From: Escherichia phage Gostya9 | Strand: one strand, 5' to 3' | Length of the DNA stretch: 64,000 bases | Sequence record: NC_047979.1 | Shown: positions 1-64,000 of the stretch, piece after piece | Numbering within the stretch: position 1 is the first letter of the stretch | How the letters are laid out: each line of letters begins with the position of its first letter | The notes under the pieces: generated by a model | Told to the model about the DNA's origin: nothing | What the model saw: only the letters and a program-made list of their open reading frames with translations | The model's database searches: none | Position numbers and translations under genes: made by a program

Positions 1-215
1 GTATAGATAACACTTGGTCTATTATCCTTTTTAACGGACCAACGTAGAGCTTCTACAATAGCCGTGAGTTCCATCTCATTATTTGTAGTTTTAGGATTAT
101 AACCAGATTTAGAGCCTAAACGATCGTCATTATCATCATAGACAATAAAACCCCAAGCACCCGGGCCAGGGTTGGACTTACAAGCACCATCTGTGTAAAT
201 GTGGAAAACCGACAT
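1..215 (-). CDS. rnh: Ribonuclease H, N-terminal part (gene runs off the window start)
   Basis: Minus-strand translation from ATG at 215 gives [28 protein letters not shown]...[13 protein letters not shown], the RNase HI TDG(A/S)C..NPGPG..MEL signature. Not in the ORF track because it is truncated by the window edge. Confidence 0.6.
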
Positions 216-217
216 TA

Positions 218-727
218 TTATTCCCCTTCGTAGGTATCTTCAGGCCAATGTGATGGTTCACTATCTGCTGGTTTATACATTCTAGGTAGTGCTAATAGTG
301 AGAGAAAAGCTGGCTCACTAAAGTAGTGAGTATATTCTTTAAACTCTGAGAACCACTCAGTTACCTCTTGAATATCCTCTTCACAAGGTGAGAGAGTTTC
401 TATGGAACAGGTTGCACCCCTCTTAGGTTTGGTTTTATAATAGTCATCTAGTACTCTTTGAACCTTCTGTGCTGTTTCCTCAGCAGTTAAAGATTCATCA
501 CACTCTATACTATCTATCTCCTCTGCTAGATAGTCCGGCCATTCCTCTCCCTGACCTACTCCATCATAACGAATGACTGGCTGGCAGTCCTCATCACTAT
601 TTAGTGCATGTAGTTCCATATAATGGAACGTTTGGGCTATTACATCTAGCAGCAACTTTAGTTGCTCTTTTGAGGCTGTCCCTTCTTTGTACTTAATATA
701 GGCATTAGCTACTTTTGGATTAATCAT
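218..727 (-). CDS. Hypothetical early protein (169 aa), acidic
   Basis: Intact ORF with its own upstream promoter-like element and RBS (aaggat); no motif recognised. Confidence 0.5.
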
Positions 728-761
728 ATTCGTATTTATCCTTTGTTTATTAATTGAGTAT

Positions 762-790
762 ATTATATTTAAATTTCACTAAATAAGCAA
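762..790 (-). promoter_or_regulatory. Sigma70-type early promoter, TTGCTT-17-TATAAT on minus strand
   Basis: Reverse complement reads aaatttcatTTGCTTatttagtgaaatttaaaTATAATat; same family as the other early promoters in this window. Confidence 0.45.
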
Positions 791-828
791 ATGAAATTTA
801 AGTATAATAGCCCCGAAGGCTATTTAAA

Positions 829-1602
829 TTATACAAACTCATACGCCGGGAACTTAGGTGAACGAACTCTATTACCTATAGTCGCTGTGGAACACCCCAA
901 TGCTCTAGCTGCTGCACTCATACTAACGTATTCCACACCATCCACACGTACTGCCTTAAAGTGAGTAGGAATGGGTGTCTTTCCCTCTCTAATACTTTCT
1001 TGGTACTGCTTAGAAGCCTGAGACATCTTGCTCAGAGCCTCTTCAGTGTGCTTCTTCCCATAAAAGGAGTTATTCTCACCTGTTCGATCCCTACAACTAT
1101 TACAGTACTCCCCATTAGTGTTATTAAGGGCTAGTAGGGAACCACAATCAATACATGTTTTTGAGCGAGTAGATACTCCTCCCTTCCAGTTATAGTTTAG
1201 CTCGCCTGGTCTACTCCACCGGGCTTTTCTTTCTTCTTTAGATAAGGACGCTATATGCTTTCTAACACTCTCACTAATTCTCTTAATAATCTCCTCTCTT
1301 CGAGGATTATTTGTGAGATTATCCCCGCCACCGTAGCTACCTATGTTGAACTCTGCTCCCAGCTCCTTAGCCCACTCTTCTTCTAGTAAGAACTGCTGAT
1401 CTACTTCTTCAGTAGTATCTAAGATGTCAAATACAAAGTCTTGCTTTCCGGTTTTATCATAAGCTCTCTGTAGAAAAGCGTTATGGTGGTTCCCCTTACT
1501 TAGTGAGTAAAAATGTTTACGCTTTCTAGCCTCAATATCCTTAGTCGATCCAACGTACTGTCTTCCCGTAGATAGCTGAGTTATACTATAGATGTAAATC
1601 AT
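829..1602 (-). CDS. GIY-YIG homing endonuclease (free-standing, Seg/I-TevI-like)
   Basis: N-terminal IYIYSI...YVGST GIY-YIG block; C-terminal Cys cluster CIDCG..CNSC and a helix-turn-helix-like tail typical of phage GIY-YIG endonuclease DNA-binding modules. Start overlaps the thyA stop. Confidence 0.8.
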   Translation of the reverse strand: MIYIYSITQLSTGRQYVGSTKDIEARKRKHFYSLSKGNHHNAFLQRAYDKTGKQDFVFDILDTTEEVDQQFLLEEEWAKELGAEFNIGSYGGGDNLTNNPRREEIIKRISESVRKHIASLSKEERKARWSRPGELNYNWKGGVSTRSKTCIDCGSLLALNNTNGEYCNSCRDRTGENNSFYGKKHTEEALSKMSQASKQYQESIREGKTPIPTHFKAVRVDGVEYVSMSAAARALGCSTATIGNRVRSPKFPAYEFV

Positions 1603-2432
1603 GCTGCCATTTTACCAGTTAATTTAGGGTGATGTTTATATTCTTCCAGGATAAAGTCTTTGGGTGTTAGGGCCAGAAGATCTTCTAAGGAAGAGAAGTT
1701 TGGCAGTACTAGTCTAGGTAGCTCCAGGGGTTCTCTAGTTACTTGCTCCTTTACTTGGTCTAGGTGATTTAAGTAAATATGAGTGTCCACAAGATGTCCT
1801 GTTACTGACCCAGGTTTCTTTCCTGTGAGTGCAGCTAAAATATGACAGAGTAAGGCATAGCTAGCTATATTAAATGGTAATCCTAGAAATACATCACAAC
1901 TAACCTGGTACCATGTTAAGTGTAGGTGTCCATCTCTTTGGTTTACAGAGAACATTACGTGGCAGGGAGAAAGCACAACGTCGTCAAGTTTTGCAGGATT
2001 CCATGCTGAGACTACCATTTTTCTATTATGAAAAATATCGGATTTGATATCCTCGATTAGTTTCATAATCTGGTCTGTACCGAAGAAGTCTCTCCAGTTT
2101 TTCCCATAAATATATCCCAGATAACCTTCAGTGTAGCCTTTTTCGACCCCTTGTTTTTCATAATTAGGATGCCAGATAGTACGCTTCTCTCCTCTAGTCC
2201 CATGAGTATACTCTTCTAGATCATACAAGTTAGTAGATCCTGAGAGGAACCACAACAACTCCCCTACCACGGATTTCCACGCTAGTGCTTTTGTTGTTAC
2301 TGCTGGAAACCCTTTAGTAAGGTCAAAAGAGACAATATTATTTAGGGAAGAGATAGTACCTACACCTGTCCGGTCAGACACGTGGGTTCCCTCAGATAAA
2401 ACTTTATTAATTAAATCAATATACTGTTTCAT
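1599..2432 (-). CDS. thyA: Thymidylate synthase
   Basis: Catalytic LSPCHVMF motif plus GLPFNIASYALL block; length typical of ThyA. Confidence 0.9.
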   Translation of the reverse strand: MKQYIDLINKVLSEGTHVSDRTGVGTISSLNNIVSFDLTKGFPAVTTKALAWKSVVGELLWFLSGSTNLYDLEEYTHGTRGEKRTIWHPNYEKQGVEKGYTEGYLGYIYGKNWRDFFGTDQIMKLIEDIKSDIFHNRKMVVSAWNPAKLDDVVLSPCHVMFSVNQRDGHLHLTWYQVSCDVFLGLPFNIASYALLCHILAALTGKKPGSVTGHLVDTHIYLNHLDQVKEQVTREPLELPRLVLPNFSSLEDLLALTPKDFILEEYKHHPKLTGKMAA

Positions 2433-2965
2433 TAATAAGTAACCAATTCCTGTACAAATCGCAGGCTGTTATCACTGTTTGCGCCAACTGCATAGACTAA
2501 TCTAGTGGATTCATAGTTATAATCCAGTATCATACTATCTAGGTATGTATCTGCCTCTAGCTTCTGTTCGCTAAAGATTGTAGATACAAAAGCACTTTCT
2601 ATATGCCCATGTTGGTACATTTCTAGAAGAAGATTAGCTCCGCCTAGAACTACTGTTTGCTGATCTTTTAGAAAAGTAGGTAATGTATCACCTATCATTG
2701 ATATGGGAGTGTAAATATCATGTGTAATATCGTCTGGCAGTGGACGATCAGCACGAATAAATAGGTCAGAAGTTCCAATCATACGTTCCCTAACGGCGTA
2801 TGGAAGAGCTAAATAAGTACCTGCCCCAATAATAATATTATCAGGATTTAGTACATCTAATTGTGAATAAAAAGCATCTAGTTCTTCTTTAAAAGAACCC
2901 CAGGGAAGCTTACCTCGGAGGCCGAACTCCCCATTCGGCCCAACTGCATACATTGCACTAATCAT
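2432..2965 (-). CDS. frd: Dihydrofolate reductase
   Basis: N-terminus MISAMYAVGPNGEFGLRGKLPW resembles DHFR; 177 aa; sits immediately downstream of thyA as in phage thy-frd modules. Confidence 0.75.
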   Translation of the reverse strand: MISAMYAVGPNGEFGLRGKLPWGSFKEELDAFYSQLDVLNPDNIIIGAGTYLALPYAVRERMIGTSDLFIRADRPLPDDITHDIYTPISMIGDTLPTFLKDQQTVVLGGANLLLEMYQHGHIESAFVSTIFSEQKLEADTYLDSMILDYNYESTRLVYAVGANSDNSLRFVQELVTY

Positions 2966-4107
2966 AGGAAATCTCCAAATTCATTGCCCAGATCTTTTAG
3001 AGTATCAGTAGAAGTCTCAGTTACCTGACCTACACGATAGGCTGCACCAATCTGGATTTCTTGTGGAGCAGGCTGTAGAGAAGTAGTATCCAACCAGTTC
3101 ATGATCCACGGAATAGGGTTTTTAGTGATTACTGGTAAGTGACTAGGCCATTCTACGCCAATGTGCATAAACGCGTTACGTCCCACAAAGTACAGGTACT
3201 CTTCTAGCAGTTCTGCATTCAGACCAATCAGACTGCGACCTTTGAAAATGAAATGACCCCATTCAATTTCAGTTTTCAGAGTTTTCAGGAGCTGTGCTGG
3301 TGCTTTAGCCACTGCCTCATCTACCAGATCTTTGTCAAACTGCTGGAACATAATCTGGATGATTGTTTTAGACATCTGGGTGTGCAGAGCTTCATCTTTA
3401 GCGATCAATTGCAGATTTTTAGCGATACCTTGCAGAATATCGTTCTCTGCTAACGCAAAGGTGCACGCAAAGGATGCGTAGAATTGCATTGCTTCCAGAC
3501 CGTAGATTGCAAAATAAGCATCTAACAGTTTAGCCTGAGTTTCACGCTTAACTTCAGGGAACTCAGTTTCTGGGTACGTATTGTCACCACGATGATCACG
3601 TACTGCGATGAAATACTGACCTAACTGGTACAGTTCATCGAACAGCTCAACAGAATCTGCGATACGTGCAAATGCTTCTTGGTTTTTAGTTACAGAATCA
3701 ATAAATTCTGCCGGATCAGTCAGCACATTACGAATAATGTTACTATAAGCACGGCTATGCAGGTCTTCAAAGTAGCTCCACTGCTTGAGCATACCTTCTA
3801 GTTCTGGACGGCTTACCAGCGGCATAATAGCTGCTTCAGGCGCTCGACTGATAAAGGAATCAGTTTGAGTCTGCCATGCTAAGTTCAGGAGTGTGATTTC
3901 CTGAATTTCACGTGGGAGATTGGGCCATTGTTTCTTATCGGCTTCTAAACTGATTTCTGTCTCAGTCCAAAATTGCGAGCGTTGCAGAAGTGCCAGACGC
4001 TCTAATTCTGGGTGTGCTACGCGTACATAATCTGCGATACCTAGAGAATCGCCCAGGAAAAGATCAGCGTTAGTATGATCCCAATTCAGGTTTAGTAAAG
4101 TAGTCAT
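2962..4107 (-). CDS. nrdB: Ribonucleotide reductase class Ia beta subunit
   Basis: 381-aa ORF with ferritin-like diiron architecture (EALH ligand block); adjacent to nrdA. Confidence 0.85.
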   Translation of the reverse strand: MTTLLNLNWDHTNADLFLGDSLGIADYVRVAHPELERLALLQRSQFWTETEISLEADKKQWPNLPREIQEITLLNLAWQTQTDSFISRAPEAAIMPLVSRPELEGMLKQWSYFEDLHSRAYSNIIRNVLTDPAEFIDSVTKNQEAFARIADSVELFDELYQLGQYFIAVRDHRGDNTYPETEFPEVKRETQAKLLDAYFAIYGLEAMQFYASFACTFALAENDILQGIAKNLQLIAKDEALHTQMSKTIIQIMFQQFDKDLVDEAVAKAPAQLLKTLKTEIEWGHFIFKGRSLIGLNAELLEEYLYFVGRNAFMHIGVEWPSHLPVITKNPIPWIMNWLDTTSLQPAPQEIQIGAAYRVGQVTETSTDTLKDLGNEFGDFL

Positions 4108-4138
4108 TGATTTTCCTCTTTCTCACTATTTCAGGAAT

Positions 4139-4167
4139 ATTATAGCAAATCAGATAGCGATTAGCAA
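4139..4167 (-). promoter_or_regulatory. Early promoter TTGCTA-17-TGcTATAAT on minus strand, upstream of nrdB
   Basis: Reverse complement reads aaattttacTTGCTAatcgctatctgattTGCTATAAT; extended -10 and conserved A/T-rich -35 flank. Confidence 0.5.
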
Positions 4168-4180
4168 GTAAAATTTCAAA

Positions 4181-4212
4181 GAAAAAGGAGACCCGAAGAT
4201 CTCCTTATTTTT
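4181..4212 (-). terminator. Hairpin terminator between nrdA and nrdB
   Basis: aaggaga-cccgaaga-tctcctt stem-loop flanked by A/T runs on both sides. Confidence 0.45.
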
Positions 4213-4213
4213 A

Positions 4214-6544
4214 TTAGATAGTACAACCACCAGAAGCACAGCCCGCTGCTTCTTCACCAGCCCCACCACCATTTGCAGTGTTGAAGTTAGCATAATACCA
4301 AGTCTTCCAACCATATTTAACAGCAGTCATGAAATCACGAACTACTACTGGGCCAGGAATAATTTCATTCTCAAACTTGGTGTAGTCATAGTACATATTC
4401 GTACTGATAGACTGACTGAAGAATTTCTGCATAGTTGCTACCCATTTGATCCATTCAATACGATCCACATCATAAGCCAGTTTATAGCTCATGAGAGTAT
4501 CCCAATCAGTTGCACCTGGAGCGATTGCAATTACTTTATTCACTGCACTACCCTTGATAGATACAATCTTACGAGGTGGTTCAATAGAGTTAGTAACCCC
4601 CAACAGAACGGAAGAACTTTCTCCAGGCATCTGCGCAGTCAGAACAGAGTTACGCATACCGTATTTCAGAATATCTGCACGCAGAGATTCCCAATCCATT
4701 TCTAGACCTACGGATACCAGCTCATCAACAGTTTTCTTATACGTGTCGATTACCAGTGTTCCTTTAGATGGTTTAGTACGATTAAACCATTCACACGCAC
4801 CTTGCTCTTTGGCTAGACGTACAGAGGCTTTATGCAGGAAGTAAGACAGTTTTTCAGCTTCACGATGAATCCAGTTACGTGCTTCAACGCCTTCATAAGC
4901 CAAACCTTCCGCCGCCATTGCACCTGCTGCGTTCATCAGACCAATACCAACGTTACGACGTTTCTTAGCTGTATATTCCATAGTTGGGAACGGGTAATCC
5001 TGAATTTCAATGATGGTATCAACGAATTTCAGAAGAATATAGCAAGTTTTTTCCCACTCAGCCAGAGATTCCATGCGTCCAAGTACAACACCACCTAAGT
5101 TACACAGAGATACTTCCCCAATATCCTCCGGCTTCATTTGATCAAGTTGTTCTTTTGTTTTATACAGCTCTGTAATGTGGTGGAATGGGCGTGTAGGCTG
5201 AGTAATTTCAAGGCATAAGTTACTCATACGGATCGGATCAAGGAAGTTACCGTGACGATTAGATTCCCCGATGTGGTGCGCATACATACGTCCTGTTTCC
5301 ATTCGGATACGTAGCCAAGTATCTAGGATTTCTTTTGCAGAGACTTTAGGAGCTGCTGGAACTGTTTTTCCTTCGTGGTCGATCTTTGTAAGAGATGCCA
5401 CACGTTTCTCCGCTGCCGCATAGATTTCTTCAAATTTAGCCTCGTCATCACTATAAAACGCTTCATGAACTTCTGGAGCATAGAAGTATGACATTAGCGT
5501 AATATCTTCATTTTTCAGATAACGTTTTAACAAAAGATTATTAAAGTTCAGAGAATAATCCATCTTATCGATTTTATTCTCGTCTGTAGCACGTTGTTGC
5601 TTAACCTGCATCAACTGAATGATTTCAGGGTCAAAGTAAGGATAGGATACAGTAGCAGAACCACCACGAGTTTGCTGAGTATTAGCCTTTACTGATCGGT
5701 CAATGTGTCGATAATATGGCAGTTTTCCGGAATGCGGGAATGCCCCGTTTCGCACCGGATCAGCAATTGATCGGCTTTCAAGATGATACCCGATTCCCGC
5801 TCTGGCTGCAACCATTTTGAAGACGATGTGTTCGGCTGTGTCGATTGAATCCAATGTGTCAGTGGAATCAACGAGGCAACAACTAGCAAATCCACGGTCA
5901 CTAGAGCGCAAGCCAACCAATGGCGGCGTAGGAACGTTGATCTTGTGGAGTGACATTGCATTGTAGAGATCGATTGCATCTAGAATTGTCCAGTTAGGTT
6001 GAGATAGCATCGCCATTGCCATGCCCATATAGGCAAACTGCGGGGTTTCGTAAATTTCGCCAGTTGCGATATTACGACGGGAATACTTATCAAAGAATTG
6101 TTTCAGTCCTCCACTAGTGAAAAGACGGTCGCGATCATGGTCGATAACCTGATTCAGAGCCTCAAACTGCTCATCGGTAATCCATGCACTCATGTCTTCC
6201 CATGCACCTACACTAACCATATGATCGTGGAAGAAGCGTAGAGAAGGCGGTTCGAAGGAATCATAAAGGCGTTTACGCATCTGCGCAAGACGTAATTCCT
6301 TTGCTGGCACGTCGTATGCTGGGTTATCTTTGATAAGACTTTCAGCAGCTTTAATTAACGCATCCATCAGAGTATCGGAATCTACAACCCCTTTAGGTAG
6401 AGTTTTTTGAGCAGCCATAGTAATGGCTGACCAACTTACATCAACTGTTTTGCAACCATACTCTGCCCAACCATTGAGTTTTTCAGGAGCAAAGTCTTCT
6501 ACAGTACCGTCACGTTTAATTACTTTTTCAATGCGATGGCTCAT
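4214..6544 (-). CDS. nrdA: Ribonucleotide reductase class Ia alpha subunit
   Basis: ATP-cone N-terminus (MSHRIEKVIKRDGTVEDF), large catalytic body, C-terminal Cys pair (CASGGCTI). Start moved to the ATG at 6544, which has an aaggaaaa RBS; the track ORF extends to 6649. Confidence 0.9.
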   Translation of the reverse strand: MSHRIEKVIKRDGTVEDFAPEKLNGWAEYGCKTVDVSWSAITMAAQKTLPKGVVDSDTLMDALIKAAESLIKDNPAYDVPAKELRLAQMRKRLYDSFEPPSLRFFHDHMVSVGAWEDMSAWITDEQFEALNQVIDHDRDRLFTSGGLKQFFDKYSRRNIATGEIYETPQFAYMGMAMAMLSQPNWTILDAIDLYNAMSLHKINVPTPPLVGLRSSDRGFASCCLVDSTDTLDSIDTAEHIVFKMVAARAGIGYHLESRSIADPVRNGAFPHSGKLPYYRHIDRSVKANTQQTRGGSATVSYPYFDPEIIQLMQVKQQRATDENKIDKMDYSLNFNNLLLKRYLKNEDITLMSYFYAPEVHEAFYSDDEAKFEEIYAAAEKRVASLTKIDHEGKTVPAAPKVSAKEILDTWLRIRMETGRMYAHHIGESNRHGNFLDPIRMSNLCLEITQPTRPFHHITELYKTKEQLDQMKPEDIGEVSLCNLGGVVLGRMESLAEWEKTCYILLKFVDTIIEIQDYPFPTMEYTAKKRRNVGIGLMNAAGAMAAEGLAYEGVEARNWIHREAEKLSYFLHKASVRLAKEQGACEWFNRTKPSKGTLVIDTYKKTVDELVSVGLEMDWESLRADILKYGMRNSVLTAQMPGESSSVLLGVTNSIEPPRKIVSIKGSAVNKVIAIAPGATDWDTLMSYKLAYDVDRIEWIKWVATMQKFFSQSISTNMYYDYTKFENEIIPGPVVVRDFMTAVKYGWKTWYYANFNTANGGGAGEEAAGCASGGCTI

Positions 6545-6625
6545 TTGGTTTTCCTTTTTATGGTTATCAGAATTTAGGAAATAGTTTACTTTATTCTCAG
6601 TCATTTGGCAAATAAAATTTTCTGA

Positions 6626-6660
6626 TAGAAAAGGCCCGGGTATTTTCATACCCAGGCCTT
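6626..6660 (-). terminator. Hairpin terminator upstream of nrdA
   Basis: 12-bp stem aaggcccgggta / tacccaggcctt with a 6-nt loop, followed on the minus strand by a T-run. Confidence 0.5.
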
Positions 6661-6688
6661 CTGTGTTGTCAGTCTAGTTTTTGGCCAC

Positions 6689-6886
6689 TTAAGTTCTCAG
6701 CAGAATATCTATTGAGGTACTTAGTTCATTATAATTGAAGGGCCGATTTGGATTTGAGGTTACAATTTTCCACGCTAGGGTAGTCTTAGGACTATCTTCC
6801 CCTTCCTTACGTGTAATCATATTAGCAGCGCTCAATGAGGTATGATGAATTTTAGTTTTTCGGCGTAGATGTACAACGTTTCCCAT
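6689..6886 (-). CDS. Small basic hypothetical protein (about 65 aa)
   Basis: ATG at 6886 lies 1 nt after the phoH stop with a ggggaagg RBS; followed by a terminator. The track ORF 6689-6955 overlaps phoH and is probably over-extended. Confidence 0.3.
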   Translation of the reverse strand: MGNVVHLRRKTKIHHTSLSAANMITRKEGEDSPKTTLAWKIVTSNPNRPFNYNELSTSIDILLRT

Positions 6887-6887
6887 A

Positions 6888-7649
6888 CTACACCTTCCCC
6901 ATGTCTTTAAAAATATCGTAGAATGCTTTAGACTCAGCAGAACGAACGTTATCAATCAATTCGATCATTGAGAATGGGGCATTTTCATACTTCTCATAAA
7001 CTTCCATAAGAAGTGCTAGACCTGAGTCACCTTTAATGTCTTTTTGGGCTATATCTCCACAGATAATTAAACGGCAGTCTTGTCCTACACGAGTTAGGAG
7101 ACAAACCATTGCCTCAACGGAAATATTCTGAGCTTCATCGACAATTACATAGGAGTTGTTGAAAGTTCTGCCACGAGCATGTTCTATAGCCAAAAATTTA
7201 ATTTTCTGACGTTCGACATATCCCTTATAGGCGTGATCACCGATGGCCCATTTCATACCATCAGCTATTGGCTCCAACCAAGGCTCTAGCTTTTCTGCTA
7301 GATCACCAGGAAGCATACCAAGAGACTTACCTAGAGGTTCATTAGGACGGACGAGAATCACTTGCTCAATATCTGAGTGAGTGTCTACGAGTTCCTGAGC
7401 TGCAAGAACGGACGGGATAAAGGTTTTACCAGTACCTGGCTCACCGATACCCACAGTCACTGTGTTGTTCTTGATCATATTGATATATGATTTTTGCTCG
7501 CGGTTTTTACCTACTAGGGATTTAGCAACTGGGTTGACGTAATCATTAGAAAAATCAGCCTGAATTACGTTACTCTCATATTTGTTGCCACGCTTTCTTG
7601 AACCATTGCGGTTCTCTCTTTTTTGACGTGCTTTTCCCATAAATAACAC
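6888..7649 (-). CDS. phoH: PhoH-like ATPase
   Basis: Walker A GIGEPGTGKTF and Walker B IVDEAQN; typical PhoH length. Confidence 0.9.
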   Translation of the reverse strand: MLFMGKARQKRENRNGSRKRGNKYESNVIQADFSNDYVNPVAKSLVGKNREQKSYINMIKNNTVTVGIGEPGTGKTFIPSVLAAQELVDTHSDIEQVILVRPNEPLGKSLGMLPGDLAEKLEPWLEPIADGMKWAIGDHAYKGYVERQKIKFLAIEHARGRTFNNSYVIVDEAQNISVEAMVCLLTRVGQDCRLIICGDIAQKDIKGDSGLALLMEVYEKYENAPFSMIELIDNVRSAESKAFYDIFKDMGKV

Positions 7650-7716
7650 TCCTATAGTGTACTTCGCTTCTAACAGAGGATCAACAAAAAGATCTTGTTT
7701 ATCAACTTACAAATAT

Positions 7717-7745
7717 ATTATACCAGTATATATAGTAAAAAGCAA
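7717..7745 (-). promoter_or_regulatory. Early promoter with extended -10 on minus strand, upstream of phoH
   Basis: Reverse complement reads aaaattgtagTTGCTTtttactatatatacTGGTATAAT. Confidence 0.5.
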
Positions 7746-7882
7746 CTACAATTTTAAATAAGCCTATGATATTGCATTTAAATAAAAAATTTGCTTGCTT
7801 ATAAAGGTAGAAATATGATACTAGATAATCATTTATTTATACGCGAAATATTACAGTATTAGATGGCGAAAGAAAAATTTAA

Positions 7883-7911
7883 TTGACATAGTGGGTAATA
7901 TTTAGTATAAT
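7883..7911 (+). promoter_or_regulatory. Consensus sigma70 promoter TTGACA-17-TATAAT upstream of nrdD
   Basis: Exact consensus hexamers with 17-bp spacer, followed by a ~130-nt leader before the nrdD ATG at 8045. Confidence 0.6.
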
Positions 7912-8044
7912 AAGTGTAAAAATTCTGAGGAGAAAACTAACCCACAGTAACTACTGTAAAGAGTAGAACTGTCAGTACAGAAGTTTTAACGGGGTATAGA
8001 GGTCCTCGGTACTGTAGCTACAAAATTTATAGAGGAAATAATTA

Positions 8045-9871
8045 ATGACAGAGAATGAATTAATTGAGAATTGCAAAGGTCTGCTCACTCTAACTGCGGA
8101 TAAAGACTTACAACATAATAATGCTAATAAGCCTAGTGAGATGTTCCATACTCAAAGAGACTTATTGGCCGGAGAAATCAACAAGTATTTAGTATCGCAG
8201 GAATTACCCAAACATCTATTAGACGCCCATAATCTAGGTAAGATACACATTCATGATATGGATTACAGAGCGCAGGGGTACACTAACTGTTGCTTAGTAG
8301 ACCTTGGTGGCATGCTGAAGAATGGTACTAAAATTGGTAATGCAAATATTGAAACTCCTAAATCCATAACTACTGCATGTGCAATCACTGCCCAGATTAT
8401 TGCACAAGTATCTGGTGCTCAGTATGGTGGCACCTCTATTGATCGTATCGACGAGGTTCTAGCCCCGTATGTCAGAAAGTCTTACAATAAACATCTGGGT
8501 CGTGGTCTACGTTGGCTCAAGGATGAAAGAAAAGCTGCCGTGTACGCTACTGAGCTTACTGAAAAAGAGTGTTATGATGCATTCCAAGCTCTAGAGTATG
8601 AAACTAATTCATTATTTAACTCTAACGGGCAGACTCCTTTTGTTACGCTTGGCTTTGGGCTAGGACAGGGGTGGGAGGAAAGGATGATTCAGAAAGCCAT
8701 CCTCCAAAATCGTATTAAAGGTTTAGGTGCTGCTGAGTCAACCCCTATCTTCCCTAAACTAGTATTCTCAGTTAAAGAAGGATTAAATAAAAATCCAGGG
8801 GATCCTAACTACGATATAAAACAGCTAGCACTTGAGTGTTCTGCTACTCGTATGTATCCAGACTATTTAAGTTACGAGAAAGTTGTAGCTGTTACTGGTG
8901 ATTTTAAAGCCCCTATGGGTTGTCGTAGTTTTTTATCTGCTATCCCCTCTGGAGAAATTGCAGGGCGTAATAATTTAGGTGTAGTGTCTATCAATCTACC
9001 TATGGTTGCTGCTGAGGCAGATGGAGTTTTTGAAGATTTCTGGGATATTCTAGACAAATATGTGGATGAGGCTTTTGAAGCGCATGACTTCTTCTTAAAC
9101 AGACTGAAGAAAGTTAAGGCTAAACAAGCCCCTATTCTTTATATGCACGGCGGTTTTGGTGTACGTTTAGATGGGGAAGAATATGTATGGCCTATTTTTG
9201 AAGGTAGATCTTCTGTATCTCTTGGGTACATTGGGGTCTATGAGATGTGTCAAATAATGTTTAGTTTACCACAGACTCATAGGGACTGTATTGAGTTTAC
9301 AGAGGAAGTTCTCACTCACCTAAAAAATCGTTGCGAAGTTAAAGCTAACGAGACTAATCTTGGGTTTAGCTTGTATGCAACTCCTAGTGAGTCTCTATGT
9401 AATCGCTTTAATAAACTACTGGAACGTAGATTCCCAGAGTATTCTTGGCTAACAGATAAAGGCTATCTCACTAATAGTCACCATTTGGACGTAAGAGAGA
9501 AGGTAGCTCCGGATACTAAATTTGAGTATGAAGCTCATTTCACCAAAATAGCTAATGGTGGTAATATATCGTTTGTGGAACTACCACAAATGAAAAAGTT
9601 CCATAAAGCTCTTGAATACGTAGTAGATAAGGGATTAGAATGTAGCCATTATATTGGTGTTAATATACCAATTGATGAGTGCTTCAACTGTGGGTATATG
9701 GGTGAATCTGTTGCCTCTGAACGTGGGTTTGTATGTCCGAGTTGTGGATCTGAAGAAATAGAGGTTACACGTAGGGTTTGTGGGTACCTGGGATCCCCGG
9801 GCAGTAGGCCTTTCAATTCTGGGAAACAAAAAGAAGTGCTTGGTAGAGTAAAACACTTAAATCTTAAGTAA
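8045..9871 (+). CDS. nrdD: Anaerobic ribonucleoside-triphosphate reductase
   Basis: C-terminal Zn ribbon (CFNCG...CPSCG) followed by the glycyl-radical motif RVCGYLG. Confidence 0.9.
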   Translation: MTENELIENCKGLLTLTADKDLQHNNANKPSEMFHTQRDLLAGEINKYLVSQELPKHLLDAHNLGKIHIHDMDYRAQGYTNCCLVDLGGMLKNGTKIGNANIETPKSITTACAITAQIIAQVSGAQYGGTSIDRIDEVLAPYVRKSYNKHLGRGLRWLKDERKAAVYATELTEKECYDAFQALEYETNSLFNSNGQTPFVTLGFGLGQGWEERMIQKAILQNRIKGLGAAESTPIFPKLVFSVKEGLNKNPGDPNYDIKQLALECSATRMYPDYLSYEKVVAVTGDFKAPMGCRSFLSAIPSGEIAGRNNLGVVSINLPMVAAEADGVFEDFWDILDKYVDEAFEAHDFFLNRLKKVKAKQAPILYMHGGFGVRLDGEEYVWPIFEGRSSVSLGYIGVYEMCQIMFSLPQTHRDCIEFTEEVLTHLKNRCEVKANETNLGFSLYATPSESLCNRFNKLLERRFPEYSWLTDKGYLTNSHHLDVREKVAPDTKFEYEAHFTKIANGGNISFVELPQMKKFHKALEYVVDKGLECSHYIGVNIPIDECFNCGYMGESVASERGFVCPSCGSEEIEVTRRVCGYLGSPGSRPFNSGKQKEVLGRVKHLNLK

Positions 9872-9878
9872 GCTAATC

Positions 9879-9912
9879 AGCCAGGTTGCTAGTCGACCTG
9901 GCTTTTATTTTA
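9879..9912 (+). terminator. Rho-independent terminator after nrdD
   Basis: agccaggt / acctggct stem followed by tttatttt. Confidence 0.6.
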
Positions 9913-9913
9913 T

Positions 9914-9942
9914 TTGCTTTCAGCTAAAAATATATGTATAAT
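9914..9942 (+). promoter_or_regulatory. Early promoter TTGCTT-17-TATAAT
   Basis: Followed by the conserved ATAGATTTATAAATTTGAGGAGG initial transcribed region and RBS. Confidence 0.55.
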
Positions 9943-9971
9943 AGATTTATAAATTTGAGGAGGTAGGAATT

Positions 9972-10352
9972 ATGGCTTTAAAACCGTATATAGTGGAGTC
10001 TACGTGTGGTGGTTTCCACCTGGGTGTGGATGATATTGCTGAGGCTGTCTTTGCTGCCACAGGTGATTACTCTCATATAGAGGGTGCTGGATACCCCACC
10101 GTTATTGGTGATTGGGTGGAAACAAATCTAGATGTATCGCCTTATAACCCGTATTGCTTGTTTGATGAAGACAGAGATGAAGTAAAATGTAATCTTGAAT
10201 TTGTGTATAATAGAGTGTTAAAAGTATACCAACGTAGTCCCGAGGGATACGAAGATATTACTTGGAGTATTAAACAGTATCTTAAAGATGTATACTCTAG
10301 TTTTTCTGACGAAGGCCTAGAAACAGTTGCAGTGGAGTTTAATAATGACTAA
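9972..10352 (+). CDS. Hypothetical early protein (126 aa)
   Basis: ATG with strong gaggagg RBS immediately downstream of the promoter. Confidence 0.6.
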   Translation: MALKPYIVESTCGGFHLGVDDIAEAVFAATGDYSHIEGAGYPTVIGDWVETNLDVSPYNPYCLFDEDRDEVKCNLEFVYNRVLKVYQRSPEGYEDITWSIKQYLKDVYSSFSDEGLETVAVEFNND

Positions 10353-10578
10353 GAATGTGAAACACCTTAAATATCGTTTAATCTATAACGGACGTATGGA
10401 AACTGAAGAGCTAGCTCAATTAGCTATTAACTCTAATGAGGTTATGGTGCGTGCGCTAGCAATTGAAAAGTTGCGGGCTTCTTATGAAAGTCGTATTATG
10501 GAACTAGAGGAGAAACTTTATGGACTTCTCGAAGCCGAAGCTAGAAGCAATTCAGAGGACAGGCCTACTAAGCAATAG
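10345..10578 (+). CDS. Hypothetical early protein (about 77 aa)
   Basis: ATG at 10345 with a ggag RBS, overlapping the upstream stop; the track start at 10327 lacks an RBS. Confidence 0.4.
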   Translation: MTKNVKHLKYRLIYNGRMETEELAQLAINSNEVMVRALAIEKLRASYESRIMELEEKLYGLLEAEARSNSEDRPTKQ

Positions 10579-10646
10579 AAGGTATGTATATAGGGAGTAA
10601 TTTTACCTCAAAACATTATTGAAGGATTTAAGAGAGGGATTGTACA

Positions 10647-11474
10647 GTGCGTAGATTAATTATTATTAGCGGTGCAGGTTTGAGTGTTGAAAGTGGTGTA
10701 CGAGCCTTCCGTACTGATACTGCTAGTGGTAAAGCATTGTGGGATGATTATGATCTAGAAGAAGTATGTAATATTCATGCCTTTCGTGGTAATTTTTATC
10801 ATAAAACTCATATGTTTTACAACAAGCGTCGTGAAGAGTTAGAAACTGTTGAACCCAATCTTGCACACTTGCGTATTGGTGAATGGCATAAGAAATACCA
10901 GGGTCAAGTAGTAAACTTGACTACCAACGTTGATGACCTTATTGAGCGTGCTGGCGTTCCACATAGTGACATTCTGCACATTCATGGGTATTTAAAAGAG
11001 GTTGTTGTAGCTGATAGCTACAATAGTAGCAATAAACGAGTTATTGATGTTGGGTATAGCTCTATTGACCCAGAGGATTATAAATGGGTTAAACCTAATG
11101 TAGTCTTCTTTGGTGAGCATGCTCCAGCGTACGCAGAAATGTACAATATTTTTGATGGTATTACCAGTCAAGATATGATTATTGTGGTTGGTTGCTCTAA
11201 CCAAGTAATTAACTTCTACTGGGAATTATTCCCTGTTCTTAACCGTACTGCTGCGAAACTTATGGTGGTTAACTACTACGATATTACCCTCGCGGCAGAA
11301 CCAGGCTATCAAGGTATGACTCGTAGTGAGATGTACCAACTGGAAGAACGGGGTATTCCTTACTGGGGTAAAGGTGCGGTAGATGCTTTCAGTGACCCTG
11401 ATTTTATTGCTCGTGTGGAAGCCCATTTAGAGGGTAGACCTTATATGCCGGGGAACAAATATGTCCATAGTTAA
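10647..11474 (+). CDS. Sirtuin (SIR2)-family NAD-dependent protein, no zinc ribbon
   Basis: GAGLSVESGVRAFR (sirtuin GAGIS..SGIP.FR), TTNVDDLIERAGVP..ILHIHG (catalytic His block) and VVFFGE; no CxxC...CxxC zinc module. GTG start with gagaggg RBS. Confidence 0.75.
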   Translation: MRRLIIISGAGLSVESGVRAFRTDTASGKALWDDYDLEEVCNIHAFRGNFYHKTHMFYNKRREELETVEPNLAHLRIGEWHKKYQGQVVNLTTNVDDLIERAGVPHSDILHIHGYLKEVVVADSYNSSNKRVIDVGYSSIDPEDYKWVKPNVVFFGEHAPAYAEMYNIFDGITSQDMIIVVGCSNQVINFYWELFPVLNRTAAKLMVVNYYDITLAAEPGYQGMTRSEMYQLEERGIPYWGKGAVDAFSDPDFIARVEAHLEGRPYMPGNKYVHS

Positions 11475-11643
11475 ATCTGTATGTACACATCCCGATGATA
11501 TATTTGTATGGGCGGATGGTAGTTGGTGTTATCGATGTGAGCTATGGGAAATGGACTATAAATCCGATGACTATGGTGTCATATATGTTGATACGGTTGA
11601 GTATGATACGTTCTTAGAAAGGAACAAAAATGGAAATAAGTAA
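11461..11643 (+). CDS. Hypothetical small Cys-rich protein (60 aa)
   Basis: ORF overlapping the upstream stop; Cys/His/Trp-rich (C..H.....W..C..C). Confidence 0.35.
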   Translation: MSIVKSVCTHPDDIFVWADGSWCYRCELWEMDYKSDDYGVIYVDTVEYDTFLERNKNGNK

Positions 11644-12016
11644 TACTCCAATTATTTTTCTAGACATTGATGGGGTGCTTAATTCGAGCATCTCCCATCA
11701 CCATGCACCTGATGATGAAAAGGTTTTCTTTGGAAGTGACTGGGTTTTTAAACCGCTTCTCAAGGTTTTTCAGGACTTTATTCGTCCTTCTCCAATAATG
11801 ATTGTTGGGGTATCCTCATGGTTCTCTGTCAGGAATGAGATGGAGAACGTTCAGATTATGACCGGATTAGGTCTTATCGATCGTTTTCTTGGTATAACGG
11901 GTTTTACTGGTGGTGGGCTATCTAGAGGTAATTCTGTTCTTCACTTCGTTGAAAAGCATAAGCTCAAACATTGGTGCTATGATGTATCAGTATCCAACGG
12001 TTATAGTCAACGGTAG
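11630..12016 (+). CDS. HAD-superfamily hydrolase-like protein (possible nucleotidase), possibly frameshifted
   Basis: N-terminal IIFLDIDGVLNS matches HAD motif I (DxDGV/T); aaaggaac RBS. Only 128 aa, with a second ORF (11910-12116) continuing in another frame. Confidence 0.4.
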   Translation: MEISNTPIIFLDIDGVLNSSISHHHAPDDEKVFFGSDWVFKPLLKVFQDFIRPSPIMIVGVSSWFSVRNEMENVQIMTGLGLIDRFLGITGFTGGGLSRGNSVLHFVEKHKLKHWCYDVSVSNGYSQR

Positions 12017-12118
12017 AACTGGAATAAATCTTCAAGATTTAAGAGCTGTTAGCTATATGCTAGAATTTAGTCCAGATCTTGAAATGTGTAAAGCTCTACA
12101 ACAATTTAAGGTGTAAAT

Positions 12119-12547
12119 ATGTTCAATAATGTATTCTCTAAAGAAGCTAACCCAATATTGGTTAATTTTTGGCGTACTCTTCCAGCCAACCTGTACAATG
12201 AGGCTATTAATGCTCTGAAAATATGGTGTGAGAATAATGAAATCTCCTTTGCTTTTAAGGATGAGATTGAAGAAGCTCCCTGTATTGGTTTAATTGTGCA
12301 GGTAGAGGATGGCTTTGAAGAGATTGTCGGCTGGAAAGAGTTGGATGAAATGGGATTGGTTTTTGCATTAAACTATAAGCTGTTTATGCCTAATAAACAC
12401 CGTATTGTTGTTAATTATAAAACCAGTGAATCTCCTGGTTTTCAAGTTAATGAACATTACGGTTGGTCTTACTCACCGGAAGAAGTAAATGATGGTATCC
12501 AAAGACTTCGTCGTTTTGGTTATCAAATTCCGGGTTTAACTGCCTAA
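12119..12547 (+). CDS. Hypothetical protein, paralog A of a tandem pair
   Basis: Shares with the next ORF PC(I/V)G...(W)xEL..MGL(V/I)xAL(N/D)..LF.P and a C-terminal G(Y/I)(Q/Y)(I/V)PGL block. Confidence 0.55.
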   Translation: MFNNVFSKEANPILVNFWRTLPANLYNEAINALKIWCENNEISFAFKDEIEEAPCIGLIVQVEDGFEEIVGWKELDEMGLVFALNYKLFMPNKHRIVVNYKTSESPGFQVNEHYGWSYSPEEVNDGIQRLRRFGYQIPGLTA

Positions 12548-12556
12548 GGGGGCACA

Positions 12557-12949
12557 ATGGAACAAGTATATTGGCGTCAGATTGATCCTAGTTTGGTGAA
12601 GAGTGCGGAGAAGCTGCTACAACGTTGGTTGGGGGTAAGACAAGCCTCCTTCACTTTTCCGGAGCAGCAAATAGACGATCCCTGTGTTGGTGTTTTCCTA
12701 TCAGGCTACGCTAGGGAAGTGGAATTGGATTGGAATGAATTGTCTGCTATGGGTTTAATTGTTGCACTAGATTTCTCTTTGTTCCATCCAAGTGGTTTGG
12801 CAATATGTCGTGTGCCTGATGACGGTTGTTCGCCCCATCTTTTACAGGTGGAAGATAATATTTGGGAGTACCCTCCAGATATTCTCAAAGAAGCTAAAGA
12901 ACAATTAAATCGTGTTGGGATTTATGTTCCAGGCCTGAATGATGAATGA
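12557..12949 (+). CDS. Hypothetical protein, paralog B of a tandem pair
   Basis: See paralog A; gggggc RBS before the ATG. Confidence 0.55.
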   Translation: MEQVYWRQIDPSLVKSAEKLLQRWLGVRQASFTFPEQQIDDPCVGVFLSGYAREVELDWNELSAMGLIVALDFSLFHPSGLAICRVPDDGCSPHLLQVEDNIWEYPPDILKEAKEQLNRVGIYVPGLNDE

Positions 12950-12972
12950 TTTTTATTAGCTGAACTCTGATT

Positions 12973-13000
12973 ACCGAGTCATTTTGGCTCGGTTTTCTCT
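12973..13000 (+). terminator. Rho-independent terminator
   Basis: accgag / ctcggt stem followed by tttctct. Confidence 0.45.
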
Positions 13001-13040
13001 ATGCTCAAAGACACTGGTAGCAGCATCCGGAAAATTTTAC

Positions 13041-13069
13041 TTGCATGATGCCCAAAATCTTGATATAAT
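13041..13069 (+). promoter_or_regulatory. Early promoter TTGCAT-17-TGaTATAAT with no ORF behind it for about 600 nt
   Basis: aaaattttacTTGCATgatgcccaaaatctTGATATAATatttatattgaattgagagac; downstream 13070-13666 has no ORF of 60 aa or more on either strand. Confidence 0.5.
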
Positions 13070-13666
13070 ATTTATATTGAATTGAGAGACATTAGTAAAA
13101 ATTGATTTTGCTAATTTTTCTTAGTGAAGCTGACAAGGGATTTACGGCGAGAGGAATCGATGACCCGTAAATAGCTGCATAAGGTACGTTGCTAGAGCTT
13201 TACGAAAAAGTTTTTTCTTGTTTACAATCCGCGATACGGAACAGTTAGGCTGCCCCATTAAGGGTTGTTTTAACTGTTACGTGTTAGTTTTTAAACAACT
13301 AATTAATAGAATACTTAGCGATCTGCGTCCCATAGGAACCCTGGTAAGGCCTCGAAGCAACCTAGTATGAGGTGGTTGTGAAGTGAGATGGGAGGAGTGA
13401 AAAACTACCGAGACGTGATTCTGTAAGTTATATTGCATCTAGTATGAGCTAGTATATGAAGCATTAGGTGAGCAAATCTGGCTTAGCGGCCATCCTCAAG
13501 GATTTGTGCGGTATAATGAGGCAGCAGCGCAGCGTGAAAGTGGAAGTTGCCACCCCACTTCAGTATTTGCAATTAATTTGTTGAGAAATTGACAGTAACA
13601 GTTGTTCTATTCTTTCTGAATAGTCCTAAAGAAAACTTATTTCATTTCCAACACAGGAGTATTGTT

Positions 13667-16456
13667 GTGTTTTCAATCCTACAAGGTCATGCAGGATTTC
13701 ATCGCGATTTAGCCACGGGCAATTGGCGAGAAGTTAAAGCAGAAGATTATCTTTTTGCTAAAAGATTTTCCTCAAAGCATCCTGAAGGTAAACCAGCTTC
13801 AATGCCCTTCAAGTTTGATGTAATTGACGAAGTTGATCCTCAAACCCTAGTAGAAATGCTCCCTCTTATGAGACGTTTAACGTCTGACCCTCATATCGTT
13901 GCGGTACGAGGTCGATGTCTTGCACCTAAAAATAATGTGCGGCGTAAGAAGGGCAACTTTAATGTATCTAATCCTAGTAATATTATTGCTATGGACGTGG
14001 ATGGTATTGTAGATACAGGTGGTTGTAACAAGTTTGATCTTGTTGGCATGGCTCGACATATTATTAGGATGTTAAATAGTATTAGTGAGGATATGTTTCC
14101 TCTTGATGCAGGGTTTATTGCTCATGCATCGTCTTCGGCTGGGCTAAAACCAGGTATCCGAATGCACTTAATACTAGAATCTAATGTTAAAGTAACTCAG
14201 GGTCAAATCAAGTTCTTATTTACATCTATCAACGAAAGTAGTAGACAAAAGTATGGCTTTGATATTGCCGACTTAGCTTATTACTCTTCCGTACAGCTCC
14301 ATTATTTTGCAGATCCTCTATTTATTGATGGTATAGTTGATCCGTTTAAAGCGGAGGGTGCTTCACGTCTGGTATTTGTTAAGGGTTCTAAAGTAAATTT
14401 ACCTAATAATCTAGTTGACTATGAAACAACTAGAGGAGAGTTTAAAGAGGAATTCTACTCTTTACTCGATCAAATTAAAGGTAAAAAAGCTGCCTCTGAT
14501 AAAGTAGAGGAAACTATCAGTGAGCTAGAAGAGGCTGATGATGGGGTATACTTACGTATTATTCCAAAGCTATATCACCGAGCGTTAGAGGATGGGGTAG
14601 ATTTTGGTTGGCTAGAAAAAGAAATCCGCCCAGCTTTATCAGAATATATTGCAACTAAAGATAATAGCCGTAATATTCAAGACTACTTTAACAACGGTCG
14701 AAAACAGGCTCTGAAAGCATTTGTTAATAATTCTAAACGTGATATACCCGATGTTTTAAAAGGTATTCCGCTTAAAAAGCTAGAAACTAATTCACTAGAG
14801 ACCGACAACTTCTTGAAATTAAATACTGTACCACCAGAAGGCTATATGACTTTTGTAAAAGCAAGTCTAGGTACAGGTAAAACCACGGCGGTTGTGCGTT
14901 GGCTGGATTCAGGAGTTATTAAAGGTAATTTCTTAGCAGTTACCAACACTAGAGCACTGGTATCTTCAAATGCTAAGAAATTTAGTGCAGGACAATACGA
15001 TAAGTCTGTAGATATGCTTAATTTTAAGCGTGGTGCTATTGACCGTATGTCCACAACCATTCACTCTTTGCATAAGTTTAAGAGTTTTATTGGTCAAATT
15101 GATGCAATCTTTATAGATGAATGTGATGCAGTAATGAATGACCTATTATTCGCCCCGGTTGTTAAGCAACGTCGTGAGTGTATTCAGGTTCTTCGTGATA
15201 TTCTTGCAACTGCAAAAATCATTATACTATCCGATGGTGATATTAGTGCCGAGACGATTGAAGCATATGGTTCTTTGATTGAGTTCGATAAACCAGTTGC
15301 ATTCTATAATCATCACCGTAAGATGCTGTCAAAAGCTCATGCTTATGAGTTCCCTGATGAGTCCAGTATTTGGGTTGCACTTCAGACTTCTCTAGAGATG
15401 GGTGAGAAATCTATTCTAGTATCTGATTGTGGCCCTGATGAGCTGAATGAGAAGGGTATGGCACTACGTCGTAATACTGGTGCATTAGTTAAAGAAATCC
15501 ATTCAAACTCCACTTCAGATGTGGATATTCGACGTATTCTGGATTATACAACTAATGAGCTAATTGATCAACAAATTGATTGCTTATTATGTAGTCCATC
15601 CGTAACGAGTGGTGTTGACTTTAACTATTTCGATAATGTATTTGTTATTACTAGAACCAGTAATCAGGCGCCAAACATGCGTTTTCAAGCAATCAGGCGC
15701 GACCGTGGTGCTCAGAATATCTATTATTTTATTGATAAATCCACTAGTGGATTCTCTGCGGGTTCTGAACAATATAATATCGATGAAGGTTGGCTGGAGT
15801 TAGCACAGCAATTATATGCACGTCGCAGGGAGCTGGAGTCTAGGAACTATACTAGTACTTTACGTTATTACTTGCTTGATCAGGGTGCAACTATTGATAT
15901 TTTCAGTGAAAGCTGGGGAACTATTGAAGGTGCTGGTAAAGAATACACAGAAGAGCGAATCAAAGCTATTCTACATTCAACTCCTGATTATTGTGCTCCA
16001 CGTCATGCGGATGCGTATGAGGCTAAACTACTTATTGTTCGCTATTATCATCTTGAGTCTATTAAAGATGTAACAGTTGAGCATGTTGAACAATATATCA
16101 AAGATAAGCCGAATGATCGAGCTGCATTCTTCCATAAGATGCACGAGATGTTCTGGGAAGATATTAAGAAGTGTTCAAATGTGACCATTAAACCATTCAT
16201 AGAAGCTCTGAAAGGTAAGAAGAAAGATTTCTTCCTTAAAACAGGTCAGAGTGCTAACCCAAAATATGCTAGAATGTATCTTGGTATGATGGGTATTGGT
16301 AAAGATATGAACACGGAGAATATCGTAGACTGGTATAGAACCTACTGCAAAATCGAATGTATGCCAATTCCTTTCAAATTCATGACAGAAGAAGAGAAAG
16401 CTATGGCAGAAGAAGCAATGTCAGAGCTAGGTGCTAGAAATGACAGTGAAGAATAA
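13667..16456 (+). CDS. Large replication ATPase, origin-binding-helicase-like
   Basis: Walker A KASLGTGKTTAVV and Walker B IFIDECDAV in the middle of a roughly 930-aa protein. Start placed at GTG 13667 (aggag RBS 7 nt upstream); the track begins at TTG 13589, so the start is uncertain. Confidence 0.6.
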   Translation: MFSILQGHAGFHRDLATGNWREVKAEDYLFAKRFSSKHPEGKPASMPFKFDVIDEVDPQTLVEMLPLMRRLTSDPHIVAVRGRCLAPKNNVRRKKGNFNVSNPSNIIAMDVDGIVDTGGCNKFDLVGMARHIIRMLNSISEDMFPLDAGFIAHASSSAGLKPGIRMHLILESNVKVTQGQIKFLFTSINESSRQKYGFDIADLAYYSSVQLHYFADPLFIDGIVDPFKAEGASRLVFVKGSKVNLPNNLVDYETTRGEFKEEFYSLLDQIKGKKAASDKVEETISELEEADDGVYLRIIPKLYHRALEDGVDFGWLEKEIRPALSEYIATKDNSRNIQDYFNNGRKQALKAFVNNSKRDIPDVLKGIPLKKLETNSLETDNFLKLNTVPPEGYMTFVKASLGTGKTTAVVRWLDSGVIKGNFLAVTNTRALVSSNAKKFSAGQYDKSVDMLNFKRGAIDRMSTTIHSLHKFKSFIGQIDAIFIDECDAVMNDLLFAPVVKQRRECIQVLRDILATAKIIILSDGDISAETIEAYGSLIEFDKPVAFYNHHRKMLSKAHAYEFPDESSIWVALQTSLEMGEKSILVSDCGPDELNEKGMALRRNTGALVKEIHSNSTSDVDIRRILDYTTNELIDQQIDCLLCSPSVTSGVDFNYFDNVFVITRTSNQAPNMRFQAIRRDRGAQNIYYFIDKSTSGFSAGSEQYNIDEGWLELAQQLYARRRELESRNYTSTLRYYLLDQGATIDIFSESWGTIEGAGKEYTEERIKAILHSTPDYCAPRHADAYEAKLLIVRYYHLESIKDVTVEHVEQYIKDKPNDRAAFFHKMHEMFWEDIKKCSNVTIKPFIEALKGKKKDFFLKTGQSANPKYARMYLGMMGIGKDMNTENIVDWYRTYCKIECMPIPFKFMTEEEKAMAEEAMSELGARNDSEE

Positions 16457-16673
16457 AAAATGGGAAACAAGGAAGTTTCCAGTAAAAGAACGTAAAGTTC
16501 CCATTTATGATACTTCGGAGAAGCTATGTAGGGTGGTACCGCACAGATTAGCTGGCATCCCTAACATATCCGAGTGGCTACTTAAACAACGGAGGACTAG
16601 CGTATCCCTTCGCATAGGGTTTGAGTTAGATAAAGTATATGCTGAACTTTCTTCTTTGCTCAAAGAATCATAA
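16431..16673 (+). CDS. Hypothetical small protein (80 aa)
   Basis: ORF overlapping the 3' end of the upstream gene; no clear RBS. Confidence 0.25.
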   Translation: MLEMTVKNKKWETRKFPVKERKVPIYDTSEKLCRVVPHRLAGIPNISEWLLKQRRTSVSLRIGFELDKVYAELSSLLKES

Positions 16674-16682
16674 AAAATTTAT

Positions 16683-16711
16683 TTGCATAGTTCAAAAAAT
16701 TTCTGTATAAT
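16683..16711 (+). promoter_or_regulatory. Strong early promoter, T5 PN25-like
   Basis: tcataaaaaatttaTTTGCATagttcaaaaaatttcTGTATAATagattcataaatttgagagaggagtt; from TTTCTGTATAAT onward this matches the T5 PN25 promoter as I recall it. Confidence 0.65.
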
Positions 16712-16742
16712 AGATTCATAAATTTGAGAGAGGAGTTTAAAT

Positions 16743-17447
16743 ATGGCTGGTTCTCGCAGAAAGAAACATATCCATGAAATCCCGGATGAAGTCTTTAAAA
16801 AGGTTATAGAGCATCTGGAGAACGGCGGTACTAAGAAAGCAGCATGTGAAATGCTCGGCGTATCATCCAACCCAACTATGGAAAGGATGATAGAAGAGTG
16901 GCAAGATCGCCAAATTCAAGTTGCCGAGATGAAGAAAAAGAAACGTGGTACACTCATTGAAGGCATCGAGTTAGCTAACGTTATTGAACAGTATTTATCT
17001 GGTGATTCTTTTGAAGAGATTGCCGATCGTAATTACCGCTCTGTAGCAATGGTTAAATCTGTTCTGGAACGATATGGTGCTCTACTTCGTTTGAACGATA
17101 TTGTAGATCCATTGAATCCACCAATTATTCCTGACGATGCTGTAGCAGAAGAATTTGAGGTAGGTGAGCTTGTTTGGGTTCCTGGATACCAGTGTATCGG
17201 TGAAATCAAAAAAGCAATGGATAATCCTGTTGGTTGTTACCGTGTATGGCTTCTATCAGAAGGCAAACAACAGAACGTTCATTATATGAATTACGAGCTG
17301 GCTTCTGTTAAACATCTGGAAAAGCTAGGGGTTGACGTAAAATCTCTGGGGTATAAATGGTCTCGGGAAGAAGTTATCACACTGATTAACGAAGCTGTTA
17401 AGGCCGCCCTGAAACTTGATAAAGAAAAAGGAAAACGCCGTGAGTAA
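16743..17447 (+). CDS. Hypothetical early protein with N-terminal HTH-like segment
   Basis: First gene behind the PN25-like promoter; GGTKKAACEMLGVSSNPTMERM resembles a helix-turn-helix. Confidence 0.55.
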   Translation: MAGSRRKKHIHEIPDEVFKKVIEHLENGGTKKAACEMLGVSSNPTMERMIEEWQDRQIQVAEMKKKKRGTLIEGIELANVIEQYLSGDSFEEIADRNYRSVAMVKSVLERYGALLRLNDIVDPLNPPIIPDDAVAEEFEVGELVWVPGYQCIGEIKKAMDNPVGCYRVWLLSEGKQQNVHYMNYELASVKHLEKLGVDVKSLGYKWSREEVITLINEAVKAALKLDKEKGKRRE

Positions 17448-17691
17448 ACTAACTGATTTACTTAAAGATGGGGAAGTAAAAACACTATATCGTAGAAGCT
17501 GGGGTAACGATAATAACGGCTTAGTGTTACTAACTTTAGATGCTGACTCGGATGTAGCTACTCAACATACCTGGGTAGCGGGCAACTATCCATATAGCGA
17601 GGTTGTTTCATTAACAGTATGCGAAGCTGTTGCAGACGATTGGGAGATTGCCAGCATTGATGATATGCTCGCTGTTGGCCTAGTGGAGTAA
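17440..17691 (+). CDS. Hypothetical small protein
   Basis: GTG at 17440 preceded by an aaaggaaaa RBS; the track start at 17416 is TTG. Confidence 0.35.
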   Translation: MSKLTDLLKDGEVKTLYRRSWGNDNNGLVLLTLDADSDVATQHTWVAGNYPYSEVVSLTVCEAVADDWEIASIDDMLAVGLVE

Positions 17692-17708
17692 CTACTTAAA
17701 AATTTCAG

Positions 17709-17737
17709 TTGCTTAATCCTACAATTCTTGATATAAT
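17709..17737 (+). promoter_or_regulatory. Early promoter TTGCTT-17-TGaTATAAT
   Basis: aatttcagTTGCTTaatcctacaattctTGATATAAT. Confidence 0.5.
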
Positions 17738-17794
17738 ATTCTCATAGTTTGAAAGAACTATTCTGTTTAATTCTTAATTAAGGAAATATAAAAT

Positions 17795-18205
17795 ATGACT
17801 ACTCCAACTCAGTGGACTGATGAACTGTTTGAAAAAATGTCTTCCGAATACGTTGCTCGTATGGAGCAATTCCCAGAGGATGAACGTCCGAGTGTTAGCA
17901 TGGAAATTGTTAGTGAAATTGCCCAGGAAAATGGTGTAACTCCGAACGGTTTTCGTATGAAGCTGACTAAAGCAGGTTTGTATATCAAGAAAGCTGCTGG
18001 CTCCGCTTCTAAATCTAGTGCATCTACTGGAGAAAAAGCTTCCGGTGGTTCTCGTACCTCCAAAGCCCAGGCCCATGCGGATCTTCGTTCAGCATTCTCT
18101 GATGCTGGCTTAGCACCAGATTTTCTGGATGATGCAATTATCGACAAACTGACTGGTAAAGCGGCTGCTCATCTGGCTGAAGCAATCCGAGCTATCACTA
18201 AGTAA
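17795..18205 (+). CDS. Hypothetical early protein (136 aa), optimal-codon rich
   Basis: aaggaaatataaaatATG RBS and start; codon usage resembles highly expressed E. coli genes. Confidence 0.6.
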   Translation: MTTPTQWTDELFEKMSSEYVARMEQFPEDERPSVSMEIVSEIAQENGVTPNGFRMKLTKAGLYIKKAAGSASKSSASTGEKASGGSRTSKAQAHADLRSAFSDAGLAPDFLDDAIIDKLTGKAAAHLAEAIRAITK

Positions 18206-18219
18206 TAGGGAGATTATAC

Positions 18220-18507
18220 ATGAATAAACAAGAAATTATCTCCGCATGTGAAGCCCATAATGAGTTCTACCTTCATTATGAGAAACTACGCCAAAAGGGT
18301 ACTACATACCTTCAGGGTACTATGGATTTTTCTGATAAGTACCTAAGTAAACGTTTTGCTCAGGAGCGTATCCGTCAACCAAAAGATGACGAAATTCTAG
18401 TGTTTAGTCGCACTAATGACAGCTTCCGTTTCATTCCTGTTGCGAAAGTTCGTCGCATTACGAGCCTTCAGTCAGAGTTAGATCGTGCTTCTCCAGTAGG
18501 CCGATAA
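18220..18507 (+). CDS. Hypothetical protein (95 aa)
   Basis: gggagattatacATG start, followed by a terminator. Confidence 0.5.
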   Translation: MNKQEIISACEAHNEFYLHYEKLRQKGTTYLQGTMDFSDKYLSKRFAQERIRQPKDDEILVFSRTNDSFRFIPVAKVRRITSLQSELDRASPVGR

Positions 18508-18517
18508 GATAGCAATT

Positions 18518-18541
18518 AAGCCCCTATATGGGGCTTTTTGT
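18518..18541 (+). terminator. Rho-independent terminator
   Basis: agcccc-tatat-ggggct followed by ttttg. Confidence 0.55.
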
Positions 18542-18558
18542 GTATTTGAGAAACGTAA

Positions 18559-18867
18559 ATGAGCGATCAGGTAAACCAAAACTATGAAGGACACGTTGAT
18601 GATCAGTCAATCCTTCTATGGGAAAAAGAAGGGGAACAAATAAGATTGACAGTATCTGAATTTCGTGGGAATCTATACATGGGAATTAGGTATTGGCTCC
18701 AGGATATTACTGGAGAATGGTTTCCAACGAAATCCGGCTTCTCTTTTCCGTACACTCTAGAAACTACTTCGCAGCTATTCTATGCTTTTACGCAAATCCT
18801 TAGTGAATCTGAGGTTCTTGCCGAAGTACAGAAACGAGCTGAAGAACTCAAAGCCAAGAATGCCTAG
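18559..18867 (+). CDS. Hypothetical protein (102 aa)
   Basis: ORF followed by a terminator hairpin. Confidence 0.45.
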   Translation: MSDQVNQNYEGHVDDQSILLWEKEGEQIRLTVSEFRGNLYMGIRYWLQDITGEWFPTKSGFSFPYTLETTSQLFYAFTQILSESEVLAEVQKRAEELKAKNA

Positions 18868-18883
18868 TTCTTGGCTTTTTCTT
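18853..18883 (+). terminator. Rho-independent terminator
   Basis: gccaagaa-tgcctag-ttcttggc followed by tttttc. Confidence 0.6.
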
Positions 18884-18894
18884 TATAAATGTAT

Positions 18895-18923
18895 TTGCTT
18901 TCAACTCAGTTTTGTTATATAAT
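18895..18923 (+). promoter_or_regulatory. Early promoter TTGCTT-17-TATAAT
   Basis: gtatTTGCTTtcaactcagttttgttaTATAATatttatataaatt. Confidence 0.5.
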
Positions 18924-18954
18924 ATTTATATAAATTAATGAGAGATATAAATAA

Positions 18955-19926
18955 ATGACTAATGTAAAAGAATTTATTAAACGCTGTCAAGAAGCATATT
19001 ATCAGGGCATGTCTTTAATCTCTGATGAGGAGTATGATCGCCTGGTAAAACGCTTCCCGTTAGAGGAAGAGATCGGGCCTAAGGGTGATATTCCACACCT
19101 ATATCGTATGTATTCTTTACAGAAAGTTTATTATAATCGTGGAGATAAACCCCCATTTGACCCGTTAGGTCAAGTAGAAACTGATAAGTTAGATGGTTGT
19201 GCGATTTCCCTGCTATATATTAACGGTGAATTTGTTCAAGCACTAACTCGTGGTAATGGTATTCTGGGAAATGATGTCACAAGCAACGTAAGATTGCTGA
19301 ACATCCCTAAAAAGATTTCCCAAAAAGTACCTACTCAAATCACTGGTGAAGTTCTAATTACAAAAGAAGTAGAAAATAAACGTAACTTTGCCTCTGGTGC
19401 TATTAACCTCAAAGATAGTGATGATTTCATGCAACGTATCGGGGAAGGTGGTTTAATCTTCGTTGCATACGGTATCCAGTGTTCTGCTGAATCTGTAGGT
19501 ATTACAGAAGCGTATTTAAAAGATATGCTTTGGCTAGAGAATGAGAACTTCTTAACAGTTGTTAATGTGCGTTCCTTCTTTAAATGGATTCCGACGGACG
19601 GTAAAGTTGTTCGTATTAATGACAATAACAAATTCTTCCGTGAAGGTTGGACTAATAAATTTCCTCGTGGGGCATTCGCTATTAAAGAGGATGAAGAAGG
19701 CGAGATTACAACTCTTACTAAAGTTGAATGGCAGGTAGGGGCTTCTGGTAAAGTAACTCCAGTCGGTTATTTTGAACCAGTAATTATTGATGATGCTACA
19801 ATTGTTAAAGCGACTCTTAATAATGTTGATTATATTAACTCTCTCGATCTAGAGATCGGTTGCCAGATTCGAGTGATTCGTGCTGGTGGTGTAATCCCGT
19901 GCATAGTAGAGCGAGTTTATGATTAA
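18955..19926 (+). CDS. NAD-dependent DNA ligase, adenylation-domain subunit (LigA-like N-terminal half)
   Basis: Adenylation-site KxDG motif (ETDKLDGCAISL); ends after the OB-like region, with the remaining ligase domains in the next ORF. Confidence 0.75.
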   Translation: MTNVKEFIKRCQEAYYQGMSLISDEEYDRLVKRFPLEEEIGPKGDIPHLYRMYSLQKVYYNRGDKPPFDPLGQVETDKLDGCAISLLYINGEFVQALTRGNGILGNDVTSNVRLLNIPKKISQKVPTQITGEVLITKEVENKRNFASGAINLKDSDDFMQRIGEGGLIFVAYGIQCSAESVGITEAYLKDMLWLENENFLTVVNVRSFFKWIPTDGKVVRINDNNKFFREGWTNKFPRGAFAIKEDEEGEITTLTKVEWQVGASGKVTPVGYFEPVIIDDATIVKATLNNVDYINSLDLEIGCQIRVIRAGGVIPCIVERVYD

Positions 19927-19976
19927 TACATAACCCTTTGCTACCCCTCTACCATATCGGAATTATAAAGTGGTTA

Positions 19977-20005
19977 TTGACATTTTCGCCGCTTAGGTAT
20001 ATACT
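19977..20005 (+). promoter_or_regulatory. Promoter TTGACA-17-TATACT inside the ligase split
   Basis: TTGACAttttcgccgcttaggtaTATACT. Confidence 0.4.
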
Positions 20006-20069
20006 ATTATCATTCAGTTGAGGGATAGAAAGTTATGGCGAGGGTAAGCAAAGTTAGTTAAAATTGTAG

Positions 20070-20098
20070 TTGCTAAATGCTTAAATACTTGCTATAAT
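20070..20098 (+). promoter_or_regulatory. Early promoter TTGCTA-17-TATAAT inside the ligase split
   Basis: aaaattgtagTTGCTAaatgcttaaatacttgcTATAATatttatataaattgataaggaag. Confidence 0.5.
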
Positions 20099-20125
20099 AT
20101 TTATATAAATTGATAAGGAAGAAAT

Positions 20126-20908
20126 TTGATGAAAATCGAAATTCCAACACAATGTCCCTCTTGTGGTTCTAAGCTAGATCTTGTCAACGGACAATTATTC
20201 TGTCGTAATAAGTCCAACTGTCCAGCGCAATCAAGTAAGTTAATTGAGAACTTCTGTACAAAAATGAAGTTAAAGGGCTTTGGCCCGAAAACTATTGAGA
20301 AGCTGGAGCTGACGAAGATTTCAGAACTATTTTACCTAACCGAAGAAGATTTGGTTAGAGCCGTGGGTAGCAAGGTTGCCGCTAAGTTAATTAGCGAATT
20401 AAATACTAAAGTTCGCGGAGACATTGACTTTGGTTCAGTTCTCGGTTCTTTAGGAATCCCTCTAATTGGAGAGGTTGCAGCAAAGAAATTATCCCAAAAT
20501 TGCACTAGCTTCCACGATGTGAAGGCTGACGGCAGGGCTGGAGAAAACTATAAAGCCTGGCTAAATTCCCCACAAGGCAAGGATGTTATCGAATTACCGT
20601 GGAAATTCACAACCGGTATTAAAGGTGCTAAAGCTGAGGTCAGCATTACTGATGGTCTAGTAGCCCAACCAAATGGAATCACGGTGTGTATTACCGGATC
20701 TTTGCAAGATTTTGCAAATAGAACGGATGCAACAAACTATCTAGAAGGTCTAGGGTATACTGTTAAAAAATCAGTTACCAAAGACGTTAAATACCTCATC
20801 TGTGAGGATGAATCTAAGCGTTCTTCCTCATCTTATAAGAAAGCCGAAACGAATGGGATAGAAATCCTGTCGATTAAAGAACTATTGGAGAAAAATAATA
20901 ATGTCTAA
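20126..20908 (+). CDS. NAD-dependent DNA ligase, Zn-finger/HhH/BRCT subunit (LigA-like C-terminal half)
   Basis: Zn finger CPSCGSKLDLVNGQLFCRNKSNC, HhH-like segments, C-terminal BRCT-like region; own aaggaag RBS. Confidence 0.7.
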   Translation: MMKIEIPTQCPSCGSKLDLVNGQLFCRNKSNCPAQSSKLIENFCTKMKLKGFGPKTIEKLELTKISELFYLTEEDLVRAVGSKVAAKLISELNTKVRGDIDFGSVLGSLGIPLIGEVAAKKLSQNCTSFHDVKADGRAGENYKAWLNSPQGKDVIELPWKFTTGIKGAKAEVSITDGLVAQPNGITVCITGSLQDFANRTDATNYLEGLGYTVKKSVTKDVKYLICEDESKRSSSSYKKAETNGIEILSIKELLEKNNNV

Positions 20909-21668
20909 ACTGAACTGGAACGTAGAAGGTGTAACCGAGTCTCTGAAAGCAAAAGCCACTGCTCTGGGTGTTGCTGTAATCTCTCAAGAACAAGTAGCTG
21001 CTATCGCTGCTGAACTGGCTGCTGAAACTGGCAAAGACGTTACCGCTCGCTCTGTTGGCTCTAAGCTGCGTAAAGAAGGTTTCGAAGTACAGAAAGCTAA
21101 CGAAGTACAGAAATCCCCGTGGACTCCTGAGCAGGAAGCTGAACTGGTTGATTTCCTGAACTCTCATGCTGGTCAGTATACTTATGCTGAAATCGCTGCT
21201 GCTGTAGCTGGTGGTCAATTTGGTGCTAAGCAGGTACAGGGTAAGATCCTGAGTCTGGAAATGACCGCTTCTGTTAAACCAACTGAAAAAGCTGCTGCTG
21301 TTCGTTCCTTCACTCCTGATGAAGAAACTGATTTTGTTAATCAGGTTGTTGCTGGTGCTACTATTGAAGCTATTGCTGCTCACTTCGGTCGTAATATCAA
21401 GCAGATCCGTGGTAAAGCTCTGAGTCTGCTTCGTGAAGGTCGTATCGCTGCTATGCCGGTACAGGAAACTTCAAGTGCTAAAACTCGTGAAGATCTGCTA
21501 GAAGGTCTGGATCTGGCTAACATGACTGTTGCTGAGATCGCTGAGAAAACTGGTAAGTCTGAGCGCGGTGTTAAATCTATGCTGTCTCGTCGTGGTCTGG
21601 TTGCTAAGGACTATGATGGTGCCGCTAAGCGTGCTAAACTGGATGCAAAAGCTGCGGCTGCTGAATAA
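20901..21668 (+). CDS. Hypothetical protein with four tandem about 45-aa HTH-like repeats, optimal-codon rich
   Basis: Repeats of T.(A/E)EIA....G.....(V/I).(G/S)K.LSL...G; E. coli-optimal codons (ctg, cgt, gct, ggt); followed by a strong terminator. Confidence 0.6.
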   Translation: MSKLNWNVEGVTESLKAKATALGVAVISQEQVAAIAAELAAETGKDVTARSVGSKLRKEGFEVQKANEVQKSPWTPEQEAELVDFLNSHAGQYTYAEIAAAVAGGQFGAKQVQGKILSLEMTASVKPTEKAAAVRSFTPDEETDFVNQVVAGATIEAIAAHFGRNIKQIRGKALSLLREGRIAAMPVQETSSAKTREDLLEGLDLANMTVAEIAEKTGKSERGVKSMLSRRGLVAKDYDGAAKRAKLDAKAAAAE

Positions 21669-21685
21669 TCTGGTAAATTAAACCT

Positions 21686-21717
21686 AAGGGGTGGGGGCTA
21701 TGCCTCTACCCCTTTTT
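21686..21717 (+). terminator. Rho-independent terminator
   Basis: aaggggtgg / ctacccctt stem followed by ttttt. Confidence 0.55.
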
Positions 21718-21750
21718 GCATTTAGAAGGCACGAAAGCGTGCAAAGGAGA

Positions 21751-23223
21751 ATGACCTTGTTTAACGTGCAAGCTGTAGTGTTGAAGATGCTTCTAGCTTC
21801 CGAACAGAAGCAAATAGCATTGGAAACATTCTCAAAACTGCATAAAGATCATTTTAATGACGCTTTCTCCTCAATTTACCAAGCCGTCCAGAATTATTAT
21901 AAAAAATATAACACAATGCCGTCCATTGACGCACTGATGCTTGAGGCTAATAGGAACGCCCGCCTTTCTCAAGCTCTAGTCGTTTTAGCTAACACTCAAA
22001 TTCCAGAAGTTAGCATGGAACAGGCACTTGAAGTCCTAGAGGCCGAGTATACACAGGATTTATTCCTGAAGCTTCTAGAAACAGACGTGCTTCAAGATTT
22101 AACAATGCTGGATCAGGGAGAAATTCTTAACCGAGTTGCCTCCCTTCACTTAAAATTAGAAGAGAAAGTAACGAATACTGGAAAAGTATTCAACGCAGAT
22201 AACATGCGTATTTTCCAGAGAGAAGAAGATACCAAACTGAACTTAATCGCTCTTGGTATTTGTAATGAGTTCGACGCTCAAATTGGTTTAGCTCGCACAG
22301 AAACGTTACTGCTTGGTGGTTGGCGTGGTACTGGTAAATCCATTATCTGTTCAAACATACAGGTTCAGCAATATTTGAATGGAGATATTGCTCCATACTT
22401 CTCAATTGAGATGAAAGAACATGAAGTATTTAGACGTAATCTAGCTATGTTAGCTGGTGTATCAGCACTAGCAATGCGTAATAATACTCTAGAAGGTGCA
22501 GCTCTGTTGAGATTAGCCAGAACTAGAGCTAGGATGTTTAACGGTGGTGAAGAGCTTTTCGATAACTTCGTTAAACAGTACACAATGGCTAAGATGAGTG
22601 ATTTCTACGATATGGAAAGTAAGCTAATAGAAGGATATGAGCTACATACTCCTATGATTATTGTTTATGATCCTGAGCTGTCTATTACAACAGTTGACGT
22701 AGAATTAAATAAATTAGTTGCTAGATATGGGGATAAAGTTACAGTAGCTTTACTAGACTATATTAACCAAACCCGACTTCCAGACTCTAAAACCATTGAT
22801 ATGTATGACTGGAAAGAACAGATGGTTGTTAGCTCGTCTTTCAAATCTATCTGCCAGAAACATAACGTGGCTGGTGTAGCTCCTTACCAGATCGATCAAG
22901 ATGGTAGAACACGTATGTCGAAGGGGATTCTTGATTCCGCAGACATGGCTGCTAATCTTAATGCTGCAAAAGCTGATAATGGTCAAGGTGCTATTATGTT
23001 TGACTTCGTTAAGACTCGGTCTTCTGATAGCGTGAAGTTTATGCCTAAAATGAACTGGGAAACCCTGCGGATGGATAACACTACCAACCTAGCAATGGAA
23101 GATATATCTCAAATGGAAGCTGAGTTCGTTATCCCTATTGAGAAGGATAAGCCGACTCAATCTAAACGTGCTAAGAAAGACAAAGCTGAAAATTCAACAG
23201 GTGAACAGGCCAGCGATATATGA
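21751..23223 (+). CDS. DnaB-like replicative helicase
   Basis: RecA-like core with Walker A GGWRGTGKS. Start moved to ATG 21751 (aaaggaga RBS) because the track start lies inside the upstream terminator; start uncertain. Confidence 0.6.
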   Translation: MTLFNVQAVVLKMLLASEQKQIALETFSKLHKDHFNDAFSSIYQAVQNYYKKYNTMPSIDALMLEANRNARLSQALVVLANTQIPEVSMEQALEVLEAEYTQDLFLKLLETDVLQDLTMLDQGEILNRVASLHLKLEEKVTNTGKVFNADNMRIFQREEDTKLNLIALGICNEFDAQIGLARTETLLLGGWRGTGKSIICSNIQVQQYLNGDIAPYFSIEMKEHEVFRRNLAMLAGVSALAMRNNTLEGAALLRLARTRARMFNGGEELFDNFVKQYTMAKMSDFYDMESKLIEGYELHTPMIIVYDPELSITTVDVELNKLVARYGDKVTVALLDYINQTRLPDSKTIDMYDWKEQMVVSSSFKSICQKHNVAGVAPYQIDQDGRTRMSKGILDSADMAANLNAAKADNGQGAIMFDFVKTRSSDSVKFMPKMNWETLRMDNTTNLAMEDISQMEAEFVIPIEKDKPTQSKRAKKDKAENSTGEQASDI

Positions 23224-23753
23224 TAACACAGGAAAGGCTAAAAGAGTTATTTGATTACTCCCCAGTTTCTGGGGAGTTTACTAGAAAAGTATCTAGAGGT
23301 AATCAGAAAGCTGGTAGTATAATAACCAGAAAAGACTCTAACGGTTATATAATTATTGGTATAGATGGCAAGGATTACAAAGCCCATCGGATGGCTTTTC
23401 TATTTATGGAAAATACATTGCCGGAAAAAGTAGACCATGTAAACAGAATACCTTTTGATAATAGGTGGTGTAATCTAAGAGACGCCACAGCTCAGGAAAA
23501 TAGTAGAAATAAAACCGCATGTAGTAAGTCTGGATATTTGGGAGTTGCTTGGGATATCGAAAAACAAAGATGGAGAGTTCAAGTAAGAGACTCTAATAGC
23601 ACTCTTAAAAATGGTGGCAGATTTAAGTATGAAGAGCTAGAGCTAGCTGTAAATTCAGCAAATATATTAAGGACTAAGTTACATGGAGAACGTGCTGTTA
23701 TAGAAATTTTTGATACATCTAATTATCCTTCACTGGAGGAGTTAAATTCATGA
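23220..23753 (+). CDS. HNH homing endonuclease with AP2-like DNA-binding domain
   Basis: HNH core VDHVNRIPFDNRWCNLR...ENSRN and AP2-like YLGVAWDIEKQRWRVQV; ATGA start/stop overlap with the helicase. Confidence 0.7.
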   Translation: MITQERLKELFDYSPVSGEFTRKVSRGNQKAGSIITRKDSNGYIIIGIDGKDYKAHRMAFLFMENTLPEKVDHVNRIPFDNRWCNLRDATAQENSRNKTACSKSGYLGVAWDIEKQRWRVQVRDSNSTLKNGGRFKYEELELAVNSANILRTKLHGERAVIEIFDTSNYPSLEELNS

Positions 23754-24640
23754 GTCGAATAACAGAATTACTTGATCTTAAGGGAATTGAGTATAAAGAT
23801 ACTGGTGGAGATATTTTAATCTGTTGTCTAAATCCAGATCATGATGATAAACACCCAAGTTTGCGTATTGACCCTGAAACAGGTATTATGCACTGCTTGA
23901 GTTGTGGCTTCGGTAAAGGTATACCGAGCATTTACCATTATTTTAATGAGACTCAGTACCGACAGTCCCCAAGACTATCCCAAGTACGTAAAAAGATTTC
24001 AGAGATTAGAAATGGATCTACAAATCTTGCAATCCCAGAATCTGCTTTTCTTTTTGAAGGTGATTTCCGAGGTATCAGTTCTAAGACCTTAAAGAAATAT
24101 TTTGCTTTCCAACACCAAGAGGACTGGGAGGGCAGAATTGTATTCCCAATCACAGATGCTGTTGGACGCAATATCCTATTTTTGGGTCGTTCTATAAACA
24201 GTTCTGCCCCTCCTAAATACTTAGTAAAACCAAAACAAGTTTCACCACCAATTTTCCCTGTACGATATAATACTCCAGTTCTTATTCTAGTTGAAGGCAT
24301 CTTTGATATGCTGAAGCTAGAGGATAATGGTATAGACTATGCTTCCTGCTGTTTTGGTACACATCAGTTTACTTCCGATAACATTGCAGATAAGTTCAGT
24401 CCTTATATTATTGCCGGTGTAAAAGTTGTTGTTATCTTACTAGATAATGATGCTTCTGGTAATAAAGCTGCCCAGTCTCTAGCGAAGTTAATTCGTACAA
24501 AAACGCGTTTAACACCTGTAGTTGCTAACTTTCTTCTGCCTGAAGGTAAAGACCCTGGTGACTTAAATAAAGAAGAAGTCGATACGTTAGCAAAACGTAT
24601 TGAAATTTTAGTTGCTGAATCGCTTAAAGATTTGGTATAA
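23750..24640 (+). CDS. DNA primase (DnaG-like, Zn finger plus Toprim)
   Basis: CHC2 zinc finger CLNPDHDDKHPSLRIDPETGIMHCLSCG; Toprim acidic motifs (VEGIFDML, LLDNDASG). Confidence 0.8.
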   Translation: MSRITELLDLKGIEYKDTGGDILICCLNPDHDDKHPSLRIDPETGIMHCLSCGFGKGIPSIYHYFNETQYRQSPRLSQVRKKISEIRNGSTNLAIPESAFLFEGDFRGISSKTLKKYFAFQHQEDWEGRIVFPITDAVGRNILFLGRSINSSAPPKYLVKPKQVSPPIFPVRYNTPVLILVEGIFDMLKLEDNGIDYASCCFGTHQFTSDNIADKFSPYIIAGVKVVVILLDNDASGNKAAQSLAKLIRTKTRLTPVVANFLLPEGKDPGDLNKEEVDTLAKRIEILVAESLKDLV

Positions 24641-24641
24641 T
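24612..24641 (+). promoter_or_regulatory. Early promoter TTGCTG-18-TATAAT inside the 3' end of the primase gene
   Basis: aaattttagTTGCTGaatcgcttaaagatttggTATAATatattgg. Confidence 0.45.
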
Positions 24642-24702
24642 ATATTGGTAAGTTAGAGAAGAAACACTGAAGTTATACTTACTTACCAAGAGGAGATTAA
24701 AT

Positions 24703-27700
24703 TTGAAAATTGCAGTAGTTGATAAAGCTCTAAACAACACTCGTTATGATAAACATTTCCAGCTATACGGCGAGGAAGTTGATGTATTCCATATGTGTAA
24801 CGAGAAGTTATCCGGTCGTTTGCTCAAAAAGCATATTACTATCGGGACCCCGGAAAACCCATTTGACCCGAATGATTATGATTTTGTTATACTGGTAGGT
24901 GCCGAACCTTTCCTGTACTTTGCGGGTAAGAAAGGTATTGGTGATTATACTGGTAAACGTGTAGAGTATAATGGATATGCTAACTGGATTGCTAGTATCA
25001 GCCCAGCCCAGTTACACTTTAAACCTGAAATGAAACCAGTTTTTGATGCAACAGTAGAGAGTATCCACGATATTATCAATGGTCGTGAGAAGATTGCAAA
25101 AGCTGGTGATTACCGTCCTATTACTGACCCTGATGAGGCAGAAGAATATATCAAGATGGTGTATAATATGGTTATCGGACCTGTCGCATTCGACTCCGAA
25201 ACCTCAGCACTATACTGTCGAGATGGTTATCTGCTTGGTGTTTCTATTTCTCACCAAGAGTATCAGGGTGTATATATCGATTCTGATTGTCTCACAGAGG
25301 TTGCAGTATATTATCTCCAGAAAATTCTGGATAGTGAAAACCACATTATTGTTTTTCACAACTTGAAGTTTGATATGCACTTTTATAAGTACCATCTGGG
25401 ACTTACTTTTGATAAAGCACATAAAGAACGCAGGCTCCATGATACCATGTTGCAGCACTATGTTCTAGATGAACGTCGTGGTACTCATGGCTTGAAATCT
25501 CTAGCAATGAAGTATACCGATATGGGTGACTATGACTTCGAACTAGATAAGTTCAAAGATGATTACTGCAAAGCACATAAAATCAAGAAAGAAGATTTCA
25601 CCTATGATCTGATTCCGTTTGATATTATGTGGCCATATGCATGTCTTACTCACGATTCCCAAGTTCGGATGGCTTCAGGGAATTGGAAGACTATTGGGGA
25701 ACTTGTTCGCACCAAATCTACAGAAGCTGTAGTATCATTCAACGAGTCAACTGGGCAATTTGAGAACAAACCGATTACTGGATGGTATAAAAATGAACAT
25801 AAATCCAAGCAATGGAAGAAGTTAATAGTTAAATCTCAGCAAAGAAACTCTAAGGGTACTATTAATGGGCCAGTATTTACACCAGATCATAGGGTATTAA
25901 CTCAGAATGGATACATAGAAGTCCAAGATATTATTCCAGGACAGGATAAAATCCTAACTGAAGAACTTGCTTTACCATCTGATAGTAAGCAAGTATTAAT
26001 GGCATCCCTATTTGGGGATGGTGCTCTGGTATCTAGAAATAATTGGGGCGCGGGTCTACAACTGACACAGTCAGAAGCGCATAAAGAGTATCTAGATTTT
26101 AAGGCAGCCTCTCAAGTAGAAACACCAACTCTTAGTTCCTCTACAAAAGGAGATAAAAAAGCATATACGTATAGTTTCCCCTATACCTCGGAGTATTCTG
26201 ACTTATTCTCTACCTTAGAGGTACGAGATAATACTACAAAATATAAGTTAAAAATTACTAAGAAAAATCTAGAAGGGTTAGATGAAAAAGCACTAGCTAT
26301 TTGGTATCAAGATGATGGTAACCTGCCACAAGGAAACGCACGCATTTGGTCTAGAACAGTTGCTGATTGTAAAGAAGAGCAGCAAAATTTCATAGAATGG
26401 TGTAAAAATCTAGGCATTACAGCACGCTACCATAACGATGGAGAAAATAACCAGTTCTTTGTATTAGATAATGAAGAACTATTCCCTTTGATTGCTCCAT
26501 ATATGCATAGCTCTATGGCTTACAAGGTGCCAGAAAGATTCAAGCACTTAGTAGGAACAGGAACTTGGGATTTTTCAACATCTAAGTACTACTATGCAGA
26601 AGTGTATGGGGTTGAGGATTGGGTAGTTCCAGCCTCTAGAAGAGGTTACTCTACCAGTTGGTGTATAGATGTAAAAGATAACCATAACTTTGTAACTAAA
26701 GTTGGTGTAGTTCACAACTGTAAAGATACAGATGCTACCATACGTTTGCACAACTTCTTCTTACCAAAAATTGAGAAGAATGAAAAACTTTGCAGTCTAT
26801 ATTACGATGTTCTAATGCCTGGTTGTGTATTCCTACAGCGTGTCGAAGATCGTGGTGTACCTATCTCTATTGATCGTTTGAAAGAAGCTCAGTATCAATT
26901 GACTCATAATTTGAATAAAGCCCGTGAGAAACTGTATACTTATCCAGAAGTTAAACAGCTAGAACAAGATCAGAATGAAGCATTTAACCCGAACTCTGTT
27001 AAGCAGCTGCGTGTTCTTCTGTTCGATTATGTTGGTTTGACTCCAACTGGTAAGTTAACGGATACTGGTGCAGATTCTACGGATGCAGAAGCTCTGAATG
27101 AACTGGCTACGCAGCATCCAATTGCTAAAACTCTACTAGAGATTCGTAAGCTGACTAAGCTGATCTCTACTTATGTTGAGAAGATTCTTCTGAGTATTGA
27201 TGCAGATGGTTGCATTCGTACTGGTTTCCATGAACATATGACTACTTCTGGTCGTCTGAGTTCTTCTGGTAAACTGAACCTGCAACAGCTACCTCGTGAT
27301 GAATCTATCATTAAGGGTTGTGTAGTTGCACCACCTGGATACCGTGTAATCGCATGGGACTTAACAACTGCGGAAGTTTATTATGCTGCTGTTCTATCTG
27401 GTGATAGAAATATGCAACAAGTATTTATCAACATGAGAAATGAACCCGATAAATACCCTGACTTCCACTCTAACATCGCCCACATGGTATTTAAATTGCA
27501 ATGTGAACCTCGTGATGTTAAAAAGTTATTCCCAGCTCTGCGTCAAGCAGCTAAGGCAATTACCTTTGGTATTTTGTACGGTTCTGGCCCGGCTAAAGTA
27601 GCACATTCTGTTAACGAAGCATTGCTAGAACAAGCAGCCAAAACTGGGGAACCATTTGTTGAATGTACTGTTGCAGATGCTAAAGAGTACATTGAGACTT

Positions 27701-28347
27701 ACTTTGGTCAATTCCCACAGCTTAAGCGTTGGATTGATAAGTGCCACGATCAAATCAAGAATCATGGGTTTATCTATAGTCACTTTGGTCGTAAACGTCG
27801 TCTACATAATATCCACTCTGAAGACCGTGGCGTTCAGGGTGAAGAAATTCGTTCTGGGTTTAACGCAATCATTCAGTCTGCTTCTTCTGATAGTCTCCTT
27901 TTAGGTGCTGTAGATGCAGATAATGAGATCATTTCTCTTGGCCTAGAACAAGAGATGAAGATTGTTATGCTGGTTCATGACTCCGTAGTTGCTATTGTTC
28001 GTGAAGACTTGATTGATCAATACAATGAAATTCTGATTCGTAATATTCAGAAAGACCGTGGTATCAGTATTCCTGGCTGTCCGATTGGTATTGATTCAGA
28101 TTCTGAAGCTGGAGGTTCTCGTGACTATTCTTGTGGTAAGATGAAGAAACAGCACCCATCAATCGCTTGTATTGATGATGACGAATATACTCGTTACGTT
28201 AAAGAAATGCTTCTTGATTCTGAATTCGAGTATAAGAAATTAGCTGCAATGGATAAAGAGCATCCAGATCATAGCAAATACAAGGATGATAAGTTTATTG
28301 CTGTATGTAAGGATCTGGATAACGTGAAAAGGGTTCTCGGTGCTTAA
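24703..28347 (+). CDS. Family A DNA polymerase with 3'-5' exonuclease domain, interrupted in-frame by an intein
   Basis: Exo I VAFDSETSALY; pol motif B RQAAKAITFGILYGSG; motif C LVHDSVV. 1214 aa in total; 855 aa once the 359-aa intein is removed. TTG start with aagaggaga RBS. Confidence 0.9.
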   Translation: MKIAVVDKALNNTRYDKHFQLYGEEVDVFHMCNEKLSGRLLKKHITIGTPENPFDPNDYDFVILVGAEPFLYFAGKKGIGDYTGKRVEYNGYANWIASISPAQLHFKPEMKPVFDATVESIHDIINGREKIAKAGDYRPITDPDEAEEYIKMVYNMVIGPVAFDSETSALYCRDGYLLGVSISHQEYQGVYIDSDCLTEVAVYYLQKILDSENHIIVFHNLKFDMHFYKYHLGLTFDKAHKERRLHDTMLQHYVLDERRGTHGLKSLAMKYTDMGDYDFELDKFKDDYCKAHKIKKEDFTYDLIPFDIMWPYACLTHDSQVRMASGNWKTIGELVRTKSTEAVVSFNESTGQFENKPITGWYKNEHKSKQWKKLIVKSQQRNSKGTINGPVFTPDHRVLTQNGYIEVQDIIPGQDKILTEELALPSDSKQVLMASLFGDGALVSRNNWGAGLQLTQSEAHKEYLDFKAASQVETPTLSSSTKGDKKAYTYSFPYTSEYSDLFSTLEVRDNTTKYKLKITKKNLEGLDEKALAIWYQDDGNLPQGNARIWSRTVADCKEEQQNFIEWCKNLGITARYHNDGENNQFFVLDNEELFPLIAPYMHSSMAYKVPERFKHLVGTGTWDFSTSKYYYAEVYGVEDWVVPASRRGYSTSWCIDVKDNHNFVTKVGVVHNCKDTDATIRLHNFFLPKIEKNEKLCSLYYDVLMPGCVFLQRVEDRGVPISIDRLKEAQYQLTHNLNKAREKLYTYPEVKQLEQDQNEAFNPNSVKQLRVLLFDYVGLTPTGKLTDTGADSTDAEALNELATQHPIAKTLLEIRKLTKLISTYVEKILLSIDADGCIRTGFHEHMTTSGRLSSSGKLNLQQLPRDESIIKGCVVAPPGYRVIAWDLTTAEVYYAAVLSGDRNMQQVFINMRNEPDKYPDFHSNIAHMVFKLQCEPRDVKKLFPALRQAAKAITFGILYGSGPAKVAHSVNEALLEQAAKTGEPFVECTVADAKEYIETYFGQFPQLKRWIDKCHDQIKNHGFIYSHFGRKRRLHNIHSEDRGVQGEEIRSGFNAIIQSASSDSLLLGAVDADNEIISLGLEQEMKIVMLVHDSVVAIVREDLIDQYNEILIRNIQKDRGISIPGCPIGIDSDSEAGGSRDYSCGKMKKQHPSIACIDDDEYTRYVKEMLLDSEFEYKKLAAMDKEHPDHSKYKDDKFIAVCKDLDNVKRVLGA
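25642..26718 (+). mobile_element. Intein with LAGLIDADG homing endonuclease inside the DNA polymerase
   Basis: Block A CLTHDSQVRMASG begins at Cys; block B FTPDHRVL; two LAGLIDADG motifs (LMASLFGDGAL, LAIWYQDDGNL); blocks F/G VKDNHNFVTKVGVVHN followed by +1 Cys (CKDTDA). Confidence 0.85.
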
Positions 28348-28837
28348 TTTCAAATTGCCCGTCTATGCGTTACGGGCGTTTGTATCAATTGAGCAAGAAG
28401 GTGATTATTCCGTAATTACAACAAGATATAATAAATATGTGCTAGATAACAGGAAGTTGCCTGGCACGTTTTCTCAACGTAGGCTTATTCTATTTGAGAA
28501 ACGGAAAGAATTACCATATAAGCTCTATCCTATTAGAGGTAGAATATCAATGTTGTCTCAATTAGTTGGGTCAAAGCGTAACCAATTTATAGATTCTGAT
28601 GGAAATCTTATTAATTGGAAGAAAACAACGTTCTACGATGTTGTCACCTCTAAAGTTTTGCATTCAGCTAGAATTTACAATGGAAAATACCAATGCTACG
28701 TGGCTAAAGTCCCTTATCCATTTGTATTATCCTATGTTCCAGCTTATATAAGCTATATTCTGGTAAATAATAGCCCTGTTATTTATCAAGTCCATCAAGA
28801 GGAGCCTGAAATTCCTAGACTTAGAATAAAATTATGA
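28340..28837 (+). CDS. Hypothetical protein (about 165 aa), AT-rich
   Basis: GTG start with aaaaggg RBS overlapping the polymerase stop; composition is more AT-rich than the flanking replication genes. Confidence 0.4.
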   Translation: MLNFKLPVYALRAFVSIEQEGDYSVITTRYNKYVLDNRKLPGTFSQRRLILFEKRKELPYKLYPIRGRISMLSQLVGSKRNQFIDSDGNLINWKKTTFYDVVTSKVLHSARIYNGKYQCYVAKVPYPFVLSYVPAYISYILVNNSPVIYQVHQEEPEIPRLRIKL

Positions 28838-30186
28838 AGGTTGTTATATCTAATAAAGCCTATTTCAAGCCCGATGATGAACTTTGGGATTATTGTAGTA
28901 AGCAAACCACTTACCACATAGAGACAATGACTAGTAAATACCCTATTATGTATAAGAATAGTGGTGTTGTTGCCAAAGAGATTAAGTGGATTCCTATTAC
29001 GCGTCTGGATTTACTAGATGCTAAAGGAATAAAATACGAATTAGTTGATAAACGCACGTTAGCTCCGGTAGATATACCAAAACCGTCGTTTAAACTGCGT
29101 GAAGAAGATCAGCTTCCAATATACGAAGAGTGCGATGATACCTGCATTATTAATGGTAAGCCTGGATTTGGTAAAACTATCCTAGCACTTGCACTTGCGT
29201 ATAAATTTGGCCAGAAAACTTTGGTAATCTGTACGAATACATCCATTCGTGAAATGTGGGCGGCGGAAGTTCGTAAATGGTTTGGGTTTGAACCGGGCAT
29301 CATAGGTTCTGGGAAATACAATATCGATCCACCAATTGTAGTCAGTAATATTCAAACAGTGAATAAGCATGCGAATAATCTTTCTAAAGTATTCGGTACT
29401 GTTATAGTTGATGAAGTTCACCATTGTGTAGCTACAACTTTCACTAACTTCCTAGAAATATCATGTGCTCGCTATAAAATTGGACTATCCGGCACACTAA
29501 AACGTAAGGATGGCTTGCAAGTTATGTTCAAAGATTTCTTTGGATATAAAATCTTTAGTCCTCCAGTTAATAATACTGTTGCTCCTACAATCCACAGGTA
29601 CTCCGTACCAGTTGAATTGTCTGGAAACCAAAACGTACCGTGGGCATTACGTGCTAACGATGTGTATAACCATCCTGAATATCGAGGGGCTATTATAAAC
29701 CTAGCACATTTATATGTGAATATGGGGCATAAAGTACTCATTGTAAGTGATAGAACAGAGTTAATCCAAACAGTACTAGAAGCTCTTACGCAGCGGGGTG
29801 TCACAACCTATGAAATTATAGGGGCAACCCACTTAGATGACCGATTAAAAATTCAGGAAGATATAGCAAAAGGTGGGCCTTGTGTACTTGCAGCAGCTCA
29901 AAGTATCTTCTCTGAAGGTATTTCCCTTAATGAGCTATCTTGTTTAATAATGGGAAGCCTCATTAATAATGAATCTCTCATTGAACAGCTTGCAGGCCGT
30001 GTTCAACGTATTGTCGATGGTAAACTCGACCCTATTGTTGTAGATCTAATTATGAAAGGTGGCACTGGACTAAGACAGGCTTCTGGACGTATGGCAGTAT
30101 ACCGTAACAATGGGTGGAAAACTATTACTATGACTCCTGAGAAAGCAGTTCAATTAGCCAAAATTGCATTTGGCAACAGCTCATAA
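28834..30186 (+). CDS. DEAH-box DNA helicase (superfamily 2)
   Basis: Walker A NGKPGFGKTILA; DEAH box VIVDEVHH; helicase C-terminal domain. Confidence 0.8.
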   Translation: MKVVISNKAYFKPDDELWDYCSKQTTYHIETMTSKYPIMYKNSGVVAKEIKWIPITRLDLLDAKGIKYELVDKRTLAPVDIPKPSFKLREEDQLPIYEECDDTCIINGKPGFGKTILALALAYKFGQKTLVICTNTSIREMWAAEVRKWFGFEPGIIGSGKYNIDPPIVVSNIQTVNKHANNLSKVFGTVIVDEVHHCVATTFTNFLEISCARYKIGLSGTLKRKDGLQVMFKDFFGYKIFSPPVNNTVAPTIHRYSVPVELSGNQNVPWALRANDVYNHPEYRGAIINLAHLYVNMGHKVLIVSDRTELIQTVLEALTQRGVTTYEIIGATHLDDRLKIQEDIAKGGPCVLAAAQSIFSEGISLNELSCLIMGSLINNESLIEQLAGRVQRIVDGKLDPIVVDLIMKGGTGLRQASGRMAVYRNNGWKTITMTPEKAVQLAKIAFGNSS

Positions 30187-30198
30187 ATGATGTATAAT
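30170..30198 (+). promoter_or_regulatory. Early promoter TTGGCA-17-TGTATAAT (first copy of a tandem pair)
   Basis: tgTATAATatatacataaatttgagagagaaag, followed by a hairpin (ttcgga...tccgaa). Confidence 0.45.
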
Positions 30199-30269
30199 AT
30201 ATACATAAATTTGAGAGAGAAAGTTTCGGATTGATAAGAAAGTCCGAAGCAGAAAAATAAAAATTTTAG

Positions 30270-30299
30270 TTGCTAAATTCTCTTGAAATCTAGTATAAT
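30270..30299 (+). promoter_or_regulatory. Early promoter TTGCTA-18-TATAAT (second copy)
   Basis: aaaattttagTTGCTAaattctcttgaaatctagTATAATatatacataaattcgaggag. Confidence 0.5.
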
Positions 30300-30406
30300 A
30301 TATACATAAATTCGAGGAGAAAACAAAAATTAAATTCTTCGATTATGAAAGGCTATATTTACTAGCTAGAGGAAATTCCGACCTAATTATTAAGCTATTC
30401 AAAAGA

Positions 30407-30691
30407 ATGCTTACAGAGCCTGATGCTCACCAATTATTGGTCGGTTCCTCATTCATTTTGAATGAATCAACAATAGTTGATAATCCAAATAAATTGTCTA
30501 ATAGACAACTGGCAGAATATCTAGGAATTTTAAGTCTACGAAATTATGCCGAATACAAGTTTACAAACGATCCTAGTTTGGACATACAATATGTTCCAGT
30601 ATGGATACCACGTTTAGTAATCGACACTAACCCACTAATCGCAATTAACAAATCGAAATTAATCTTTAAAGAGGAAATAAAATATGGCTAA
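30407..30691 (+). CDS. Hypothetical protein (94 aa)
   Basis: ORF downstream of the tandem promoters; no RBS or motif recognised. Confidence 0.35.
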   Translation: MLTEPDAHQLLVGSSFILNESTIVDNPNKLSNRQLAEYLGILSLRNYAEYKFTNDPSLDIQYVPVWIPRLVIDTNPLIAINKSKLIFKEEIKYG

Positions 30692-31457
30692 GTCTTGGGG
30701 CGAAACTACTGGCGGTTCTAACGATAAAATCGAATTCCTGAAGTTCAATAACGGTATCACTCGTGTTCGTATCGTTTCTGGTGTTCTTCCACGTTATGTT
30801 TATTGGCTGACTAATAAAGAAGGTGGCGTAGCTCCTTTCGAATGTCTCCGTTTTAACCGTGACAAAGAGAGCTTTGTTCGTGGTAAAGCTGATCCGGTTC
30901 ATGAGATGGGCTTCTTTGAGAAAGAGCTGGATAAAGATGGTAATCGCGTTCCACTGAAACCGAAGAAAAACTATATCGCTTTTGTTATCGACCGTTCTGA
31001 TAACAAACTGAAAGTAATGGAAGTCAAAGCTACTATTCTGAAAGGCATCCAGTCTATCATGAAACAGTTGAATCTGGCAACTCCGTTTGATATTGATATT
31101 TCTATCGAGAAAAAAGGCAAAGGTTTCGATACTGAGTATGATGTACAGCAGATTGCTGCTATGCAGTTCCAGATTAAGCTACAAGATCCTAACAGTGCAG
31201 AATCTAAGCAATATGCTGCAGATGTAGATCTGATTGGTGAAGCTATGTGTGATGAAGATGGCGACATCATTAAGTTCGAGAAAGTTCCTTCTCTGGAACA
31301 AACCTATCCGGTTCCTACCTATGAAGAGCAGAAAGAAGCAATTCAAGCCTTCATGGAAGGTCGTGAGAATAAAGATGATGATGCCAAGTCTGGTAATAGC
31401 AATGCTGGTTCCCAGAAAGGTATTGACCAAGAAGCTGCAAGCGATCTGGACGACTAA
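30684..31457 (+). CDS. Highly expressed early protein with acidic C-terminal tail, possible ssDNA-binding protein
   Basis: gaggaaataaaatATG RBS; optimal-codon bias; C-terminus ...SGNSNAGSQKGIDQEAASDLDD is acidic like SSB tails; followed by a terminator. Confidence 0.4.
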   Translation: MAKSWGETTGGSNDKIEFLKFNNGITRVRIVSGVLPRYVYWLTNKEGGVAPFECLRFNRDKESFVRGKADPVHEMGFFEKELDKDGNRVPLKPKKNYIAFVIDRSDNKLKVMEVKATILKGIQSIMKQLNLATPFDIDISIEKKGKGFDTEYDVQQIAAMQFQIKLQDPNSAESKQYAADVDLIGEAMCDEDGDIIKFEKVPSLEQTYPVPTYEEQKEAIQAFMEGRENKDDDAKSGNSNAGSQKGIDQEAASDLDD

Positions 31458-31463
31458 TAAATA

Positions 31464-31488
31464 GAGGGGCTTCGGCCCCTTTCTTTTT
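31464..31488 (+). terminator. Rho-independent terminator
   Basis: ggggc-ttcg-gcccc followed by tttcttttt. Confidence 0.65.
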
Positions 31489-31493
31489 AACTT

Positions 31494-32471
31494 ATGAGAA
31501 TATTATTTAGTGCTGATCATCATATTAAGCTGGGCCAAGATAAGATACCCAAAGAATGGCAGAAGCGTCGCTTCCTGATGCTAGGGGAACGGTTAAATGA
31601 TATATTCCATAATCATAACTGTGATCTTCATATTATTGGTGGTGATTTATTTGATCATTCCGACCCGTCGTCGGAAGAAGTAGAACTTCTAGAAAAATTT
31701 ATGTCTAGGCTAGATCATATAGGAATGGTATTTACAGGTAATCATGAATTAATAACTAAAACCATTTCATGTCTATACCATTATGCGGGAGTTATTAATA
31801 AAGTAACTAGTGGAAAGTGGGAAGTAATTACCAAACCATATCGTTCCCCTGAATTTGATATTGTTCCGTATGATGAGATTCATAAACCCAAGTGGAAACC
31901 TGCTGAATCAAAACTATGTTTCACGCATGTTCGTGGCGAAATCCCTCCACATGTAAAACCAGAAATTGATCTAACTAAGTACAACTGTTATGATACTGTA
32001 ATTGCTGGCGATCTACATTCTTATACTAATAGCCAGACTATCGGATCTACCAGACTTCTCTACCCAGGGTCTCCATTAACTACATCGTTCCATAGAGAAC
32101 GCACAAAAGGTACGAATGGTTGCTTTATCATTGATACCGACACATTAAAAGTAGAATGGATTGAACTAGGTGATTTACCACAACTGATTCGTAAAACAAT
32201 CGGAGCTGGTGAAGAAATGGAACCTAGTGATTATGATCGTGTAGTCTACGAAGTTACTGGTGACGTTGTTCAATTAAAGTCTATCAAAGACTCTGATTTA
32301 TTAGATAAGAAGATTAACCATCGAGTTACTAAAGACGCTAAGTTAAATCTTGTTGATCTTGATATGTTAGGTGAACTTGAACTTTACTTCCGTGAAGTTG
32401 AGAAGCTACCTCAAGGCGACATTGATAGAATCTTGGCTAGAGCTGCGAAATATGTCAAAGATTACAATTAA
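31494..32471 (+). CDS. SbcD/Mre11-like nuclease (calcineurin-like phosphoesterase)
   Basis: Metallophosphatase motifs ILFSADHH, GGDLFDH, GNHE. Confidence 0.8.
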   Translation: MRILFSADHHIKLGQDKIPKEWQKRRFLMLGERLNDIFHNHNCDLHIIGGDLFDHSDPSSEEVELLEKFMSRLDHIGMVFTGNHELITKTISCLYHYAGVINKVTSGKWEVITKPYRSPEFDIVPYDEIHKPKWKPAESKLCFTHVRGEIPPHVKPEIDLTKYNCYDTVIAGDLHSYTNSQTIGSTRLLYPGSPLTTSFHRERTKGTNGCFIIDTDTLKVEWIELGDLPQLIRKTIGAGEEMEPSDYDRVVYEVTGDVVQLKSIKDSDLLDKKINHRVTKDAKLNLVDLDMLGELELYFREVEKLPQGDIDRILARAAKYVKDYN

Positions 32472-34290
32472 GACACTAAAATTTAGTAACGTTATGTCTT
32501 ACGGTAAGGACATCGTAATTCATTTCGATAAGAATCCAGTTACTCAACTAATTGGCGGCAATGGGCTAGGGAAATCCACTATCGCCACTGTTATAGAAGA
32601 GCTATTCTATAATAAAAATTCTCGCGGTATCAAGAAGGATGCATTGTTCTCTTGGAATGCCCCTAAGAAAGAATACGATATGCACGCTTATTTCTCGAAA
32701 GATGATGATGAGTATGAGCTGCATAAAGTTGTCAAGTCAACTGCTAAGGTTACACTCATTAAGAATGGGGAAGATATTAGTGGACATACGGCAACCCAAA
32801 CATATAAGATGATTGAGGAGATTATGGGTGGTGACTTTCAAACATTCACCAAACTGATTTATCAATCAGTGGGTTCCAACCTAGACTTTCTAAAAGCAAC
32901 GGATGCAACACGTAAAGCGTTTCTTGTTAATTTGTTCAATCAAGAGCAATACAAAGAAATGTCGGAAACTATTAAGGCTGACCGTAAAGAAATAGCAAAT
33001 ACCTTAAATAATTTGCAGGGCCAAATGGCTGTAATTACGAAAATCCTTAATGGAAAAAATAATCTAGGAACTTTGCAGGAACCTGTAGAAGTACCGGAGT
33101 TTAATGAAGAGCCATTAGCACAAGAACTTACTGAATCGAAAATTAAGGCGGCATTAGCCAAGTCTCAAGAGGCTAATATTACTAAGTTGCGTAATTTGGA
33201 CAAAGCTGTACAAGTTGCCGAACAATCTTTCGAACCTTTCAAAAATTTGCCCGCGCCCACCGACCAAAATGAAGAGATCTCAAGTGTTACGCGTGACCTA
33301 ACGATTGTGACCTCACGTGCGAGCGAAGTTAAGAAACGTTATCAGAAGTTCAAGCAAGAGGCTTCAAATACTGAATGCCCTACTTGCGGTACTCATCTGG
33401 ATACAACTGCTGCTCAAAAAGCAATGGATATGGCTAGAACAGAATATGATCCTCTGTTCAAAGAGAAGCAGTCTCTTGAAGCTAAGCTAGAACAGTTGAA
33501 GAAAGAACAACTTGAGTACGTTGCGTATACTAGAGCAAAAGATGCTTTGGATAAAGCAGTGGCAGCTAGAGACGAGTTCAAAAATTCAATGAGTGATGCT
33601 TCTTTTGAAGAACTCAATGTGCAAATCCTACAGGTGCAAATCCGACAATTAGAACAGGAAATCGCTGATGGCCGCTCTAAAGTTGCGATTGCCAAAGAGC
33701 ATAATGCAAATGTCGAATTAGCTAATGCAAAATATAAAGCGAAACTAGAACAGATTGAGAAAGCTGAAGCAGAAATGACTGAGATTACTTCCAAACTTGA
33801 TGGAGTAGCCGAAGCTGTAGCTGATCTTGATATTCTAATTGCTGCTTTGAAAAATCTGGTAGGATATAAACTAGAGCATAGTGTGAAAGTATTTGAAGAA
33901 CTAATTAATAAATACCTTTCCATTATGACTGGTGGTAAATTCGCACTTGGATTTGAGCTTGATGAAACGAAATTACAAGTAGTAATCTTCAATGATGGAA
34001 ACCGTACCAGTATGGAGAACTGCTCTACTGGTCAGCAAAGTCGAATTAATCTAGCAACCCTGCTAGCTATTCGGATGCTGTTAACATCTATTAGTAAAGT
34101 TAATATTAATCTTCTATTCCTTGATGAGGTAATTAGCTTTATTGATACGAAAGGACTTGATACTCTCGTTGAACTATTAAATGAGGAAGAAAGTCTAAAT
34201 TCTATCATTGTTTCTCACGGGCATACGCATCCATTGGCTCATAAGATTACTGTCAAGAAAGATGCAGAAGGATTTTCCTACTTAGAATAA
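32452..34290 (+). CDS. SbcC/Rad50-like ATPase
   Basis: N-terminal Walker A GGNGLGKSTI; long coiled-coil middle with a CPTCG zinc hook-like motif; C-terminal Walker B LLFLDEV. Start taken at ATG 32452; the track start is further upstream. Confidence 0.75.
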   Translation: MSKITIKTLKFSNVMSYGKDIVIHFDKNPVTQLIGGNGLGKSTIATVIEELFYNKNSRGIKKDALFSWNAPKKEYDMHAYFSKDDDEYELHKVVKSTAKVTLIKNGEDISGHTATQTYKMIEEIMGGDFQTFTKLIYQSVGSNLDFLKATDATRKAFLVNLFNQEQYKEMSETIKADRKEIANTLNNLQGQMAVITKILNGKNNLGTLQEPVEVPEFNEEPLAQELTESKIKAALAKSQEANITKLRNLDKAVQVAEQSFEPFKNLPAPTDQNEEISSVTRDLTIVTSRASEVKKRYQKFKQEASNTECPTCGTHLDTTAAQKAMDMARTEYDPLFKEKQSLEAKLEQLKKEQLEYVAYTRAKDALDKAVAARDEFKNSMSDASFEELNVQILQVQIRQLEQEIADGRSKVAIAKEHNANVELANAKYKAKLEQIEKAEAEMTEITSKLDGVAEAVADLDILIAALKNLVGYKLEHSVKVFEELINKYLSIMTGGKFALGFELDETKLQVVIFNDGNRTSMENCSTGQQSRINLATLLAIRMLLTSISKVNINLLFLDEVISFIDTKGLDTLVELLNEEESLNSIIVSHGHTHPLAHKITVKKDAEGFSYLE

Positions 34291-34293
34291 AAC

Positions 34294-34776
34294 ATGGCCG
34301 TAGATAGTAGAGAGAAAGGCAAACGTGGTGAATATCAGGTAAGAGATATTCTACGTGAGCGTACTGGTCTTGAGTGGGAACGTGTTCCAGGCTCTGGTGC
34401 TTTTGGCCAGAGCCACGGACTGAAAGGTGACATTTACCTTCCCCCACAAAGTGGACATATTAGTAAATACTGCTTCGAAGTTAAGTGGTATAAAGACGAC
34501 GCATTATCAAGTAATTTATTTAATGTTGGTGAATCCACTCTAGAGAAGTGGTGGCAGCAGTGCTCACGTGAAGGTGAGCAGATGAACTCCAAACCTGCAT
34601 TAATATTCAAAAAAGACAGAGGACAGTGGTTAATAGCTTTGGATAGCTCAGACCCGATGGTTGACAACTTAATGAGTCGTACCCATATGGTGTTAAATAA
34701 GAAAGATATGGAAATTGTAATAGGGTTGTTTGAACCGTGGCTACATCATGCATCTGTTGAGGACTTAATTAAATAA
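34294..34776 (+). CDS. Putative PD-(D/E)xK-type nuclease (160 aa)
   Basis: GDIYLP...FEVKWYK resembles a D...E.K restriction-fold core; lies between the SbcCD-like genes and the flap endonuclease. Confidence 0.35.
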   Translation: MAVDSREKGKRGEYQVRDILRERTGLEWERVPGSGAFGQSHGLKGDIYLPPQSGHISKYCFEVKWYKDDALSSNLFNVGESTLEKWWQQCSREGEQMNSKPALIFKKDRGQWLIALDSSDPMVDNLMSRTHMVLNKKDMEIVIGLFEPWLHHASVEDLIK

Positions 34777-35651
34777 TGAGTAAATCCTGGGGAAAATTTA
34801 TTGAAGAAGAGGAAGCTGAAATGGCTTCCCGTCGCAACCTAATGATTGTCGATGGAACTAACTTAGGCTTTCGCTTCAAACATAATAATAGTAAGAAACC
34901 ATTTGCCTCAAGTTATGTTTCCACTATTCAGTCTCTGGCAAAGTCTTATTCTGCTAGAACTACAATAGTTTTAGGGGATAAGGGGAAATCTGTATTTCGT
35001 CTAGAACATCTACCAGAGTATAAAGGTAATCGTGATGAAAAGTACGCACAACGTACGGAAGAGGAGAAAGCATTAGATGAGCAGTTCTTTGAGTATTTGA
35101 AAGATGCTTTCGAGTTGTGTGAAACTACATTCCCAACTTTTACCATTCGTGGCGTAGAAGCAGATGATATGGCAGCTTATATTGTTAAACTCATCGGGCA
35201 TTTATATGATCACGTTTGGTTGATTTCTACTGACGGTGACTGGGATACCTTATTAACTGATAAAGTTTCTCGTTTCTCTTTCACAACACGTCGTGAATAC
35301 CACCTTCGTGATATGTATGAGCACCATAATGTTGACGATGTAGAGCAGTTTATCTCTCTAAAAGCAATTATGGGTGATCTAGGGGATAATATTCGTGGTG
35401 TTGAAGGTATTGGGGCAAAACGCGGGTATAACATTATTCGTGAATTCGGTAACGTTCTGGATATTATTGATCAGCTTCCACTGCCTGGAAAACAGAAATA
35501 TATACAGAATTTAAATGCTTCGGAAGAATTGCTCTATCGAAACTTAATTCTGGTTGATTTACCAACCTACTGTGTAGACGCTATTGCTGCTGTAGGTCAA
35601 GACGTATTAGATAAGTTTACAAAAGATATTTTGGAGATTGCAGAACAATGA
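34776..35651 (+). CDS. Flap endonuclease / 5'-3' exonuclease
   Basis: N-terminal MIVDGTNLGFRF and acidic metal-binding clusters of the FEN/5'-nuclease family; 291 aa. Confidence 0.8.
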   Translation: MSKSWGKFIEEEEAEMASRRNLMIVDGTNLGFRFKHNNSKKPFASSYVSTIQSLAKSYSARTTIVLGDKGKSVFRLEHLPEYKGNRDEKYAQRTEEEKALDEQFFEYLKDAFELCETTFPTFTIRGVEADDMAAYIVKLIGHLYDHVWLISTDGDWDTLLTDKVSRFSFTTRREYHLRDMYEHHNVDDVEQFISLKAIMGDLGDNIRGVEGIGAKRGYNIIREFGNVLDIIDQLPLPGKQKYIQNLNASEELLYRNLILVDLPTYCVDAIAAVGQDVLDKFTKDILEIAEQ

Positions 35652-36094
35652 TTAAAATTAAGTTAACTCATCCAGATTGTATGCCTAAGATTGGTTCCGA
35701 AGATGCCGCAGGTATGGATCTGCGAGCATTCTTTGGTACTAACCCTGCAGCGGATTTACGTGCTATTGCACCAGGCAAATCCCTAATGATTGACACCGGT
35801 GTCGCGGTAGAAATTCCGCGAGGTTGGTTCGGTTTGGTGGTTCCGCGTAGTTCTTTAGGAAAGCGCCATTTGATGATCGCAAACACCGCAGGAGTGATCG
35901 ACTCAGACTATCGTGGTACTATTAAGATGAACCTTTATAACTACGGTTCTGAAATTCAAACTCTGGAGAATTTTGAAAGACTTTGCCAACTAGTGGTACT
36001 ACCACATTACTCAACTCATAACTTTAAAATCGTTGACGAACTAGGGGAGACTAATCGTGGGGAAGGCGGATTTGGAAGTTCAGGAAGTAAATAA
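35648..36094 (+). CDS. dut: dUTPase
   Basis: dUTPase motifs AGMDLRA and GVIDSDYRG; 148 aa. Confidence 0.85.
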   Translation: MIKIKLTHPDCMPKIGSEDAAGMDLRAFFGTNPAADLRAIAPGKSLMIDTGVAVEIPRGWFGLVVPRSSLGKRHLMIANTAGVIDSDYRGTIKMNLYNYGSEIQTLENFERLCQLVVLPHYSTHNFKIVDELGETNRGEGGFGSSGSK

Positions 36095-36320
36095 TTTTAC
36101 TGATCCTAATATGGTAGGTATTGATACTAATGTGTCAACTTATCAGACTAAAACTACTGAACCAGAAACATTTATACTAAAAACAGACAAAGAAGGTAAT
36201 GTTACTTTCTGGGATCCTGAAGGTTTTGTAGAGCTTTGTACTAATACAGATAATGAGCAGTTAAAATTACTACTAACTATTTATAATCTTGGTATTATAG
36301 AAGGTTGTAGAAGAGAATAA
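36057..36320 (+). CDS. Hypothetical small protein
   Basis: ORF overlapping the dut 3' end (alternative start); last plus-strand ORF before the convergent terminator. Confidence 0.3.
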   Translation: MGKADLEVQEVNNFTDPNMVGIDTNVSTYQTKTTEPETFILKTDKEGNVTFWDPEGFVELCTNTDNEQLKLLLTIYNLGIIEGCRRE

Positions 36321-36323
36321 TAG

Positions 36324-36358
36324 AAAACCCCAGTGGACAAAATCCACTGGGGTTTTAT
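36324..36358. terminator. Bidirectional terminator where the early (plus) and late (minus) blocks converge
   Basis: 14-bp perfect stem aaaaccccagtgga / tccactggggtttt with loop caaaa; A-run on one side and T-run on the other. Confidence 0.7.
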
Positions 36359-36377
36359 TGTACTTAGCATCATAAAA

Positions 36378-36575
36378 CTATGCTAAGTTCTCTATATTAA
36401 CAAGTTTATTTACAAAGGCTTTAAGTTCTTCAGCGAAGTTACCGCGACCACCCAAACCGTTACCGATCCAGGAACCAATTAAACCACCGATCGCACCACC
36501 GATACCAGCCGCACCAGCTTCACCGCCGAAACCGTCGCCACCGAGATTAGTAGGTAAAAGAGTCGTGTCAGACAT
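36378..36575 (-). CDS. Small glycine-rich protein (about 65 aa)
   Basis: ATG at 36575 with a ggag RBS 8 nt upstream: MSDTTLLPTNLGGDGFGGEAGAAGIGGAIGGLIGSWIGNGLGGRGNFAEELKAFVNKLVNIENLA. The track ORF extends upstream to 36698 without an RBS. Confidence 0.45.
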   Translation of the reverse strand: MSDTTLLPTNLGGDGFGGEAGAAGIGGAIGGLIGSWIGNGLGGRGNFAEELKAFVNKLVNIENLA

Positions 36576-36796
36576 AGGAAAATCTCCATATATGGATTTG
36601 TTAAGCGGATGTAACCAACTGGTTACGCTGGTAAGTATACTCGTTAACATATTATTTACCATGATATGCGTGTAAATAAATTGTAAATAGTTTGGCATTG
36701 GTACTCTTATAATGCAATGGACGTCACGACTTGAACAAAATGAGGAAGCTATGTTTAAACGCGGTGCGGTCGCAGGTAAGGTGAGAAAGTAACAAC

Positions 36797-36820
36797 TAAA
36801 AAAGGAGCCAAACGGCTCCT
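36797..36820 (-). terminator. Rho-independent terminator after the tail-fibre gene
   Basis: On the minus strand: aaggagcc-gttt-ggctcctt followed by ttttttag. Confidence 0.6.
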
Positions 36821-36832
36821 TAATTATTGTGG

Positions 36833-39502
36833 TTATGGCAGATCGTTGTTAACCACATTGCCCTTCAACGCAGCTATCTCCGCTTTCAAACTATCAATTT
36901 CTGCTTTGAGCGCTTGAGTGGCACCCATCAAGTCCATAATAATAGGGTTAGTATCAATTGAAGGTCTGTCTCGGGTCTTCTGTGAAACAATTTTCTTCTC
37001 GACTTCACGACGAATAAATTTATGTTCAATGCGTTGTTCTTTGATTTGTTCTGTAATACCAGTCTCGGGGTCGGTATGATCTACAGTAACCTCTACAGGT
37101 ACATCCTCATATATATCCTTATAAACATCCTCGTATACATCCTCATAAATCTCTTCATTGTGCTTCACATATTGTGGGGTGACTTTCTCCGATTCTTCTG
37201 CAATAATACCAAATCTTATTCTTTCTTGTTCATCGTCCTTATAAATAAAAGTGACCATGCGTTGTGCCATGATGCGGTTTAAAGCATCAATAGGATTACC
37301 GTCATTGATCTCCTTTTTATATGCTAAGCCCGATGTTCCTTGCAGTGCAAGGGTTCCGGCAGCACTCGGAAGTCTAATCCAATGCTCAGGCGAACCTGCT
37401 ACGGTATATGTTTGAAATCCATAGCTCCCTACAGTTTCGCTAAACCCCACACGGTTTCGAATAACTCCATTTGCTGCTAAGTTACAAACATAAGACGCTG
37501 CACCATTGGATTTAAACGTTGCAGCGTCGGTTCCTGCGTCCCCGCCACCCGCTGTAATTCGCCCGGTAATATTGGTAGAGAACGCAATTGCAATCCCAGT
37601 ACCCGCACCCCCAATGGCTAACGGAGTAGAATGATACGAGCCATCCTCATTGTAGTAGTAGAATGCGTAGCCCCCGCTGATAGCAAGCCCTGATCGCCAT
37701 CTTACAGTAGATGGACTGGAAGGTCCGGTATAAGCTGTGTAAGCCGAACCCGGTCCCGTCGCTCTAATTAATACGCTGTCTTGACTATAACCCCCAGTTG
37801 TCCTGAGCTGACCAACTTCCCCAAATGAACTAGTCTTGTGAGCTGGTAGCGTGACTGTTTTAGCTGAAGCGCTGTAGTTAAAGACAACATTAGTGTTACC
37901 AGTATCGTTCTCCTGGAGTCGTATGTTACCGCCATCCATAACCATAACATAGCCAGTTACATCATCTGGGGCGCCAACTTCTTCAAATTTAATTGCTGGG
38001 TTAACACTCTTGATTAAAAGAGGATTACCAGCGTTCGCCCCAAATTCTGCATTAAGGTTAAACTTCTGCTTTTTGGTAAAAGTATTTTCAGCATCAAGTT
38101 TAGCTAGGCTGGAGGGGTCCAGTGAATCCGCATACCCTTTCGCGCGGTTAGCTTCCTCTGTTGCTAGGGTGGCTTTCTGCCCTGCGGTTGCAGCGCTGCC
38201 TGCGGCTGCTGTAGCTTGTTCCACCGCTTCGGTTGCACTAGCACCAGCTTGAGCTGCAGAAGCTGCGGCAGCGTCTTTTAGCGGGGTTATTGTATTAATT
38301 GCTTCCGTCTTAGCGGTGTTGACCGCAGCAACACCCGATGTTTTAACTGTATTAACTTCTTCGACTGCGTCGGCTTTAGCTATTGCGACTTCAGTCAACG
38401 CGGAGTCTTTAATTGCTTGAGTATCTGTTTTTAACTGAGTAACGTCAGCTTTAAGCTGGGTAACTGTAGTTACAGCAGCACTAGCTGTGCTAGCAGATCC
38501 CGCCGCGTCAGCTTGTGCTTGGCTAGCAGCGTCTTCACTAGCTTTTGCGTTAGTTTCTGAAGTTTTTGCAGCAGTTTCTGAGTTTTTTGCTGATTCAGCA
38601 TCAGCAGCAGCTTGTGTAGCGAATATTTCTGCCTCATCCCTAAATCCTTTAGAGTCAGAAGCAGCACTAGCACTATTAGCAGCATTAATCTCAGAAGTTT
38701 TAGCCGCAGAAGCAGATGCAGCAGCATTAGTTTCTGAGATGTTTGCTGCGGAGGCCGCGGCAGCTGCAGTAGTTTCGCTAGCGTTTGCATTAGTTTCTGA
38801 AGTTTTAGCTGCCAGTTCACTAGCCTTTGCATTGGTTTCTGAAGTTTTAGCTGCGGTTTCACTATTAGCAGCCGCAGTAGCAGAAGAAGCAGACTGAGTT
38901 GCAGATTGCTGAGAAGATGCTGCAGAGATTTCCGCTTCATTTTCAGAGTCCTTAGCATTTAGCTCTGACTGCTTAGCATTAGTTTCTGATGTTTTAGCTG
39001 CTGAAGCAGAAGCAGCCGCAGCAGTTTTACTACTATTAGCGTTGGTCTCAGAAGTTCTAGCTGCGGTTTCACTAGCTTTTGCGTTAGTTTCTGAAGTTTT
39101 AGCTGCGGTTTCACTAGCTTTTGCGTTAGTTTCTGAAGTTTTAGCTGCGATTTCACTAGCTTTTGCATTAGTTTCTGAAGTTTTAGCAGCGGTTTTACTA
39201 TTGGCAGAAGCAGTAGCAGAAGAAGCAGACTGAGCTGCGGATTGCTGAGAAGATGCCGCAGAAATTTCTGCGGCATCTTCCGAATCTTTAGCATTTAGCT
39301 CTGACTGTTTTGCATTAATTTCAGATTGCTTAGCTGCTGCAGCAGATGCTCTAGAAGACCCTATTGCAGAGGTTAGCTCTCCTGCAGTAATAGAGCTAAT
39401 TGTGTTTCCCAGAACTACGGTATACTTAGGGTATTTACTTGCAGTTATACTATTCTGGTCCATAGTGACCATTTGTTGTAGAATTATTTTAGTTATAGCC
39501 AT
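36833..39502 (-). CDS. Tail fibre protein with repeat-rich shaft and C-terminal intramolecular-chaperone-like domain
   Basis: N-terminal third made of 14-aa repeats (AAKTSETNAKASE-like); beta-rich Gly/Ser/Thr middle; C-terminal about 150 aa resembles the self-cleaving chaperone domain of phage fibres; final coiled coil ALKAEIDSLKAEIAALK. Confidence 0.75.
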   Translation of the reverse strand: MAITKIILQQMVTMDQNSITASKYPKYTVVLGNTISSITAGELTSAIGSSRASAAAAKQSEINAKQSELNAKDSEDAAEISAASSQQSAAQSASSATASANSKTAAKTSETNAKASEIAAKTSETNAKASETAAKTSETNAKASETAARTSETNANSSKTAAAASASAAKTSETNAKQSELNAKDSENEAEISAASSQQSATQSASSATAAANSETAAKTSETNAKASELAAKTSETNANASETTAAAAASAANISETNAAASASAAKTSEINAANSASAASDSKGFRDEAEIFATQAAADAESAKNSETAAKTSETNAKASEDAASQAQADAAGSASTASAAVTTVTQLKADVTQLKTDTQAIKDSALTEVAIAKADAVEEVNTVKTSGVAAVNTAKTEAINTITPLKDAAAASAAQAGASATEAVEQATAAAGSAATAGQKATLATEEANRAKGYADSLDPSSLAKLDAENTFTKKQKFNLNAEFGANAGNPLLIKSVNPAIKFEEVGAPDDVTGYVMVMDGGNIRLQENDTGNTNVVFNYSASAKTVTLPAHKTSSFGEVGQLRTTGGYSQDSVLIRATGPGSAYTAYTGPSSPSTVRWRSGLAISGGYAFYYYNEDGSYHSTPLAIGGAGTGIAIAFSTNITGRITAGGGDAGTDAATFKSNGAASYVCNLAANGVIRNRVGFSETVGSYGFQTYTVAGSPEHWIRLPSAAGTLALQGTSGLAYKKEINDGNPIDALNRIMAQRMVTFIYKDDEQERIRFGIIAEESEKVTPQYVKHNEEIYEDVYEDVYKDIYEDVPVEVTVDHTDPETGITEQIKEQRIEHKFIRREVEKKIVSQKTRDRPSIDTNPIIMDLMGATQALKAEIDSLKAEIAALKGNVVNNDLP
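39059..39184 (-). repeat. Three tandem 42-nt repeats inside the tail-fibre gene
   Basis: Plus-strand unit agctgcggtttcactagcttttgcgttagtttctgaagtttt repeated 3 times with 1-3 substitutions; a larger degenerate duplication spans about 38470-39350. Confidence 0.85.
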
Positions 39503-39924
39503 TATTGAGTCACCCCATCGCTAATATAAATTTTGCCTTCCATAATACGGAAAGAACTAGCAGCATTACCAACAGCTGTTCTAGTAATAATTACATCATA
39601 GTACCCAGCTAATCTCTGTCTGGGGTTATATCTATCTCTTTCTTTGGATGCTTTGGAAGCAATAGTAGCTACAGCACTAACAGGTAGACTTATAGAGGCT
39701 ACCCCCTGTGCAGCATCAACAATAGATGTAGTAAAAGATGCTAAAGTTTCAGCCCCATCTTCAAAGCTACTTTTAATACTTCCTCTAAGAGAAAAGCCAG
39801 TAAGGTCTACTGGTGTAGATGTAGGGGGATAAACACTATCATCTACATCCATAAATTGCATAAGTAAACCATAAGGTACGTTCTCATCTACTACTAAATC
39901 AATAACTCTATTTTCTGTACTCAT
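39502..39924 (-). CDS. Small tail/collar-associated structural protein (140 aa)
   Basis: Position between the baseplate-protein gene and the tail-fibre gene; stop overlaps the fibre start. Confidence 0.5.
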
Positions 39925-39928
39925 TATT

Positions 39929-42013
39929 TTACCTTATATGGATATACCCGTTTTGCAGGTCTATCTTCATTTTGTAAGATCCCTCTGGGTTAGAGGATAG
40001 TGCTGCTGCACGATCATATATAATATTTACACCTATTTGTGATAAGAAAGCATTATTAGCAACAATTTTACTAGCAGTTACCGTACCATTAACTATCATA
40101 TCACCATGTAAAACCATTGCAGGGCTAGCCCATGCTGAACCATTCCACTGCCTAGTAAACGCTGTTCCAGGTGCATCACTTTTATACTCAGTCAATACAT
40201 CATACTTAACAGGGCCACTACCGAAGTTAGATGTAAAAAACGAATTGGCTTGAGAATCATTCCATGCCGTTAAATTAGTAATAGCAACGGAGTACATACC
40301 GGGACCACGTTGTCCATTAGCACCTGGACTACCATTGGCCCCTGGCCTACCATCAACCCCTTCTGTACCACTCCATTGAACTACATCTGACCAACTGGTT
40401 CCAGATACTAACTGATTAGTAACAGGGTCTAAAGTACCAGTAGAACAATAAATATTCTGAGTATTAGATGTTCTATTCGGTGGAGTTTTAGACCAACCTG
40501 AAGGTGGGTATGCAGGACTTGTTGGTTTAGCAGGCAATGAAGTACCTAGAATATAGATAAATACTGTCTGCTTACCTTGTATACCTGTTGCTATATCGAT
40601 GTCACCGTTAGGTGTACCAATTACAACCCCACTAGAGATTCTTAACGTATCCCCATCATAACGAATGTACTGTGTAGCATTACCAATGTCCAGTTTTGGT
40701 TTAGCAGTAGCGTTATCCATGCCCATCCAAATGCCGGATTTTGTGTCTCCCCAAGTTTTGCCTTGAGTATAGATTGCTGGGTTGTCTTGACCAGTTAAGT
40801 TAGTCATTACAAAGTTCGCAGCATTAATGGTTTTAGTTATTACACTTCCATCAACGTTAACTATCTTTTTAATAGGGTCAAAAGATATTGGTGCTTTTCC
40901 TTCTGCATCTAGAAGACCTATATTAATAGCACCGGTGGCAGCATCTATTAAGAAGGTTTGTTTCCAGGTCGATCCATCTTTAATTTTACCCTTAATGTGC
41001 GCGTAATTTACTTCGATACCAGTTTCATTAACAAAACTATTATCTAGTGGAGTACTCTCATTTAATATAAATGTCTGTACTGCGGAATCAGTAACATCTT
41101 GGGCATCTGGTCCCCAGGCAATAGATGACACTTTAAATTTATGTTCTACTTTCCACGGGAATGAGATAATTGTTGCAGCTTGAGCAGCACCAACGTTAAT
41201 CTTTTGAGCTTTAGTCCAACCACTACGTGCGAACTCTGCTGAGTCTATATAAGAAACAACAAACTCTCTAACGTTAGCACCAGCACCACGTTCCCAGTCC
41301 CATTCTACTCTAACATCATATCGTTCCTTACCATCTGCAATTCGTGCAGCTTTAAACACGATATTAACAGGAGCTGTAGGAGGCACAAAGTTATATTTAA
41401 CTTCAAAGACGGTAGGATACTCAAAATACCCTGAGGAATCAACTGTTACCCCGTCAGGTAGGGTTACTTGTCCTGAGATCCTTACTTTATAGAATCCAAT
41501 AGGTACTCCACCAAACATAATAGTTGGCATCAAAGCACCCACGTAATATTTAATCCAAGGACTATCTGCACTAGAATTATCTTTTAACTCTATAGTACAA
41601 TAATCGGCCTCCCCGGTAGTATCTATATAAACTATTGGAGAACCAACACCAACGTCCACCGGTTCTGACTCGCATCGAGCACCCGTGATTCTAGGTGCTG
41701 ATTTCATTCTAAAAGTTTGTTTGTCAGATAAATTAATACCTATCTGAGCATTAAGTAGTTCAGAGTCTATTATAGAATCATAAAATGCACCCTGAACTTC
41801 ATAAGTTGTCGTAGGTTTTAAGTTATTAATAGTTACAGAGAATGTATCAACACCAGTAAAATCCCTACGAGTGATGTTGTTACCTTCTTTAAGCCAGAAG
41901 GATCTACCAATAACGTCGTAATCCGAGTAAATGGAGTGCTGGATATACGCTAAGGTATATCCAGTCAGTACGCTATTTAAGACCATCTTGGCTGGTGCAT
42001 TATTTGAAATCAT
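39929..42013 (-). CDS. Baseplate/tail-tip structural protein (pb4-like position)
   Basis: 694 aa from ATG 42013 (TAATG overlap with the upstream stop, ggag RBS); beta-rich; position downstream of the pb3-like gene. Confidence 0.6.
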
Positions 42014-44862
42014 TAAATGGATGCCCACTCCACAGACTGTTCTCCATCATCTCCTTCAGCTCTAATACGAAAATACAATTTTCTATTTATACCTAGAGCA
42101 CCGCTGTTCTGGAGAGCAAAGTCTGCCTTATTATATATTAATAAATAGTCATAAGTATACTGATTTTCAATACGTACACTTCTTAACATCCTATTTTGCG
42201 AATCGTGTATTTCAAGTGTATAAAATATACTATCTATTATATCTTCTTCAGGTATTCTATCCCAAGCTAGTTTCACATCTGGGCCAACAAACTCAGTTAC
42301 ATCTCCAGAAGCAGTATTAGTTACCCTAAAATTAGATACTACACTAAGGTTTTTAGCAGAATTAAGTTCTATAGACAGAGTCACCGGGGAACTTCTTCTA
42401 CCATTAATATCTACTGCCCTTATCTCAAATATAGCCAGACCTGCTGGTTCCCCAATTATCTCTTGGATCATACGTTCGTTAGGATTATTCTCTAACTGTT
42501 GTACTATGTAAGGTTCAGCATGACCGGAATGCACGATAGAGTAATAAACTACGTTATTAGTTAAGCTTGGAAGCCAGGATAATTCACCATTTTTTCCTAT
42601 AGAACCAACTAAACCACCAGGTGTAGGAGTATACTTAAAATCTCTAGGTGGAAGGACATTGTTACTAATATCTGGTATATCATTACCACTATTATCTACT
42701 TGATCAGAGTTGATGAATACATCTTCTCCATACTCCTGTAGAGTAACATTTATCTTACCTTCTCTAGAGTTTTCCACTTCGTCTACTAGGAAGTACTTCC
42801 TATCCCACCCATAACGGCCATATGTGAATGCAATAGCATCGTTAGGTTCAATACCAATGAATTGATACGGCAATGAGAAAGAAAGTGTTCTTGAGTATCT
42901 GGATTTCTTAAGTTCTCTATCAGCAAAACTTCTTGCAGTATAGTAATTAGTAATATTAGCAAAAGATAGTTGTAATTTTTTATCTAGGTTCTTGTCCTGT
43001 TCCTTATACTGGGAGTTATAGAATGTAATGGAATTAGTTTTCCAGCTAAGGGCTGGATCTACGATAGATGCTTGAACTGAGTTGAATTTATTTCTACCAG
43101 TAGTATCTGATAGCTCCAAATCACCGTAAGTATCTAGAAAATTAATCTCTAACGGAGTATTAGAGTATTTTTCTACAGTAACCCTGTACTGGCCAGATAA
43201 GTTGTTAATAGCCCCACCAAAGGATTCTAATATACCTTGAACGTTTTTAAATACTGATTCAGAAGTGTCTAGTATGGTGTTTAGTTGAACTATTTGACGA
43301 TGCTCGGAGTAAGAATCTTCCCAACCAACGTAGCGCCAGTAGGGTTGCCAGCCAACTTGGTAAGATTCATCAATTATATCTAGAATCTTAGCTTCGGCGA
43401 TTACCTGCTGCAGCGGGAACTGATCAATGGTGATATTAGCCCCGTAACGTTCGGAAGTCAAATAATCCATTAACTGCCAGATACCGTTTAAGCTAGTTTT
43501 GTTGGCCACTACAGAACCGTCAGAATGGTAGACTTTTACTTTTTTACCTTGAATTTCAGCACTAACTTCAGGAATATCAGTTCTGTTTTCATTAATAGTA
43601 AAACGCACTACGGCATAAGCGGTATCTAGTAGCTTATATCTGGCGTCCCAGTACTCCGGTCCATTGCCATTCATATTCTGAAGGTAGAACCCACGTTCTC
43701 TAGCTATATCTACTAGTACTTCAGAAGCCGTTTGATTAGACTTTCCGTGGTAAGTCCAAATCCTTATATCACCATTTCCATCATTATACCTATACTCTTG
43801 ACCATGAACGGATGGACTACTAGAGGAAATTCCAGATGCTATCCTCTGCATGGTATCTCCTACTATTTTTTTAGTACCGAAGCAGGTTCTAGCGGAGCTA
43901 TCATTATCGTCTACACAAATCATAGGGTTATCACCAAAGGAGAAATCAAGAAAACCATCAATCTCTCCCTCAGCAAAGGCGTATACGACATAAACTATGT
44001 TGGGATTGTGTAGTTCTGTATCAGCAAAAATAGGTATCCCCGGTATTTTCTGTACACCATAAACTACTGGTATATATTTAGCAGCAAGGTTAAAATCTAT
44101 ATCTACTTCCTTAGTAACAGTTTCATAGTATTTTTTAAGGCTGTAGCTTCTAGATAAACCAAATAATTTTTTCTTTGATTTTAGCTTGTATCTTTCTTCC
44201 TGTACTTGGTACTTTGCCAGTATAGATATACTTTTATTAGCATGAAAGAACCCATAGTCTTCTTGGTACTCAGGTCTTTTAGCACCGTTAGATGGTACTA
44301 GCTGTCCAGCTACAACTTCAAGCCCCCTATGAGAAGCATCATCAGTATATCTGCCATTAACCCTATCAAAGTCATAGAATTGGTTAGAACAATTCCAGGT
44401 AATTGTAGAAGTTCCTACTCCAGAGGTACTAATGTTATCTTTAATGCCTCCTCCAGTAATCCTTCCCCTAAAGTACAGTAAAGGACCATTTGTATCTGGG
44501 TCTACTGGCAGAATAGAACCATCTTCAGTAATAATTGCTTGATGAATTGATACGGTTCTATCTAAGAAGGACACGCCATTTTGTACTAGTTTTAGCACTT
44601 CATCCTGTGCTGTGCCAGTAATGGTAAAAGATAGACTTCCAATAGATAAATCTCTGTTTTGTTTGTGTGGGCTAATAGACTTAACTTTACCCGCTTGGTA
44701 TAGGATGCCATTATATATTACATCTCTAAAATAATCAGTTAAATAAATAAAAGCAGTACTAGTACCAGTAGAGCCAGGTAACTCTAGAGAAATTAGACTA
44801 GCAGTTTTTATTCTGCTATTATTTTTTAAGTAGTTTCTAGCACTATCTAGTATTTTTTTCAT
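42013..44862 (-). CDS. Baseplate hub / tail-tip protein (pb3-like)
   Basis: 949-aa structural protein between the Dit-like and pb4-like genes; size and position match the T5 baseplate hub as I recall it. Confidence 0.65.
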   Translation of the reverse strand: MKKILDSARNYLKNNSRIKTASLISLELPGSTGTSTAFIYLTDYFRDVIYNGILYQAGKVKSISPHKQNRDLSIGSLSFTITGTAQDEVLKLVQNGVSFLDRTVSIHQAIITEDGSILPVDPDTNGPLLYFRGRITGGGIKDNISTSGVGTSTITWNCSNQFYDFDRVNGRYTDDASHRGLEVVAGQLVPSNGAKRPEYQEDYGFFHANKSISILAKYQVQEERYKLKSKKKLFGLSRSYSLKKYYETVTKEVDIDFNLAAKYIPVVYGVQKIPGIPIFADTELHNPNIVYVVYAFAEGEIDGFLDFSFGDNPMICVDDNDSSARTCFGTKKIVGDTMQRIASGISSSSPSVHGQEYRYNDGNGDIRIWTYHGKSNQTASEVLVDIARERGFYLQNMNGNGPEYWDARYKLLDTAYAVVRFTINENRTDIPEVSAEIQGKKVKVYHSDGSVVANKTSLNGIWQLMDYLTSERYGANITIDQFPLQQVIAEAKILDIIDESYQVGWQPYWRYVGWEDSYSEHRQIVQLNTILDTSESVFKNVQGILESFGGAINNLSGQYRVTVEKYSNTPLEINFLDTYGDLELSDTTGRNKFNSVQASIVDPALSWKTNSITFYNSQYKEQDKNLDKKLQLSFANITNYYTARSFADRELKKSRYSRTLSFSLPYQFIGIEPNDAIAFTYGRYGWDRKYFLVDEVENSREGKINVTLQEYGEDVFINSDQVDNSGNDIPDISNNVLPPRDFKYTPTPGGLVGSIGKNGELSWLPSLTNNVVYYSIVHSGHAEPYIVQQLENNPNERMIQEIIGEPAGLAIFEIRAVDINGRRSSPVTLSIELNSAKNLSVVSNFRVTNTASGDVTEFVGPDVKLAWDRIPEEDIIDSIFYTLEIHDSQNRMLRSVRIENQYTYDYLLIYNKADFALQNSGALGINRKLYFRIRAEGDDGEQSVEWASI

Positions 44863-45473
44863 AAACTTTCCCGTAAATTTAATGAGATGCCGGAATATGT
44901 TCCGTTATTATTTAATGTAGATCCGAAAGCATCACCATTCATGAGTTTTGTTCTAAACAGTATCCCATTAAATACTGGTTTTTCAGCTCCAGTGGTGGTT
45001 ATAAATAGGTCAGGGTATACGTTAATAGACCATGAATTGCCAGATCTATTAAATGATGTTATTTTATAAACTTTTGGGTGATTGGATAATTTAAATAAAT
45101 CACCTGGTTTAGGGATACCAGTAAGAACACCTCCTGTATTCATAGTAATATTGGAACCTCTTTGTCCTGCTGGTATATTTACTAAGTTAGTATTGCCCCT
45201 AACCCTAAAAGCTTCATACTGAGGTAATATAACATCTATATAGCCACCGGTCCTTTTGTACTCTAGAATAAAAGCATCTAGAACACTATATTCATCTGGA
45301 AATAATTCTGGATAAGAAATATTTATACCCCAGTATTGAGCAGATACCTTAACTTCGTTAACTTTACCATTTGGTAACTCATCACGAATTACTGGGTCAT
45401 TATCAATCAGGTTAACACTTTCGAATCCTAAGCCTGAAAGTTCTGGATTCGTGTATGGGTCTGGTAATCTCAT
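44859..45473 (-). CDS. Distal tail protein (Dit, pb9-like)
   Basis: 204-aa ORF immediately downstream of the tape-measure gene, the canonical Dit position. Confidence 0.65.
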   Translation of the reverse strand: MRLPDPYTNPELSGLGFESVNLIDNDPVIRDELPNGKVNEVKVSAQYWGINISYPELFPDEYSVLDAFILEYKRTGGYIDVILPQYEAFRVRGNTNLVNIPAGQRGSNITMNTGGVLTGIPKPGDLFKLSNHPKVYKITSFNRSGNSWSINVYPDLFITTTGAEKPVFNGILFRTKLMNGDAFGSTLNNNGTYSGISLNLRESL

Positions 45474-45551
45474 AGTTAATTTCTCCTCTTTAATAACAAT
45501 ATTATAATAGTATTAGAAAATTTTATCAAGAAATTTTTATTTTTCCATAAA

Positions 45552-45577
45552 GAAAAGGAGGACTCAAAGTCCTCCTC
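45552..45577 (-). terminator. Hairpin between the tape-measure and Dit genes
   Basis: aggaggact-caa-agtcctcct stem-loop with flanking A/T runs. Confidence 0.4.
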
Positions 45578-45582
45578 CAGTT

Positions 45583-48500
45583 TTAAGAATTTCCTAGTGT
45601 TTTTAGGCTAGCACCATTCTCATTCAGAGCTAATTCTACTGCATCCCTCAGAGCACCGCTATTACTAGAGGCGAACTCTCTAAAACTAGCAGCATCCATA
45701 GCACTAATATTCAGGATGATAGGTCTTCCTGAAGCTGAATTAGAGGAATTTTTTAACTCATCATTAGGTGTAGCTTTCATAGGAACCATAGGAGTAATTA
45801 CTTCTGTACCGTGTTCTCCCATCTGGTAGCTAACCCCTGGGTACATATTACCACCTTCGGCACGCGGCACAAATGAGTTGGCATTACCAATACCTTTCTC
45901 ACCCCGTACATAAGATAGTTCTCCAGCATTAGCAGACATAGATACATCAATGCTCTTCTGACGCTCTCCAAGAGTTAAATAACTAGTGGTATTTGCTCCA
46001 GAATCCACAGAGGGCATAGAGGATGCATTAGAAGCAGCGGCTAAGGATAGTGCGCCTGCAGCAGCCGCAGTGGCCATCATCGTTAACCCTAATGGTAAGA
46101 ACGGTTGGGTAGCTGCAGCGTTCATCATAGCTACGGCTGTAGATATGATTATTTGCTTTTTAGCTTCTCGCTGCTGTATCTTAGTCTTTTCTGCCTCCAA
46201 CTTCTTGATTTTAGCTTTAGATTCCTCAGATTTACCATCACGCTTCTGTTCTGCTGCAATAGCCTGGTCTATTGCACTTATTTGCTGGTTAGCAGAATAT
46301 GCCATCATCTGTCCCACCATCTGCATACCTGCAGATATGGTTGTTATGCTATCCAAGCTATCTTGTGCATTAGCCACCACTGCTAAGGAGAAATTACCTA
46401 TGCTGTTAGCCAATGCTGTAGAAGCAGAATCCACTTCTGACATCTTAGCTATAGCCTGATCATACATAGACATTCTATTCTCAAAATCAGCAAACTCTTT
46501 ATCAGCACCAGATAATCCATTGGTAGGAGTGAATGTACCCCCTAGTGAGGATACGACTGATTTGTACGTTTGATCCTCTCTTTGCTTTTTAAGCTGTTCT
46601 AGGGCCGCTGAAGTTTTATAAATCTCATTACGATACCTGATCTCTTCCTCGGTATTGCCCTTAGATAGTTCCAGCTGTTGCTGCAGAATGGATAGTCTTT
46701 CCGTAAGAATTTGGGATTGGCCAGTAACATTTCTCTGTGTTTGGCTAACCTCTAATGCATCCATGAGGGCTGATACATGTGAGGCAGTTGCCTGATTTTC
46801 TGCTTCCCATAGCTCTCTACTTATTTGTGCCTGAGCGCGCCTTGACTGTTCTACCTTAGCTTGACCATCCGCTTGTTTAGAGTATAATTCCGTTTTTTCC
46901 TGCTCTAACTGCAGCTCTAGTCTTAACTGCTCCAAACGATACTGAGTACTCGTCATAGTGCGGTCATTAAGAAGAGCTATTTCTCTATCAATACCAAGAA
47001 TCTTATCTGTGTAATCCTTGACCTTCTTCTGAGCTTCCATTCCCTGGTTAGTGAGTTTAATTTTCTCCAGCTGAATTTTTTCAATTTCTCTCTCAACAGC
47101 TTTGTTCCCCTGGTTTGTTTGAAGAACACGGCGTAAAGCAGCTTCTTGCTCTTCTAACTGTTGGAGTTCTAAACGCCTACCAGCTTCCTGTGCCTTTTCT
47201 TTATCCTTAGTTTGATTATATACATCAGCTATCTTCTGTTGAACTGCTAACTGATTTTTAGTTTCATTACCAGTTAGTTTAACGTACTCAGATAGAGCCT
47301 GGGATGCAGTTTTCATTTCAGACAGGGTGTTATAACCCAGGTTAAGGTTTTTAACGTACTCATCTGCACTTTTACCAGTACCTTGAGATAGTGATTCTAT
47401 ATTTTTTATAGCATCTGCTAGTGTAGCACTAGTTTTAGCGGCGGTATCTGTACTCTGAGCAACGTTCTGTATATCATTAGCTAGGTCACTAGCAGTTTTC
47501 TTAGTTTGATTATATGCTTTCTGTTGTTCAGTTAGTCCTTTTAGTACTGTAGAGTTAAAGTCATATACAGCACCAGGATCAGTAGTATCCCTATGTAGAT
47601 TAATCTGTTTCTGGAACTCTGGGTTAGCTTTTGCAGCAGCCGCACCCGCAGCTTGATAGGCTGACTTCCAAGCATTAAGGTTTTCAGTAGAATCCTCTAC
47701 TTCCTTATCTAGTCTGGCTACTTGTAGACCCATAGCCGCTGTTTCTTCTACAAACTTTTTATTAGCTTCGGAAGAACCTATGCGCATCCCTCCTACTTCA
47801 AATCCCCCAGCAGCTAACCCAACGGGCATTCCCTCGCCCACCAACCTAATAGCGGCGGCAGTACTAGCGTCTGCTTGCTCCATTCGTTTATCGAACTCAG
47901 ATTTTAGCTTATTACGCTTATCCAGGGATTCCCTATACATATCTAGAGCTTTATTATACCCCTCTTCAGAGGCAGATAGACTTAAAGCAACAGCACCAAC
48001 GTTGGTAGGATCTATCTGTCTATTAGTTTTTTCTTGAGCTCTAGCTGCTTCAGCAGATACAGAAGCCTGAGAAGTATAAAATACTGTGTTGATAGCATCA
48101 ATTACTGGTCCTAAGTACTTAGCAGCAGCTTGTTGTATTGTTCTTAGTGCAGCATCTGCGTTAGCAGCAAACTGCTCCCACGGAGTAGCACGTAAAACTT
48201 CATCTAAGTAACCAAAACGTTTAGTAGACTCTGCTATAACAGCATTAGCATACGCTTGCTGTTTCTGGAAAGTAGTGAGACTATTAATATTATAAGTTAT
48301 ACCCGTGTTAGCAGCATTTAGCTGTTTAACATAGTCAGCATATGCGTCATTAAGACGAATAGTAACACCAAGTTCATCCAGAAGTTCGATTTCCTGTTTT
48401 GATACACCCTTAATTACACGGTTAAGTGCATCAGTCATATCAACACCAAGAACAGCAGCAGCACGACGGGCTACTAGACCAAATTTATTAAGTTGCTCGG

Positions 48501-49290
48501 CATCAAATCCGTATGCAGAAGCAGAGGATGCTTGTCTCATAGCTTCTTCAAAGGAAATAGCGTACCCGGCTGCTTCTTGTAGTGATCTAGCAAGAGACTG
48601 AACAGGAGTACCTGTCTGAGTACCCACTATAACACCAAATTCTTCTAGACGATTTAGCTGGTCACCTAGTTTAAGTTGTTCGAGTGCAGATTGCAGAACG
48701 AAGATGTTAGAAGCAATAGCAGCGTACAGAAGAGGTAAACCACCACCAACTTTAGCCATTGCCGCAAAGTTACGAGTAGCTCCGCGTGCTGAACCAGAAG
48801 TATTACCAATAGCTCTAGAAGCTCTACCAGCGGCACCAGCAGTATCATTAAAACCTCTAGCTGTACCGCCTAAAACTCTATTGGTGTCGTACAATCTATC
48901 TTGAACTTTCTCTGTTGCAGCTGCAACATCATTACCCATTGCTTTAACAGACCTAGATACTCCATCAAATCCAGCCTCTAGTTTGTCTGCTACTTCAATC
49001 ATTGCAATAGATAGATCATCCAGCTTAGCACCTATACTATCAATAGATTTAGTGATACCAGCCATACCCCTACTAGCTTGCATTTTAGTAAGACTTTTCG
49101 CTGCTCTGTCTGCCGCCCTCTCAATGGAGTATAGAGTTTTGGGCATTTTACCTAACTGTTCATTTGTCAGTTCGGAAGCAGCAGCAGCATTTTCTAATGC
49201 ATCAGATACGTTTTCGATAGACTTTGCAGTACGGGTTGCCCCCTTCTGTTTAACGTCTATTAGTAATTCTCGTATTAGCTTATCAGTCAT
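45583..49290 (-). CDS. Tape measure protein (pb2-like)
   Basis: 1235 aa; long Ala/Gln/Glu-rich predicted coiled coil; hydrophobic Ala/Met-rich segment near the C-terminus; canonical position upstream of Dit. Confidence 0.85.
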   Translation of the reverse strand: MTDKLIRELLIDVKQKGATRTAKSIENVSDALENAAAASELTNEQLGKMPKTLYSIERAADRAAKSLTKMQASRGMAGITKSIDSIGAKLDDLSIAMIEVADKLEAGFDGVSRSVKAMGNDVAAATEKVQDRLYDTNRVLGGTARGFNDTAGAAGRASRAIGNTSGSARGATRNFAAMAKVGGGLPLLYAAIASNIFVLQSALEQLKLGDQLNRLEEFGVIVGTQTGTPVQSLARSLQEAAGYAISFEEAMRQASSASAYGFDAEQLNKFGLVARRAAAVLGVDMTDALNRVIKGVSKQEIELLDELGVTIRLNDAYADYVKQLNAANTGITYNINSLTTFQKQQAYANAVIAESTKRFGYLDEVLRATPWEQFAANADAALRTIQQAAAKYLGPVIDAINTVFYTSQASVSAEAARAQEKTNRQIDPTNVGAVALSLSASEEGYNKALDMYRESLDKRNKLKSEFDKRMEQADASTAAAIRLVGEGMPVGLAAGGFEVGGMRIGSSEANKKFVEETAAMGLQVARLDKEVEDSTENLNAWKSAYQAAGAAAAKANPEFQKQINLHRDTTDPGAVYDFNSTVLKGLTEQQKAYNQTKKTASDLANDIQNVAQSTDTAAKTSATLADAIKNIESLSQGTGKSADEYVKNLNLGYNTLSEMKTASQALSEYVKLTGNETKNQLAVQQKIADVYNQTKDKEKAQEAGRRLELQQLEEQEAALRRVLQTNQGNKAVEREIEKIQLEKIKLTNQGMEAQKKVKDYTDKILGIDREIALLNDRTMTSTQYRLEQLRLELQLEQEKTELYSKQADGQAKVEQSRRAQAQISRELWEAENQATASHVSALMDALEVSQTQRNVTGQSQILTERLSILQQQLELSKGNTEEEIRYRNEIYKTSAALEQLKKQREDQTYKSVVSSLGGTFTPTNGLSGADKEFADFENRMSMYDQAIAKMSEVDSASTALANSIGNFSLAVVANAQDSLDSITTISAGMQMVGQMMAYSANQQISAIDQAIAAEQKRDGKSEESKAKIKKLEAEKTKIQQREAKKQIIISTAVAMMNAAATQPFLPLGLTMMATAAAAGALSLAAASNASSMPSVDSGANTTSYLTLGERQKSIDVSMSANAGELSYVRGEKGIGNANSFVPRAEGGNMYPGVSYQMGEHGTEVITPMVPMKATPNDELKNSSNSASGRPIILNISAMDAASFREFASSNSGALRDAVELALNENGASLKTLGNS

Positions 49291-49305
49291 AATTTATTTT
49301 TCCCA

Positions 49306-49338
49306 ATAAAAAAGGCTCTGGGCAAATCACCCAGAGCC
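49306..49338 (-). terminator. Hairpin terminator upstream of the tape-measure gene
   Basis: On the minus strand: ggctctggg-tgatttg-cccagagcc followed by ttttttatt. Confidence 0.5.
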
Positions 49339-49373
49339 AAGCCTCATCGTGGAACGCCCATTGGAGGAAACTT

Positions 49374-49865
49374 TTACCGTGCTCGAGATTTGGCATGTGG
49401 CTTAACGTTAGGTATTCTACCGTTTTGCGGTTTATGCTTCTCAGCACGTTTACGTGCAGCGTCTACAGCTTTAGCATCAAATATATTGATAATGTGTAGA
49501 ACAAATTCTTTTTCTATAGGATCGGTAATCCCATAAATATCGAATAAGACACCTAAAGCAGCTTTGTCTTTGCCTATAAATATAGGAAAGTCACCCGGTA
49601 TGAAACAGTCAACTAGACTGTTATAGATATTCATACTAATAGCTACAATAGGTGGAAAGTCTTCAAGTTCAACAGGCATAGCCTTAGGATCAGGTTCTAT
49701 ACCCATTGACTCACAAAGTATTAAGTATTGTTGTTTAGTCATTTTAGATGCTGAGCTTTTAATACACTTATCTGCAAAATCAGCAACAGCATCTAGTAGT
49801 TCTTTACGCTTTTGAGCTACGAAAAGTGTCGAGGTGGAACACTGTCTGGTTGATCCAAGAATCAA
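49374..49865 (-). CDS. Candidate tail assembly chaperone, downstream frame
   Basis: Overlaps the upstream ORF by 62 nt in another frame; track start is TTG; first ATG (49742) has no clear RBS. Confidence 0.4.
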   Translation of the reverse strand: MILGSTRQCSTSTLFVAQKRKELLDAVADFADKCIKSSASKMTKQQYLILCESMGIEPDPKAMPVELEDFPPIVAISMNIYNSLVDCFIPGDFPIFIGKDKAALGVLFDIYGITDPIEKEFVLHIINIFDAKAVDAARKRAEKHKPQNGRIPNVKPHAKSRAR

Positions 49866-50208
49866 ACGCAGCAGAGTTCTGCATAAGCATTACAGCATTA
49901 TCACGACTAAATGGAACTTCAGTAGTAGGATCAGCATCTGTTTCAATCAGCATCAGCTTTTCAACGTCGCCTACAGTCAAACCAGTCCAACCTTTAATTG
50001 CAGCATCAACGAAAGCTTCAATAAACTTATCGTCATCCTGTACTTGAATTAGGGTACCATTAACCCATTCATCGCGTTTGGCAGAAGAGATAACACGTTT
50101 AGAAGTAGCACGAGACATATAATTAAGCTCTAGCTTAAAGTTTGGCATACCTGGGTATGAAAGAGTAATAGTACGGGTATCAAGAGTAATATCTTTTAAG
50201 TTAATCAT
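49804..50208 (-). CDS. Candidate tail assembly chaperone, upstream frame
   Basis: 134-aa ORF immediately upstream of the tape-measure gene, the usual chaperone position. Confidence 0.45.
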   Translation of the reverse strand: MINLKDITLDTRTITLSYPGMPNFKLELNYMSRATSKRVISSAKRDEWVNGTLIQVQDDDKFIEAFVDAAIKGWTGLTVGDVEKLMLIETDADPTTEVPFSRDNAVMLMQNSAAFDSWINQTVFHLDTFRSSKA

Positions 50209-51104
50209 TATTTTCTTTCTCCAAAGAAGTTTATTTCTACAGGGTCTGAATCAGCAGTAGGGATTACATCATACTCTACCTGATACAAATCTGAGAAGTT
50301 TAGGCGTTTTGAAATACGTGCTAAAGGGAATGTTATAGAAACATATTTATTTTTAATAATTAGTGGAGTTCTTGTTTCAGGATCTAGATTCAAGAACTTA
50401 TCTCCTACCAATCTCTTAACATAATAGAAAGCTAGCGTTGCGGAAGCATTCATCTCATTGACATAAGCTCGTTTATTAGTATAAACTTTGTTTATATCAA
50501 ATATACTTCTATCCTCTCTCCAAGAACATTGTTGCTGGAAGGACATAGATGCTGAAACTAATGCAGGCAATGGTGCGCTATTGGTATACACAGCCGGAGG
50601 ACTATATGGGAGTACCTCACCTTGTGTAATTGTATATCCATCACGGAAAGTAGATACTTCAGAGAATTTTCCAGACTCAATACCAACATTTAGAATCGGT
50701 ATACTCTTATCTAGAGAAAAGTCAACTGTTGATACATAACAGTTTTCAAAATAAATACAGCTATTATTATGATTAATAATATACATATTGAACATAATAG
50801 GTTCAATATTGGGAGTATTTCTTGGCAAAAATAAAGAATTTCCCTCACGCGTGAATCCCATCCAGTCAAAGAAATTAGACTCAATAAGCGTAGTACTGAA
50901 ATTTATTGCCAATGAAATAGATGAAGGATCTTGAGCATTAATAATAGAGTCTGCATAGTTAGTACGATTATGGATAGTACGCCTAAGGGTTTTAAACTCC
51001 TGAAAAGACGTACTAGCATCATAGTTAGAGAGGGCATCGAAATGATACCCTCTACCGTCATACTCAATAACTATTTTAGACTCTCGCATGAGAGAATAAA
51101 ACAT
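50208..51104 (-). CDS. Tail-associated structural protein (298 aa)
   Basis: Position between the tail tube gene and the chaperone pair. Confidence 0.45.
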   Translation of the reverse strand: MFYSLMRESKIVIEYDGRGYHFDALSNYDASTSFQEFKTLRRTIHNRTNYADSIINAQDPSSISLAINFSTTLIESNFFDWMGFTREGNSLFLPRNTPNIEPIMFNMYIINHNNSCIYFENCYVSTVDFSLDKSIPILNVGIESGKFSEVSTFRDGYTITQGEVLPYSPPAVYTNSAPLPALVSASMSFQQQCSWREDRSIFDINKVYTNKRAYVNEMNASATLAFYYVKRLVGDKFLNLDPETRTPLIIKNKYVSITFPLARISKRLNFSDLYQVEYDVIPTADSDPVEINFFGERK

Positions 51105-51108
51105 TTAA

Positions 51109-52503
51109 TTAACCACCTGCTGTTACAGTAATCTGCTTAGTGCCTTTAACTCCAGAACCATCTTTAGCAGTAGCTTCTATGGTTACTACACCAGTTTTAC
51201 TAGCATCTGCTGTTAACAGTCCTGCTGCACTGATAGTAGCTGCGTCACCAGCAGTGATAGCCCAAGTAACTTCCTTATTCTGTGCAGAAGAAGGAGTAAC
51301 TTCAACACTCATTTGGAGAGTAGCCGAGTTGTTTACTGTAGTAACATCACCAGCAGATTTAACAGTAATTGCGGTTACAGCATCAGTAGACCCATCACCA
51401 TTAACAATCAAGTTATTAATAGTTGTTTTAGTATACTTGTTAGAAAATCCAAGATAACCTTCGTCACCAGTATCCAAATCTGTAGGAATAGCCTTAAATT
51501 CCACTGAGGTACCAAGTACATCATCAGTTTCAATAGTAGGAATATTAACGTGCGCCTGTTTAGCTACTAGAATAGCTGCAGGACGTTCTTCGTCATATTC
51601 ACCACCAAGTACCAGAGCGATTTCGAAGCGGTTAACTACTTTCAGAGTTTTGATAAGATCTTTATACAGTTCCATAGAACCAAGAGATTTATCATTCAGA
51701 TAAGCAGTTAATGAACCCGTTAACTCAAACGCACCAGTAAATGAACCGATAGGAATATTTACACGGGACATAATATTTGGGGTTAGATATGTGATGTTGT
51801 TATTAACGGTAAAAGTACCACCAGTAATAGGTATGTCATATGCCTTACCAGAATCCATATCCTTAATTTTCAGGATAGTTAACTTGTTCTTAATGTAAGA
51901 ACTCTGAATAGTCATATAAGTTTCATCATCAATACCTAGCGCATCTGGATCAAATGGTTGCTCATCCAGTGGGATTAGCTGATTACCATTACCAGACCAA
52001 GTTACACGACCAATATCTTCAATATCAACGTTAACTTCTGCCTGGTTGATCTGGCAAGAGTCAATGTAACTCCACGCATTGTCAGTCAGAATGTAAATAT
52101 GCAGCATAGCCAGTTCGTGATATGCGTTATCTTTGAAGTTAACCATGAAGTTAGTAGCATTATTATGTGCTCCAGTATCTCCATCAAGGTCAATAGCTTT
52201 ACCACTAGAAAGTGCATGCCATAACATATAGTCAGGAACAATTTGTTTACCAGTAGTTGTATCCTCGTATGGTAGGATATAGGTGGAAAAGCTCCACTCA
52301 GCCGCGTTCAAGGAATCGTTAAAACGTTTAGAACCACGAGTAGGACGCGGACCAGCTTCGTTAACAGTAATATCTGTTGAGTTACTGTCCTGACCCCAAG
52401 AAATATCATCCTGAACTAGAATCTCTTGCGTGTTGGTCGTATCATGACCAGTCTTAACCGTAGACACGAAGATTCGAGTATTACGTAATAGTTGTAAAGA
52501 CAT
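51109..52503 (-). CDS. Tail tube protein with C-terminal Ig-like domain (pb6-like)
   Basis: 464 aa; optimal-codon rich; C-terminal about 80 aa is Ig-like (TVEVTPSSAQNKEVTWAITAGDAATISAAGLLTA...GVVTIEATAKDGSG). Confidence 0.75.
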   Translation of the reverse strand: MSLQLLRNTRIFVSTVKTGHDTTNTQEILVQDDISWGQDSNSTDITVNEAGPRPTRGSKRFNDSLNAAEWSFSTYILPYEDTTTGKQIVPDYMLWHALSSGKAIDLDGDTGAHNNATNFMVNFKDNAYHELAMLHIYILTDNAWSYIDSCQINQAEVNVDIEDIGRVTWSGNGNQLIPLDEQPFDPDALGIDDETYMTIQSSYIKNKLTILKIKDMDSGKAYDIPITGGTFTVNNNITYLTPNIMSRVNIPIGSFTGAFELTGSLTAYLNDKSLGSMELYKDLIKTLKVVNRFEIALVLGGEYDEERPAAILVAKQAHVNIPTIETDDVLGTSVEFKAIPTDLDTGDEGYLGFSNKYTKTTINNLIVNGDGSTDAVTAITVKSAGDVTTVNNSATLQMSVEVTPSSAQNKEVTWAITAGDAATISAAGLLTADASKTGVVTIEATAKDGSGVKGTKQITVTAGG

Positions 52504-52529
52504 TTAATTATTTTCTCCTAATCTGTAAC

Positions 52530-53015
52530 TTATCTGCGAAGTGACCTACGTGGAGGCTGATACCTCACTGTTACATTTATTTCTGCTAAACCATATGGGG
52601 CCAGTAGACCCTCATCTGTACTAACTGATGTAATGCTCATATCAGTCGCCTCACATGGGACGGTCGATCCATTAGGTTTACTAACAGTATATTCTAAATT
52701 TCCACCTGTGTCAATAACGGTTTTTATATCCGCCACGAGTTTTTCAAGCTGCTCTTGAATGTCTGTTTTCTCTTTATCATAGACCAGAATTGGAAGTTCT
52801 AAAAACATCCACTGTTGACCTGAAGGAAGATACTGCCCAGTTTCAGTTCCGATATGAACTGCAACATAAGGAAACTCTCGTATCTCCTCAAACTTATAAG
52901 TTTGACGTGAGACGTTTCCATACAAGTTATTAAAATATTCATCTGGTTGAGAGCCATCCATTTGTGTAGCTATTCGGTCAACCAGAGCTTGTGCTATACT
53001 TGTTCTGTGATCCAT
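52530..53015 (-). CDS. Head-tail joining / tail completion protein (161 aa)
   Basis: Position between the capsid and tail tube genes. Confidence 0.4.
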   Translation of the reverse strand: MDHRTSIAQALVDRIATQMDGSQPDEYFNNLYGNVSRQTYKFEEIREFPYVAVHIGTETGQYLPSGQQWMFLELPILVYDKEKTDIQEQLEKLVADIKTVIDTGGNLEYTVSKPNGSTVPCEATDMSITSVSTDEGLLAPYGLAEINVTVRYQPPRRSLRR

Positions 53016-53018
53016 TTA

Positions 53019-53786
53019 TTAGGTCCCTTGATTAACCTTAATTTTGTATCTGGAGTGAATTAAGTCTCTTGCAGCTTTAGCTATCGCCTCTCCAATTAGT
53101 CTTTGAGGGTTTCTAGCACCAGGGTAGGGTCGTAATGATAATCTTCGATATGTAGATACTGCAGGATTAAATACTGAATATGGACGTACCATATAATTAT
53201 ATGTAACATTTAATTCAGGAGCACCTTTGCTAGTCCCAGCATCTCTAAGCATAACATCTTTAACTTTTAGAGAATTTGCAAAACGACCTGTTCTAAATTT
53301 AAGTGGAGCTCCTGCTTTTTTCATATCCTTTATTAAGTATTCTTTGGCAACCAACTCCAGAATAACCTTCATATTACTATTTGATACAAAACGACCAGAA
53401 GCCCCTGTTACTGCACCTGAGTATCCATCCTCAACATCACTAGGGTCCCCAAAGTTTACCTCTACTCTACCAGTAGAGCGTTTTTTACCTACAGAAGATT
53501 TCTTACCGGCGGTTGCTTGAATAAGGCTTTCTAAGGCCCCTAGATCTCCAGTTAGGTCTAAGCTAGAAGAAACTGCTTTTAGAATAGAGGCTGTCCTAAC
53601 ACTAAGGAGATCCTGAGATACCGGTTTTGAGAATTTAAAAGATACTTGAGCAACAGTACCATCTCTAGTAGGATCCTTTAATCCTGTTTCAACAGAATAT
53701 ACAACAGTATTCTTATTGTTCTCGGAACGCCCAACATTATCTAGCTGCTCTTTAATAATTCGTGTAGCTAAATCAGAAAGAGACAT
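53019..53786 (-). CDS. Head-tail joining protein (255 aa)
   Basis: Position in the neck module. Confidence 0.4.
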   Translation of the reverse strand: MSLSDLATRIIKEQLDNVGRSENNKNTVVYSVETGLKDPTRDGTVAQVSFKFSKPVSQDLLSVRTASILKAVSSSLDLTGDLGALESLIQATAGKKSSVGKKRSTGRVEVNFGDPSDVEDGYSGAVTGASGRFVSNSNMKVILELVAKEYLIKDMKKAGAPLKFRTGRFANSLKVKDVMLRDAGTSKGAPELNVTYNYMVRPYSVFNPAVSTYRRLSLRPYPGARNPQRLIGEAIAKAARDLIHSRYKIKVNQGT

Positions 53787-54298
53787 TATACTCTCCTGTA
53801 AACTTCAATAATAGTACGAATATGCTCTGGAATACCAGACTTAGTATTATTAAAAGTAACTGTTTCACCCCCAATAGTCTTGGCTTGACGATAATCTTGT
53901 TTATGCCAGTGATCTACTAATAGACATGCTGCAAGTTTGAGATCTTCAGGGATTGGGTTAAATCCACCTTGTGTGTACTCTACATCCATATAACCTTCTG
54001 GGGGATTAAATTTAAGAAGTATAACCCCATCAGAGTATAATCTGTATTGCTCGGGGTCTATCTCCTTATCATTAATAGTCATTTTGGTTACTGAAGTAGC
54101 TGAGGGAGAACTTAAAAAGTATTTTTTACGAGTAGGTTTTGTATTGATTAACTGGTCTACCGCGTCAGCATCATCCATACCTAAAAGGCTAGTAATCAGC
54201 GCATTGGCAGCAGTAATCATCATCTCTACTCCAGATTCTAGTTCAGGTCGTTTTAAACCACCGTATAATCTATAGTCTTCAGCTGTGATGATTTGCAT
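53786..54298 (-). CDS. Head completion / connector protein (170 aa)
   Basis: First gene after the capsid terminator; neck module position. Confidence 0.4.
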   Translation of the reverse strand: MQIITAEDYRLYGGLKRPELESGVEMMITAANALITSLLGMDDADAVDQLINTKPTRKKYFLSSPSATSVTKMTINDKEIDPEQYRLYSDGVILLKFNPPEGYMDVEYTQGGFNPIPEDLKLAACLLVDHWHKQDYRQAKTIGGETVTFNNTKSGIPEHIRTIIEVYRRV

Positions 54299-54312
54299 TT
54301 ATTTTTCCTAAT

Positions 54313-54341
54313 AATAAAAAAGGAGAGCCGAAGCTCTCCTT
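54313..54341 (-). terminator. Rho-independent terminator after the major capsid gene
   Basis: On the minus strand: ggagagc-ttcg-gctctcc followed by ttttttatta. Confidence 0.65.
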
Positions 54342-54360
54342 ATCGGCTGAAAAGCCTGTA

Positions 54361-55737
54361 TTAAGATGCAGCGTAAGCACCGGATACAACGCCGTTCTCG
54401 AAGTAACGTTGCAGGTTAACACGCTGAGTAACGTAGTATGCGTCACGCTGTTTGCCAGCTTGGCGCTCACGTTCAACAGTAACAGCACGCTGACGTGGCA
54501 TCACGAAGTTATCTTTATAAACAATAACCGCGAACTCTTTACCAGCTGCTTTAGCTGGGAAGTACTCAGAAACTACAACCGGCAGACCATAAATACGACC
54601 AACCTGACCCTGCAGTTTAACAGCATCATTACCAACCTGAGCAACATCCTGCCATTCTTCGTCTTCCAGCAGATCGTAGTAAGCATCCATAGATACAATC
54701 AGTACCAGTTTGGACAGTTTCAGACCATGACGGCCCAGCTTACGACGCAGTTTAGAGATAGTTTTAGCAGTTACCAGAACAGAACCATCAGCTTTAGCTT
54801 CGGTAGTAACTTTAGCACTATCTTCACTAGCAAGAGTCAGCAGACCTTTCGGCTTACCGGAACCATCACCAGTCATGAAGGCTTCTTCAATAGAAACAGC
54901 GTGTGCTTCAATTAGACGCTTACGAAGCAGTGGCAGCAGGGAGAAGATTGCATCTTCTTCAGTTTCATCAGTAATGAAGGATTTAGCAGCCAGTTTGTAA
55001 GTACTGAAGTGGATTTCTGTAAGAGCGCCTGTAACTTCGCTACCAGTAGTATTGTCACTACCATAAGCAGAAGCAGCAACCCAAGTAGCTCTACCAGCAT
55101 CCGGTTCAACCAACATAGTAAGAATCTTACTGGACATCGGCAGTTCTTCGAACAGTGCGCCAACTACCAGCTCTTTCTGCAGGTCACGGATAATACGCTG
55201 AGAGAAAATAGTTTCATAGCTTTCACTAGAAACTTCTACAGAAGAGGACTGATTCACTGCTTTCAGGTGTTTTTGACCGTGTTCGGTTTCAAATACGCCT
55301 TTTTCCATTACATAGGACAACAGAACCAGTTTTTCTACTTCGTCTTCAAAGTTTTCCTGAGTACCATACAGTGCTTTAGCAACACTATTACCAACGAAGG
55401 AACGACCTTCACGAGCTGTTAGCAGGGATTTAATTTCGTCCTGAAGACCAACAATAGTTTCCTGTTGTTTTTCTACAGTTTGTGCAAACAGTTCTGCACT
55501 CTTCTTAGATTTTTCATCCAGGGACTTAACCAGTTCCAGAGCTTGTTCCAGTTTCTGACGATCTTCGCCAACTGCTTTAGAAACCAGGGCATTCATACGA
55601 GCCAGTTCTTTTTCTTCCTGCTCTTTACGCATACGTTCAGCTTCCTGAGCTTTCTGAGCAGCGGTCAGACCTTCCAGAGATTTAGCCAGATCACCCAGAC
55701 CAAGTTCTTCTTTCAGCTTATTAATATCAATAGTCAT
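54361..55737 (-). CDS. Major capsid protein (HK97-fold, pb8-like)
   Basis: 458 aa directly downstream of the prohead protease; strong optimal-codon bias; followed by a terminator. Confidence 0.8.
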   Translation of the reverse strand: MTIDINKLKEELGLGDLAKSLEGLTAAQKAQEAERMRKEQEEKELARMNALVSKAVGEDRQKLEQALELVKSLDEKSKKSAELFAQTVEKQQETIVGLQDEIKSLLTAREGRSFVGNSVAKALYGTQENFEDEVEKLVLLSYVMEKGVFETEHGQKHLKAVNQSSSVEVSSESYETIFSQRIIRDLQKELVVGALFEELPMSSKILTMLVEPDAGRATWVAASAYGSDNTTGSEVTGALTEIHFSTYKLAAKSFITDETEEDAIFSLLPLLRKRLIEAHAVSIEEAFMTGDGSGKPKGLLTLASEDSAKVTTEAKADGSVLVTAKTISKLRRKLGRHGLKLSKLVLIVSMDAYYDLLEDEEWQDVAQVGNDAVKLQGQVGRIYGLPVVVSEYFPAKAAGKEFAVIVYKDNFVMPRQRAVTVERERQAGKQRDAYYVTQRVNLQRYFENGVVSGAYAAS

Positions 55738-55754
55738 TTTTAAATAATTCTCCG

Positions 55755-56387
55755 TTATTCTTTAACGTAGCCTAAAGCTATCGCAAGTTTTTCTAGTTCA
55801 GAAAGATTACGTTCTTGAGCTGGGACAGCTTTAGAACTTATTGCAGTAAAAGATTTACGCCATTCAGTATAATCATGACCATTCATACTCTTAGCGAGAT
55901 TGAATGTTGAGTCCTGATTACAAGGTACAGAAACTACCGAAACTTCGTATAGTTCTAAATCTTTAATAATAAATATATCAGTAGCTTCATCCCATTCTGC
56001 ATCTAGGCAGCGGAATCCGATACTAAAAGTTTTCAGTACACCGTTTTTAATTAGTGAAAAGATAGCTGGGTCAGAACTTTCATAGATCTCACATTCAATT
56101 TCGAGACCCATTTCAGTAGGGTTAAGATCAATACACTTACCGATTGGACGACGATGATCGTGTCCGAAAAGAATAATCGGGTTTTTCATGTAGTTAGTAA
56201 GTGCATTAGACGTTTTCCACGCAGAAGCAGGAATTACATCACCAGCGCGATCTTTACTAATTGTATTAGCGAATCCACGGATTTTTACAACGCCCTCTTT
56301 GGATTCGCTATCAATAGATTTAATATAAGCATCTAAATGAACGGGTGCTGATTTTAACTTGTTATAGTCAATAGCAGCTTGTGTCAT
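55755..56387 (-). CDS. Prohead protease (HK97 / S78 family)
   Basis: 210 aa; N-terminal block KIRGFANTISKDRAGDVIPASAWK resembles the S78 signature; sits between portal and capsid genes. Confidence 0.7.
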   Translation of the reverse strand: MTQAAIDYNKLKSAPVHLDAYIKSIDSESKEGVVKIRGFANTISKDRAGDVIPASAWKTSNALTNYMKNPIILFGHDHRRPIGKCIDLNPTEMGLEIECEIYESSDPAIFSLIKNGVLKTFSIGFRCLDAEWDEATDIFIIKDLELYEVSVVSVPCNQDSTFNLAKSMNGHDYTEWRKSFTAISSKAVPAQERNLSELEKLAIALGYVKE

Positions 56388-56390
56388 TTA

Positions 56391-57128
56391 TTAGTCTCCA
56401 GGAACAACAGGATTAACTGTCACAGCACATATAGTAGAGTCCTTGCTTACTTGCTTACTATCTGTTACAGTTACTTTATAAGAGCCGGCATCCTCAGCTG
56501 CTGCTGCAGGCTTAGTATAGGTAGCTTCTGAAGCATCCGGAATAGGAGAACCATCTTTAGTCCATGCATAAGTATATGGACCAGTACCACCAGTTGCAGT
56601 AACAGAAAGTGTTAATGCTGCTCCCTCTTCGACTGACATGCTAGCAGCTAAATCTGTAGAAAGAGTTAATGGTGGAATAACTGTAGTCACACACTCAACA
56701 GACGTTATACTAGCTTGTTTACTATCAGTAACTACTACTTTATAAGTACCAGCGTCTTCCGCAGCTGCTGTAGCTTTAGTAAAGTTAGGTCCTGATGCTT
56801 CTAGAGGAGAACCATCCTTAGTCCAAGCATACGTATATGGAGCTGTACCGCCACTAACTGTTACGCTTAGATTAATTGCCTCTCCAGTATCAACTTCCAA
56901 AGTGCTATCTAGATCCTTAGTAAAAGCCAGAGGAGGAAATGCTTTATCATAAGCCTCTACAAATTTCTTCCATACTTTACGGTTAGTATGCGCAGATGAA
57001 AGTCCTAGTTCTCTACGCAGAAAAGCATAGCTAGGAACATATTCATGCGCAGCGACCGTAGCAAAGAAGATATGAGATTCTGGCAGGTTTTCACCAAAAA
57101 TGGTCTTTAGACCATTATAATCAATCAT
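56391..57128 (-). CDS. Capsid decoration-like protein with two tandem Ig-like domains
   Basis: Two about 55-aa repeats (SVTVSGGTAPYTYAWTKDGSPLE... and SVTATGGTGPYTYAWTKDGSPIP...). Confidence 0.6.
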   Translation of the reverse strand: MIDYNGLKTIFGENLPESHIFFATVAAHEYVPSYAFLRRELGLSSAHTNRKVWKKFVEAYDKAFPPLAFTKDLDSTLEVDTGEAINLSVTVSGGTAPYTYAWTKDGSPLEASGPNFTKATAAAEDAGTYKVVVTDSKQASITSVECVTTVIPPLTLSTDLAASMSVEEGAALTLSVTATGGTGPYTYAWTKDGSPIPDASEATYTKPAAAAEDAGSYKVTVTDSKQVSKDSTICAVTVNPVVPGD

Positions 57129-58342
57129 TCTTTATCTCCCTCGGTGGAACCTTGAGGTCTACCACCTTCTTGACCAGATACACCTGTTGCAGAACCAGCA
57201 ACGTTAGCAGGAATACGAATCCTATTCATCTGCTCATCATCTAAAGGTTCAAGGTTCAGCTCTAAACGAGCTTCGTTACCAGTCATAATACCATTATTAA
57301 CCAATGAGGTTAAATGTTTAGCCTCAGCTTCTTTATCTGGTGTTAATGCAGCTACCTCCTTAGTATTAGGGGTAATCCTATAACCAAAAAAGAAAGTAAG
57401 AGAACTAGTCAGTTTGTTCAGCATAGGAATGATAGTCATATAATAGAACAATTCGATGTTTGGTCGAATATTCGCATTATTACCACCATCAATCAGTACT
57501 TGCGGAACACCAAAGGCTAGACAGATAGATTTATTAAATCCTGCGATGTCTTCCTTAAAGTCTAGATCTTTAAAAGAGGATATTTGGGAGTACGGTTTAG
57601 CTTTCATACCACCATCTAGAATCAGGACAGAAGACTGACCCGTACTAGGATTATAATCGAGTTGTAATTCTTCTTGTTTACGCTCACGCAATTTCTTGTT
57701 CAGGATTTCATCCGTTTCAAGAATAAGACCAATCACGGTTCCGTTATCTAGGAACTTCTCTTTAAAGTTAAGCATTTTAGAACGCTTCTCAAGAGAATCA
57801 ATAACAGTAGCAACACGAGATTGTCCAGAAATTTGAGAATTTGTGCCACACACGTAACTGTTATCCTTTATAAAGATAATCTCATCTACGCGATAGTTTA
57901 TCTGATTATTAAATATAAATTTTTTGATAAACTTATTGGCATCTGCCTCGACCTGCATAAGAGCGGCCGGGACGTGGTAAAGCGATGTGCCATCCCAATA
58001 GATGTATGCACAACCCTCAAAAAGTAGGTCAGTGACTACAAGTCTACGGAATGTGCTTATATCCATGAATGGATTAGGTCGTACATTTAAGAGAGTGTCT
58101 AGAGTCTTTGTTTTGACGCCATTAGCGTACGTAACAATATTATATTTATCTCCGACAGTATAAGAACACTCCGCCGCACTATCTATAACCATATTGGCAG
58201 TTCGATTGAGAATCTCAATCTTGCTATAGGCTTGTCCAGTGGTAAAAGGCTTACGGTTAGTGCGATGACTAACTGGTTCCATGTCTCTTATAATACGTTG
58301 ACCCGGATTTAGCTTTTCAGTAATCCAGCTTTTAAAACCCAT
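57125..58342 (-). CDS. Portal protein
   Basis: 405 aa directly downstream of terminase/HNH and upstream of the protease. Confidence 0.7.
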   Translation of the reverse strand: MGFKSWITEKLNPGQRIIRDMEPVSHRTNRKPFTTGQAYSKIEILNRTANMVIDSAAECSYTVGDKYNIVTYANGVKTKTLDTLLNVRPNPFMDISTFRRLVVTDLLFEGCAYIYWDGTSLYHVPAALMQVEADANKFIKKFIFNNQINYRVDEIIFIKDNSYVCGTNSQISGQSRVATVIDSLEKRSKMLNFKEKFLDNGTVIGLILETDEILNKKLRERKQEELQLDYNPSTGQSSVLILDGGMKAKPYSQISSFKDLDFKEDIAGFNKSICLAFGVPQVLIDGGNNANIRPNIELFYYMTIIPMLNKLTSSLTFFFGYRITPNTKEVAALTPDKEAEAKHLTSLVNNGIMTGNEARLELNLEPLDDEQMNRIRIPANVAGSATGVSGQEGGRPQGSTEGDKE

Positions 58343-58794
58343 TATAAGAACCTTGCGAATCCTGATTTTGTTTCAGTCTTGACTTGTGTCTTTTCTTGAG
58401 GATTCTGTAATTTGTCTTTCTGCTTTTGAACCCATGCTTTCTGTTTATCAGCAGAAAATAATGGAGGTTCTTTCGTGTAAACCTTATGTAGTAATTGGTG
58501 ATGGTGCTGGCACAATGTTACCACGTCCCTAACTAACTCATGCTCATATTTCTTGTAGAATGCTTCCCTATTTGAAAGGACGATATTCTCATCAGTGAAA
58601 TCCAGCTGGAGTTCTTTAGCAAATTTTTTTATTAGCTGAGATATAGTATGATAATGGTGAAGTTCTAGGTCTTCACTACTACCACATATAGCACAGCAAC
58701 CATCCTTACTATACCTAGATTTTATACCATCCCTCATTATAGAAATGGCATCACGTTTGTACTTAGTATTAGTGGCCATAATCCTCCAATCCAA
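58342..58794 (-). CDS. HNH endonuclease, terminase-associated
   Basis: CAICGSSEDLELHHYH...LCQHHHQLLH HNH/Zn motifs; 150 aa; between terminase and portal. Confidence 0.75.
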   Translation of the reverse strand: MDWRIMATNTKYKRDAISIMRDGIKSRYSKDGCCAICGSSEDLELHHYHTISQLIKKFAKELQLDFTDENIVLSNREAFYKKYEHELVRDVVTLCQHHHQLLHKVYTKEPPLFSADKQKAWVQKQKDKLQNPQEKTQVKTETKSGFARFL

Positions 58795-59297
58795 AGCTAC
58801 TTAGAAAGATTACTATATCCTCTAGGGCAACATTGAGATTCCATCTAATGTGGTATAGCATATATGACCCTTATTGTGTTATAGATGTAGTTTTTATTAG
58901 TATAGTTATTTGATAGCACATACCCTATTCTGAGTATTTTGGCTTTAATAGCTACATCTAGTGATATAGTGTAGAGGTGTAATGTGGTGTTGCTTCCCAA
59001 ACGTGTGCTCTCTGGCATTTAAATACTGTTTTTGTACGTTGGTTTACATATTCACCGACAATTTGGATTCCACGATCAGCTAATCTAATATTTATATCTT
59101 TTATTGTTAGCTTTTGTCGACCCGTAGAATCTCCTACACCTCATGTAGAGCATTAATTTTTTCTTGTTTACGTTCTATTATGGGAGAAGTTCTCCCGATC
59201 AATGAATATAGTATACATAATCGTATCGAATTTGTAAAGGGGATTTTAAAATACAGGAATGGGATACCAACTGAGTAGTATCCCATCCTATACTTAT

Positions 59298-60614
59298 TTA
59301 TTTACCACGGGAAATAGAGTAAATTCCATAGCGGAGCGCATCACAAAGGTGAGAGTTAGCATCATGACGTGGCCTTTCACGTGATAATTTCTCTTCACCT
59401 TCTTGGAAGTCCCACTTATAGTTCTGCAATGCATGAATTAAGGAGGAACATGAGGCATCCACAATAATTTTCCCTTGCTGGAATAGTGCTTGCAAGCATG
59501 CTAGGCCATCTAGGACAGATTTTTTAGCCGGAGCCGACGCGATTTCATGCTCATACGCTAAGTCCTGGCGGAACTGAGCTGCTGCAGAGTCAACAAAAAT
59601 ACGATCAACTTTATAACGATCTATACAGTGCTGAATATAAGCAGCATGCTGAGCTGTAGTTTTCTCCGCCTGCTGGTATTCTTCTAACACATAGTAGGTA
59701 TCTGTATCGTAATGATACTTAATAGTAAGAACTGCTGTAGGATCACGATAACCAACGTCAATACCAAGCAACGTTTCGAATGCTTCATCATCTTTAAAGA
59801 AGTGACGCATACCTTTGAGGTCTTTAACATGATCGATAGCATTAAAGGTATCAAATATCTGTCCTTCGAATACAGAGAAGTCAGCCTCGTATTCCTGGCG
59901 GAAATAGTTTTTACTAACTGTACGACGTGCTTCCTCAATGTCATGCAAGTCAGCACGTGGGTTATCACGATATGTACCATGAATAGATACCCAGTTAGGC
60001 AACGTATCATCAAATCCGTAGGCGTAAAACTCTTTAAACCAGTTACCTCCACGAGGAGTGGAAATAAATAGAGCCTTAGAATTAGGTTTATCTAGAGTAG
60101 GACGCAGCTGAACCCTGAAGGCATCACCGCCCACGTCGGAAATTGCAGCCTCGTCAAAGATGATAAAATCATATGAACGTCCAACTGCGGAGTCAGCCTG
60201 AGCCGCGGAAGCTAGTTTAAATAGAGAACCATTAGCTAACTCAATCTCTTTATCTTTGGCGTTTTCACGTTCGGTTTGTAGGCCATACTTCTTAATAAGA
60301 CCACGAATCTGAGACCATCCGATATTAGCTAGTGAATAGTTAGGAGCAACTACTAGTACCTTCACATTAGGTTCCAGCAATTTTAGGAACCCTAGTGTGT
60401 ATGCTATAAAGGACTTGCCCACACGGCGTGATACACACGCCGTTACAAAACGATGTCTAGGGTCTTCTAGCGCATTGATAATCGCTATTTGAGGGCCATT
60501 AGGTGTAATACCCTCTTGTGCTAATATTCCTGAAACAGGTAGACGAAAGAAACGTTTGTCTACCCCGAAATCAATAACATCTACTGTGTTAACGTAGGGT
60601 CTTGATACTTCCAT
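59298..60614 (-). CDS. Terminase large subunit
   Basis: N-terminal ATPase with Walker A-like CVSRRVGKSF and Walker B-like IIFDEAA; C-terminal nuclease region; 438 aa. Confidence 0.85.
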   Translation of the reverse strand: MEVSRPYVNTVDVIDFGVDKRFFRLPVSGILAQEGITPNGPQIAIINALEDPRHRFVTACVSRRVGKSFIAYTLGFLKLLEPNVKVLVVAPNYSLANIGWSQIRGLIKKYGLQTERENAKDKEIELANGSLFKLASAAQADSAVGRSYDFIIFDEAAISDVGGDAFRVQLRPTLDKPNSKALFISTPRGGNWFKEFYAYGFDDTLPNWVSIHGTYRDNPRADLHDIEEARRTVSKNYFRQEYEADFSVFEGQIFDTFNAIDHVKDLKGMRHFFKDDEAFETLLGIDVGYRDPTAVLTIKYHYDTDTYYVLEEYQQAEKTTAQHAAYIQHCIDRYKVDRIFVDSAAAQFRQDLAYEHEIASAPAKKSVLDGLACLQALFQQGKIIVDASCSSLIHALQNYKWDFQEGEEKLSRERPRHDANSHLCDALRYGIYSISRGK

Positions 60615-61096
60615 TACTTCTTACCTCCAGTAGCTAGGGAAGTAATTAAGTCCATGTAGTTTTGATCCCCAGCTCCAGCAATAATGTTATTCTGGATATT
60701 GGTCTGGTTAGCAGGAGCTCGAACGGCGGCTTTAGCTTTCTCTAGCTCTACCATCATCTTCATTTCTTCCATCTTCATTTTGTGTGCCTTCCAGAGAATA
60801 TCCATAATATCCTGGTCAGAGCCCATGCCAGTTTCTTCCAGTTCCTCTAGTTTACGCTTAATAACTTCGTCTAGAACCCCAAACAAACGATCCCTATTAC
60901 GGAATCCACTCTCCATAAAAATATCGTTTAAGTAGTTCTTAACTTCACTACGATTCATAATATCTCGAAAAGCAATTTCAGACATTCCAAGACTACGTGC
61001 GGCAGAAGGCACATCACTGCCGCACTGTAAATAAGCTTCAATCACATCCATCCCTTCAGGGGACATAAGATCTGGTACTAATACATCATTTGCCAT
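60614..61096 (-). CDS. Putative terminase small subunit
   Basis: 160 aa immediately upstream of terminase large with overlapping stop/start; HTH-like [17 protein letters not shown]. Confidence 0.5.
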
Positions 61097-63033
61097 TATG
61101 TTAACCTCTGTATATTTAATCTTAGCTTAGGAAATTGGATGTACGGCGGTTTGCCTGTGGAAACTCCACCAACCGTTAGAGGAGTAGCACGAGAAGTTCC
61201 CCAGAACTCCAGATTACCAGTACTGCCATTCTTCCTTATATAGTATTGGAACCTGCTCTTTGGTTTACCACCACTAGAGCTAGAAGCCCCTGAGTAGCTA
61301 AAAGCATTTTCCACATAGATAGGAACGTAGACGTTAGGGTTTAAAACTATTATTTGGTGAGATACAGCATCACCTTTATCATAGTCAAATTTGGTTAATC
61401 TTTTGCTAACCCCTGCCGGACTGTATATAGAGCTATTTAAACTCCAGAGATAACCCATTGAAGGATCTCCATTAGGGGAGCATAGGTCATTTCCCATCCA
61501 TTCTATGCTCATAAGCACTACTGTAGTACCAGATGCCGGTAATCCCATCCCAACACTACTAATCATTTTTGTACCACCAGTGGCTATCTCGTGTAGCCAC
61601 TCGTTATCTCCTATAATTACATTACTAGCCTTATTACCAGTAAAGAGCTGTAGAGGCCTAACTGTAGGACTCCAAATATCTACATTATTTATAGAGATTT
61701 TAGGACCCGAGCTATTAATAGCAATACTGCTATTGGTGGGGAATTTGTAAAGCCCAATATTCCATTGTGTTGTAGAACCTATGGAAGTTTCAACGTTTGA
61801 AGCTGCCCAGCTACCTGAACCTCCGGATCCGGTAGTACCATAAAACCTGAAAGCGCCCCCATCCGGTAACGCAGTGGCAGAAGATGCCTGAGTATTACTG
61901 CAAAAGTAGGTATTGCTTATACTAGGAGTACCTGTACTAACCGCTGATAACATTTCATAGGATGTGCTGCGCAAATTGACACCTTTTATATTAAAGTCAG
62001 TCCTACTAACTTTTATATCACTACCCGTAAAAAGGTTTTGAGCTGTATATCCACCAGTATTACTGAATGTTACGTTTAGAACTAGGTATTCCATACGTAC
62101 AGGGGTCATCCCAGCGTAGGTAGCTTCAGTAAACCCAGAAATTAATCCATTCCTAACATGGCGTTCAATCCCAGCACGAACAAATTTAGACATAGGTACA
62201 GAAGCATATAAATCTGGAATACTATTAGCGTAATAATCTATATTCCTAACAGATGAGGCTGTAGTACCTGCATATGTATTTTTTATCCCTGTTAGATTTC
62301 TGGCCCCACCTGCCCTAACGAATACAGTATCATAGGTGCTACTAGATGGGCCTAGGGGATACATATAATCTGGGTTTATCAGAAAGTTTTTTTCCATATC
62401 ACGAATATTTCCTGTGTATGGATTACTGCCTCTAGGAAGCCAATTCCTATTAGGTGTCCTTTTATACGGGTATTGAGACCATACACCAGTAATAGTAGCC
62501 CCCGAAGCTATATCAAAAGCATACGCTGGGTCATAATCCTCTCCAGCCTCAACATTAAATATAGTATAGCCACCAGTACCTGCCACACCAATTCTATCTG
62601 CTACAGTAACTCCCGAAGCAGCCGTATAGTACCCCCATTCTAAGTTGAGATCAAAGGATAAAGACCCACCATATAGACAGGACACACCTATTAAATCTAA
62701 GTCATGCCAAAGGTAGCTAGAAGCTCTGGCCATCCCAAACATCTGATGGTAATATTCAGTACCACCGCTGTTCTTACATACTAAAACAGGAATAACAACG
62801 TTGGCTCTATTGGCCAGGATAGTACGTAGTTCGGTTGGAAGTGTACCAATGAAGTAACCATCACCACCAGCACCTAAGTTTACCGTATAACGTGTCTTCA
62901 CGAAAAGATGTGGCATGTCTGAGTGAAATATAGTATTCCCGTTTGGCGTGTTATGTATGTTAACATCTCCCCCAGAAGCCGTATTGAGGGAAAGGACAGT
63001 TTTCGTTCCTATTCTTCCGGCAAAGAAGCTCAT
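61096..63033 (-). CDS. Putative receptor-binding tail protein (pb5-like position)
   Basis: 645-aa Gly/Ser/Thr/Asn-rich beta-type protein at the head of the late block; size and position match the T5 receptor-binding protein as I recall it. No sequence comparison was possible. Confidence 0.5.
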
Positions 63034-63194
63034 AAAACCTCAAAATTTCACTTGTCAACAAGTCTTTATTTTTGTATACTATAAGTATAAATTAAAAAGG
63101 TATCCAAGTAAACTAAATTTTTTATTTCTTGGACGGTATACTGGCAGAAACCACTATGTAAGAAAAGTAGAAGTCCTTCTAGGAGTCCACAATC

Positions 63195-63386
63195 ATGGTC
63201 GGTTATGCACAAATTATAAAATACTTTAAATATCACATTTATAGGAGCATGAAAGATATGTCAAACAAGAGAAAAAGTAGACGCGGAGAAGTGTATGAGA
63301 GTTGGGTTAATAGTTTTGGACTTGGGACTATCCTATTTTTTATTTTCGTAGGTTTTTGGTTGGCAGCTATGGCGGGGTGGATTTAA
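63195..63386 (+). CDS. Small membrane protein (C-terminal transmembrane helix)
   Basis: aggag RBS 9 nt before the ATG; C-terminal GLGTILFFIFVGFWLAAMAGWI; stop overlaps the next start (TAATG). Confidence 0.45.
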   Translation: MVGYAQIIKYFKYHIYRSMKDMSNKRKSRRGEVYESWVNSFGLGTILFFIFVGFWLAAMAGWI

Positions 63387-63487
63387 TGGAATGGGTAATT
63401 GTTACATTGCTAGGGATTGTGATTATTGGGCAATGTATTAATCACTTAGCTAGAATTGAAACTTTATTACTGGAGAAACGTAAATGA
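63386..63487 (+). CDS. Tiny membrane peptide (33 aa)
   Basis: MEWVIVTLLGIVIIGQCINHLARIETLLLEKRK; translationally coupled on both sides (TAATG and ATGA overlaps). Below the track length cut-off. Confidence 0.35.
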   Translation: MEWVIVTLLGIVIIGQCINHLARIETLLLEKRK

Positions 63488-63678
63488 TGGAAGTAGTAGC
63501 TACACTAATAGTAGTACAAGTCTGGGCAACTTTCATTGTTTCTTATAACGCGTATGTTCGCCTAAAAACTCTAGAAGCTCAAGTAAAACAACAACAAGTT
63601 ACTCTAGAAAAGCTAGTACTACTGCAACGTTGTGATAGTACCCGCATTTTGCAAATTGAGAGGGAATTAGATGTTTAG
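63484..63678 (+). CDS. Small membrane protein (N-terminal transmembrane helix)
   Basis: MMEVVATLIVVQVWATFIVSY... then a coiled-coil-like tail; coupled to its neighbours. Confidence 0.4.
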   Translation: MMEVVATLIVVQVWATFIVSYNAYVRLKTLEAQVKQQQVTLEKLVLLQRCDSTRILQIERELDV

Positions 63679-63916
63679 TATTATACTTGCTTTTATTATC
63701 GGGGTGCTTGCTGGAATTTTCGGAATGACTGCGGCTATTAACAAGCATCGCAAATATATTGCGGGAGTATCGCGGGAGATTGCGGAAAGGGAGCGGAAGT
63801 TTGACGAGAAACGTGCGGAGTTTGAGCGGGAGTGGAGTGATGGTTCTCGGGCGTCGCGGAAGAGATTTCGTGAGTTTAAACCTGAACATCGGTTTGATGA
63901 CCATTCTATGCGCTAA
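63671..63916 (+). CDS. Small membrane protein (N-terminal transmembrane helix, charged tail)
   Basis: MFSIILAFIIGVLAGIFGMTAAI... followed by an Arg/Glu-rich tail; 8-nt overlap with the upstream ORF. Confidence 0.4.
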   Translation: MFSIILAFIIGVLAGIFGMTAAINKHRKYIAGVSREIAERERKFDEKRAEFEREWSDGSRASRKRFREFKPEHRFDDHSMR

Positions 63917-64000
63917 TTGGGAAATCTCGAAATTTCATAAGATTACACATGGAGGTGTGCTCACTGCCGGAGGCGAAAATACTTAGTCTGCTAACCGCCA

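What the first reader, a model, noticed from the sequence alone, without database searches (positions are those of the whole stretch)
12950..13666. About 700 bp without ORFs, behind a strong promoter and in front of the large replication ATPase
A terminator (12973-13000) and then a consensus-like early promoter (13041-13069) are followed by roughly 600 nt with no ORF of 60 aa or more on either strand. The stretch contains several hairpins, for example atttacgg...ccgtaaat at about 13153-13187 and gttgtttta...ttaaacaac at about 13266-13305, and an internal TATAAT near 13523. It sits directly upstream of a Walker A/B ATPase of the origin-binding-helicase type. It could encode a small RNA, a structured leader, or the replication origin.
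Basis: inference. Interest (0 to 1): 0.5.

Follow-up and report, generated by a model that had tools for sequence, protein, structure and literature searches.

The report
Large structured leader RNA in T5-like phages
The ORF-free stretch is not empty spacer but encodes a roughly 0.5 kb, intricately folded RNA, conserved by compensatory base-pair changes across T5-like phages and transcribed from a strong early promoter just ahead of the phage's replication helicase gene; no such RNA family is in Rfam or in the papers I could search.

Summary
The window is a T5-like phage (Tequintavirus). In detail: terminator 12973-12993, T5-type early promoter (-35 13041-46, -10 13064-69), then about 590 nt with no conserved ORF, then the UL9-like helicase gene (true start GTG 13667). 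It is the largest ORF-free gap in the 64 kb. The stretch is a conserved structured RNA on the + strand: a 5' hairpin (13083-13123), an optional 97-nt accessory module (13115-13211), and a roughly 390-nt multi-helix core closed by a roughly 37-bp long-range rod (13272-13315 with 13562-13603). The core sequence differs about 40-50% between phage lineages, yet the helices are kept by double-sided changes: 63 of 150 pairs in one lineage group and 46 of 139 in another, versus about 20 in shuffles. Short loops (UUAGCG, GUUGCCACC) are nearly invariant. Rfam, tRNA scan, RNase P comparison, E. coli genomes and literature gave nothing. No iterons, DnaA boxes or AT-rich unwinding element were found. The function is not shown. 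I favour an RNA element acting in cis on the helicase transcript (processing, stability, translation). A replication primer or cofactor RNA and a trans-acting phage RNA remain live rivals. New RNA family; interest high.

The parts
12973..13000 (+). Intrinsic terminator that ends the upstream DUF7415 gene block (stem 12973-12993 plus T-run)
   Evidence: annotated at the same place in T5; stem nearly invariant in relatives
13030..13069 (+). T5-type strong early sigma-70 promoter: A/T-rich upstream stretch, -35 TTGCAT 13041-13046, 17-nt spacer, -10 TATAAT 13064-13069. Predicted start at about A13076.
   Evidence: The same promoter architecture precedes the leader in every T5-like lineage examined. 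The start site is inferred, not mapped.
13083..13123 (+). P1, the 5'-terminal hairpin: UGAGAGA.AUUAGUAAAA, loop AUUGA, UUUUGCUAAU.UUUCUUA
   Evidence: MFE folds of window and T5. A hairpin is kept at the same place with different sequences in L046, L047, Sugarland, L038 and Proteus types. Annotated as a 'terminator' in phage Stitch.
13115..13211 (+). Optional 97-nt accessory module, bounded by the direct repeat TTTTTCTT.
   Evidence: Present in window, K38, Salmonella phage 1586 and phiR2-01; absent from T5, Stitch and others. Found in 49 phage records, one copy each; located at this locus in every genome inspected. Fold.
13212..13221 (+). Pyrimidine tract UUUUUCUUGU. Candidate 5' strand of an outermost closing helix with AAAGAAAA 13629-13636, or alternatively with the Shine-Dalgarno region ACAGGAG 13653-13659.
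   Evidence: RNAalifold gives one pairing in the T5-like group and the other in the window-like group. Support is weak: 2 double-sided changes each. Tentative.
13224..13268 (+). P2, a three-tier hairpin: ACAAUCC/GGGUUGU, GAU/AUU, GG/CC, CAGU-UAG-GCUG. It lies within a 63-nt block that is nearly invariant in Tequintavirus and Epseptimavirus.
   Evidence: helices 2-3; helix 2. Compensatory changes seen in L046, L047, L066 and Sugarland.
13272..13315 (+). 5' strand of P3, the long-range closing rod
   Evidence: Pairs with 13562-13603 (25 + 5 + 7 bp). Helices 4-5 have 14 pairs with double-sided changes; helix 3 has 11.
13318..13328 (+). 5' strand of P4/P4': GCG, AU bulge, CUGCGU
   Evidence: Pairs with 13527-13535 (GCGCAG-CGU). 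Eight sequence versions in 11 lineages, all fully paired, with the 2-nt bulge kept.
13329..13526 (+). Multi-branch interior of the core. Helices: 13329-33/13388-92; P6 13357-62/13374-79; P7 13394-98/13404-09; conserved junction GAGACGUG 13411-13418; P5 13427-35/13509-17; P8 13436-43/13463-70; Ha outer 13472-78/13501-07; Ha inner GGC-UUAGCG-GCC 13480-13491.
   Evidence: (helices 7-18). GCUUAGCGGC is invariant in all Markadamsvirinae, Sugarland-type and L038/L039, and CCUUAGCGGG occurs in Proteus phages.
13527..13535 (+). 3' strand of P4/P4'
13538..13560 (+). Hb hairpin: AAGUGG/CCACUU with the conserved loop AAGUUGCCACC
   Evidence: helix 19; helix 17. Eight stem versions. The loop motif GUUGCCAYC / GUGACCACC is kept in most lineages.
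13562..13603 (+). 3' strand of the P3 closing rod
13607..13623 (+). P11 hairpin: CUAUUC-UUUCU-GAAUAG, inside the invariant 3' block
   Evidence: variants in Sugarland, L038, L066, L046
13649..13669 (+). Ribosome-binding region of the helicase gene: small hairpin CAACA/UGUUG (13649-53/13663-67) with AGGAG 13655-13659 in its loop; start codon GTG 13667-13669
   Evidence: C-to-U changes keep the pairing.
13667..16456 (+). Downstream gene: UL9-like SF2 helicase. It is T5.108 'replication origin binding', the bipolar helicase called D2 in Wong et al. 2013, and D1/repA in the DT57C annotation.

Best explanation
**What it is**

The stretch is the gene for a large structured RNA. It is made as the 5' part of the early transcript that also carries the helicase gene.

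**Transcription**

Host RNA polymerase starts at about 13076 from a T5-type strong early promoter. The RNA then folds into these parts:
- a 5'-terminal hairpin (P1);
- in this phage, an extra 97-nt accessory hairpin module;
- a conserved three-tier hairpin (P2);
- a roughly 330-nt multi-branch core closed by a roughly 37-bp rod (P3);
- a small hairpin (P11).

About 30 nt further on lie the Shine-Dalgarno sequence and the GTG start of the helicase.

**Shown:** the RNA fold is under selection on the + strand across T5-like phages.

**Inferred mechanism (about 45% likely)**

The element acts in cis on the helicase message.
- P1 protects the 5' end.
- The long double-stranded rod is a natural RNase III target. 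Cutting there would separate a stable folded core from the mRNA and set the 5' end of the mRNA.
- The fold, or a factor bound to its invariant loops, thereby sets how much helicase is made early in infection.

That a functional structured RNA exists here I hold at about 90%.
For: **Identity and position**
- The window is a Tequintavirus. The leader is found in 534 phage records. It sits between the terminator/promoter and the helicase gene in every T5-like genome inspected across these lineages.
- There is no intrinsic terminator between the fold and the gene.

**Non-coding**
- No ORF is shared between lineage types beyond what DNA identity in the conserved blocks forces.

**Structure**
- Window-like group (A4): 150 pairs, 92.8% of cells paired, against 85.0% in shuffles and 37-46% when slid. 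63 pairs have changes on both sides, against 19.4 +/- 3.4 in shuffles (0 of 500 reach it) and 14-24 when slid.
- T5-like group (A6), independently: 139 pairs, 91.0% paired against 82.3%. 46 pairs have double changes against 20.6 (0 of 500), and 6-13 when slid.
- Hand table: P4 has 8 versions, Ha 11 versions and Hb 8 versions, all fully paired.
- The core differs about 40% between window type and T5 type, while length and helices are kept.

**Strand**
- G.U pairs make up 13-14% of paired cells. Pairing falls to about 80% if the fold is read on the minus strand.

**Thermodynamics**
- MFE z-score is -2.25 for the window and -2.16 for T5.

**Cis link**
- Adjacency and co-orientation with the helicase gene are kept down to 58-63% protein identity.
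- The Shine-Dalgarno sequence sits in a small conserved hairpin.
- The pyrimidine tract at 13212-13221 can pair with the region just upstream of, or including, the Shine-Dalgarno sequence.
Against: - No transcript data are available, so the start site, the 3' end and any processing are all inferred.
- A core of about 20 helices with invariant loops is far more elaborate than known translational operators.
- Proteus phages carry a second near-consensus promoter about 40 nt upstream of the helicase start, downstream of the fold. There the helicase can be expressed without the leader.
- One relative with 43% protein identity (L069) has only a short leader.
- The candidate anti-Shine-Dalgarno and outer closing pairings have little covariation (helix 1).
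- Both structures tested were derived by RNAalifold from the same alignments, which inflates the match to some degree. The lineages number about 10, not hundreds.
Confidence: 0.45

Rival explanations
1. Replication-initiation RNA. The strongly transcribed non-coding RNA forms a persistent RNA-DNA hybrid (R-loop), or otherwise serves as primer, loader or cofactor for the adjacent UL9-like helicase. The locus would then be the RNA-dependent primary origin of T5-like phages. This would work like ColE1 RNA II or the T4 ori(uvsY)/ori(34) transcripts.
For: - A strong promoter is followed by about 500-600 nt of non-coding transcript directly beside the only initiator-like helicase gene.
- RNA-helicase synteny is kept even where the helicase has its own promoter, as in Proteus phages.
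- In T5 the locus lies at 48.5% of the genome (59.0 of 121.75 kb). From memory, electron microscopy by Bourguignon et al. 1976 placed the first-round origin near the middle of the molecule. I could not re-read that paper.
- Wong et al. 2013 argue that this helicase is a replication initiator.
- ColE1 RNA II also depends on a conserved fold (established knowledge).
Against: - No unwinding element, iterons, DnaA boxes or long A/T tracts.
- The GC-skew sign change lies at about 7-8 kb of the window, not at 13 kb. This is weak evidence, because skew follows gene orientation.
- G+C content and skew of the leader are similar to those of the neighbouring genes.
- Nothing in the sequence marks an RNase H or primer transition site.
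- L069-type phages lack the long leader beside the same helicase.
Confidence: 0.2
2. Free-standing trans-acting phage RNA. It would be a large 'ornate' non-coding RNA, comparable in scale to ROOL or GOLLD, or a decoy or sponge against a host factor or defence system. It merely shares a promoter with the helicase gene, and the folded core, excised or stable, works elsewhere in the cell.
For: - Its size, closed-domain architecture and invariant loops suggest a 3-D fold with a binding partner.
- The core behaves as an exchangeable cassette between conserved flanks. Close relatives (window versus T5) carry cores only about 50-60% identical, and the window-type core is closest to L066, L046 and L047.
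- An independent helicase promoter exists in Proteus phages.
- Other large phage-borne RNAs of unknown function exist (PMC12286853, listed).
Against: - A trans-acting RNA does not need the strict adjacency and co-orientation with one gene across all lineages.
- No terminator defines a 3' end.
- No Rfam family matches.
- No complementarity of 16 nt or more to other parts of the window, and no match to E. coli genomes.
Confidence: 0.22
3. The conservation is at the DNA level only (a protein-binding site, packaging signal or nick signal), or the gap is neutral spacer whose apparent pairing is chance.
For: The 5' block (13212-13275) and the 3' block (13593-13640) are invariant or nearly so, beyond what pairing alone requires.
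Against: - Between the blocks the sequence is replaced while the pairing is retained, with 46-63 double-sided changes against about 20 expected.
- G.U pairs make the signal strand-specific.
- No repeats were found.
Confidence: 0.05
4. One or more micro-ORFs are the functional product. Examples are the 50-aa TTG ORF at 13218-13370 and the three small CDS annotated in phage FGS029.
For: Small ORFs of 30-53 aa exist on both strands. One submitter annotated three of them.
Against: - None is conserved between lineage types except where the DNA itself is identical.
- The annotated ones have no PHROG family.
- They use TTG or GTG starts.
- The substitution pattern follows helices, not codons.
Confidence: 0.03

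Closest known systems
ROOL and GOLLD (large 'ornate' RNAs, often phage- or prophage-borne; Rfam RF03087, RF01998)
   Same: A non-coding RNA of several hundred nucleotides with many covarying helices and invariant loops. It is carried by phages and its function is unknown.
   Different: No match to these or any other Rfam model. It sits in the 5' leader of a helicase gene rather than next to tRNA genes. Its host range is T5-like lytic siphophages of Enterobacteria. Oligomeric cage formation was not tested.
ColE1 RNA II; T4 ori(uvsY)/ori(34) transcripts; T7 primary origin promoters
   Same: A strong promoter drives a non-coding transcript of about 0.5 kb next to replication functions. For RNA II the fold is essential and is conserved by compensatory change.
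   Different: No sequence similarity. No unwinding element or recognisable hybrid-forming or RNase H site. Here the transcript runs on into a protein gene.
RNase III processing stalks (rRNA precursors, T7 early mRNAs, lambda N leader)
   Same: A long, nearly perfect duplex of more than 22 bp is formed by sequences flanking a folded RNA within a strongly transcribed phage early transcript.
   Different: Cleavage is not shown. The enclosed RNA is a novel roughly 260-nt multi-branch domain, not rRNA and not a simple hairpin.
Enzyme-partner RNAs encoded in the 5' UTR of their protein gene (IscB omega-RNA/HEARO, IS110 bridge RNA, retron and DRT ncRNAs)
   Same: A large structured RNA lies immediately upstream of, and is co-transcribed with, a nucleic-acid enzyme gene. 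The scaffold is conserved while internal segments vary.
   Different: No homology. The partner would be an SF2 helicase, for which no RNA cofactor is known. No guide-like complementarity was found in the window.
Riboswitches, T-box leaders and protein-binding translational operators
   Same: Position in a 5' leader. The Shine-Dalgarno sequence is close to structured RNA, and alternative pairings of a pyrimidine tract are possible.
   Different: Two to five times larger than these. No known aptamer matches. The one candidate switch I examined (13238-47 / 13271-80 / 13594-603) is not supported by covariation.

Membership tests
Any Rfam 15 family (including ROOL, GOLLD, RNase P, tmRNA, 6S, group I/II introns, riboswitches) | Covariance-model score at or above the family's gathering threshold | tested here: not met
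   Zero hits in the whole window at gathering score. The only hit on 12900-13750 was a chance snoRNA match at E = 7.5. No match fell within the leader or core of 10 diverged relatives at E <= 5; the three hits (best E = 0.0091) lay at the upstream gene end, terminator or promoter, far below gathering.
tRNA / tmRNA | Cloverleaf or tmRNA detected by ARAGORN | tested here: not met
   No gene found in 64 kb.
Bacterial RNase P RNA (type A) | Collinear similarity to M1 RNA including the conserved regions CR-I to CR-V | tested here: not met
   A few shared 8-11-mers occur (GAAGCUGAC and CAUAAGGUACG, both in the optional module). No RF00010 hit.
Conserved structured RNA (general criterion) | Base pairs maintained by compensatory substitutions beyond shuffled and slid controls, in independent lineages | tested here: met
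   (0 of 500 shuffles reach the observed values for four of five measures in each). (8-11 sequence versions per helix, all paired).
Conserved structured RNA (general criterion) | The transcript exists in infected cells | not testable with these tools
   Only a conserved strong promoter directly upstream. No RNA-seq of T5 covering this locus was found.
Cis-regulatory 5' leader of the helicase mRNA | Always upstream of, co-oriented with and co-transcribed with the regulated gene | tested here: inconclusive
   Adjacency and orientation are kept in all lineages that have the RNA, and there is no terminator between. However, Proteus phages have a bypass promoter.
Cis-regulatory 5' leader of the helicase mRNA | Conserved pairing that occludes or exposes the ribosome-binding site | tested here: inconclusive
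   A candidate UUCUUGU/ACAGGAG pairing and a small Shine-Dalgarno hairpin exist, but they carry almost no covariation (helix 1).
Iteron / DnaA-type double-strand replication origin | Repeated initiator-binding sites plus an A/T-rich unwinding element | tested here: not met
   Only short two-copy repeats. No DnaA boxes, no 13-mers, and the longest A/T run is 16 nt, at the -10 region. G+C is 0.30-0.48, similar to the flanks.
Transcript-primed (R-loop) origin, ColE1 RNA II / T4 ori type | Persistent RNA-DNA hybrid and a DNA synthesis start downstream of the promoter | not testable with these tools
   Positional arguments only. GC skew gives no support.
RNase III substrate | A double-stranded RNA segment of about 22 bp or more | tested here: met
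   P3: 25 + 5 + 7 pairs with small interruptions in the window. 30 pairs in the T5-like group. Cleavage itself was not tested.
Mobile element / MITE (for the 97-nt module) | Several copies at different sites | tested here: not met
   49 records carry it, one copy per record; it sits at this locus wherever the sequence was inspected. There is no other copy in the window.

The most novel reading that the evidence does not exclude
The RNA is a dedicated partner of the UL9-like helicase. The folded core, held by its invariant loops, would recruit or load the helicase and/or prime DNA synthesis at this locus. T5-like phages would then initiate replication through an RNA-specified origin, and the exchangeable core cassettes would define origin/initiator specificity types. 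That would be the first RNA cofactor for an SF2 origin-binding helicase. It would also identify the origin of phage T5, which to my knowledge has not been defined at sequence level.
Probability: 0.15. Interest if true: 0.92.

Novelty: new variant of a known kind. Interest (0 to 1): 0.72.

Why it matters
T5 is one of the classical coliphages, and its early promoters are standard laboratory tools. Yet this 0.5 kb element behind one of those promoters is left unannotated or called 'hypothetical protein' in the annotated records I inspected, although it is present in hundreds of genome records.

A large RNA with about 20 covarying helices and invariant loops almost certainly has a defined three-dimensional fold and a specific partner. 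Such RNAs are rare, and each one characterised so far (RNase P, OLE, omega-RNA, bridge RNA, ROOL/GOLLD) has revealed new biology.

Its fixed position in front of the initiator-like helicase makes two open questions directly testable in a tractable system. The first is how T5 controls and starts its very fast DNA replication. The second is what large phage-borne RNAs are for.

In practical terms, the finding corrects genome annotation of T5-like therapeutic phages. It also warns against using this 'intergenic' site for engineering insertions.

Tried and rejected
- **Rfam.** At gathering and at permissive thresholds, on the window and on 10 diverged relatives: nothing.
- **ARAGORN:** no tRNA or tmRNA.
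- **RNase P idea.** Prompted by shared 9-mer and 11-mer words: local alignment scores are not above shuffles.
- **Host origin of the sequence:** no blastn match in 5,426 E. coli genomes, even at E = 10.
- **Micro-ORFs:** not conserved.
- **Riboswitch-like switch.** The idea was that 13271-13280 alternates between 13238-13247 and 13594-13602. The middle segment covaries with the 3' partner only, and the 5' alternative acquires a mismatch in Epseptimavirus and is absent in L046.
- **Long-range pairing 13249-13260/13514-13525** (92% complementary in the window): not kept in T5.
- **Kissing of the UUAGCG loop with UGCUAA in P1:** not conserved.
- **Guide-like complementarity to the rest of the window:** only a 15-mer, T-rich match at 59157-59171.
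- **Iterons, DnaA boxes, unwinding elements and GC skew** as origin marks: none.
- **Distribution of the 5'-block motif.** A scan of 2.9 million viral contigs for ATACRGAACRGTNNGGCYG found the T5-like contigs plus 11 others. Those 11 lack every other motif and look like chance.
- **Metagenome scan with the helicase:** added only 12 loci.
- **A single MAFFT alignment across all lineages:** too poorly registered in the core for pair counting. I therefore analysed two lineage groups separately and linked them with a hand-made helix table.
- **Literature.** Seven full-text searches found no description of this RNA. The 1976 origin-mapping paper and one 2026 preprint could not be opened.
- **Not attempted:** a covariance model, because a full-length model exceeds the size limit.
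Full report
**What the window is**

The 717-nt finding matches 534 phage records, nearly all T5-like phages of Salmonella, Escherichia and Klebsiella. The best match is Salmonella phage Kenya-K38, at 95.8% over the full length. The downstream protein is 99.5% identical to that of Escherichia phage DT57C. In T5 itself (NC_005859) the homologous gap lies between T5.107 and T5.108 'replication origin binding'. A rho-independent terminator and an early promoter are annotated at the equivalent places there.

**Checking the observation**

The terminator is real: stem 12973-12993 followed by a T-run. The promoter is TTGCAT, 17 nt, TATAAT (13041-13069). The generic scanner skipped it because the T5-type -35 hexamer matches TTGACA in only 3 of 6 positions. 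It is homologous to the annotated T5 promoter, and an equivalent strong promoter precedes the leader in every lineage.

No ORF of 60 aa or more exists. 12950-13588 is the largest such gap in the 64 kb. The helicase ORF formally opens at TTG 13589. Alignment with T5 and AGGAG at 13655-13659 place the start at GTG 13667.

The internal TATAAT is at 13512-13517 and is not conserved.

The gene matches Pfam Herpes_ori_bp and solved UL9 structures only in its helicase core. It is the protein characterised as the bipolar helicase 'D2' by Wong et al. 2013 (PMC3632103).

**Anatomy from comparison**

Aligning ten Tequintavirus and Epseptimavirus phages shows five zones:
- an invariant promoter and first 40 transcribed bases;
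- a 97-nt segment present in only some phages, flanked by the direct repeat TTTTTCTT;
- an almost invariant 63-nt block;
- about 300 nt that fall into at least three very different sequence types but have the same length and contain an invariant GGCTTAGCGGCC;
- an invariant 45-nt block, followed by the ribosome-binding site.

Loci fetched through the helicase protein from IMG/VR, metagenomes and GenBank add further types. These are L046, L047 (probably My1-like), L066, Klebsiella Sugarland-type, L038/L039 and Proteus phages. Every one has a strong promoter followed by 470-760 nt without a conserved ORF before the helicase gene.

Vibrio T5-like phages also have 600-800 nt leaders. These share motifs among themselves at 41-52% identity. 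I did not establish homology of that form to the T5 form. One relative at 43% protein identity (L069) has only a short leader.

**It is a structured RNA**

Single-sequence folds of the window and of T5 give the same large features despite different core sequences. These features are a 5' hairpin, a long-range closing helix around the variable core, and a 3' hairpin, with z about -2.2.

I derived consensus structures with RNAalifold for two lineage groups separately and counted pairs with the dedicated tool.

| Measure | Window-like group, 11 sequences | T5-like group, 9 distinct sequences |
|---|---|---|
| Pairs | 150 | 139 |
| Cells paired, observed | 92.8% | 91.0% |
| Cells paired, shuffled | 85.0% | 82.3% |
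| Cells paired, 3' partners slid | 37-46% | 38-50% |
| Pairs changed on both sides, observed | 63 | 46 |
| Pairs changed on both sides, shuffled | 19.4 +/- 3.4 (0 of 500 reach it) | 20.6 (0 of 500 reach it) |
| Pairs changed on both sides, slid | 14-24 | 6-13 |
| Covariation score, observed | 0.284 | 0.291 |
| Covariation score, shuffled / slid | 0.148 / about 0.08 | 0.146 / 0.06-0.10 |

The two consensus structures share the same architecture.

Across all lineages a hand table confirms complete pairing in each version:
- P4: 8 sequence versions (for example CUGCGU/GCGCAG, CUACAU/GUGUAG, CUGUGU/GCACAG, CCAUAU/GUAUGG, CUAGAA/UUCUAG).
- The helix around the UUAGCG hairpin: 11 versions.
- Hb: 8 versions.

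G.U pairs make up 13-14% of paired cells, and pairing drops to about 80% on the opposite strand. The folded molecule is therefore the + strand, which is the strand the promoter transcribes.

There are caveats. The structures were inferred from the same alignments. The independent lineages number about ten. MAFFT mis-registers some rows.

**Not something already catalogued**

- No Rfam family matches in the window, and none falls within the leader of 10 diverged relatives.
- No tRNA or tmRNA.
- No significant similarity to RNase P RNA, despite a few shared words.
- No match in E. coli genomes.
- No small ORF conserved between types.
- The diagnostic 5'-block motif occurs only in T5-like contigs among 2.9 million viral contigs.
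- Seven full-text searches found no paper that describes it. In GenBank the stretch is left blank, or carries 'hypothetical protein' calls or a 'terminator' on P1.

**Layout in window coordinates**

| Element | Coordinates | Notes |
|---|---|---|
| P1 | 13083-13123 | 5'-terminal hairpin |
| Accessory module | 13115-13211 | self-contained hairpin domain 13124-13203; in 49 records, one copy each |
| P2 | 13224-13268 | three-tier hairpin |
| P3 rod | 13272-13315 with 13562-13603 | 37 bp |
| P4 | 13318-13328 with 13527-13535 | conserved 2-nt bulge |
| Interior helices | 13329-33/13388-92; 13357-62/13374-79; 13394-98/13404-09; 13427-35/13509-17; 13436-43/13463-70 | |
| Ha | 13472-78/13501-07 | encloses GGC-UUAGCG-GCC at 13480-13491 |
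| Conserved junction | 13411-13418 | GAGACGUG |
| Hb | 13538-43/13555-60 | loop AAGUUGCCACC |
| P11 | 13607-13623 | |
| Shine-Dalgarno hairpin | 13649-13667 | |
| Start codon | 13667 | GTG |

**How it probably works**

Shown: the fold is under purifying selection as RNA. It is co-oriented and contiguous with the helicase gene, with no terminator between them.

Inferred:
1. P1 at the extreme 5' end acts as a stabiliser, as 5' hairpins do in ompA and other long-lived messages (established knowledge).
2. The 37-bp rod is long enough for RNase III, which processes T7 and lambda early leaders and rRNA stalks (established knowledge). Cleavage would free the core and redefine the 5' end of the mRNA.
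3. The state of the fold, or a factor on its invariant loops, tunes helicase synthesis.

I give this cis model about 45%. Three points count against it: the sheer complexity of the core, the bypass promoter in Proteus phages, and the weak covariation of the candidate anti-Shine-Dalgarno and outer closing pairings.

**Rivals**

Against: no sequence hallmark of an origin.
- *Trans-acting large phage RNA or decoy, about 22%.* This fits the closed-domain, cassette-like behaviour and the Proteus promoter. It does not explain the strict synteny.
- *DNA-only conservation and micro-ORFs.* Both are disfavoured.

**Verdict**

It is a previously unannotated family of large structured RNA in a classical model phage. 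It is firmly supported as RNA by covariation. Its function is open but directly testable.

Noticed in passing
window 13115-13211: A 97-nt self-folding accessory module is inserted between P1 and P2, bounded by the 8-nt direct repeat TTTTTCTT. It is present in 49 of about 534 related records, from both Tequintavirus and Epseptimavirus, one copy per record. It duplicates the pyrimidine tract that forms the base of P1. It contains the words GAAGCUGAC and CAUAAGGUACG, which also occur in E. coli RNase P RNA; I judged these to be chance.
   Followed up: partly
L042, L048, L049 (Proteus phages), locus positions about 1435-1464: A second near-consensus promoter (TTGACA, 18 nt, TATAAT) lies about 40 nt upstream of the helicase start, downstream of the structured leader. 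This suggests the RNA and the helicase can be expressed separately in that lineage.
   Followed up: partly
L043, L050, L051, L056, L057, L058 (Vibrio T5-like phages), about 650-830 nt upstream of the helicase gene: These leaders are equally long and ORF-poor. They share motifs at only 41-52% identity (GGUAACUG, CGGAGGUA, GUAAGAGUG, GUGACUAACC, ACGUAGAGA). This is probably a second, distant form of the same RNA. GUGACUAACC resembles the Hb loop GUGACCACC of the Sugarland type.
   Followed up: partly
L052-L055, locus about 866-1170: In this distant lineage a roughly 100-aa ORF lies between the strong promoter and a roughly 290-nt structured-looking stretch that precedes the helicase gene.
   Followed up: no
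window 12119-12547 and 12557-12949: Two tandem paralogous genes (142 and 130 aa), each with two copies of DUF7415 (Pfam PF24187), lie immediately upstream of the terminator. They are homologues of T5.106 and T5.107.
   Followed up: no
window 7650-8044 and 58795-59297: These are the two other large gaps without an ORF of 60 aa or more (395 and 503 nt). The second contains a 15-nt identity (TTTTTTCTTGTTTAC, 59157-59171) with the start of the conserved 5' block of the leader. There is no further similarity.
   Followed up: partly
window about 7000-9000: GC skew changes sign here, from negative to positive, and changes back at about 36-37 kb. This probably reflects switches of gene orientation rather than an origin.
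   Followed up: no
L008 (phage AKFV33), locus 116-568: A homing endonuclease gene replaces the T5.107 homologue and the terminator directly upstream of the promoter. The promoter there has a different spacer sequence, but the leader itself is intact.
   Followed up: no
L002 (phage Stitch), locus 3143-3165: The upper stem of the P1 hairpin, followed by UUUUUCUU, was annotated by the submitters as a rho-independent terminator. It is A/U-rich (2 G-C pairs), so it would be a weak terminator at best. Early attenuation at P1 is conceivable.
   Followed up: no

Follow-up and report, generated by a model that had tools for sequence, protein, structure and literature searches.

A family of T5-type early promoters with a conserved initial transcribed region, including a P-N25 ortholog, in a T5-like phage genome

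The window analysed here, by which we mean the whole stretch of 64,000 nucleotides, carries twelve listed sites that are very likely to be strong early-class promoters of the T5 type, read by the host RNA polymerase with σ70, and one of them, at 16683-16737, is very likely the ortholog of T5 P-N25. Both the family and its conserved block are already known and annotated in T5, and the finding is in this sense correct but ordinary. Its use lies in placing the window as a T5-like phage, with transcription units that can be marked by transfer from T5; it has little significance beyond annotation.

By sequence, the window can be assigned to a T5-like coliphage (Demerecviridae, Tequintavirus). All 468 phage records matched by the 2-kb stretch around the PN25 site are T5-like too, the best match being Escherichia phage DT57C (97.7%), with T5 at 96%. 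Gene order in the first 36 kb is that of the T5 early region: RNase H, thyA, frd, nrdB, nrdA and phoH follow one another on the minus strand, and nrdD, the D2 helicase, ligase, primase, polymerase, D10-D15 and dUTPase on the plus strand. All twelve sites lie between 0.7 and 30.3 kb, amid these genes of nucleotide metabolism and replication, and at every site the promoter points in the direction of the downstream genes, the flip coinciding with a divergent point at 7745 (minus strand) and 7883 (plus strand). The original count of at least 14 promoters is reasonable, as we count 15 of σ70 type in the early region: the twelve listed plus a P-K28b ortholog (19977), a T5P29 ortholog (6611, minus strand) and an nrdD promoter (7883), all three absent from the original list. 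They are given here in map order, with predicted start sites (+1).

736-804, minus strand: RNase H promoter, positional counterpart of T5P27; -35 at 790-785, -10 at 767-762, +1 at 755; precedes an RNase H-like ORF (727..218)
4113-4181, minus strand: T5P28 ortholog, before nrdB; -35 at 4167-4162, TGn and -10 at 4144-4139, +1 at 4132
6557-6625, minus strand: T5P29 ortholog, before nrdA; weaker (TTGCCA, TAAACT)
7691-7759, minus strand: T5P30 ortholog, before phoH, on the minus-strand side of the divergent point; -35 at 7745-7740, TGn and -10 at 7722-7717, +1 at 7710
7869-7937, plus strand: nrdD promoter with the consensus TTGACA-17-TATAAT, on the plus-strand side of the divergent point; positional counterpart of a putative promoter in AY692264
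9900-9968, plus strand: T5P31 ortholog ('repeat c copy 5'); -35 at 9914-9919, -10 at 9937-9942, +1 at 9949; ORF at 9972
13027-13095, plus strand: T5P32 ortholog; -35 at 13041-13046, TGn and -10 at 13064-13069, +1 at 13076
16669-16737, plus strand: P-N25 ortholog (T5P33; contains T5 'repeat c'), by match to the T5 feature; A/T block at 16669-16682, -35 TTGCAT at 16683-16688, 17-bp spacer, -10 TATAAT at 16706-16711, +1 (A) at 16718, transcribed sequence ATAAATTTGAGAGAGGAGTT, start codon at 16743
17695-17763, plus strand: P-N26 ortholog (T5P34); -35 at 17709-17714, TGn and -10 at 17732-17737, +1 at 17744; leader of 51 nt, ORF start at 17795
18881-18949, plus strand: T5P35 ortholog ('repeat b copy 4'); -35 at 18895-18900, -10 at 18918-18923, +1 at 18930; precedes ligA (18955)
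19963-20031, plus strand: P-K28b ortholog (T5P36), of a different type and in tandem with P-K28a; TTGACA at 19977-19982, TATACT at 20000-20005
20056-20124, plus strand: P-K28a ortholog (T5P37, 'repeat b'), 100% identical to T5 over 275 bp; -35 at 20070-20075, TGn and -10 at 20093-20098, +1 at 20105; precedes ligB
24598-24667, plus strand: DNA-polymerase promoter, ortholog of the putative promoter upstream of pol in AY692264; -35 at 24612-24617, 18-bp spacer, TGn and -10 at 24636-24641, +1 at 24648; 55-nt leader, pol start at 24703
30156-30224, plus strand: promoter-type site equal to T5 'repeat c copy 7'; -35 TTGGCA at 30170-30175, inside the 3' end of the D10 helicase ORF, -10 at 30193-30198, +1 at 30205
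30256-30325, plus strand: T5P38 ortholog, 100 bp 3' of the 30170 site and in tandem with it, as in T5; -35 at 30270-30275, 18-bp spacer, -10 at 30294-30299, +1 at 30306

All twelve sites of the original prediction were recovered at their coordinates with a neutral search pattern, TTGNNN-N16-18-TATAAT, which occurs 18 times in the window; 4.4 occurrences were expected, and none of 200 Markov shuffles had more than 12. Loose scans of this A/T-rich window with generic σ70 consensus patterns gave no enrichment (43 hits versus 56.7 expected, and 61 versus 54.6); the signal therefore rests on family-specific features and on the correspondence to T5. The twelve sites were aligned on the -10 element, and information content was determined per position. 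TATAAT is exact in all of them and is separated from the -35 by the claimed 17-18 bp (17 bp at ten sites, 18 bp at two). The -35 element is TTGCT-like, with TTG in 12/12 and TTGC in 11/12 sites, and the predicted A/T-rich block 5' of it (around -43) has the consensus AAAATTTTA, at 1.0-1.7 bits per position. In this alignment AAAATTTnA and TTGC reach 1.0-2.3 bits per position and TATAATA reaches 1.7 bits, and between +1 and +11 most positions hold 0.8-1.4 bits. The discriminator is A/T-rich and of the ATATT type, with A at -6 in every site and T at -5 in ten, and holds 5.9 bits compared with 1.9±0.5 in shuffles. The seventh base after the -10, our predicted +1, is a purine in 12/12 sites and is preceded by a pyrimidine in 11. 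The -10 had also been described as often extended by TG. Six of the twelve sites do carry a canonical TGn, but the PN25 ortholog does not: its TG at -14/-13 (TGTATAAT) lies one base nearer the hexamer than the canonical TGn at -15/-14.

Comparison with published T5 early promoters bore out the family, as 11 of the 12 sites have a counterpart among the promoter features of T5 in GenBank. Two T5 records were compared. AY692264 has 'promoter P-N 25', 'P-N 26', 'P-K 28a/b', 'P-H 207' and many entries labelled 'putative promoter'; AY587007 numbers the counterparts of the window's promoters T5P27-T5P38 as 'putative early promoter', with T5P33 and 'repeat c copy 6' together representing P-N25. Nine sites aligned to T5 at 91-100% when used as flanked queries, the site at 4167 was assigned by position beside its alignment, and for the minus-strand site at 790 position was the only criterion. 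The promoter at 24612 is probably T5 'Ppol', an equation that is ours and absent from PMC7472727. Set against the T5 early set (P-N26, P-K28a/b, P-H207, Ppol; T5P6-T5P38), the window is a different mosaic genome, and its promoters for nrdD and RNase H do not have the sequence of the corresponding T5 ones.

The T5 counterpart of the 30170 site ('repeat c copy 7') has full promoter architecture as well and bears a promoter label in neither T5 record, and is thus one probable promoter lacking promoter annotation in both. Within 20 nt of the 30205 start lies a stable hairpin (30225-30248, -9.9 kcal/mol, z = -3.76) that has no U-run; as a smaller possibility, site and hairpin could give rise to a short non-coding RNA.

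The PN25 sequence cited in the original prediction is right: the 38-mer TTTCTGTATAATAGATTCATAAATTTGAGAGAGGAGTT equals T5 'promoter P-N 25' at 38 of 38 positions. It is present once in the window, although at 16700-16737 and not, as first given, at 16699-16736, an offset of one base. The region around the PN25 site is 95% identical to that of T5 'promoter P-N 25' over 275 bp, with the same gene (234 aa) downstream. The two promoters occupy the same genomic position and share the A/T block, the -10, the discriminator and the first 20 transcribed bases; they are identical from -16 to +20, and differences are confined to the last two bases of the -35 (TTGCAT in the window, TTGCTT in T5) and to the spacer. 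There, the window has AGTTCAAAAAATTTCTG, an allele common to other DT57C-like phages, where T5 P-N25 has TCAGGAAAATTTTTCTG. Upstream of P-N25, T5 carries an HNH endonuclease gene that is missing from the window. Among T5-like phages, the last -35 bases and the spacer (about 16686-16705) come in several distinct alleles, e.g. TTTCAGGAAAATTTT, ATAGTTCAAAAAATT and ATCCTGCAAAAATTT, and on their downstream side the sequence is invariant. This pattern suggests that alleles are exchanged, or constraint is relaxed, in the spacer only.

Conservation of the initial transcribed region, another element of the original prediction, proved real. In the alignment of the 12 sites a motif approximating (A/G)TAAATT(T)GAGA begins 7 nt after the -10, and positions +1 to +14 hold 12.8 bits compared with 4.4±0.7 in shuffled sequences (maximum 7.5; none of 5000 shuffles reached the observed value). 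A control stretch, +21 to +34, gave 5.0 bits against this same 14-nt null, which was taken from +1 to +14. Positions +1 to +7 are 90% A/T, +8 to +20 are 80% purine, and C makes up 4% of the bases from +1 to +20. The literal motif first proposed, ATAAATTTGAGRGG, was found with up to two mismatches at four promoters (9949, 16718, 30205 and 30306) among six matches in total, versus 1.8 expected, but the rest of the family falls outside it. With four promoters only, it was rejected as too narrow a descriptor of the family. A leave-one-out test on the 20 nt after the -10 (discriminator plus transcribed block), in which each site was ranked among 128,000 positions, placed 9 of the 12 in the top 20 and the minus-strand site at 7745 at rank 36, while those at 790 and 4167 are devoid of the motif. 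The transcribed motif is common to about 9-10 of the 12 sites, and the two minus-strand exceptions imply that it is not required for family membership.

Constraint on this region is also seen among orthologs. Variable alignment columns were counted over distinct T5-like sequences, 27 for PN25 and 26 for PN26:

-10 and discriminator: PN25, 0 of 12; PN26, 0 of 12
+1 to +20: PN25, 2 of 20; PN26, 0 of 20
Spacer: PN25, 8 of 17; PN26, 7 of 17
Following coding region: PN25, 30 of 87 (D3); PN26, 16 of 106

The spacers of PN25 and PN26 have thus drifted while -10 to +20 stayed nearly invariant, which argues for constraint on -10 to +20 and is in line with published biochemistry. The motif is retained in relatives with only 68-74% identity in the D3 protein (CATAAATTCGAGAGAGGA; TATAAATTGAATAAGGA) and fades in more distant ones.

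These comparisons bear on a rival explanation, in which duplication or recombination has recently dispersed a promoter cassette as neutral repeats and no selection acts on the transcribed part. Indeed, the block from -10 to about +15 that was flagged in the window is annotated in AY587007 as dispersed 'repeat c' (TGTATAATAGATTCATAAATTTGAGAGAG) and 'repeat b' (TATAATATTTATATAAATTRATRAG); type c is represented in the window at 9914, 16683 and 30170 and type b at 18895 and 20070, the other sites being more distant variants. Moreover, some pairs are alike in the spacer too (T5 PN25 and 9914, 85.7% over 56 nt; 20070 and 7745, 78.6% over 70 nt). On average, however, the spacers of the window's copies agree at only 7.2 of 17 positions next to conserved flanking blocks, so that likeness is concentrated in functional blocks and not evenly spread as by recent duplication. 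Likewise, the ortholog spacers exist in several alleles beside an invariant -10 to +20. Neutral repetition is therefore improbable, and we favour selection on the conserved blocks, including the transcribed one.

Such selection could act on translation instead of transcription. In six promoters a start codon follows 22-35 nt after +1, and the GAGG there doubles as a Shine-Dalgarno sequence (GAGG or GGAG within the purine stretch), as expected if conservation of the transcribed region reflected nothing but the translation start of the first gene and its Shine-Dalgarno sequence. As sole cause this was refuted by the six promoters whose first gene lies at least 50 nt downstream, which are equally well conserved (14.3 bits versus 7.1±1.1; reached by 0 of 5000 shuffles). 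In addition, the best-conserved part of the motif, (A/G)TAAATT at +1 to +7, is no ribosome-binding site. We consider translation initiation as the only source of the conservation very improbable. Conservation at promoters that have no nearby start codon, together with the invariance among orthologs, fits the view of the original prediction that the transcribed region is under selection beyond the polymerase contact sites.

The same prediction had offered a shared 5' leader as an alternative target of selection, and this part was not supported. For all 12 sites the initial 45 nt of the predicted transcript were folded, and a few leaders did form structures, i.e. 30205-30249 (z = -3.76) and 13076-13120 (z = -2.43), as might be expected if a structured leader governed RNA stability or processing. 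However, the 12 leaders have no fold in common, most leave their first ~10 nt unpaired, and all but two of the 12 z-scores are unremarkable. Searches of the promoter leaders matched no family in Rfam and found no tRNA with ARAGORN. Control through a common RNA structure is thus extremely improbable, and selection on transcription itself is the reading we retain. Downstream of the promoter at 13041, about 500 nt (13076 to ~13590, plus strand) between the T5P32 ortholog and the D2/origin-binding helicase gene have no annotated gene, and the same gap is seen in the T5 and DT57C annotations; the gap had no Rfam match, and a repeat search of 12950-13700 revealed no notable repeat.

The conserved elements probably work together as follows. 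The A/T block (about -46 to -36) would serve as a UP-like element and would contact the α subunit of the polymerase. Sigma would bind through the TTGCT-type -35 and the perfect TATAAT -10, 17-18 bp apart, aided at half of the sites by TGn. The A/T-rich discriminator would lead to a start at the seventh base after the -10, with a pyrimidine at -1 and a purine at +1, and an initial transcribed sequence that is first A/T-rich, then purine-rich, and poor in C would allow rapid promoter escape.

Published work on T5 provides the background for this scheme. The host σ70 polymerase transcribes all three T5 gene classes, and a discriminator of the ATATT type is common to early promoters and constitutes the main difference between early and late ones (Klimuk et al., 2020; PMC7472727). 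Primer extension in T5 identified Ppol as early and P-G25 and P-J5 as late (PMC7472727); the early primer-extension kinetics described there are those of Ppol and P15A. Our literature search found no genome-wide transcription start-site map of T5. Promoter escape is commonly studied with the transcribed sequence of N25 as a standard model: the native A/T-rich sequence gives fast escape, an 'anti' variant is ~10-fold less productive, and productive yield correlates with purine content (PMC12464699, PMC5961368). These two papers credit the control of escape by the N25 transcribed sequence to Kammerer 1986 and the Hsu laboratory, and name Kammerer et al. (1986) as the first to show > 10-fold effects of the transcribed sequence in vivo. 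The mechanistic idea, that the transcribed region acts on promoter escape, is thus already established for N25 itself, and the escape role can reasonably be extended from N25 to the whole promoter family. By analogy with T5, the window's promoters would be used by E. coli σ70 polymerase early in infection, with the transcribed sequence promoting escape.

A late promoter of the window is instructive for comparison. The ortholog of T5 P-G25 is found at 45529-45501 on the minus strand (within 45543-45470), with one mismatch in the spacer. Its leader and start read ATTAAAGAGGAGAAATTAACTATGAGA, which we take to be the 'RBSII' ribosome-binding site of the pQE/pDS expression vectors. P-G25 shares with the early set its σ70 type, the A/T block and an exact TATAAT; it differs in its TTGATA -35 and in having no ATAAATTTGA-type transcribed motif, and it belongs to the late class by T5 primer extension (PMC7472727).

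The lack of the motif in this late promoter would also suit a different function of the conserved block: instead of signalling escape, the stretch between the discriminator and about +14 would chiefly be bound or recognized by a phage-encoded regulator for shutting off the early class. Candidates for the regulator are gpT5.026 or an early DNA-binding protein. In the presence of gpT5.026, polymerase binding to an N25 non-template-strand oligonucleotide (-12 to +2) was ~8-fold weaker, and loss of gpT5.026 resulted in more early and less late transcript (Klimuk et al., 2020; PMC7472727). Such a target would agree with the discriminator being the main difference between early and late T5 promoters (PMC7472727) and with the strong constraint on the block in orthologs. 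On the other hand, a factor recognizing +1 to +14 is purely putative, the in vitro effects of gpT5.026 are small (PMC7472727), and the N25 escape effect is seen with pure E. coli polymerase, in the absence of any phage factor (PMC12464699); in addition, two family members have no motif. We regard a regulator target as unlikely. Just as tentatively, the discriminator-to-~+14 block ('repeat b/c') might constitute a group cis element for early shut-off, acting via polymerase modified by gpT5.026 or another early protein; if so, it would be a handle on the T5 early-to-late switch. Promoter escape remains our preferred function for the transcribed block.

With regard to the organization of the early region, terminator-like hairpins occur in the window at about twice the expected frequency, and several lie directly 5' of promoters: 9879-9903 (before 9914), 12973-12993 (before 13041), 18850-18878 (before 18895) and, on the minus strand, 4206-4185 (before 4167). 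Because a terminator hairpin stands just 5' of many promoters, the early region appears to be split into short, separately driven transcription units. These would run leftward below ~7.75 kb and rightward above ~7.88 kb, several of them bounded by a terminator and then a promoter. A G+C-rich hairpin of 14-15 bp at 36324-36356 (both strands) has a terminator score on either strand; it is located just 3' of the dUTPase ORF (end at 36094), approximately where GC skew goes negative, and this suggests a convergent boundary between the early and late regions.

The DNA polymerase ORF (24703-28347, plus strand) encodes 1214 aa, compared with 855 aa in T5 and DT57C. In Pfam, the stretch separating the exonuclease from the polymerase domain contains a LAGLIDADG endonuclease domain (aa 430-578) and, as a weak match, an intein splicing domain (aa 323-672); the insert is present in only six phage records, one of which, SelmaRatti, annotates an intein, and T5 has no such intein in its polymerase gene. 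Between thyA and the RNase H promoter at 790, a minus-strand ORF (829-1602) encodes a 257-aa homing endonuclease of the GIY-YIG / I-TevI-like type, at a position where the T5 and DT57C annotations have no gene. Finally, far from the early block, a family-like promoter at 63038-63106 (plus strand) consists of AAAATTTCAC and TTGTCA-17-TATACT followed by ATAAATTAAAAAGG, and is a possible counterpart of the llp/oad intergenic promoters of T5.

Follow-up and report, generated by a model that had tools for sequence, protein, structure and literature searches.

ligA and ligB of Escherichia phage Gostya9: a very probable T5-type two-subunit NAD+-dependent DNA ligase with a constrained, promoter-bearing intergenic region

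Two neighboring genes of Escherichia phage Gostya9 (NC_047979.1), ligA and ligB, very probably encode a T5-type two-subunit NAD+-dependent DNA ligase, with a constrained intergenic region that bears promoters. We analysed a stretch of 64,000 nt of this genome (hereafter the window, to which all coordinates refer). Its 97–98% nucleotide identity to T5 and DT571/2 identifies Gostya9 as a T5-type phage of the genus Tequintavirus. The gene pair is the already annotated T5-type ligA/ligB pair: it is real and conserved, and it is not new. In T5 the same locus holds ligA (T5.116) and ligB (T5.117; GenBank AY543070, AY692264 and NC_005859), which the T5 records name as subunits A and B. The two regions are 97.2% identical across 2301 nt with no indels and differ by point changes only, while LigA and LigB are 99.4% and 98.1% identical to their T5 counterparts. 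The flanking genes T5.115, D5 and D6 are shared, as is the spacer length of 202 nt. Besides ligA and ligB, the T5 annotation of this region lists three promoters, P-K28b and P-K28a among them.

GenBank has carried annotations of the T5 genes and the P-K28a/b promoters for two decades, and a two-chain homologue has already been solved. The original prediction, made from the Gostya9 sequence, described two ligase ORFs about 200 bp apart. They are present as described, with three details corrected. Its guess that the split is a T5 family trait is borne out by the T5 annotation and by the split in every relative examined across the Demerecviridae and related environmental viral contigs.

Subunit architecture and the split point

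The catalytic subunit, LigA (323 aa), is encoded by ligA at 18955..19926 on the plus strand and comprises the Ia motif, the nucleotidyltransferase (NTase) domain and the OB fold. Pfam models for DNA_ligase_aden (PF01653, 83.5 bits, cut-off 27) and DNA_ligase_OB (PF03120, 78.3 bits, cut-off 32.9; LigA residues 252–321, following the NTase domain) are both matched. The KxDG lysine is K78 in KLDG (nt 19186–19197). The adenylation domain had been predicted to end at 19926. The KxDG motif of that claim stands, but the ORF extends beyond adenylation into the OB fold, and the break therefore falls after the OB fold rather than after the adenylation domain. The N-terminal Ia motif, which confers NAD specificity, reads YY...ISDEEYD and aligns with residues 23–52 of 1v9p (AYYQGMSLISDEEYDRL against RYYVLADPEISDAEYDRL). 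This alignment segment is weak; Y15, Y16, G18, I22, S23 and E26 are invariant among six divergent LigA subunits.

The DNA-binding subunit, LigB (259 aa), is encoded at 20129..20908 on the same strand and comprises a Cys4 zinc finger, an HhH region and a BRCT domain. All four zinc-finger cysteines (C9, C12, C25 and C31) are intact, and the BRCT domain scores 35.1 bits against PF00533 (cut-off 21.3). Because the Pfam match to the HhH region lies below the gathering score (24.3 versus 27 bits), its assignment rests on alignment to solved LigA chains: LigB aligns to residues 400–653 of 1dgs and to 2owo from residue 402.

The start of ligB had been placed at 20126, with its own ribosome-binding site. 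The ribosome-binding site holds: a Shine-Dalgarno sequence, AAGGAAG (20115..20121, plus strand), lies 7 nt 5' of ATG 20129 and is conserved in the comparison with a Klebsiella phage. The start codon does not. TTG 20126 comes from a mechanical ORF list and is replaced by TCA in the Klebsiella phage homologue, whereas the T5 annotation begins ligB at ATG 20129 and the solved LigB homologue likewise begins at its own methionine (MKIQIPT). The true start is, as judged from these comparisons, almost certainly ATG 20129. Measured from the end of ligA, the spacer is thus 202 nt long with the ATG as start and 199 nt with the TTG.

Aligning both ORFs to single-chain LigA, as had been proposed, puts the break between the OB fold and the zinc finger. 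LigA residues 214–320 align with residues 284–390 of E. coli LigA (2owo), LigB residues 4–123 align with residues 402–529, and only about 6 linker residues of the E. coli enzyme are unaccounted for at the break. On this alignment the polypeptide is broken in the short linker from OB to Zn, at roughly E. coli LigA residues 394–399. Single-chain bacterial LigA (E. coli 2OWO, T. filiformis 1DGS/1V9P) and the phage pair share the domain order Ia, NTase, OB, Zn, HhH, BRCT, together with the catalytic KxDG, the Ia motif and the Cys4 finger. However, the bacterial enzyme is one chain of about 670 aa and the phage enzyme is made of 323 + 259 aa encoded behind separate promoters, with a more compact NTase region. 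In place of the single polypeptide that characterizes the LigA family, we found two ORFs in different frames and a 202-nt spacer with stops.

The closest structural counterpart is a two-chain ligase, PDB 9HU3/9I5I, which we compared by sequence and molecule names. Chain A (339 aa, E 1e–103) is deposited with chain B, 'DNA ligase subunit B' (248 aa, E 1e–79), and both are 100% identical to proteins of Providencia phage vB_PreS_PR1, a member of another genus of T5-like phages. The PR1 pair is about 54–58% identical to that of Gostya9 (tblastn); it is likewise encoded by two genes and broken at the same point: its chain A ends in ...IVEKVED (...IVERVYD here) and its chain B starts with MKIQIPTHCP (MKIEIPTQCP here). 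Full-text literature searches returned no paper behind 9HU3 and no biochemistry of the T5 enzyme or of a two-subunit phage NAD+ ligase. By analogy with the PR1 homologue, the Gostya9 subunits would form an active heterodimer. LigA, with its NAD-binding Ia motif, adenylation domain and OB fold, and LigB, with its Zn finger, HhH DNA-binding region and BRCT domain, would be translated independently and would assemble non-covalently into the equivalent of a single-chain bacterial LigA.

The halves could conceivably be joined covalently, since phages have both split inteins, which act after translation, and ribosomal bypass during translation, of the kind seen in T4 gene 60. The six or so linker residues between the end of LigA and the start of LigB leave no room for a split intein, the Pfam scan of the ORFs found no intein or Hint domain, and the PDB entry lists two separate chains. 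Bypass would have to span 202 nt in Gostya9 and as much as 3.5 kb in relatives, across stops in every frame and with an independent Shine-Dalgarno sequence and ATG on the far side. We give the joining of the halves next to no credence.

Single-chain LigA is the rule in bacteria and the host has an NAD-dependent ligase, so that the split might be read as a sequencing frameshift or as a decaying pseudogene in a phage that relies on host LigA. The ORFs lie in different frames, however, and the spacer holds 4–7 stop codons per frame in all three frames. The KxDG and Ia motifs are intact, as are the four zinc-finger cysteines, both halves are under purifying selection (dN/dS 0.04–0.12 for ligA and 0.08–0.10 for ligB), and the same arrangement recurs in 428 phage records and in all 96 viral loci compared. 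A sequencing frameshift, which the original prediction had itself raised as an objection, and a pseudogene are refuted by these comparative data; we regard this reading as extremely improbable.

Intergenic promoters and expression of the two halves

Upstream of ligA, a terminator-like hairpin with a T-run (18850..18888, plus strand; 12-pair stem, loop of 5, tail TTCTTTATAA) lies 3' of the T5.115 homologue (18559–18867, identified as an open reading frame and from the T5 annotation). This predicted terminator sets ligA apart from upstream transcription. It is followed by the putative early promoter of ligA (18895..18923, plus strand), with –35 TTGCTT (18895–18900), a 17-nt spacer and –10 TATAAT (18918–18923), inside a T5-annotated promoter that maps to about 18875–18949 of the window. 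A simple promoter scan missed this site because its –35 hexamer matches at 3 of 6 positions only.

Two promoter-like elements had been predicted between the genes, and they coincide with P-K28b and P-K28a of the T5 record AY543070. P-K28b (19977..20005, plus strand) reads TTGACA-17-TATACT, an 11/12 match, and the T5 annotation maps to about 19957–20031. Its –35 hexamer is invariant among Tequintavirus loci and Klebsiella Sugarlandvirus, as is the sequence running from the –10 through the initially transcribed region. P-K28a (20070..20098, plus strand) reads TTGCTA-17-TATAAT with an extended –10 TG, a 10/12 match, and the T5 annotation maps to about 20050–20124. The P-K28 names reportedly go back to Gentz & Bujard 1985.

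Promoter-like sites are not enriched here: we counted 4 in the AT-rich 2.4-kb region versus 6.1 ± 2.7 in shuffles. What argues for both putative spacer promoters is the match to the T5 annotation, their conservation and the clade-wide position before ligB, not the number of sites. The ligA promoter and P-K28a both carry ATATT (TATAATATT) in the discriminator region, a feature common to T5 early promoters (PMC7472727). They also have a 22-nt module in common, of which no further copies were found in the window at up to 3 mismatches; with two copies only in the window, we rejected it as a dispersed repeat.

The leader downstream of P-K28b contains the 8-codon micro-ORF that had also been predicted (MARVSKVS*, ATG 20035 to TAA 20061, plus strand, with GAGGGA upstream). 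We rejected it as a conserved gene. Klebsiella Sugarlandvirus has TTG in place of the ATG and a 2-nt indel that alters the peptide, and no counterpart was found in a further related locus (L038). On this comparison the micro-ORF is probably not a gene. The spacer as a whole is 95–97% identical where synonymous sites differ by 22–54%, and long identical blocks are kept in the Klebsiella phage although third-codon positions there are about 40% identical. Judged by this conservation, the spacer is an ordinary intergenic region, strongly constrained, with predicted tandem sigma-70 early promoters.

The same data bear on the reading of the spacer as an intron, self-splicing or otherwise removed, whose spliced mRNA would give a single-chain ligase. 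In its favor, the ORFs are neighbors on one strand and follow the domain order, and group I introns are sometimes found in phage DNA-metabolism genes. However, a scan of 18700–21100 against Rfam at E ≤ 1 gave no match in the spacer (two weak matches were both 5' of ligA), the fold of the spacer RNA is ordinary relative to shuffles (z = –0.77), and group I and group II introns are usually longer than 202 nt. Two T5-annotated promoters lie within the spacer and are kept in relatives, ligB has a conserved Shine-Dalgarno sequence and ATG of its own, and in relatives the interval ranges from 63 to 3477 nt and can hold unrelated genes. The PR1 homologue, moreover, is deposited as two chains, with chain B beginning at its own methionine. 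An intron thus has hardly any likelihood, in agreement with the earlier remark that the spacer is not obviously one.

Downstream, the D5 gene (20901..21668, plus strand; an open reading frame and T5 annotation) encodes a DNA-binding protein on which replication and late transcription depend. Its reading frame shares 8 nt with the end of ligB, and the gene is part of a promoter-ligB-D5 unit. No terminator-like site was found in the spacer. Since no terminator follows ligA, read-through from the ligA promoter would be expected to reach ligB, D5 and the downstream replication genes. Initiation at P-K28b and P-K28a would be added for ligB, D5 and the genes downstream, whereas ligA would rely on one promoter. 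The Shine-Dalgarno sequence of ligB is also stronger than that of ligA. Given read-through, two promoters of its own and the stronger Shine-Dalgarno sequence, an excess of LigB would be expected rather than strict balance; the layout thus suggests unbalanced expression favoring LigB over LigA.

Conservation of the split and its possible origin

A search for closely related loci retrieved Tequintavirus only, and distant relatives were reached by an alignment-based search. The same arrangement is present in 428 phage records covering at least 80% of the region, and a split ligA/ligB is annotated in Sugarlandvirus, Novosibvirus, Thalassavirus and Vibrio phage D239. In 96/96 viral loci of T5 type ligA stops directly after the OB fold and ligB starts at the Zn finger. 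No fused ligase was found among these 96 loci or among the best 120 protein matches (44–99% identity) of roughly 1500 relatives; these 120 are all 310–337 aa long bar one partial sequence. A fused 678-aa ligA assigned to 'Acinetobacter phage MD-2021a' was rejected as a member of the clade. Its neighbors are smc, zipA and bfr and its identity is only 30%, and we treat it as a probable ordinary bacterial-type LigA.

The order ligA, intergenic promoter(s), ligB, D5 matches the T5-type two-subunit ligase, and its parts vary to different degrees. The distance between ligA and ligB ranges from 63 to 3477 nt across the clade, and cargo genes (GIY-YIG, T5orf172, NADAR, DprA-like) sometimes lie between them. 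At any distance, 36/41 loci have a sigma-70 site that matches at no fewer than 10/12 positions and whose perfect TATAAT ends 29–47 nt 5' of the ligB start. A D5 homologue adjoins ligB at –26 to +32 nt in 38/38, in every case where the locus extends to the end of ligB. Near-duplicates are among the 41 loci, so each count refers to loci and not to independent lineages. A promoter (10/12 or better) also precedes ligA in 24/40 loci, and hence the ligB promoter appears typical of these early regions and not unique to the split.

These patterns can be read as a split that is functional and not neutral, in which LigB is made together with D5 from its own promoters, exceeds LigA and also acts without it, while the break point was created by the insertion of a mobile gene and persists as an insertion hot spot. 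LigB might then be a nick- or DNA-binding factor, or a factor recruiting by way of its BRCT domain in replication. The near-constant ligB promoter and D5 junction, set against a ligA-ligB distance that varies 55-fold, favor such a reading, as do the stronger Shine-Dalgarno sequence and three promoters of ligB versus one for ligA. Mobile genes do occur at the junction: in Salmonella phage SP3 a GIY-YIG gene lies directly 3' of ligA, beside a divergent 200-nt tract of ligA, and about 10 environmental loci have genes with a T5orf172 domain between the halves. However, promoters commonly precede early genes of these phages, so the one before ligB may be incidental. Few relatives carry the GIY-YIG insertion (3 records from 2 phages), and the T5orf172 matches barely exceed the Pfam cut-off (22.9 and 21.6 versus 20 bits). 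We consider the functional split unlikely.

Phage 'genes in pieces' that arise through free-standing homing endonuclease genes, of which T4 topoisomerase gp39/gp60 is an example, offer a comparison. In Aeromonas phage Aeh1, nrdA is reportedly split by mobE. In these cases two adjacent genes encode an enzyme that elsewhere forms a single chain, and their products reassemble. Genes of the GIY-YIG family likewise lie at the ligA-ligB junction in some relatives of Gostya9. In contrast, the junctions of Gostya9 and most Tequintavirus have promoters only and no endonuclease gene. It is distinctly unlikely, on our assessment, that a fixed junction of this kind, possibly derived from a mobile GIY-YIG-type element, serves as a clade-wide boundary between transcription units, with LigB and D5 co-expressed above LigA. 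In that event LigB could also function without LigA, for instance at the site-specific nicks of T5 DNA.

For the very probable two-subunit ligase itself, the comparative picture adds modest value: one fixed split point is universal in a large clade that includes many environmental contigs, and the ligA-ligB interval is a plastic cargo site while the ligB-D5 junction and the ligB promoter are nearly invariant. Overall, the T5-type ligase is a clean natural case of a stably split multidomain enzyme, and it offers a testable prediction, namely that LigA and LigB would be expressed unequally.

The division of the ligase

The NAD-dependent DNA ligase is encoded by two plus-strand genes in the mechanical ORF list, ORF1 (ligA, 18955–19926, 323 aa) and ORF2 (ligB, 20126–20908, 260 aa). 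In ORF1, Pfam recognises the NAD-ligase adenylation domain at 83.5 bits and the NAD-ligase OB fold at 78.3 bits, and K78 is the lysine of its KxDG motif; ORF2 starts with a zinc finger (Cys-x2-Cys-x12-Cys-x5-Cys) and has Pfam matches to BRCT (35.1 bits) and, at lower strength, to HhH motifs. The original prediction of a two-ORF NAD ligase, with adenylation in the first product and Zn finger, HhH and BRCT in the second, was therefore correct. The split itself stands but its placing after the adenylation domain does not: since ORF1 includes the OB fold, the break lies between that domain and the zinc finger. Alignment with solved single-chain ligases defines the split point, LigA residues 214–320 corresponding to E. 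coli LigA 284–390 and LigB residues 4–123 to 402–529, with about six linker residues missing between the halves.

The 2.3-kb region is 97–98% identical to Escherichia phages DT571/2, T5 and SP15, at least 80% of it is covered in 428 phage records, and sequence similarity places the window in Tequintavirus. The T5 record AY543070, which can be aligned with no indels (window coordinate = T5 locus coordinate + 17299), labels ORF1 as ligA (T5.116, subunit A) and ORF2 as ligB (T5.117, subunit B, with its start at the ATG equivalent to window 20129), and carries the labels 'promoter P-K 28b' and 'promoter P-K 28a' in the spacer and a third promoter just 5' of ligA. The earlier suggestion that T5 also has a two-subunit ligase is thus borne out, and the ligA/ligB split, annotated in the type phage, is already known. 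PDB entries 9HU3 and 9I5I each hold two chains, 'DNA ligase (NAD(+))' (339 aa, E 1e–103 to LigA) and 'DNA ligase subunit B' (248 aa, E 1e–79 to LigB), whose ends coincide in position with those of LigA and LigB in the window. Chain A is matched at 100% identity in the T5-like Providencia phage vB_PreS_PR1. A literature search found neither a paper for these entries nor biochemistry of the T5 enzyme.

Other explanations of the interruption were considered. A frameshift is ruled out, since the spacer contains 4–7 stop codons per frame in all three frames and the reading frames of ligA and ligB differ. An intein is ruled out because the loss of merely six or so linker residues relative to E. coli LigA leaves no room for intein halves, and a pseudogene by dN/dS values of 0.04–0.12 for ligA and 0.08–0.10 for ligB. 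Nor is the spacer an intron, in agreement with the earlier view: it has no Rfam match at E ≤ 1, and the fold predicted for its RNA is unremarkable (z = –0.77).

Promoters and leaders of the spacer

A consensus scan recovered both promoter-like elements predicted in the spacer, on the plus strand: the T5 early promoters P-K28b (19977–20005, TTGACA-17-TATACT, 11/12) and P-K28a (20070–20098, TTGCTA-17-TATAAT with an extended –10 TG, 10/12), both annotated in T5. Promoter-like sites in the region are not above shuffled sequences in number (4 versus 6.1 ± 2.7), so the case for these two is made by T5 annotation and conservation. Within Tequintavirus pairs the spacer is 95–97% identical, while synonymous differences reach 42–54% in ligA and 22–30% in ligB. 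In the Klebsiella Sugarlandvirus, where proteins are ∼71% and third-codon positions ∼40% identical, three stretches are unchanged: the P-K28b –35 hexamer, the segment running from the P-K28b –10 into the early part of its leader, and the segment from the P-K28a –10 up to and including the Shine-Dalgarno sequence.

According to a published promoter alignment (PMC7472727), ATATT occurs in the discriminator region of all known T5 early promoters; TATAATATT is read in both the ligA promoter and P-K28a. These two promoters have in common a 25-nt block, TATAATATTTATATAAATTRATRAG (18918–18942 and 20093–20117, 92% identical), spanning the –10 hexamer into the 5' leader. A 22-nt search of the 64-kb window allowing up to 3 mismatches found copies only there (0.01 expected by chance); the two ligase halves thus bear near-identical promoter/leader modules.

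The 8-codon micro-ORF noticed earlier (MARVSKVS and stop, 20035–20061, plus strand) is present in the P-K28b leader. It was rejected as a gene because start and frame are lost in the Klebsiella phage, where TTG replaces ATG and a 2-nt indel alters the peptide, and because the My1-like locus L038 lacks an equivalent.

Distribution of the split and cargo at the junction

Four groups have ligA and ligB annotated as separate genes. The gap between them is 199 nt in Sugarlandvirus, 344 nt in a Novosibvirus Proteus phage, 443 nt in Vibrio phage D239 and 1359 nt in Thalassavirus River4; in the last three it holds, respectively, a small ORF, a 98-aa ORF and three genes, one DprA-like. An alignment-based IMG/VR scan contributed 80 loci out of at least 518 relatives. 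The ligA frame stops 0–48 nt past the end of the OB-fold alignment in all 96 T5-type viral loci (96/96), and wherever the fetched DNA includes ligB, this gene stands apart, between 63 and 3477 nt downstream of ligA. The best 120 matches in a 5.8-billion-protein collection are, bar one partial sequence, 310–337 aa long (46–98% identity). It follows that the split is ancient, fixed at one point and clade-defining; the conjecture of a family trait holds for all T5-type relatives examined.

The sole fused gene met was a bacterial-type ligA (30% identical) on a chromosomal-looking contig. That contig, the 139-kb record CAKLQF020000011.1 labelled 'Acinetobacter phage MD-2021a', has smc, zipA, this full-length ligA and bacterioferritin next to one another and looks like a bacterial chromosome rather than a phage. 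A partial 240-aa protein (P0012) on a 723-bp contig labelled Enterococcus faecalis is 99% identical to the window LigA, and probably reflects contamination of that assembly by a T5-like phage.

Directly after ligA, Salmonella phage SP3 (MG387042, L030 4766–5606) has a 218-aa GIY-YIG ORF (PF01541, 26 bits versus a cut-off of 22.6); the insert occurs in three records representing two phages, with the P-K28b/P-K28a block intact downstream. The last ∼200 nt of SP3 ligA, beside the insert, are just 71–77% identical to every other Tequintavirus locus, versus 86–99% (mostly >90%) for the rest of the gene and 99% for the DNA beyond the insert. This pattern has the look of insertion by a homing endonuclease, the flank having been co-converted or immunised. 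About ten environmental loci (L052, L054, L061, L067, L069, L071, L075, L080, L081 and L098) carry between ligA and ligB, just 5' of the ligB promoter, a ∼125-aa ORF with a T5orf172 domain (PF10544, 21.6–22.9 bits, barely over the cut-off of 20). Among the further inserts are genes for a NADAR-domain protein, a 2OG-Fe(II) oxygenase and a DprA-like protein. The NADAR gene (PF08719, 110 bits) lies at 4953–5609 in L039, a Proteus phage relative, and is missing from the otherwise close L040. Free-standing homing endonucleases make 'genes in pieces' in T4-like phages. The junction cargo resembles that situation, an analogy suggesting that a homing-endonuclease-type event may have given rise to the ligase split.

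The slot between the T5.115 homologue and ligA (window ∼18880–18955) is a second variable site adjoining the ligase: DT571/2 (L002 654–854) and SP15 (L003 655–927) have one more short ORF there, phrog_8267 or phrog_35018, which is missing from the window and T5.

Expression of LigB and D5

In 36/41 loci the ligB start is preceded by a sigma-70 promoter match (10/12 or better, TATAAT perfect) that ends 29–47 nt away, whether ligA lies 63 nt or 3.5 kb off. Promoters of at least 10/12 also precede ligA in 24/40 loci, making the ligB promoter characteristic but not unique; evidently, these phages place promoters before many early genes. A downstream D5 homologue begins –26 to +32 nt from ligB in all 38 loci where the ligB end is present. 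In the window the two overlap by 8 nt (20901–20908), the D5 ATG at 20901 lying within the last ligB codons. A junction this tight in all 38 relatives suggests translational coupling of ligB and D5.

Scanning found a terminator-like hairpin (18850–18878) upstream of the ligA promoter and none between ligA and ligB. From this arrangement ligA would be transcribed from one promoter, and ligB, D5 and downstream genes from three: the ligA promoter, P-K28b and P-K28a. The ligB Shine-Dalgarno sequence (AAGGAAG, 7 nt from the ATG) is also better than that of ligA (GAGAG). Together, the extra promoters and better ribosome-binding site predict an excess of LigB over LigA rather than exact stoichiometry, which, as far as sequence goes, answers the earlier question of how the halves are balanced. 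Overall, the observation is confirmed and its original interpretation supported, for a feature that is already known. The one somewhat novel reading, judged unlikely, is that the split serves to make LigB alongside D5 and independently of LigA, or that there is a function specific to LigB.

What the first reader, a model, noticed from the sequence alone, without database searches (positions are those of the whole stretch)
20901..21668. Highly expressed early protein made of four tandem HTH-like repeats
The 255-aa product contains four roughly 45-aa repeats of the form T.(A/E)EIA....G.....(V/I).(G/S)K.LSL...G. The gene is written almost entirely in E. coli-optimal codons, unlike its neighbours, and ends in a strong terminator. 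A multi-copy DNA-binding module made at high level early in infection suggests a nucleoid-remodelling or transcription-takeover factor.
Basis: seen in the sequence. Interest (0 to 1): 0.5.

Follow-up and report, generated by a model that had tools for sequence, protein, structure and literature searches.

The report
Phage T5 D5 DNA-binding protein gene
This is the long-known D5 gene of a T5-like phage, an abundant early double-stranded-DNA-binding protein needed for phage replication and late gene expression; the one addition here is that it consists of four tandem three-helix DNA-binding modules of the GcrA/sigma-region-4 type.

Summary
ORF 20901-21668 (+) encodes a 255-aa protein made of four tandem helix-turn-helix modules. 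It has the strongest E. coli-type codon bias of 57 ORFs in the window. A 13-bp hairpin terminator follows it.

The gene is not new. It is D5 (T5.118) of the T5-like phages: 98-100% identical to annotated 'D5 protein/DNA-binding protein', PHROG 323 at E 1.7e-71, with ligB-D5-dnaB synteny kept out to Vibrio phages. Sources differ on its role: the title of the 1979 D5 paper (McCorquodale et al.) names replication and late gene expression, and one genome paper adds suppression of early genes. A 2026 preprint shows it is a 26-kDa monomer, toxic to E. coli, and the trigger of retron-Kva2.

What I add:
- The modules keep GcrA's DNA-backbone contacts but not its base-reading residues.
- D5 lacks GcrA's sigma-binding domain.
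- Codon bias and terminator are conserved in a Vibrio phage orthologue.

Most likely D5 coats phage DNA stoichiometrically. The host nucleoid is an unlikely target, because pre-early genes degrade host DNA first.

Verdict: already known, interest low to moderate.

The parts
19977..20005 (+). Candidate sigma-70 promoter (TTGACA-17-TATACT, 11/12) upstream of the ligB-D5 unit
   Evidence: Consensus scan only. The number of promoter-like sites in the region equals the shuffle expectation, so assigning this one to D5 is inference.
20070..20098 (+). Second candidate sigma-70 promoter (TTGCTA-17-TATAAT with an upstream TG), 28 nt before ligB
   Evidence: sequence read. No stronger promoter-like site lies on the + strand between here and the D5 start.
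20126..20908 (+). ligB (NAD-dependent DNA ligase small subunit). Its stop codon overlaps the D5 start by 8 nt (ATGTCTAA).
20887..20890 (+). GGAG Shine-Dalgarno core, 10 nt before the D5 ATG
   Evidence: Read from the sequence.
20901..21668 (+). D5 coding sequence (255 aa, 27.0 kDa, pI 6.8)
20910..21086 (+). Module 1 (aa 4-62). Three helices, with an 8-residue insertion (AAETGKDV) specific to the T5 subgroup. Recognition helix ARSVGSKLRK.
21114..21266 (+). Module 2 (aa 72-122): WTPEQEAELV...TYAEIAAAV...AKQVQGKILSLE
21303..21449 (+). Module 3 (aa 135-183): FTPDEETDFV...TIEAIAAHFGRNIKQIRGKALSLLREG
21477..21611 (+). Module 4 (aa 193-237): MTVAEIAEKTGKSERGVKSMLSRRGL. This is the only stretch that passes a Pfam gathering score (Sigma70_r4_2, 29.7 vs 25.7 bits).
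21612..21665 (+). Conserved C-terminal tail (from D237: D..GAAKRAKLDAK...), predicted as a single helix 240-254. Its role is unknown; a protein-protein contact is possible.
21686..21719 (+). Intrinsic terminator: 13-bp stem, 3-nt loop, then a T run
   Evidence: A hairpin followed by a T run also comes after D5 in Vibrio phage River4.

Best explanation
The gene is D5 (T5.118) of a Tequintavirus.

Shown by published sources. [quoted passage not shown] It is monomeric in solution.

Shown here. The protein is four tandem three-helix HTH modules joined by conserved 10-20-residue linkers, plus a conserved C-terminal helix. Each module is of the GcrA-DBD / sigma-region-4 type.

Inferred. Each module places its third helix in a DNA major groove in the way GcrA does.
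- The backbone-contacting lysine (GcrA K39) is kept as K55, K115 and K172.
- The Ser/Thr N-cap of helix 2 is kept as S28, T94, T153 and T209.
- A basic residue sits at the GcrA N34 position (R50, K110, K167, R222).
- GcrA's base-reading residues R33 and I37 are not kept, so binding should have little or a different sequence preference.
- One monomer would span about four consecutive major grooves, roughly 40 bp.

Inferred. The extreme codon adaptation, above that of the major head protein and the SSB, fits a stoichiometric coat on phage DNA rather than a low-copy regulator. Coating would then affect replication and shift host sigma-70 RNA polymerase from early to late promoters.
For: Identity:
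- 512 phage records match by megablast; the best are 98-99% identical and annotated 'D5 protein/DNA-binding protein'.
- PHROG 323 'transcriptional regulator, D5-like', E 1.7e-71, over residues 1-253.
- The ligA-ligB-D5-dnaB-primase-pol order is the same in DT571/2 and in Vibrio phage River4 at about 48% identity.
- tblastn finds 901 records; those listed are phage genomes of mostly 100-130 kb.

Architecture.

GcrA type:
- A profile of 34 repeat units finds GcrA as the best natural PDB sequence (E 1.7e-3 and 4.2e-3), aligned end to end.
- hhalign of that profile against the GcrA DBD gives 96.8% probability, E 2.3e-10.
- GcrA's DNA contacts come from PMC5887438.

Abundance:
- Codon bias.
- The next most codon-adapted ORFs are the major head protein, the SSB and the D3 DNA-binding protein.
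- The River4 orthologue also has the lowest Nc of 13 neighbouring genes, plus a terminator-like hairpin and T run.
- D5 was abundant in phiR2-01 particle preparations.

Biochemistry: D5 is a 26-kDa monomer by mass photometry, toxic on its own, and is reported to act on the retron by binding the msDNA stem-loop, a binding mode inferred from an AlphaFold3 model. The escaper phage carries changes at G53, W74, V149 and G232; G53 and G232 fall in or next to recognition helices and V149 in helix 1 of module 3 (bioRxiv 10.64898/2026.07.11.737809).
Against: - No D5-DNA structure exists, and no binding data were produced here.
- The docking mode is transferred from GcrA at 23% identity.
- Module 2 has net charge -4 and its recognition helix only +1, so it may not bind DNA.
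- pTM 0.47 leaves the arrangement of the modules undefined.
- The whole protein is charge-neutral (pI 6.8), which is unusual for a DNA-coating protein.
- The classical papers on cooperative duplex binding are not in the library. Those properties rest on my memory and on titles in reference lists.
- The retron escaper carries W74* in D5. If that is a clonal mutation, D5 would not be essential.
Confidence: 0.7

Rival explanations
1. D5 is a sequence-specific activator of T5 late promoters that works like GcrA. It would ride on sigma-70 RNA polymerase and read promoter-proximal DNA with its HTH modules.
For: - The modules are GcrA-DBD-like.
- GcrA is a monomeric activator that binds sigma-70 region 2 and DNA upstream or downstream of the start site (PMC5887438).
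- D5 is linked to late gene expression by the title of PMID 219226.
- The conserved C-terminal tail could be a polymerase contact.
- The mechanism of the T5 early-to-late switch is stated to be unknown (PMC7472727).
Against: - D5 has nothing matching GcrA's sigma-interacting domain; the PDB profile match covers GcrA residues 2-48 only.
- Pfam GcrA (PF07750) is not hit by D5.
- GcrA's base-reading residues R33 and I37 are not conserved.
- Codon bias above that of the capsid gene argues for a bulk protein rather than a regulator.
Confidence: 0.15
2. D5 is an alternative sigma factor, as annotated in Salmonella phage Shivani ('RNA polymerase sigma factor').
For: Pfam Sigma70_r4_2 passes its gathering score (29.7 vs 25.7 bits) at residues 204-230. 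There is a weak Sigma70_r3 hit, E 4e-4. The Shivani annotation appears.
Against: - There is no region 2 match at E up to 10.
- The r4_2 match covers only profile positions 23-49, which is the bare HTH.
- The other three modules are the same fold repeated, not regions 2 and 3.
- All T5 gene classes are transcribed by sigma-70 holoenzyme (PMC7472727 abstract).
Confidence: 0.02
3. D5 is a single-stranded-DNA-binding protein, as annotated in Klebsiella phage vB_Kpn_3.
For: Only that annotation.
Against: - The model is all-helical with no OB fold.
- The window has its own SSB at 30684-31457 (PHROG 1607, E 2.4e-106).
- Other annotators and the title of PMID 219226 call D5 simply a DNA-binding protein. 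That it prefers duplex DNA is my recollection of a 1979 J Biol Chem paper, which I could not read.
Confidence: 0.01
4. The primary role is counter-defence or protection of phage DNA ends and nicks, by shielding it from host or phage nucleases. Effects on replication and transcription would then be secondary.
For: - The predicted abundance and duplex binding fit a shield.
- D5 is sensed by a retron, as abundant phage DNA-binding proteins such as SSBs often are.
- Per the abstract of PMC10644984, T5 and BF23 DNA carries specific nicks.
Against: No data tie D5 to nuclease protection. The documented links are to replication and late gene expression (title of PMID 219226).
Confidence: 0.1

Closest known systems
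Bacteriophage T5 D5 protein (T5.118; PHROG 323 'transcriptional regulator, D5-like')
   Same: It is the same gene. Identity to annotated D5 genes is 98-100%, the length is the same 255 aa, and so are the neighbours (ligB upstream, dnaB-like helicase downstream). The residue numbering matches the 2026 retron-Kva2 preprint (G53, W74, V149, G232).
   Different: Nothing material. The public descriptions I could read say only 'contains an HTH motif'; the four-module GcrA-type architecture is not spelled out in them.
[quoted passage not shown]
   Same: - A compact three-helix bundle of about 47 residues with the pattern W-T-x-E ... (S/T)xxxIA ... G-K ... (R/L)-G-(L/I).
- The backbone-contacting K39 and the helix-2 N-cap are conserved.
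- GcrA binds the major groove as a monomer.
   Different: - D5 has four copies in tandem, where GcrA has one.
- D5 has no sigma-70-interacting C-terminal domain.
- The base- and methyl-reading residues R33, N34 and I37 are replaced.
- The Pfam GcrA model is not matched.
Sigma-70 region 4 (Pfam Sigma70_r4_2), which is also the closest fold to the GcrA DBD according to PMC5887438
   Same: Module 4 passes the Pfam gathering score, and the fold is the same tri-helical HTH.
   Different: D5 has no sigma regions 2 or 3 and no evidence of binding core polymerase.
Myb/SANT repeat arrays (R2R3-MYB, c-Myb, Bdp1 SANT, Cdc5) and the Timeless DNA-binding repeats
   Different: Only the first of the three regularly spaced Myb tryptophans is present. 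The Pfam Myb scores are below the gathering threshold.
T5 A1 N-terminal domain
   Same: Another T5 protein domain reported as GcrA-DBD-like, and also a retron trigger (bioRxiv 10.1101/2022.08.27.505566).
   Different: It is a single copy fused to a different C-terminal part, it is pre-early, and it is not in this window. It was not compared directly here.

Membership tests
T5 D5 protein family (PHROG 323) | Full-length sequence match to the family profile | tested here: met
   E 1.7e-71, residues 1-253 on profile positions 3-270 of 319. 98-100% identity to annotated D5 proteins.
T5 D5 protein family (PHROG 323) | Position in the early replication block, between ligB and the replicative helicase | tested here: met
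   Window ORFs, DT571/2 and Vibrio phage River4.
T5 D5 protein family (PHROG 323) | [quoted passage not shown] | not testable with these tools
   The only sources available are literature: the title of PMID 219226 and the retron-Kva2 preprint.
GcrA cell-cycle regulator family (Pfam PF07750) | N-terminal three-helix DNA-binding domain | tested here: met
GcrA cell-cycle regulator family (Pfam PF07750) | C-terminal sigma-70 region-2 interacting domain joined by a long linker | tested here: not met
   The match to full-length GcrA (7ye1_G, 173 aa) covers residues 2-48 only. D5 is filled by the four modules.
GcrA cell-cycle regulator family (Pfam PF07750) | Match to the Pfam GcrA model | tested here: not met
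   PF07750 is absent from the whole-protein scan at E up to 10. It is also absent from the first unit's own table and from the 25 most-matched families listed for the units.
GcrA cell-cycle regulator family (Pfam PF07750) | m6A/GANTC-reading residues R33, N34, I37 and G38 | tested here: not met
   The aligned D5 residues are A49/A109/I166/E221, R50/K110/K167/R222, G53/Q113/R170/K225 and S54/G114/G171/S226. Mapping comes, using the contacts.
Sigma-70 family | Region 2 (core binding and -10 recognition) | tested here: not met
   No Sigma70_r2 hit at E up to 10.
Sigma-70 family | Region 4 HTH | tested here: met
   Sigma70_r4_2 scores 29.7 bits against a cut-off of 25.7, but only on profile positions 23-49 of 54.
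Myb/SANT repeat proteins | Pfam Myb_DNA-binding above threshold, with three regularly spaced aromatic residues per repeat | tested here: inconclusive
   Myb_DNA-binding scores 18.0 bits against a 24.4 cut-off. 5-7 of 34 units give weak hits. Only the first Trp/Phe is conserved.
Single-stranded DNA-binding proteins (OB fold) | OB-fold beta barrel | tested here: not met
   The model is all-helical. The window's SSB is a different gene.

The most novel reading that the evidence does not exclude
D5 would be a phage-encoded 'chromatin' protein built from four sigma-region-4/GcrA-type DNA readers. By coating T5 DNA, and perhaps by competing with sigma region 4 for promoter DNA, it would itself be the missing early-to-late transcription switch of T5. 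Its conserved C-terminal helix would couple the coat to the polymerase or the replisome.
Probability: 0.15. Interest if true: 0.6.

Novelty: already known. Interest (0 to 1): 0.3.

Why it matters
The gene itself is textbook T5 biology, so finding it in a T5-like window is ordinary.

Two things give it some residual value. First, how T5 switches sigma-70 polymerase from early to late genes is still stated to be unknown (PMC7472727), D5 is one of the genes linked to late gene expression, and it has no solved structure. Second, D5 has just been reported as the trigger of a type IX retron.

The four-module GcrA/sigma-4-type architecture provides testable residues: K55, K115, K172 and R222, and the S/T N-caps of helix 2. 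It predicts a footprint of about 40 bp per monomer. It also offers an explanation for the positions of the retron escape substitutions G53D and G232D.

Tried and rejected
- phmmer of the whole protein against PDB sequences gave only insignificant Myb hits.
- I checked whether D5 is the 'phage DNA-binding protein' that triggers DRT4. It is not; that is ORF55, in the deletable region.
- The DNA-binding protein in the 2026 T5 host-DNA-degradation preprint is A2, not D5.
- The classical papers (PMC353123, PMC355262) are not held.
- A literal search for the candidate promoter sequence, to test whether it is a named T5 early promoter, found nothing.
- A search for other D5 literature returned mostly unrelated 'D5' genes.
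- DNA-level repeats are minimal: one 30-nt pair at 73% identity and one 18-nt tandem. The duplications are therefore old.
- Model coordinates are not exposed, so I could not measure inter-module geometry or surface charge.
- The antisense ORF 20874-21383 (169 aa, Ser-rich) and the +2-frame ORF 21529-21681 are by-products of the GCT/CTG-rich coding strand, not genes.
- The sigma-factor and SSB annotations in public records were tested and rejected.

Full report
WHAT IS THERE

The window is a T5-like phage (Demerecviridae, Tequintavirus). ORF 20901-21668 on the + strand starts with ATG and encodes 255 aa, giving 27.0 kDa and pI 6.8. Upstream lie the two subunits of the NAD-dependent ligase (18955-19926 and 20126-20908). 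Downstream is a DnaB-like helicase, then an HNH endonuclease, a primase and a polymerase. The D5 start overlaps the ligB stop by 8 nt (ATGTCTAA), and a GGAG sits 10 nt before the ATG.

CHECK OF THE OBSERVATION

The repeats are real, but they are unequal.

- A self-alignment restricted to off-diagonal paths scores 76, against 38.6 +/- 7.9 for 100 shuffles. One shuffle reaches the observed value; the protein is 17.6% alanine, which inflates shuffles.
- I aligned 35 homologues of 50-81% identity (A1) and cut the alignment into quarters. Profile-profile comparison gives R2 vs R3 95.7% probability (E 9e-9, 56 columns), R3 vs R4 73%, and R1 vs R4 39%.
- An HMM built from R2 and R3 units detects R1 in relatives that lack the eight-residue insertion of the T5 subgroup (E 5e-7 in P0103, 1.4e-5 in P0108). 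It detects R4 only weakly.
- AlphaFold2 with this alignment gives a confident model (mean pLDDT 91.8) of four three-helix modules plus a C-terminal helix. The pTM of 0.47 means each module is well defined but their mutual arrangement is not.
- The start-to-start period is 56-66 residues, and the conserved core is 45-50 residues.
- At the DNA level only a 30-nt pair (73% identity, 57 codons apart) survives, so the duplications are old.
- Copy number varies in the family. P0121 (309 aa) and P0192 (289 aa) each have five modules by my reading of their sequences.

- CAI is 0.70, the highest of 57 ORFs. The median is 0.25, ligB is 0.24, the helicase 0.26 and the major head gene 0.63.
- The reference-free Nc is 31.1, the lowest of 15 ORFs tested.
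- Codon counts: CTG 17/19, CGT 10/12, GGT 17/19, GCT 40/45, and only GTT/GTA for Val.

The terminator is a 13-bp stem with 8 G-C pairs, followed by a T run, at 21686-21714.

Both features are conserved in Vibrio phage River4, whose D5 is about 48% identical. There D5 has the lowest Nc (30.7) of 13 neighbouring replication genes and is followed by a terminator-like hairpin and T run.

WHAT IT IS

It is gene D5 (T5.118).

- Megablast finds 512 phage records. The best are 98-99% identical and annotated 'D5 protein/DNA-binding protein'.
- PHROG 323, 'transcriptional regulator, D5-like', matches at E 1.7e-71 over the whole length.
- tblastn finds 901 records, and those listed are phage genomes of mostly 100-130 kb. 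Hosts are Escherichia, Salmonella, Klebsiella, Proteus, Vibrio, Aeromonas and Pectobacterium.
- A profile search of 1.84 billion cluster representatives finds only 534 at E <= 1e-3, of which about 55 are full-length.

On function:

- The defining paper is McCorquodale et al. [quoted passage not shown] I saw it only in a reference list; the paper itself is not held.
- From memory, not verified here: Rice, Ficht, Holladay and Moyer (J Biol Chem 1979) purified a protein of about 29 kDa that binds duplex DNA cooperatively. Ficht and Moyer (1980) found it in a transcription-replication complex.

A July 2026 preprint (10.64898/2026.07.11.737809) reports the following.

- T5 D5 has 255 residues.
- It is a 26-kDa monomer by mass photometry.
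- It is toxic when expressed alone.
- It 'contains an HTH motif'.
- It triggers the type IX retron-Kva2, which the authors attribute to binding of the msDNA stem-loop on the basis of an AlphaFold3 model.
- An escaper phage carried G53D, W74*, V149I and G232D in D5.

In phiR2-01, D5 was among the most abundant proteins in particle preparations, although it is not a known virion component (PMC8624392).

WHAT THE MODULES ARE

- Below it come generic HTH and winged-HTH regulators, Myb/SANT domains, the Tc3 transposase HTH and the Timeless DNA-binding repeats.
- A profile of 34 repeat units (A2) finds GcrA as the best natural sequence in the PDB (E 1.7e-3 and 4.2e-3), aligned from residue 2 to 48. 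The three better hits are designed coiled coils that share an 'EIAQQL' string, and I treat them as spurious.
- hhalign of A2 against the GcrA DBD gives 96.8% probability.
- According to its structure paper, the GcrA DBD is a compact three-helix bundle whose closest fold is sigma region 4. It binds the major groove as a monomer through helices 2 and 3 (PMC5887438). That accounts for the only Pfam hit of D5 above threshold, Sigma70_r4_2 on module 4.

Mapping GcrA's contacts onto D5:

- The backbone-contacting and functionally required K39 corresponds to the invariant K55, K115 and K172. Module 4 has M227 there, with K225 two residues before it.
- The Ser N-cap of helix 2 (S20) corresponds to S28, T94, T153 and T209.
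- The position of N34 is always basic (R50, K110, K167, R222).
- R42 corresponds to K58 and R230, but to Ser in modules 2 and 3.
- The base- and methyl-reading R33 and I37 are not kept.
- The recognition-helix segments carry net charges of +3, +1, +5 and +4, while the whole protein is neutral.
- Of the retron escape substitutions, G53D falls at the I37-equivalent position of module 1 and G232D at the G44-equivalent position of module 4.

D5 is not a member of the GcrA family. It lacks the sigma-interacting domain, and Pfam GcrA is not matched.

HOW IT MOST LIKELY WORKS

Shown: four GcrA/sigma-4-type HTH modules, strong and conserved codon adaptation, a dedicated terminator, and a fixed place in the replication gene block.

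From the literature: DNA binding, a link to replication and late gene expression, and a monomer in solution.

Inferred:

- Each module docks in a major groove in the way GcrA does, with little or a different base specificity.
- One monomer spans about four grooves, roughly 40 bp.
- The protein is made in stoichiometric amounts and coats phage DNA. In this window its codon adaptation is higher than that of the major head protein, the SSB and the D3 DNA-binding protein, which are the next three.
- Coating then affects replication and promoter use.
- The host nucleoid is an unlikely target. Pre-early genes degrade host DNA before the part of the genome that carries D5 enters the cell (abstract of 10.64898/2026.04.02.716235).

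I put 0.7 on this overall. The identity is near certain. The coating mechanism is perhaps 0.55-0.6.

RIVALS

- A GcrA-like, polymerase-borne, sequence-specific activator of late promoters (0.15). It fits the fold and the link to late gene expression. Against it are the missing sigma-binding domain, the lost base-reading residues and the predicted abundance.
- A protective DNA shield (0.1).
- A sigma factor (0.02). There is no region 2.
- An SSB (0.01). The fold is all-helical, and the SSB is a different gene.

NOVELTY AND VERDICT

The gene and its general function have been known since the 1970s, and it is annotated in hundreds of genomes.

I found no mention in the searchable literature of the four-fold GcrA-type modular architecture of D5. 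A search for GcrA together with phage T5 returned only the A1 N-terminal domain. This is an annotation-level refinement, not a new system. Interest is 0.3.

Noticed in passing
window 21691-21753: The helicase ORF is listed from GTG 21691, and its DT571/2 orthologue is annotated from the ATG that corresponds to 21700. Both starts lie inside the D5 terminator hairpin (21686-21714). An in-frame ATG at 21751, preceded by AAGGAG (21744-21749), is a more plausible start, so the public annotation probably over-extends the N-terminus by 17 codons.
   Followed up: partly
window 23220-23753: An HNH endonuclease ORF (PHROG 99, E 4e-57) sits between the helicase and the primase, overlapping both by 4 nt. 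In DT571/2 the helicase and primase are adjacent, with no gene between them. It looks like a mobile homing-endonuclease insertion.
   Followed up: partly
window 17795-18205, 30684-31457, 54361-55737: After D5, the most codon-adapted ORFs are the major head protein (CAI 0.63), the SSB (0.54) and the D3 DNA-binding protein (0.53). In this window codon adaptation therefore picks out stoichiometric DNA-binding and structural proteins.
   Followed up: partly
window 21076-21111: An 18-nt tandem duplication (83% identity) in the linker between modules 1 and 2 encodes ...FEVQK ANEVQK. In the other family members this stretch reads differently.
   Followed up: no
proteins P0254, P0237, P0257: These are proteins of 447-569 aa with an N-terminal LuxR/GerE or sigma-region-4-type HTH part, followed by tandem units similar to the D5 modules (3-5 matched stretches; my reading of the sequences suggests three to five units). 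Their source organisms are unknown. They are possible cellular or viral regulators built on the same repeat.
   Followed up: partly
proteins P0250, P0253, P0255: These are long arrays (515-692 aa) of 6-8 Myb- or resolvase-HTH-like units that match the D5 profile at E 1e-14 to 1e-15. P0255 also gives a near-threshold Pfam GcrA hit (25.2 vs 26.9 bits). They link the D5 repeat to the wider Myb/HTH_23/GcrA group.
   Followed up: partly
literature: bioRxiv 10.64898/2026.07.11.737809: The retron-Kva2 escaper T5.1 is reported with a premature stop at W74 of D5, together with three missense changes. From my memory of the classical genetics, D5 was defined by conditional-lethal amber mutants. Either the mutations come from a mixed population or D5 is dispensable under those conditions.
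   Followed up: no
public records seen: Near-identical D5 sequences occur in short records labelled 'Listeria phage LM 4-14-1 / 4-11-1' and in partial proteins labelled Enterococcus faecalis (P0020, P0038). These are probably T5-like contamination or mislabelling. Other records name D5 'RNA polymerase sigma factor' (Shivani) or 'single stranded DNA-binding protein' (vB_Kpn_3).
   Followed up: no
window 20874-21383 (-): A 169-aa Ser-rich antisense ORF lies opposite D5. It is a by-product of the GCT/CTG-rich sense strand and is not annotated in relatives.
   Followed up: partly
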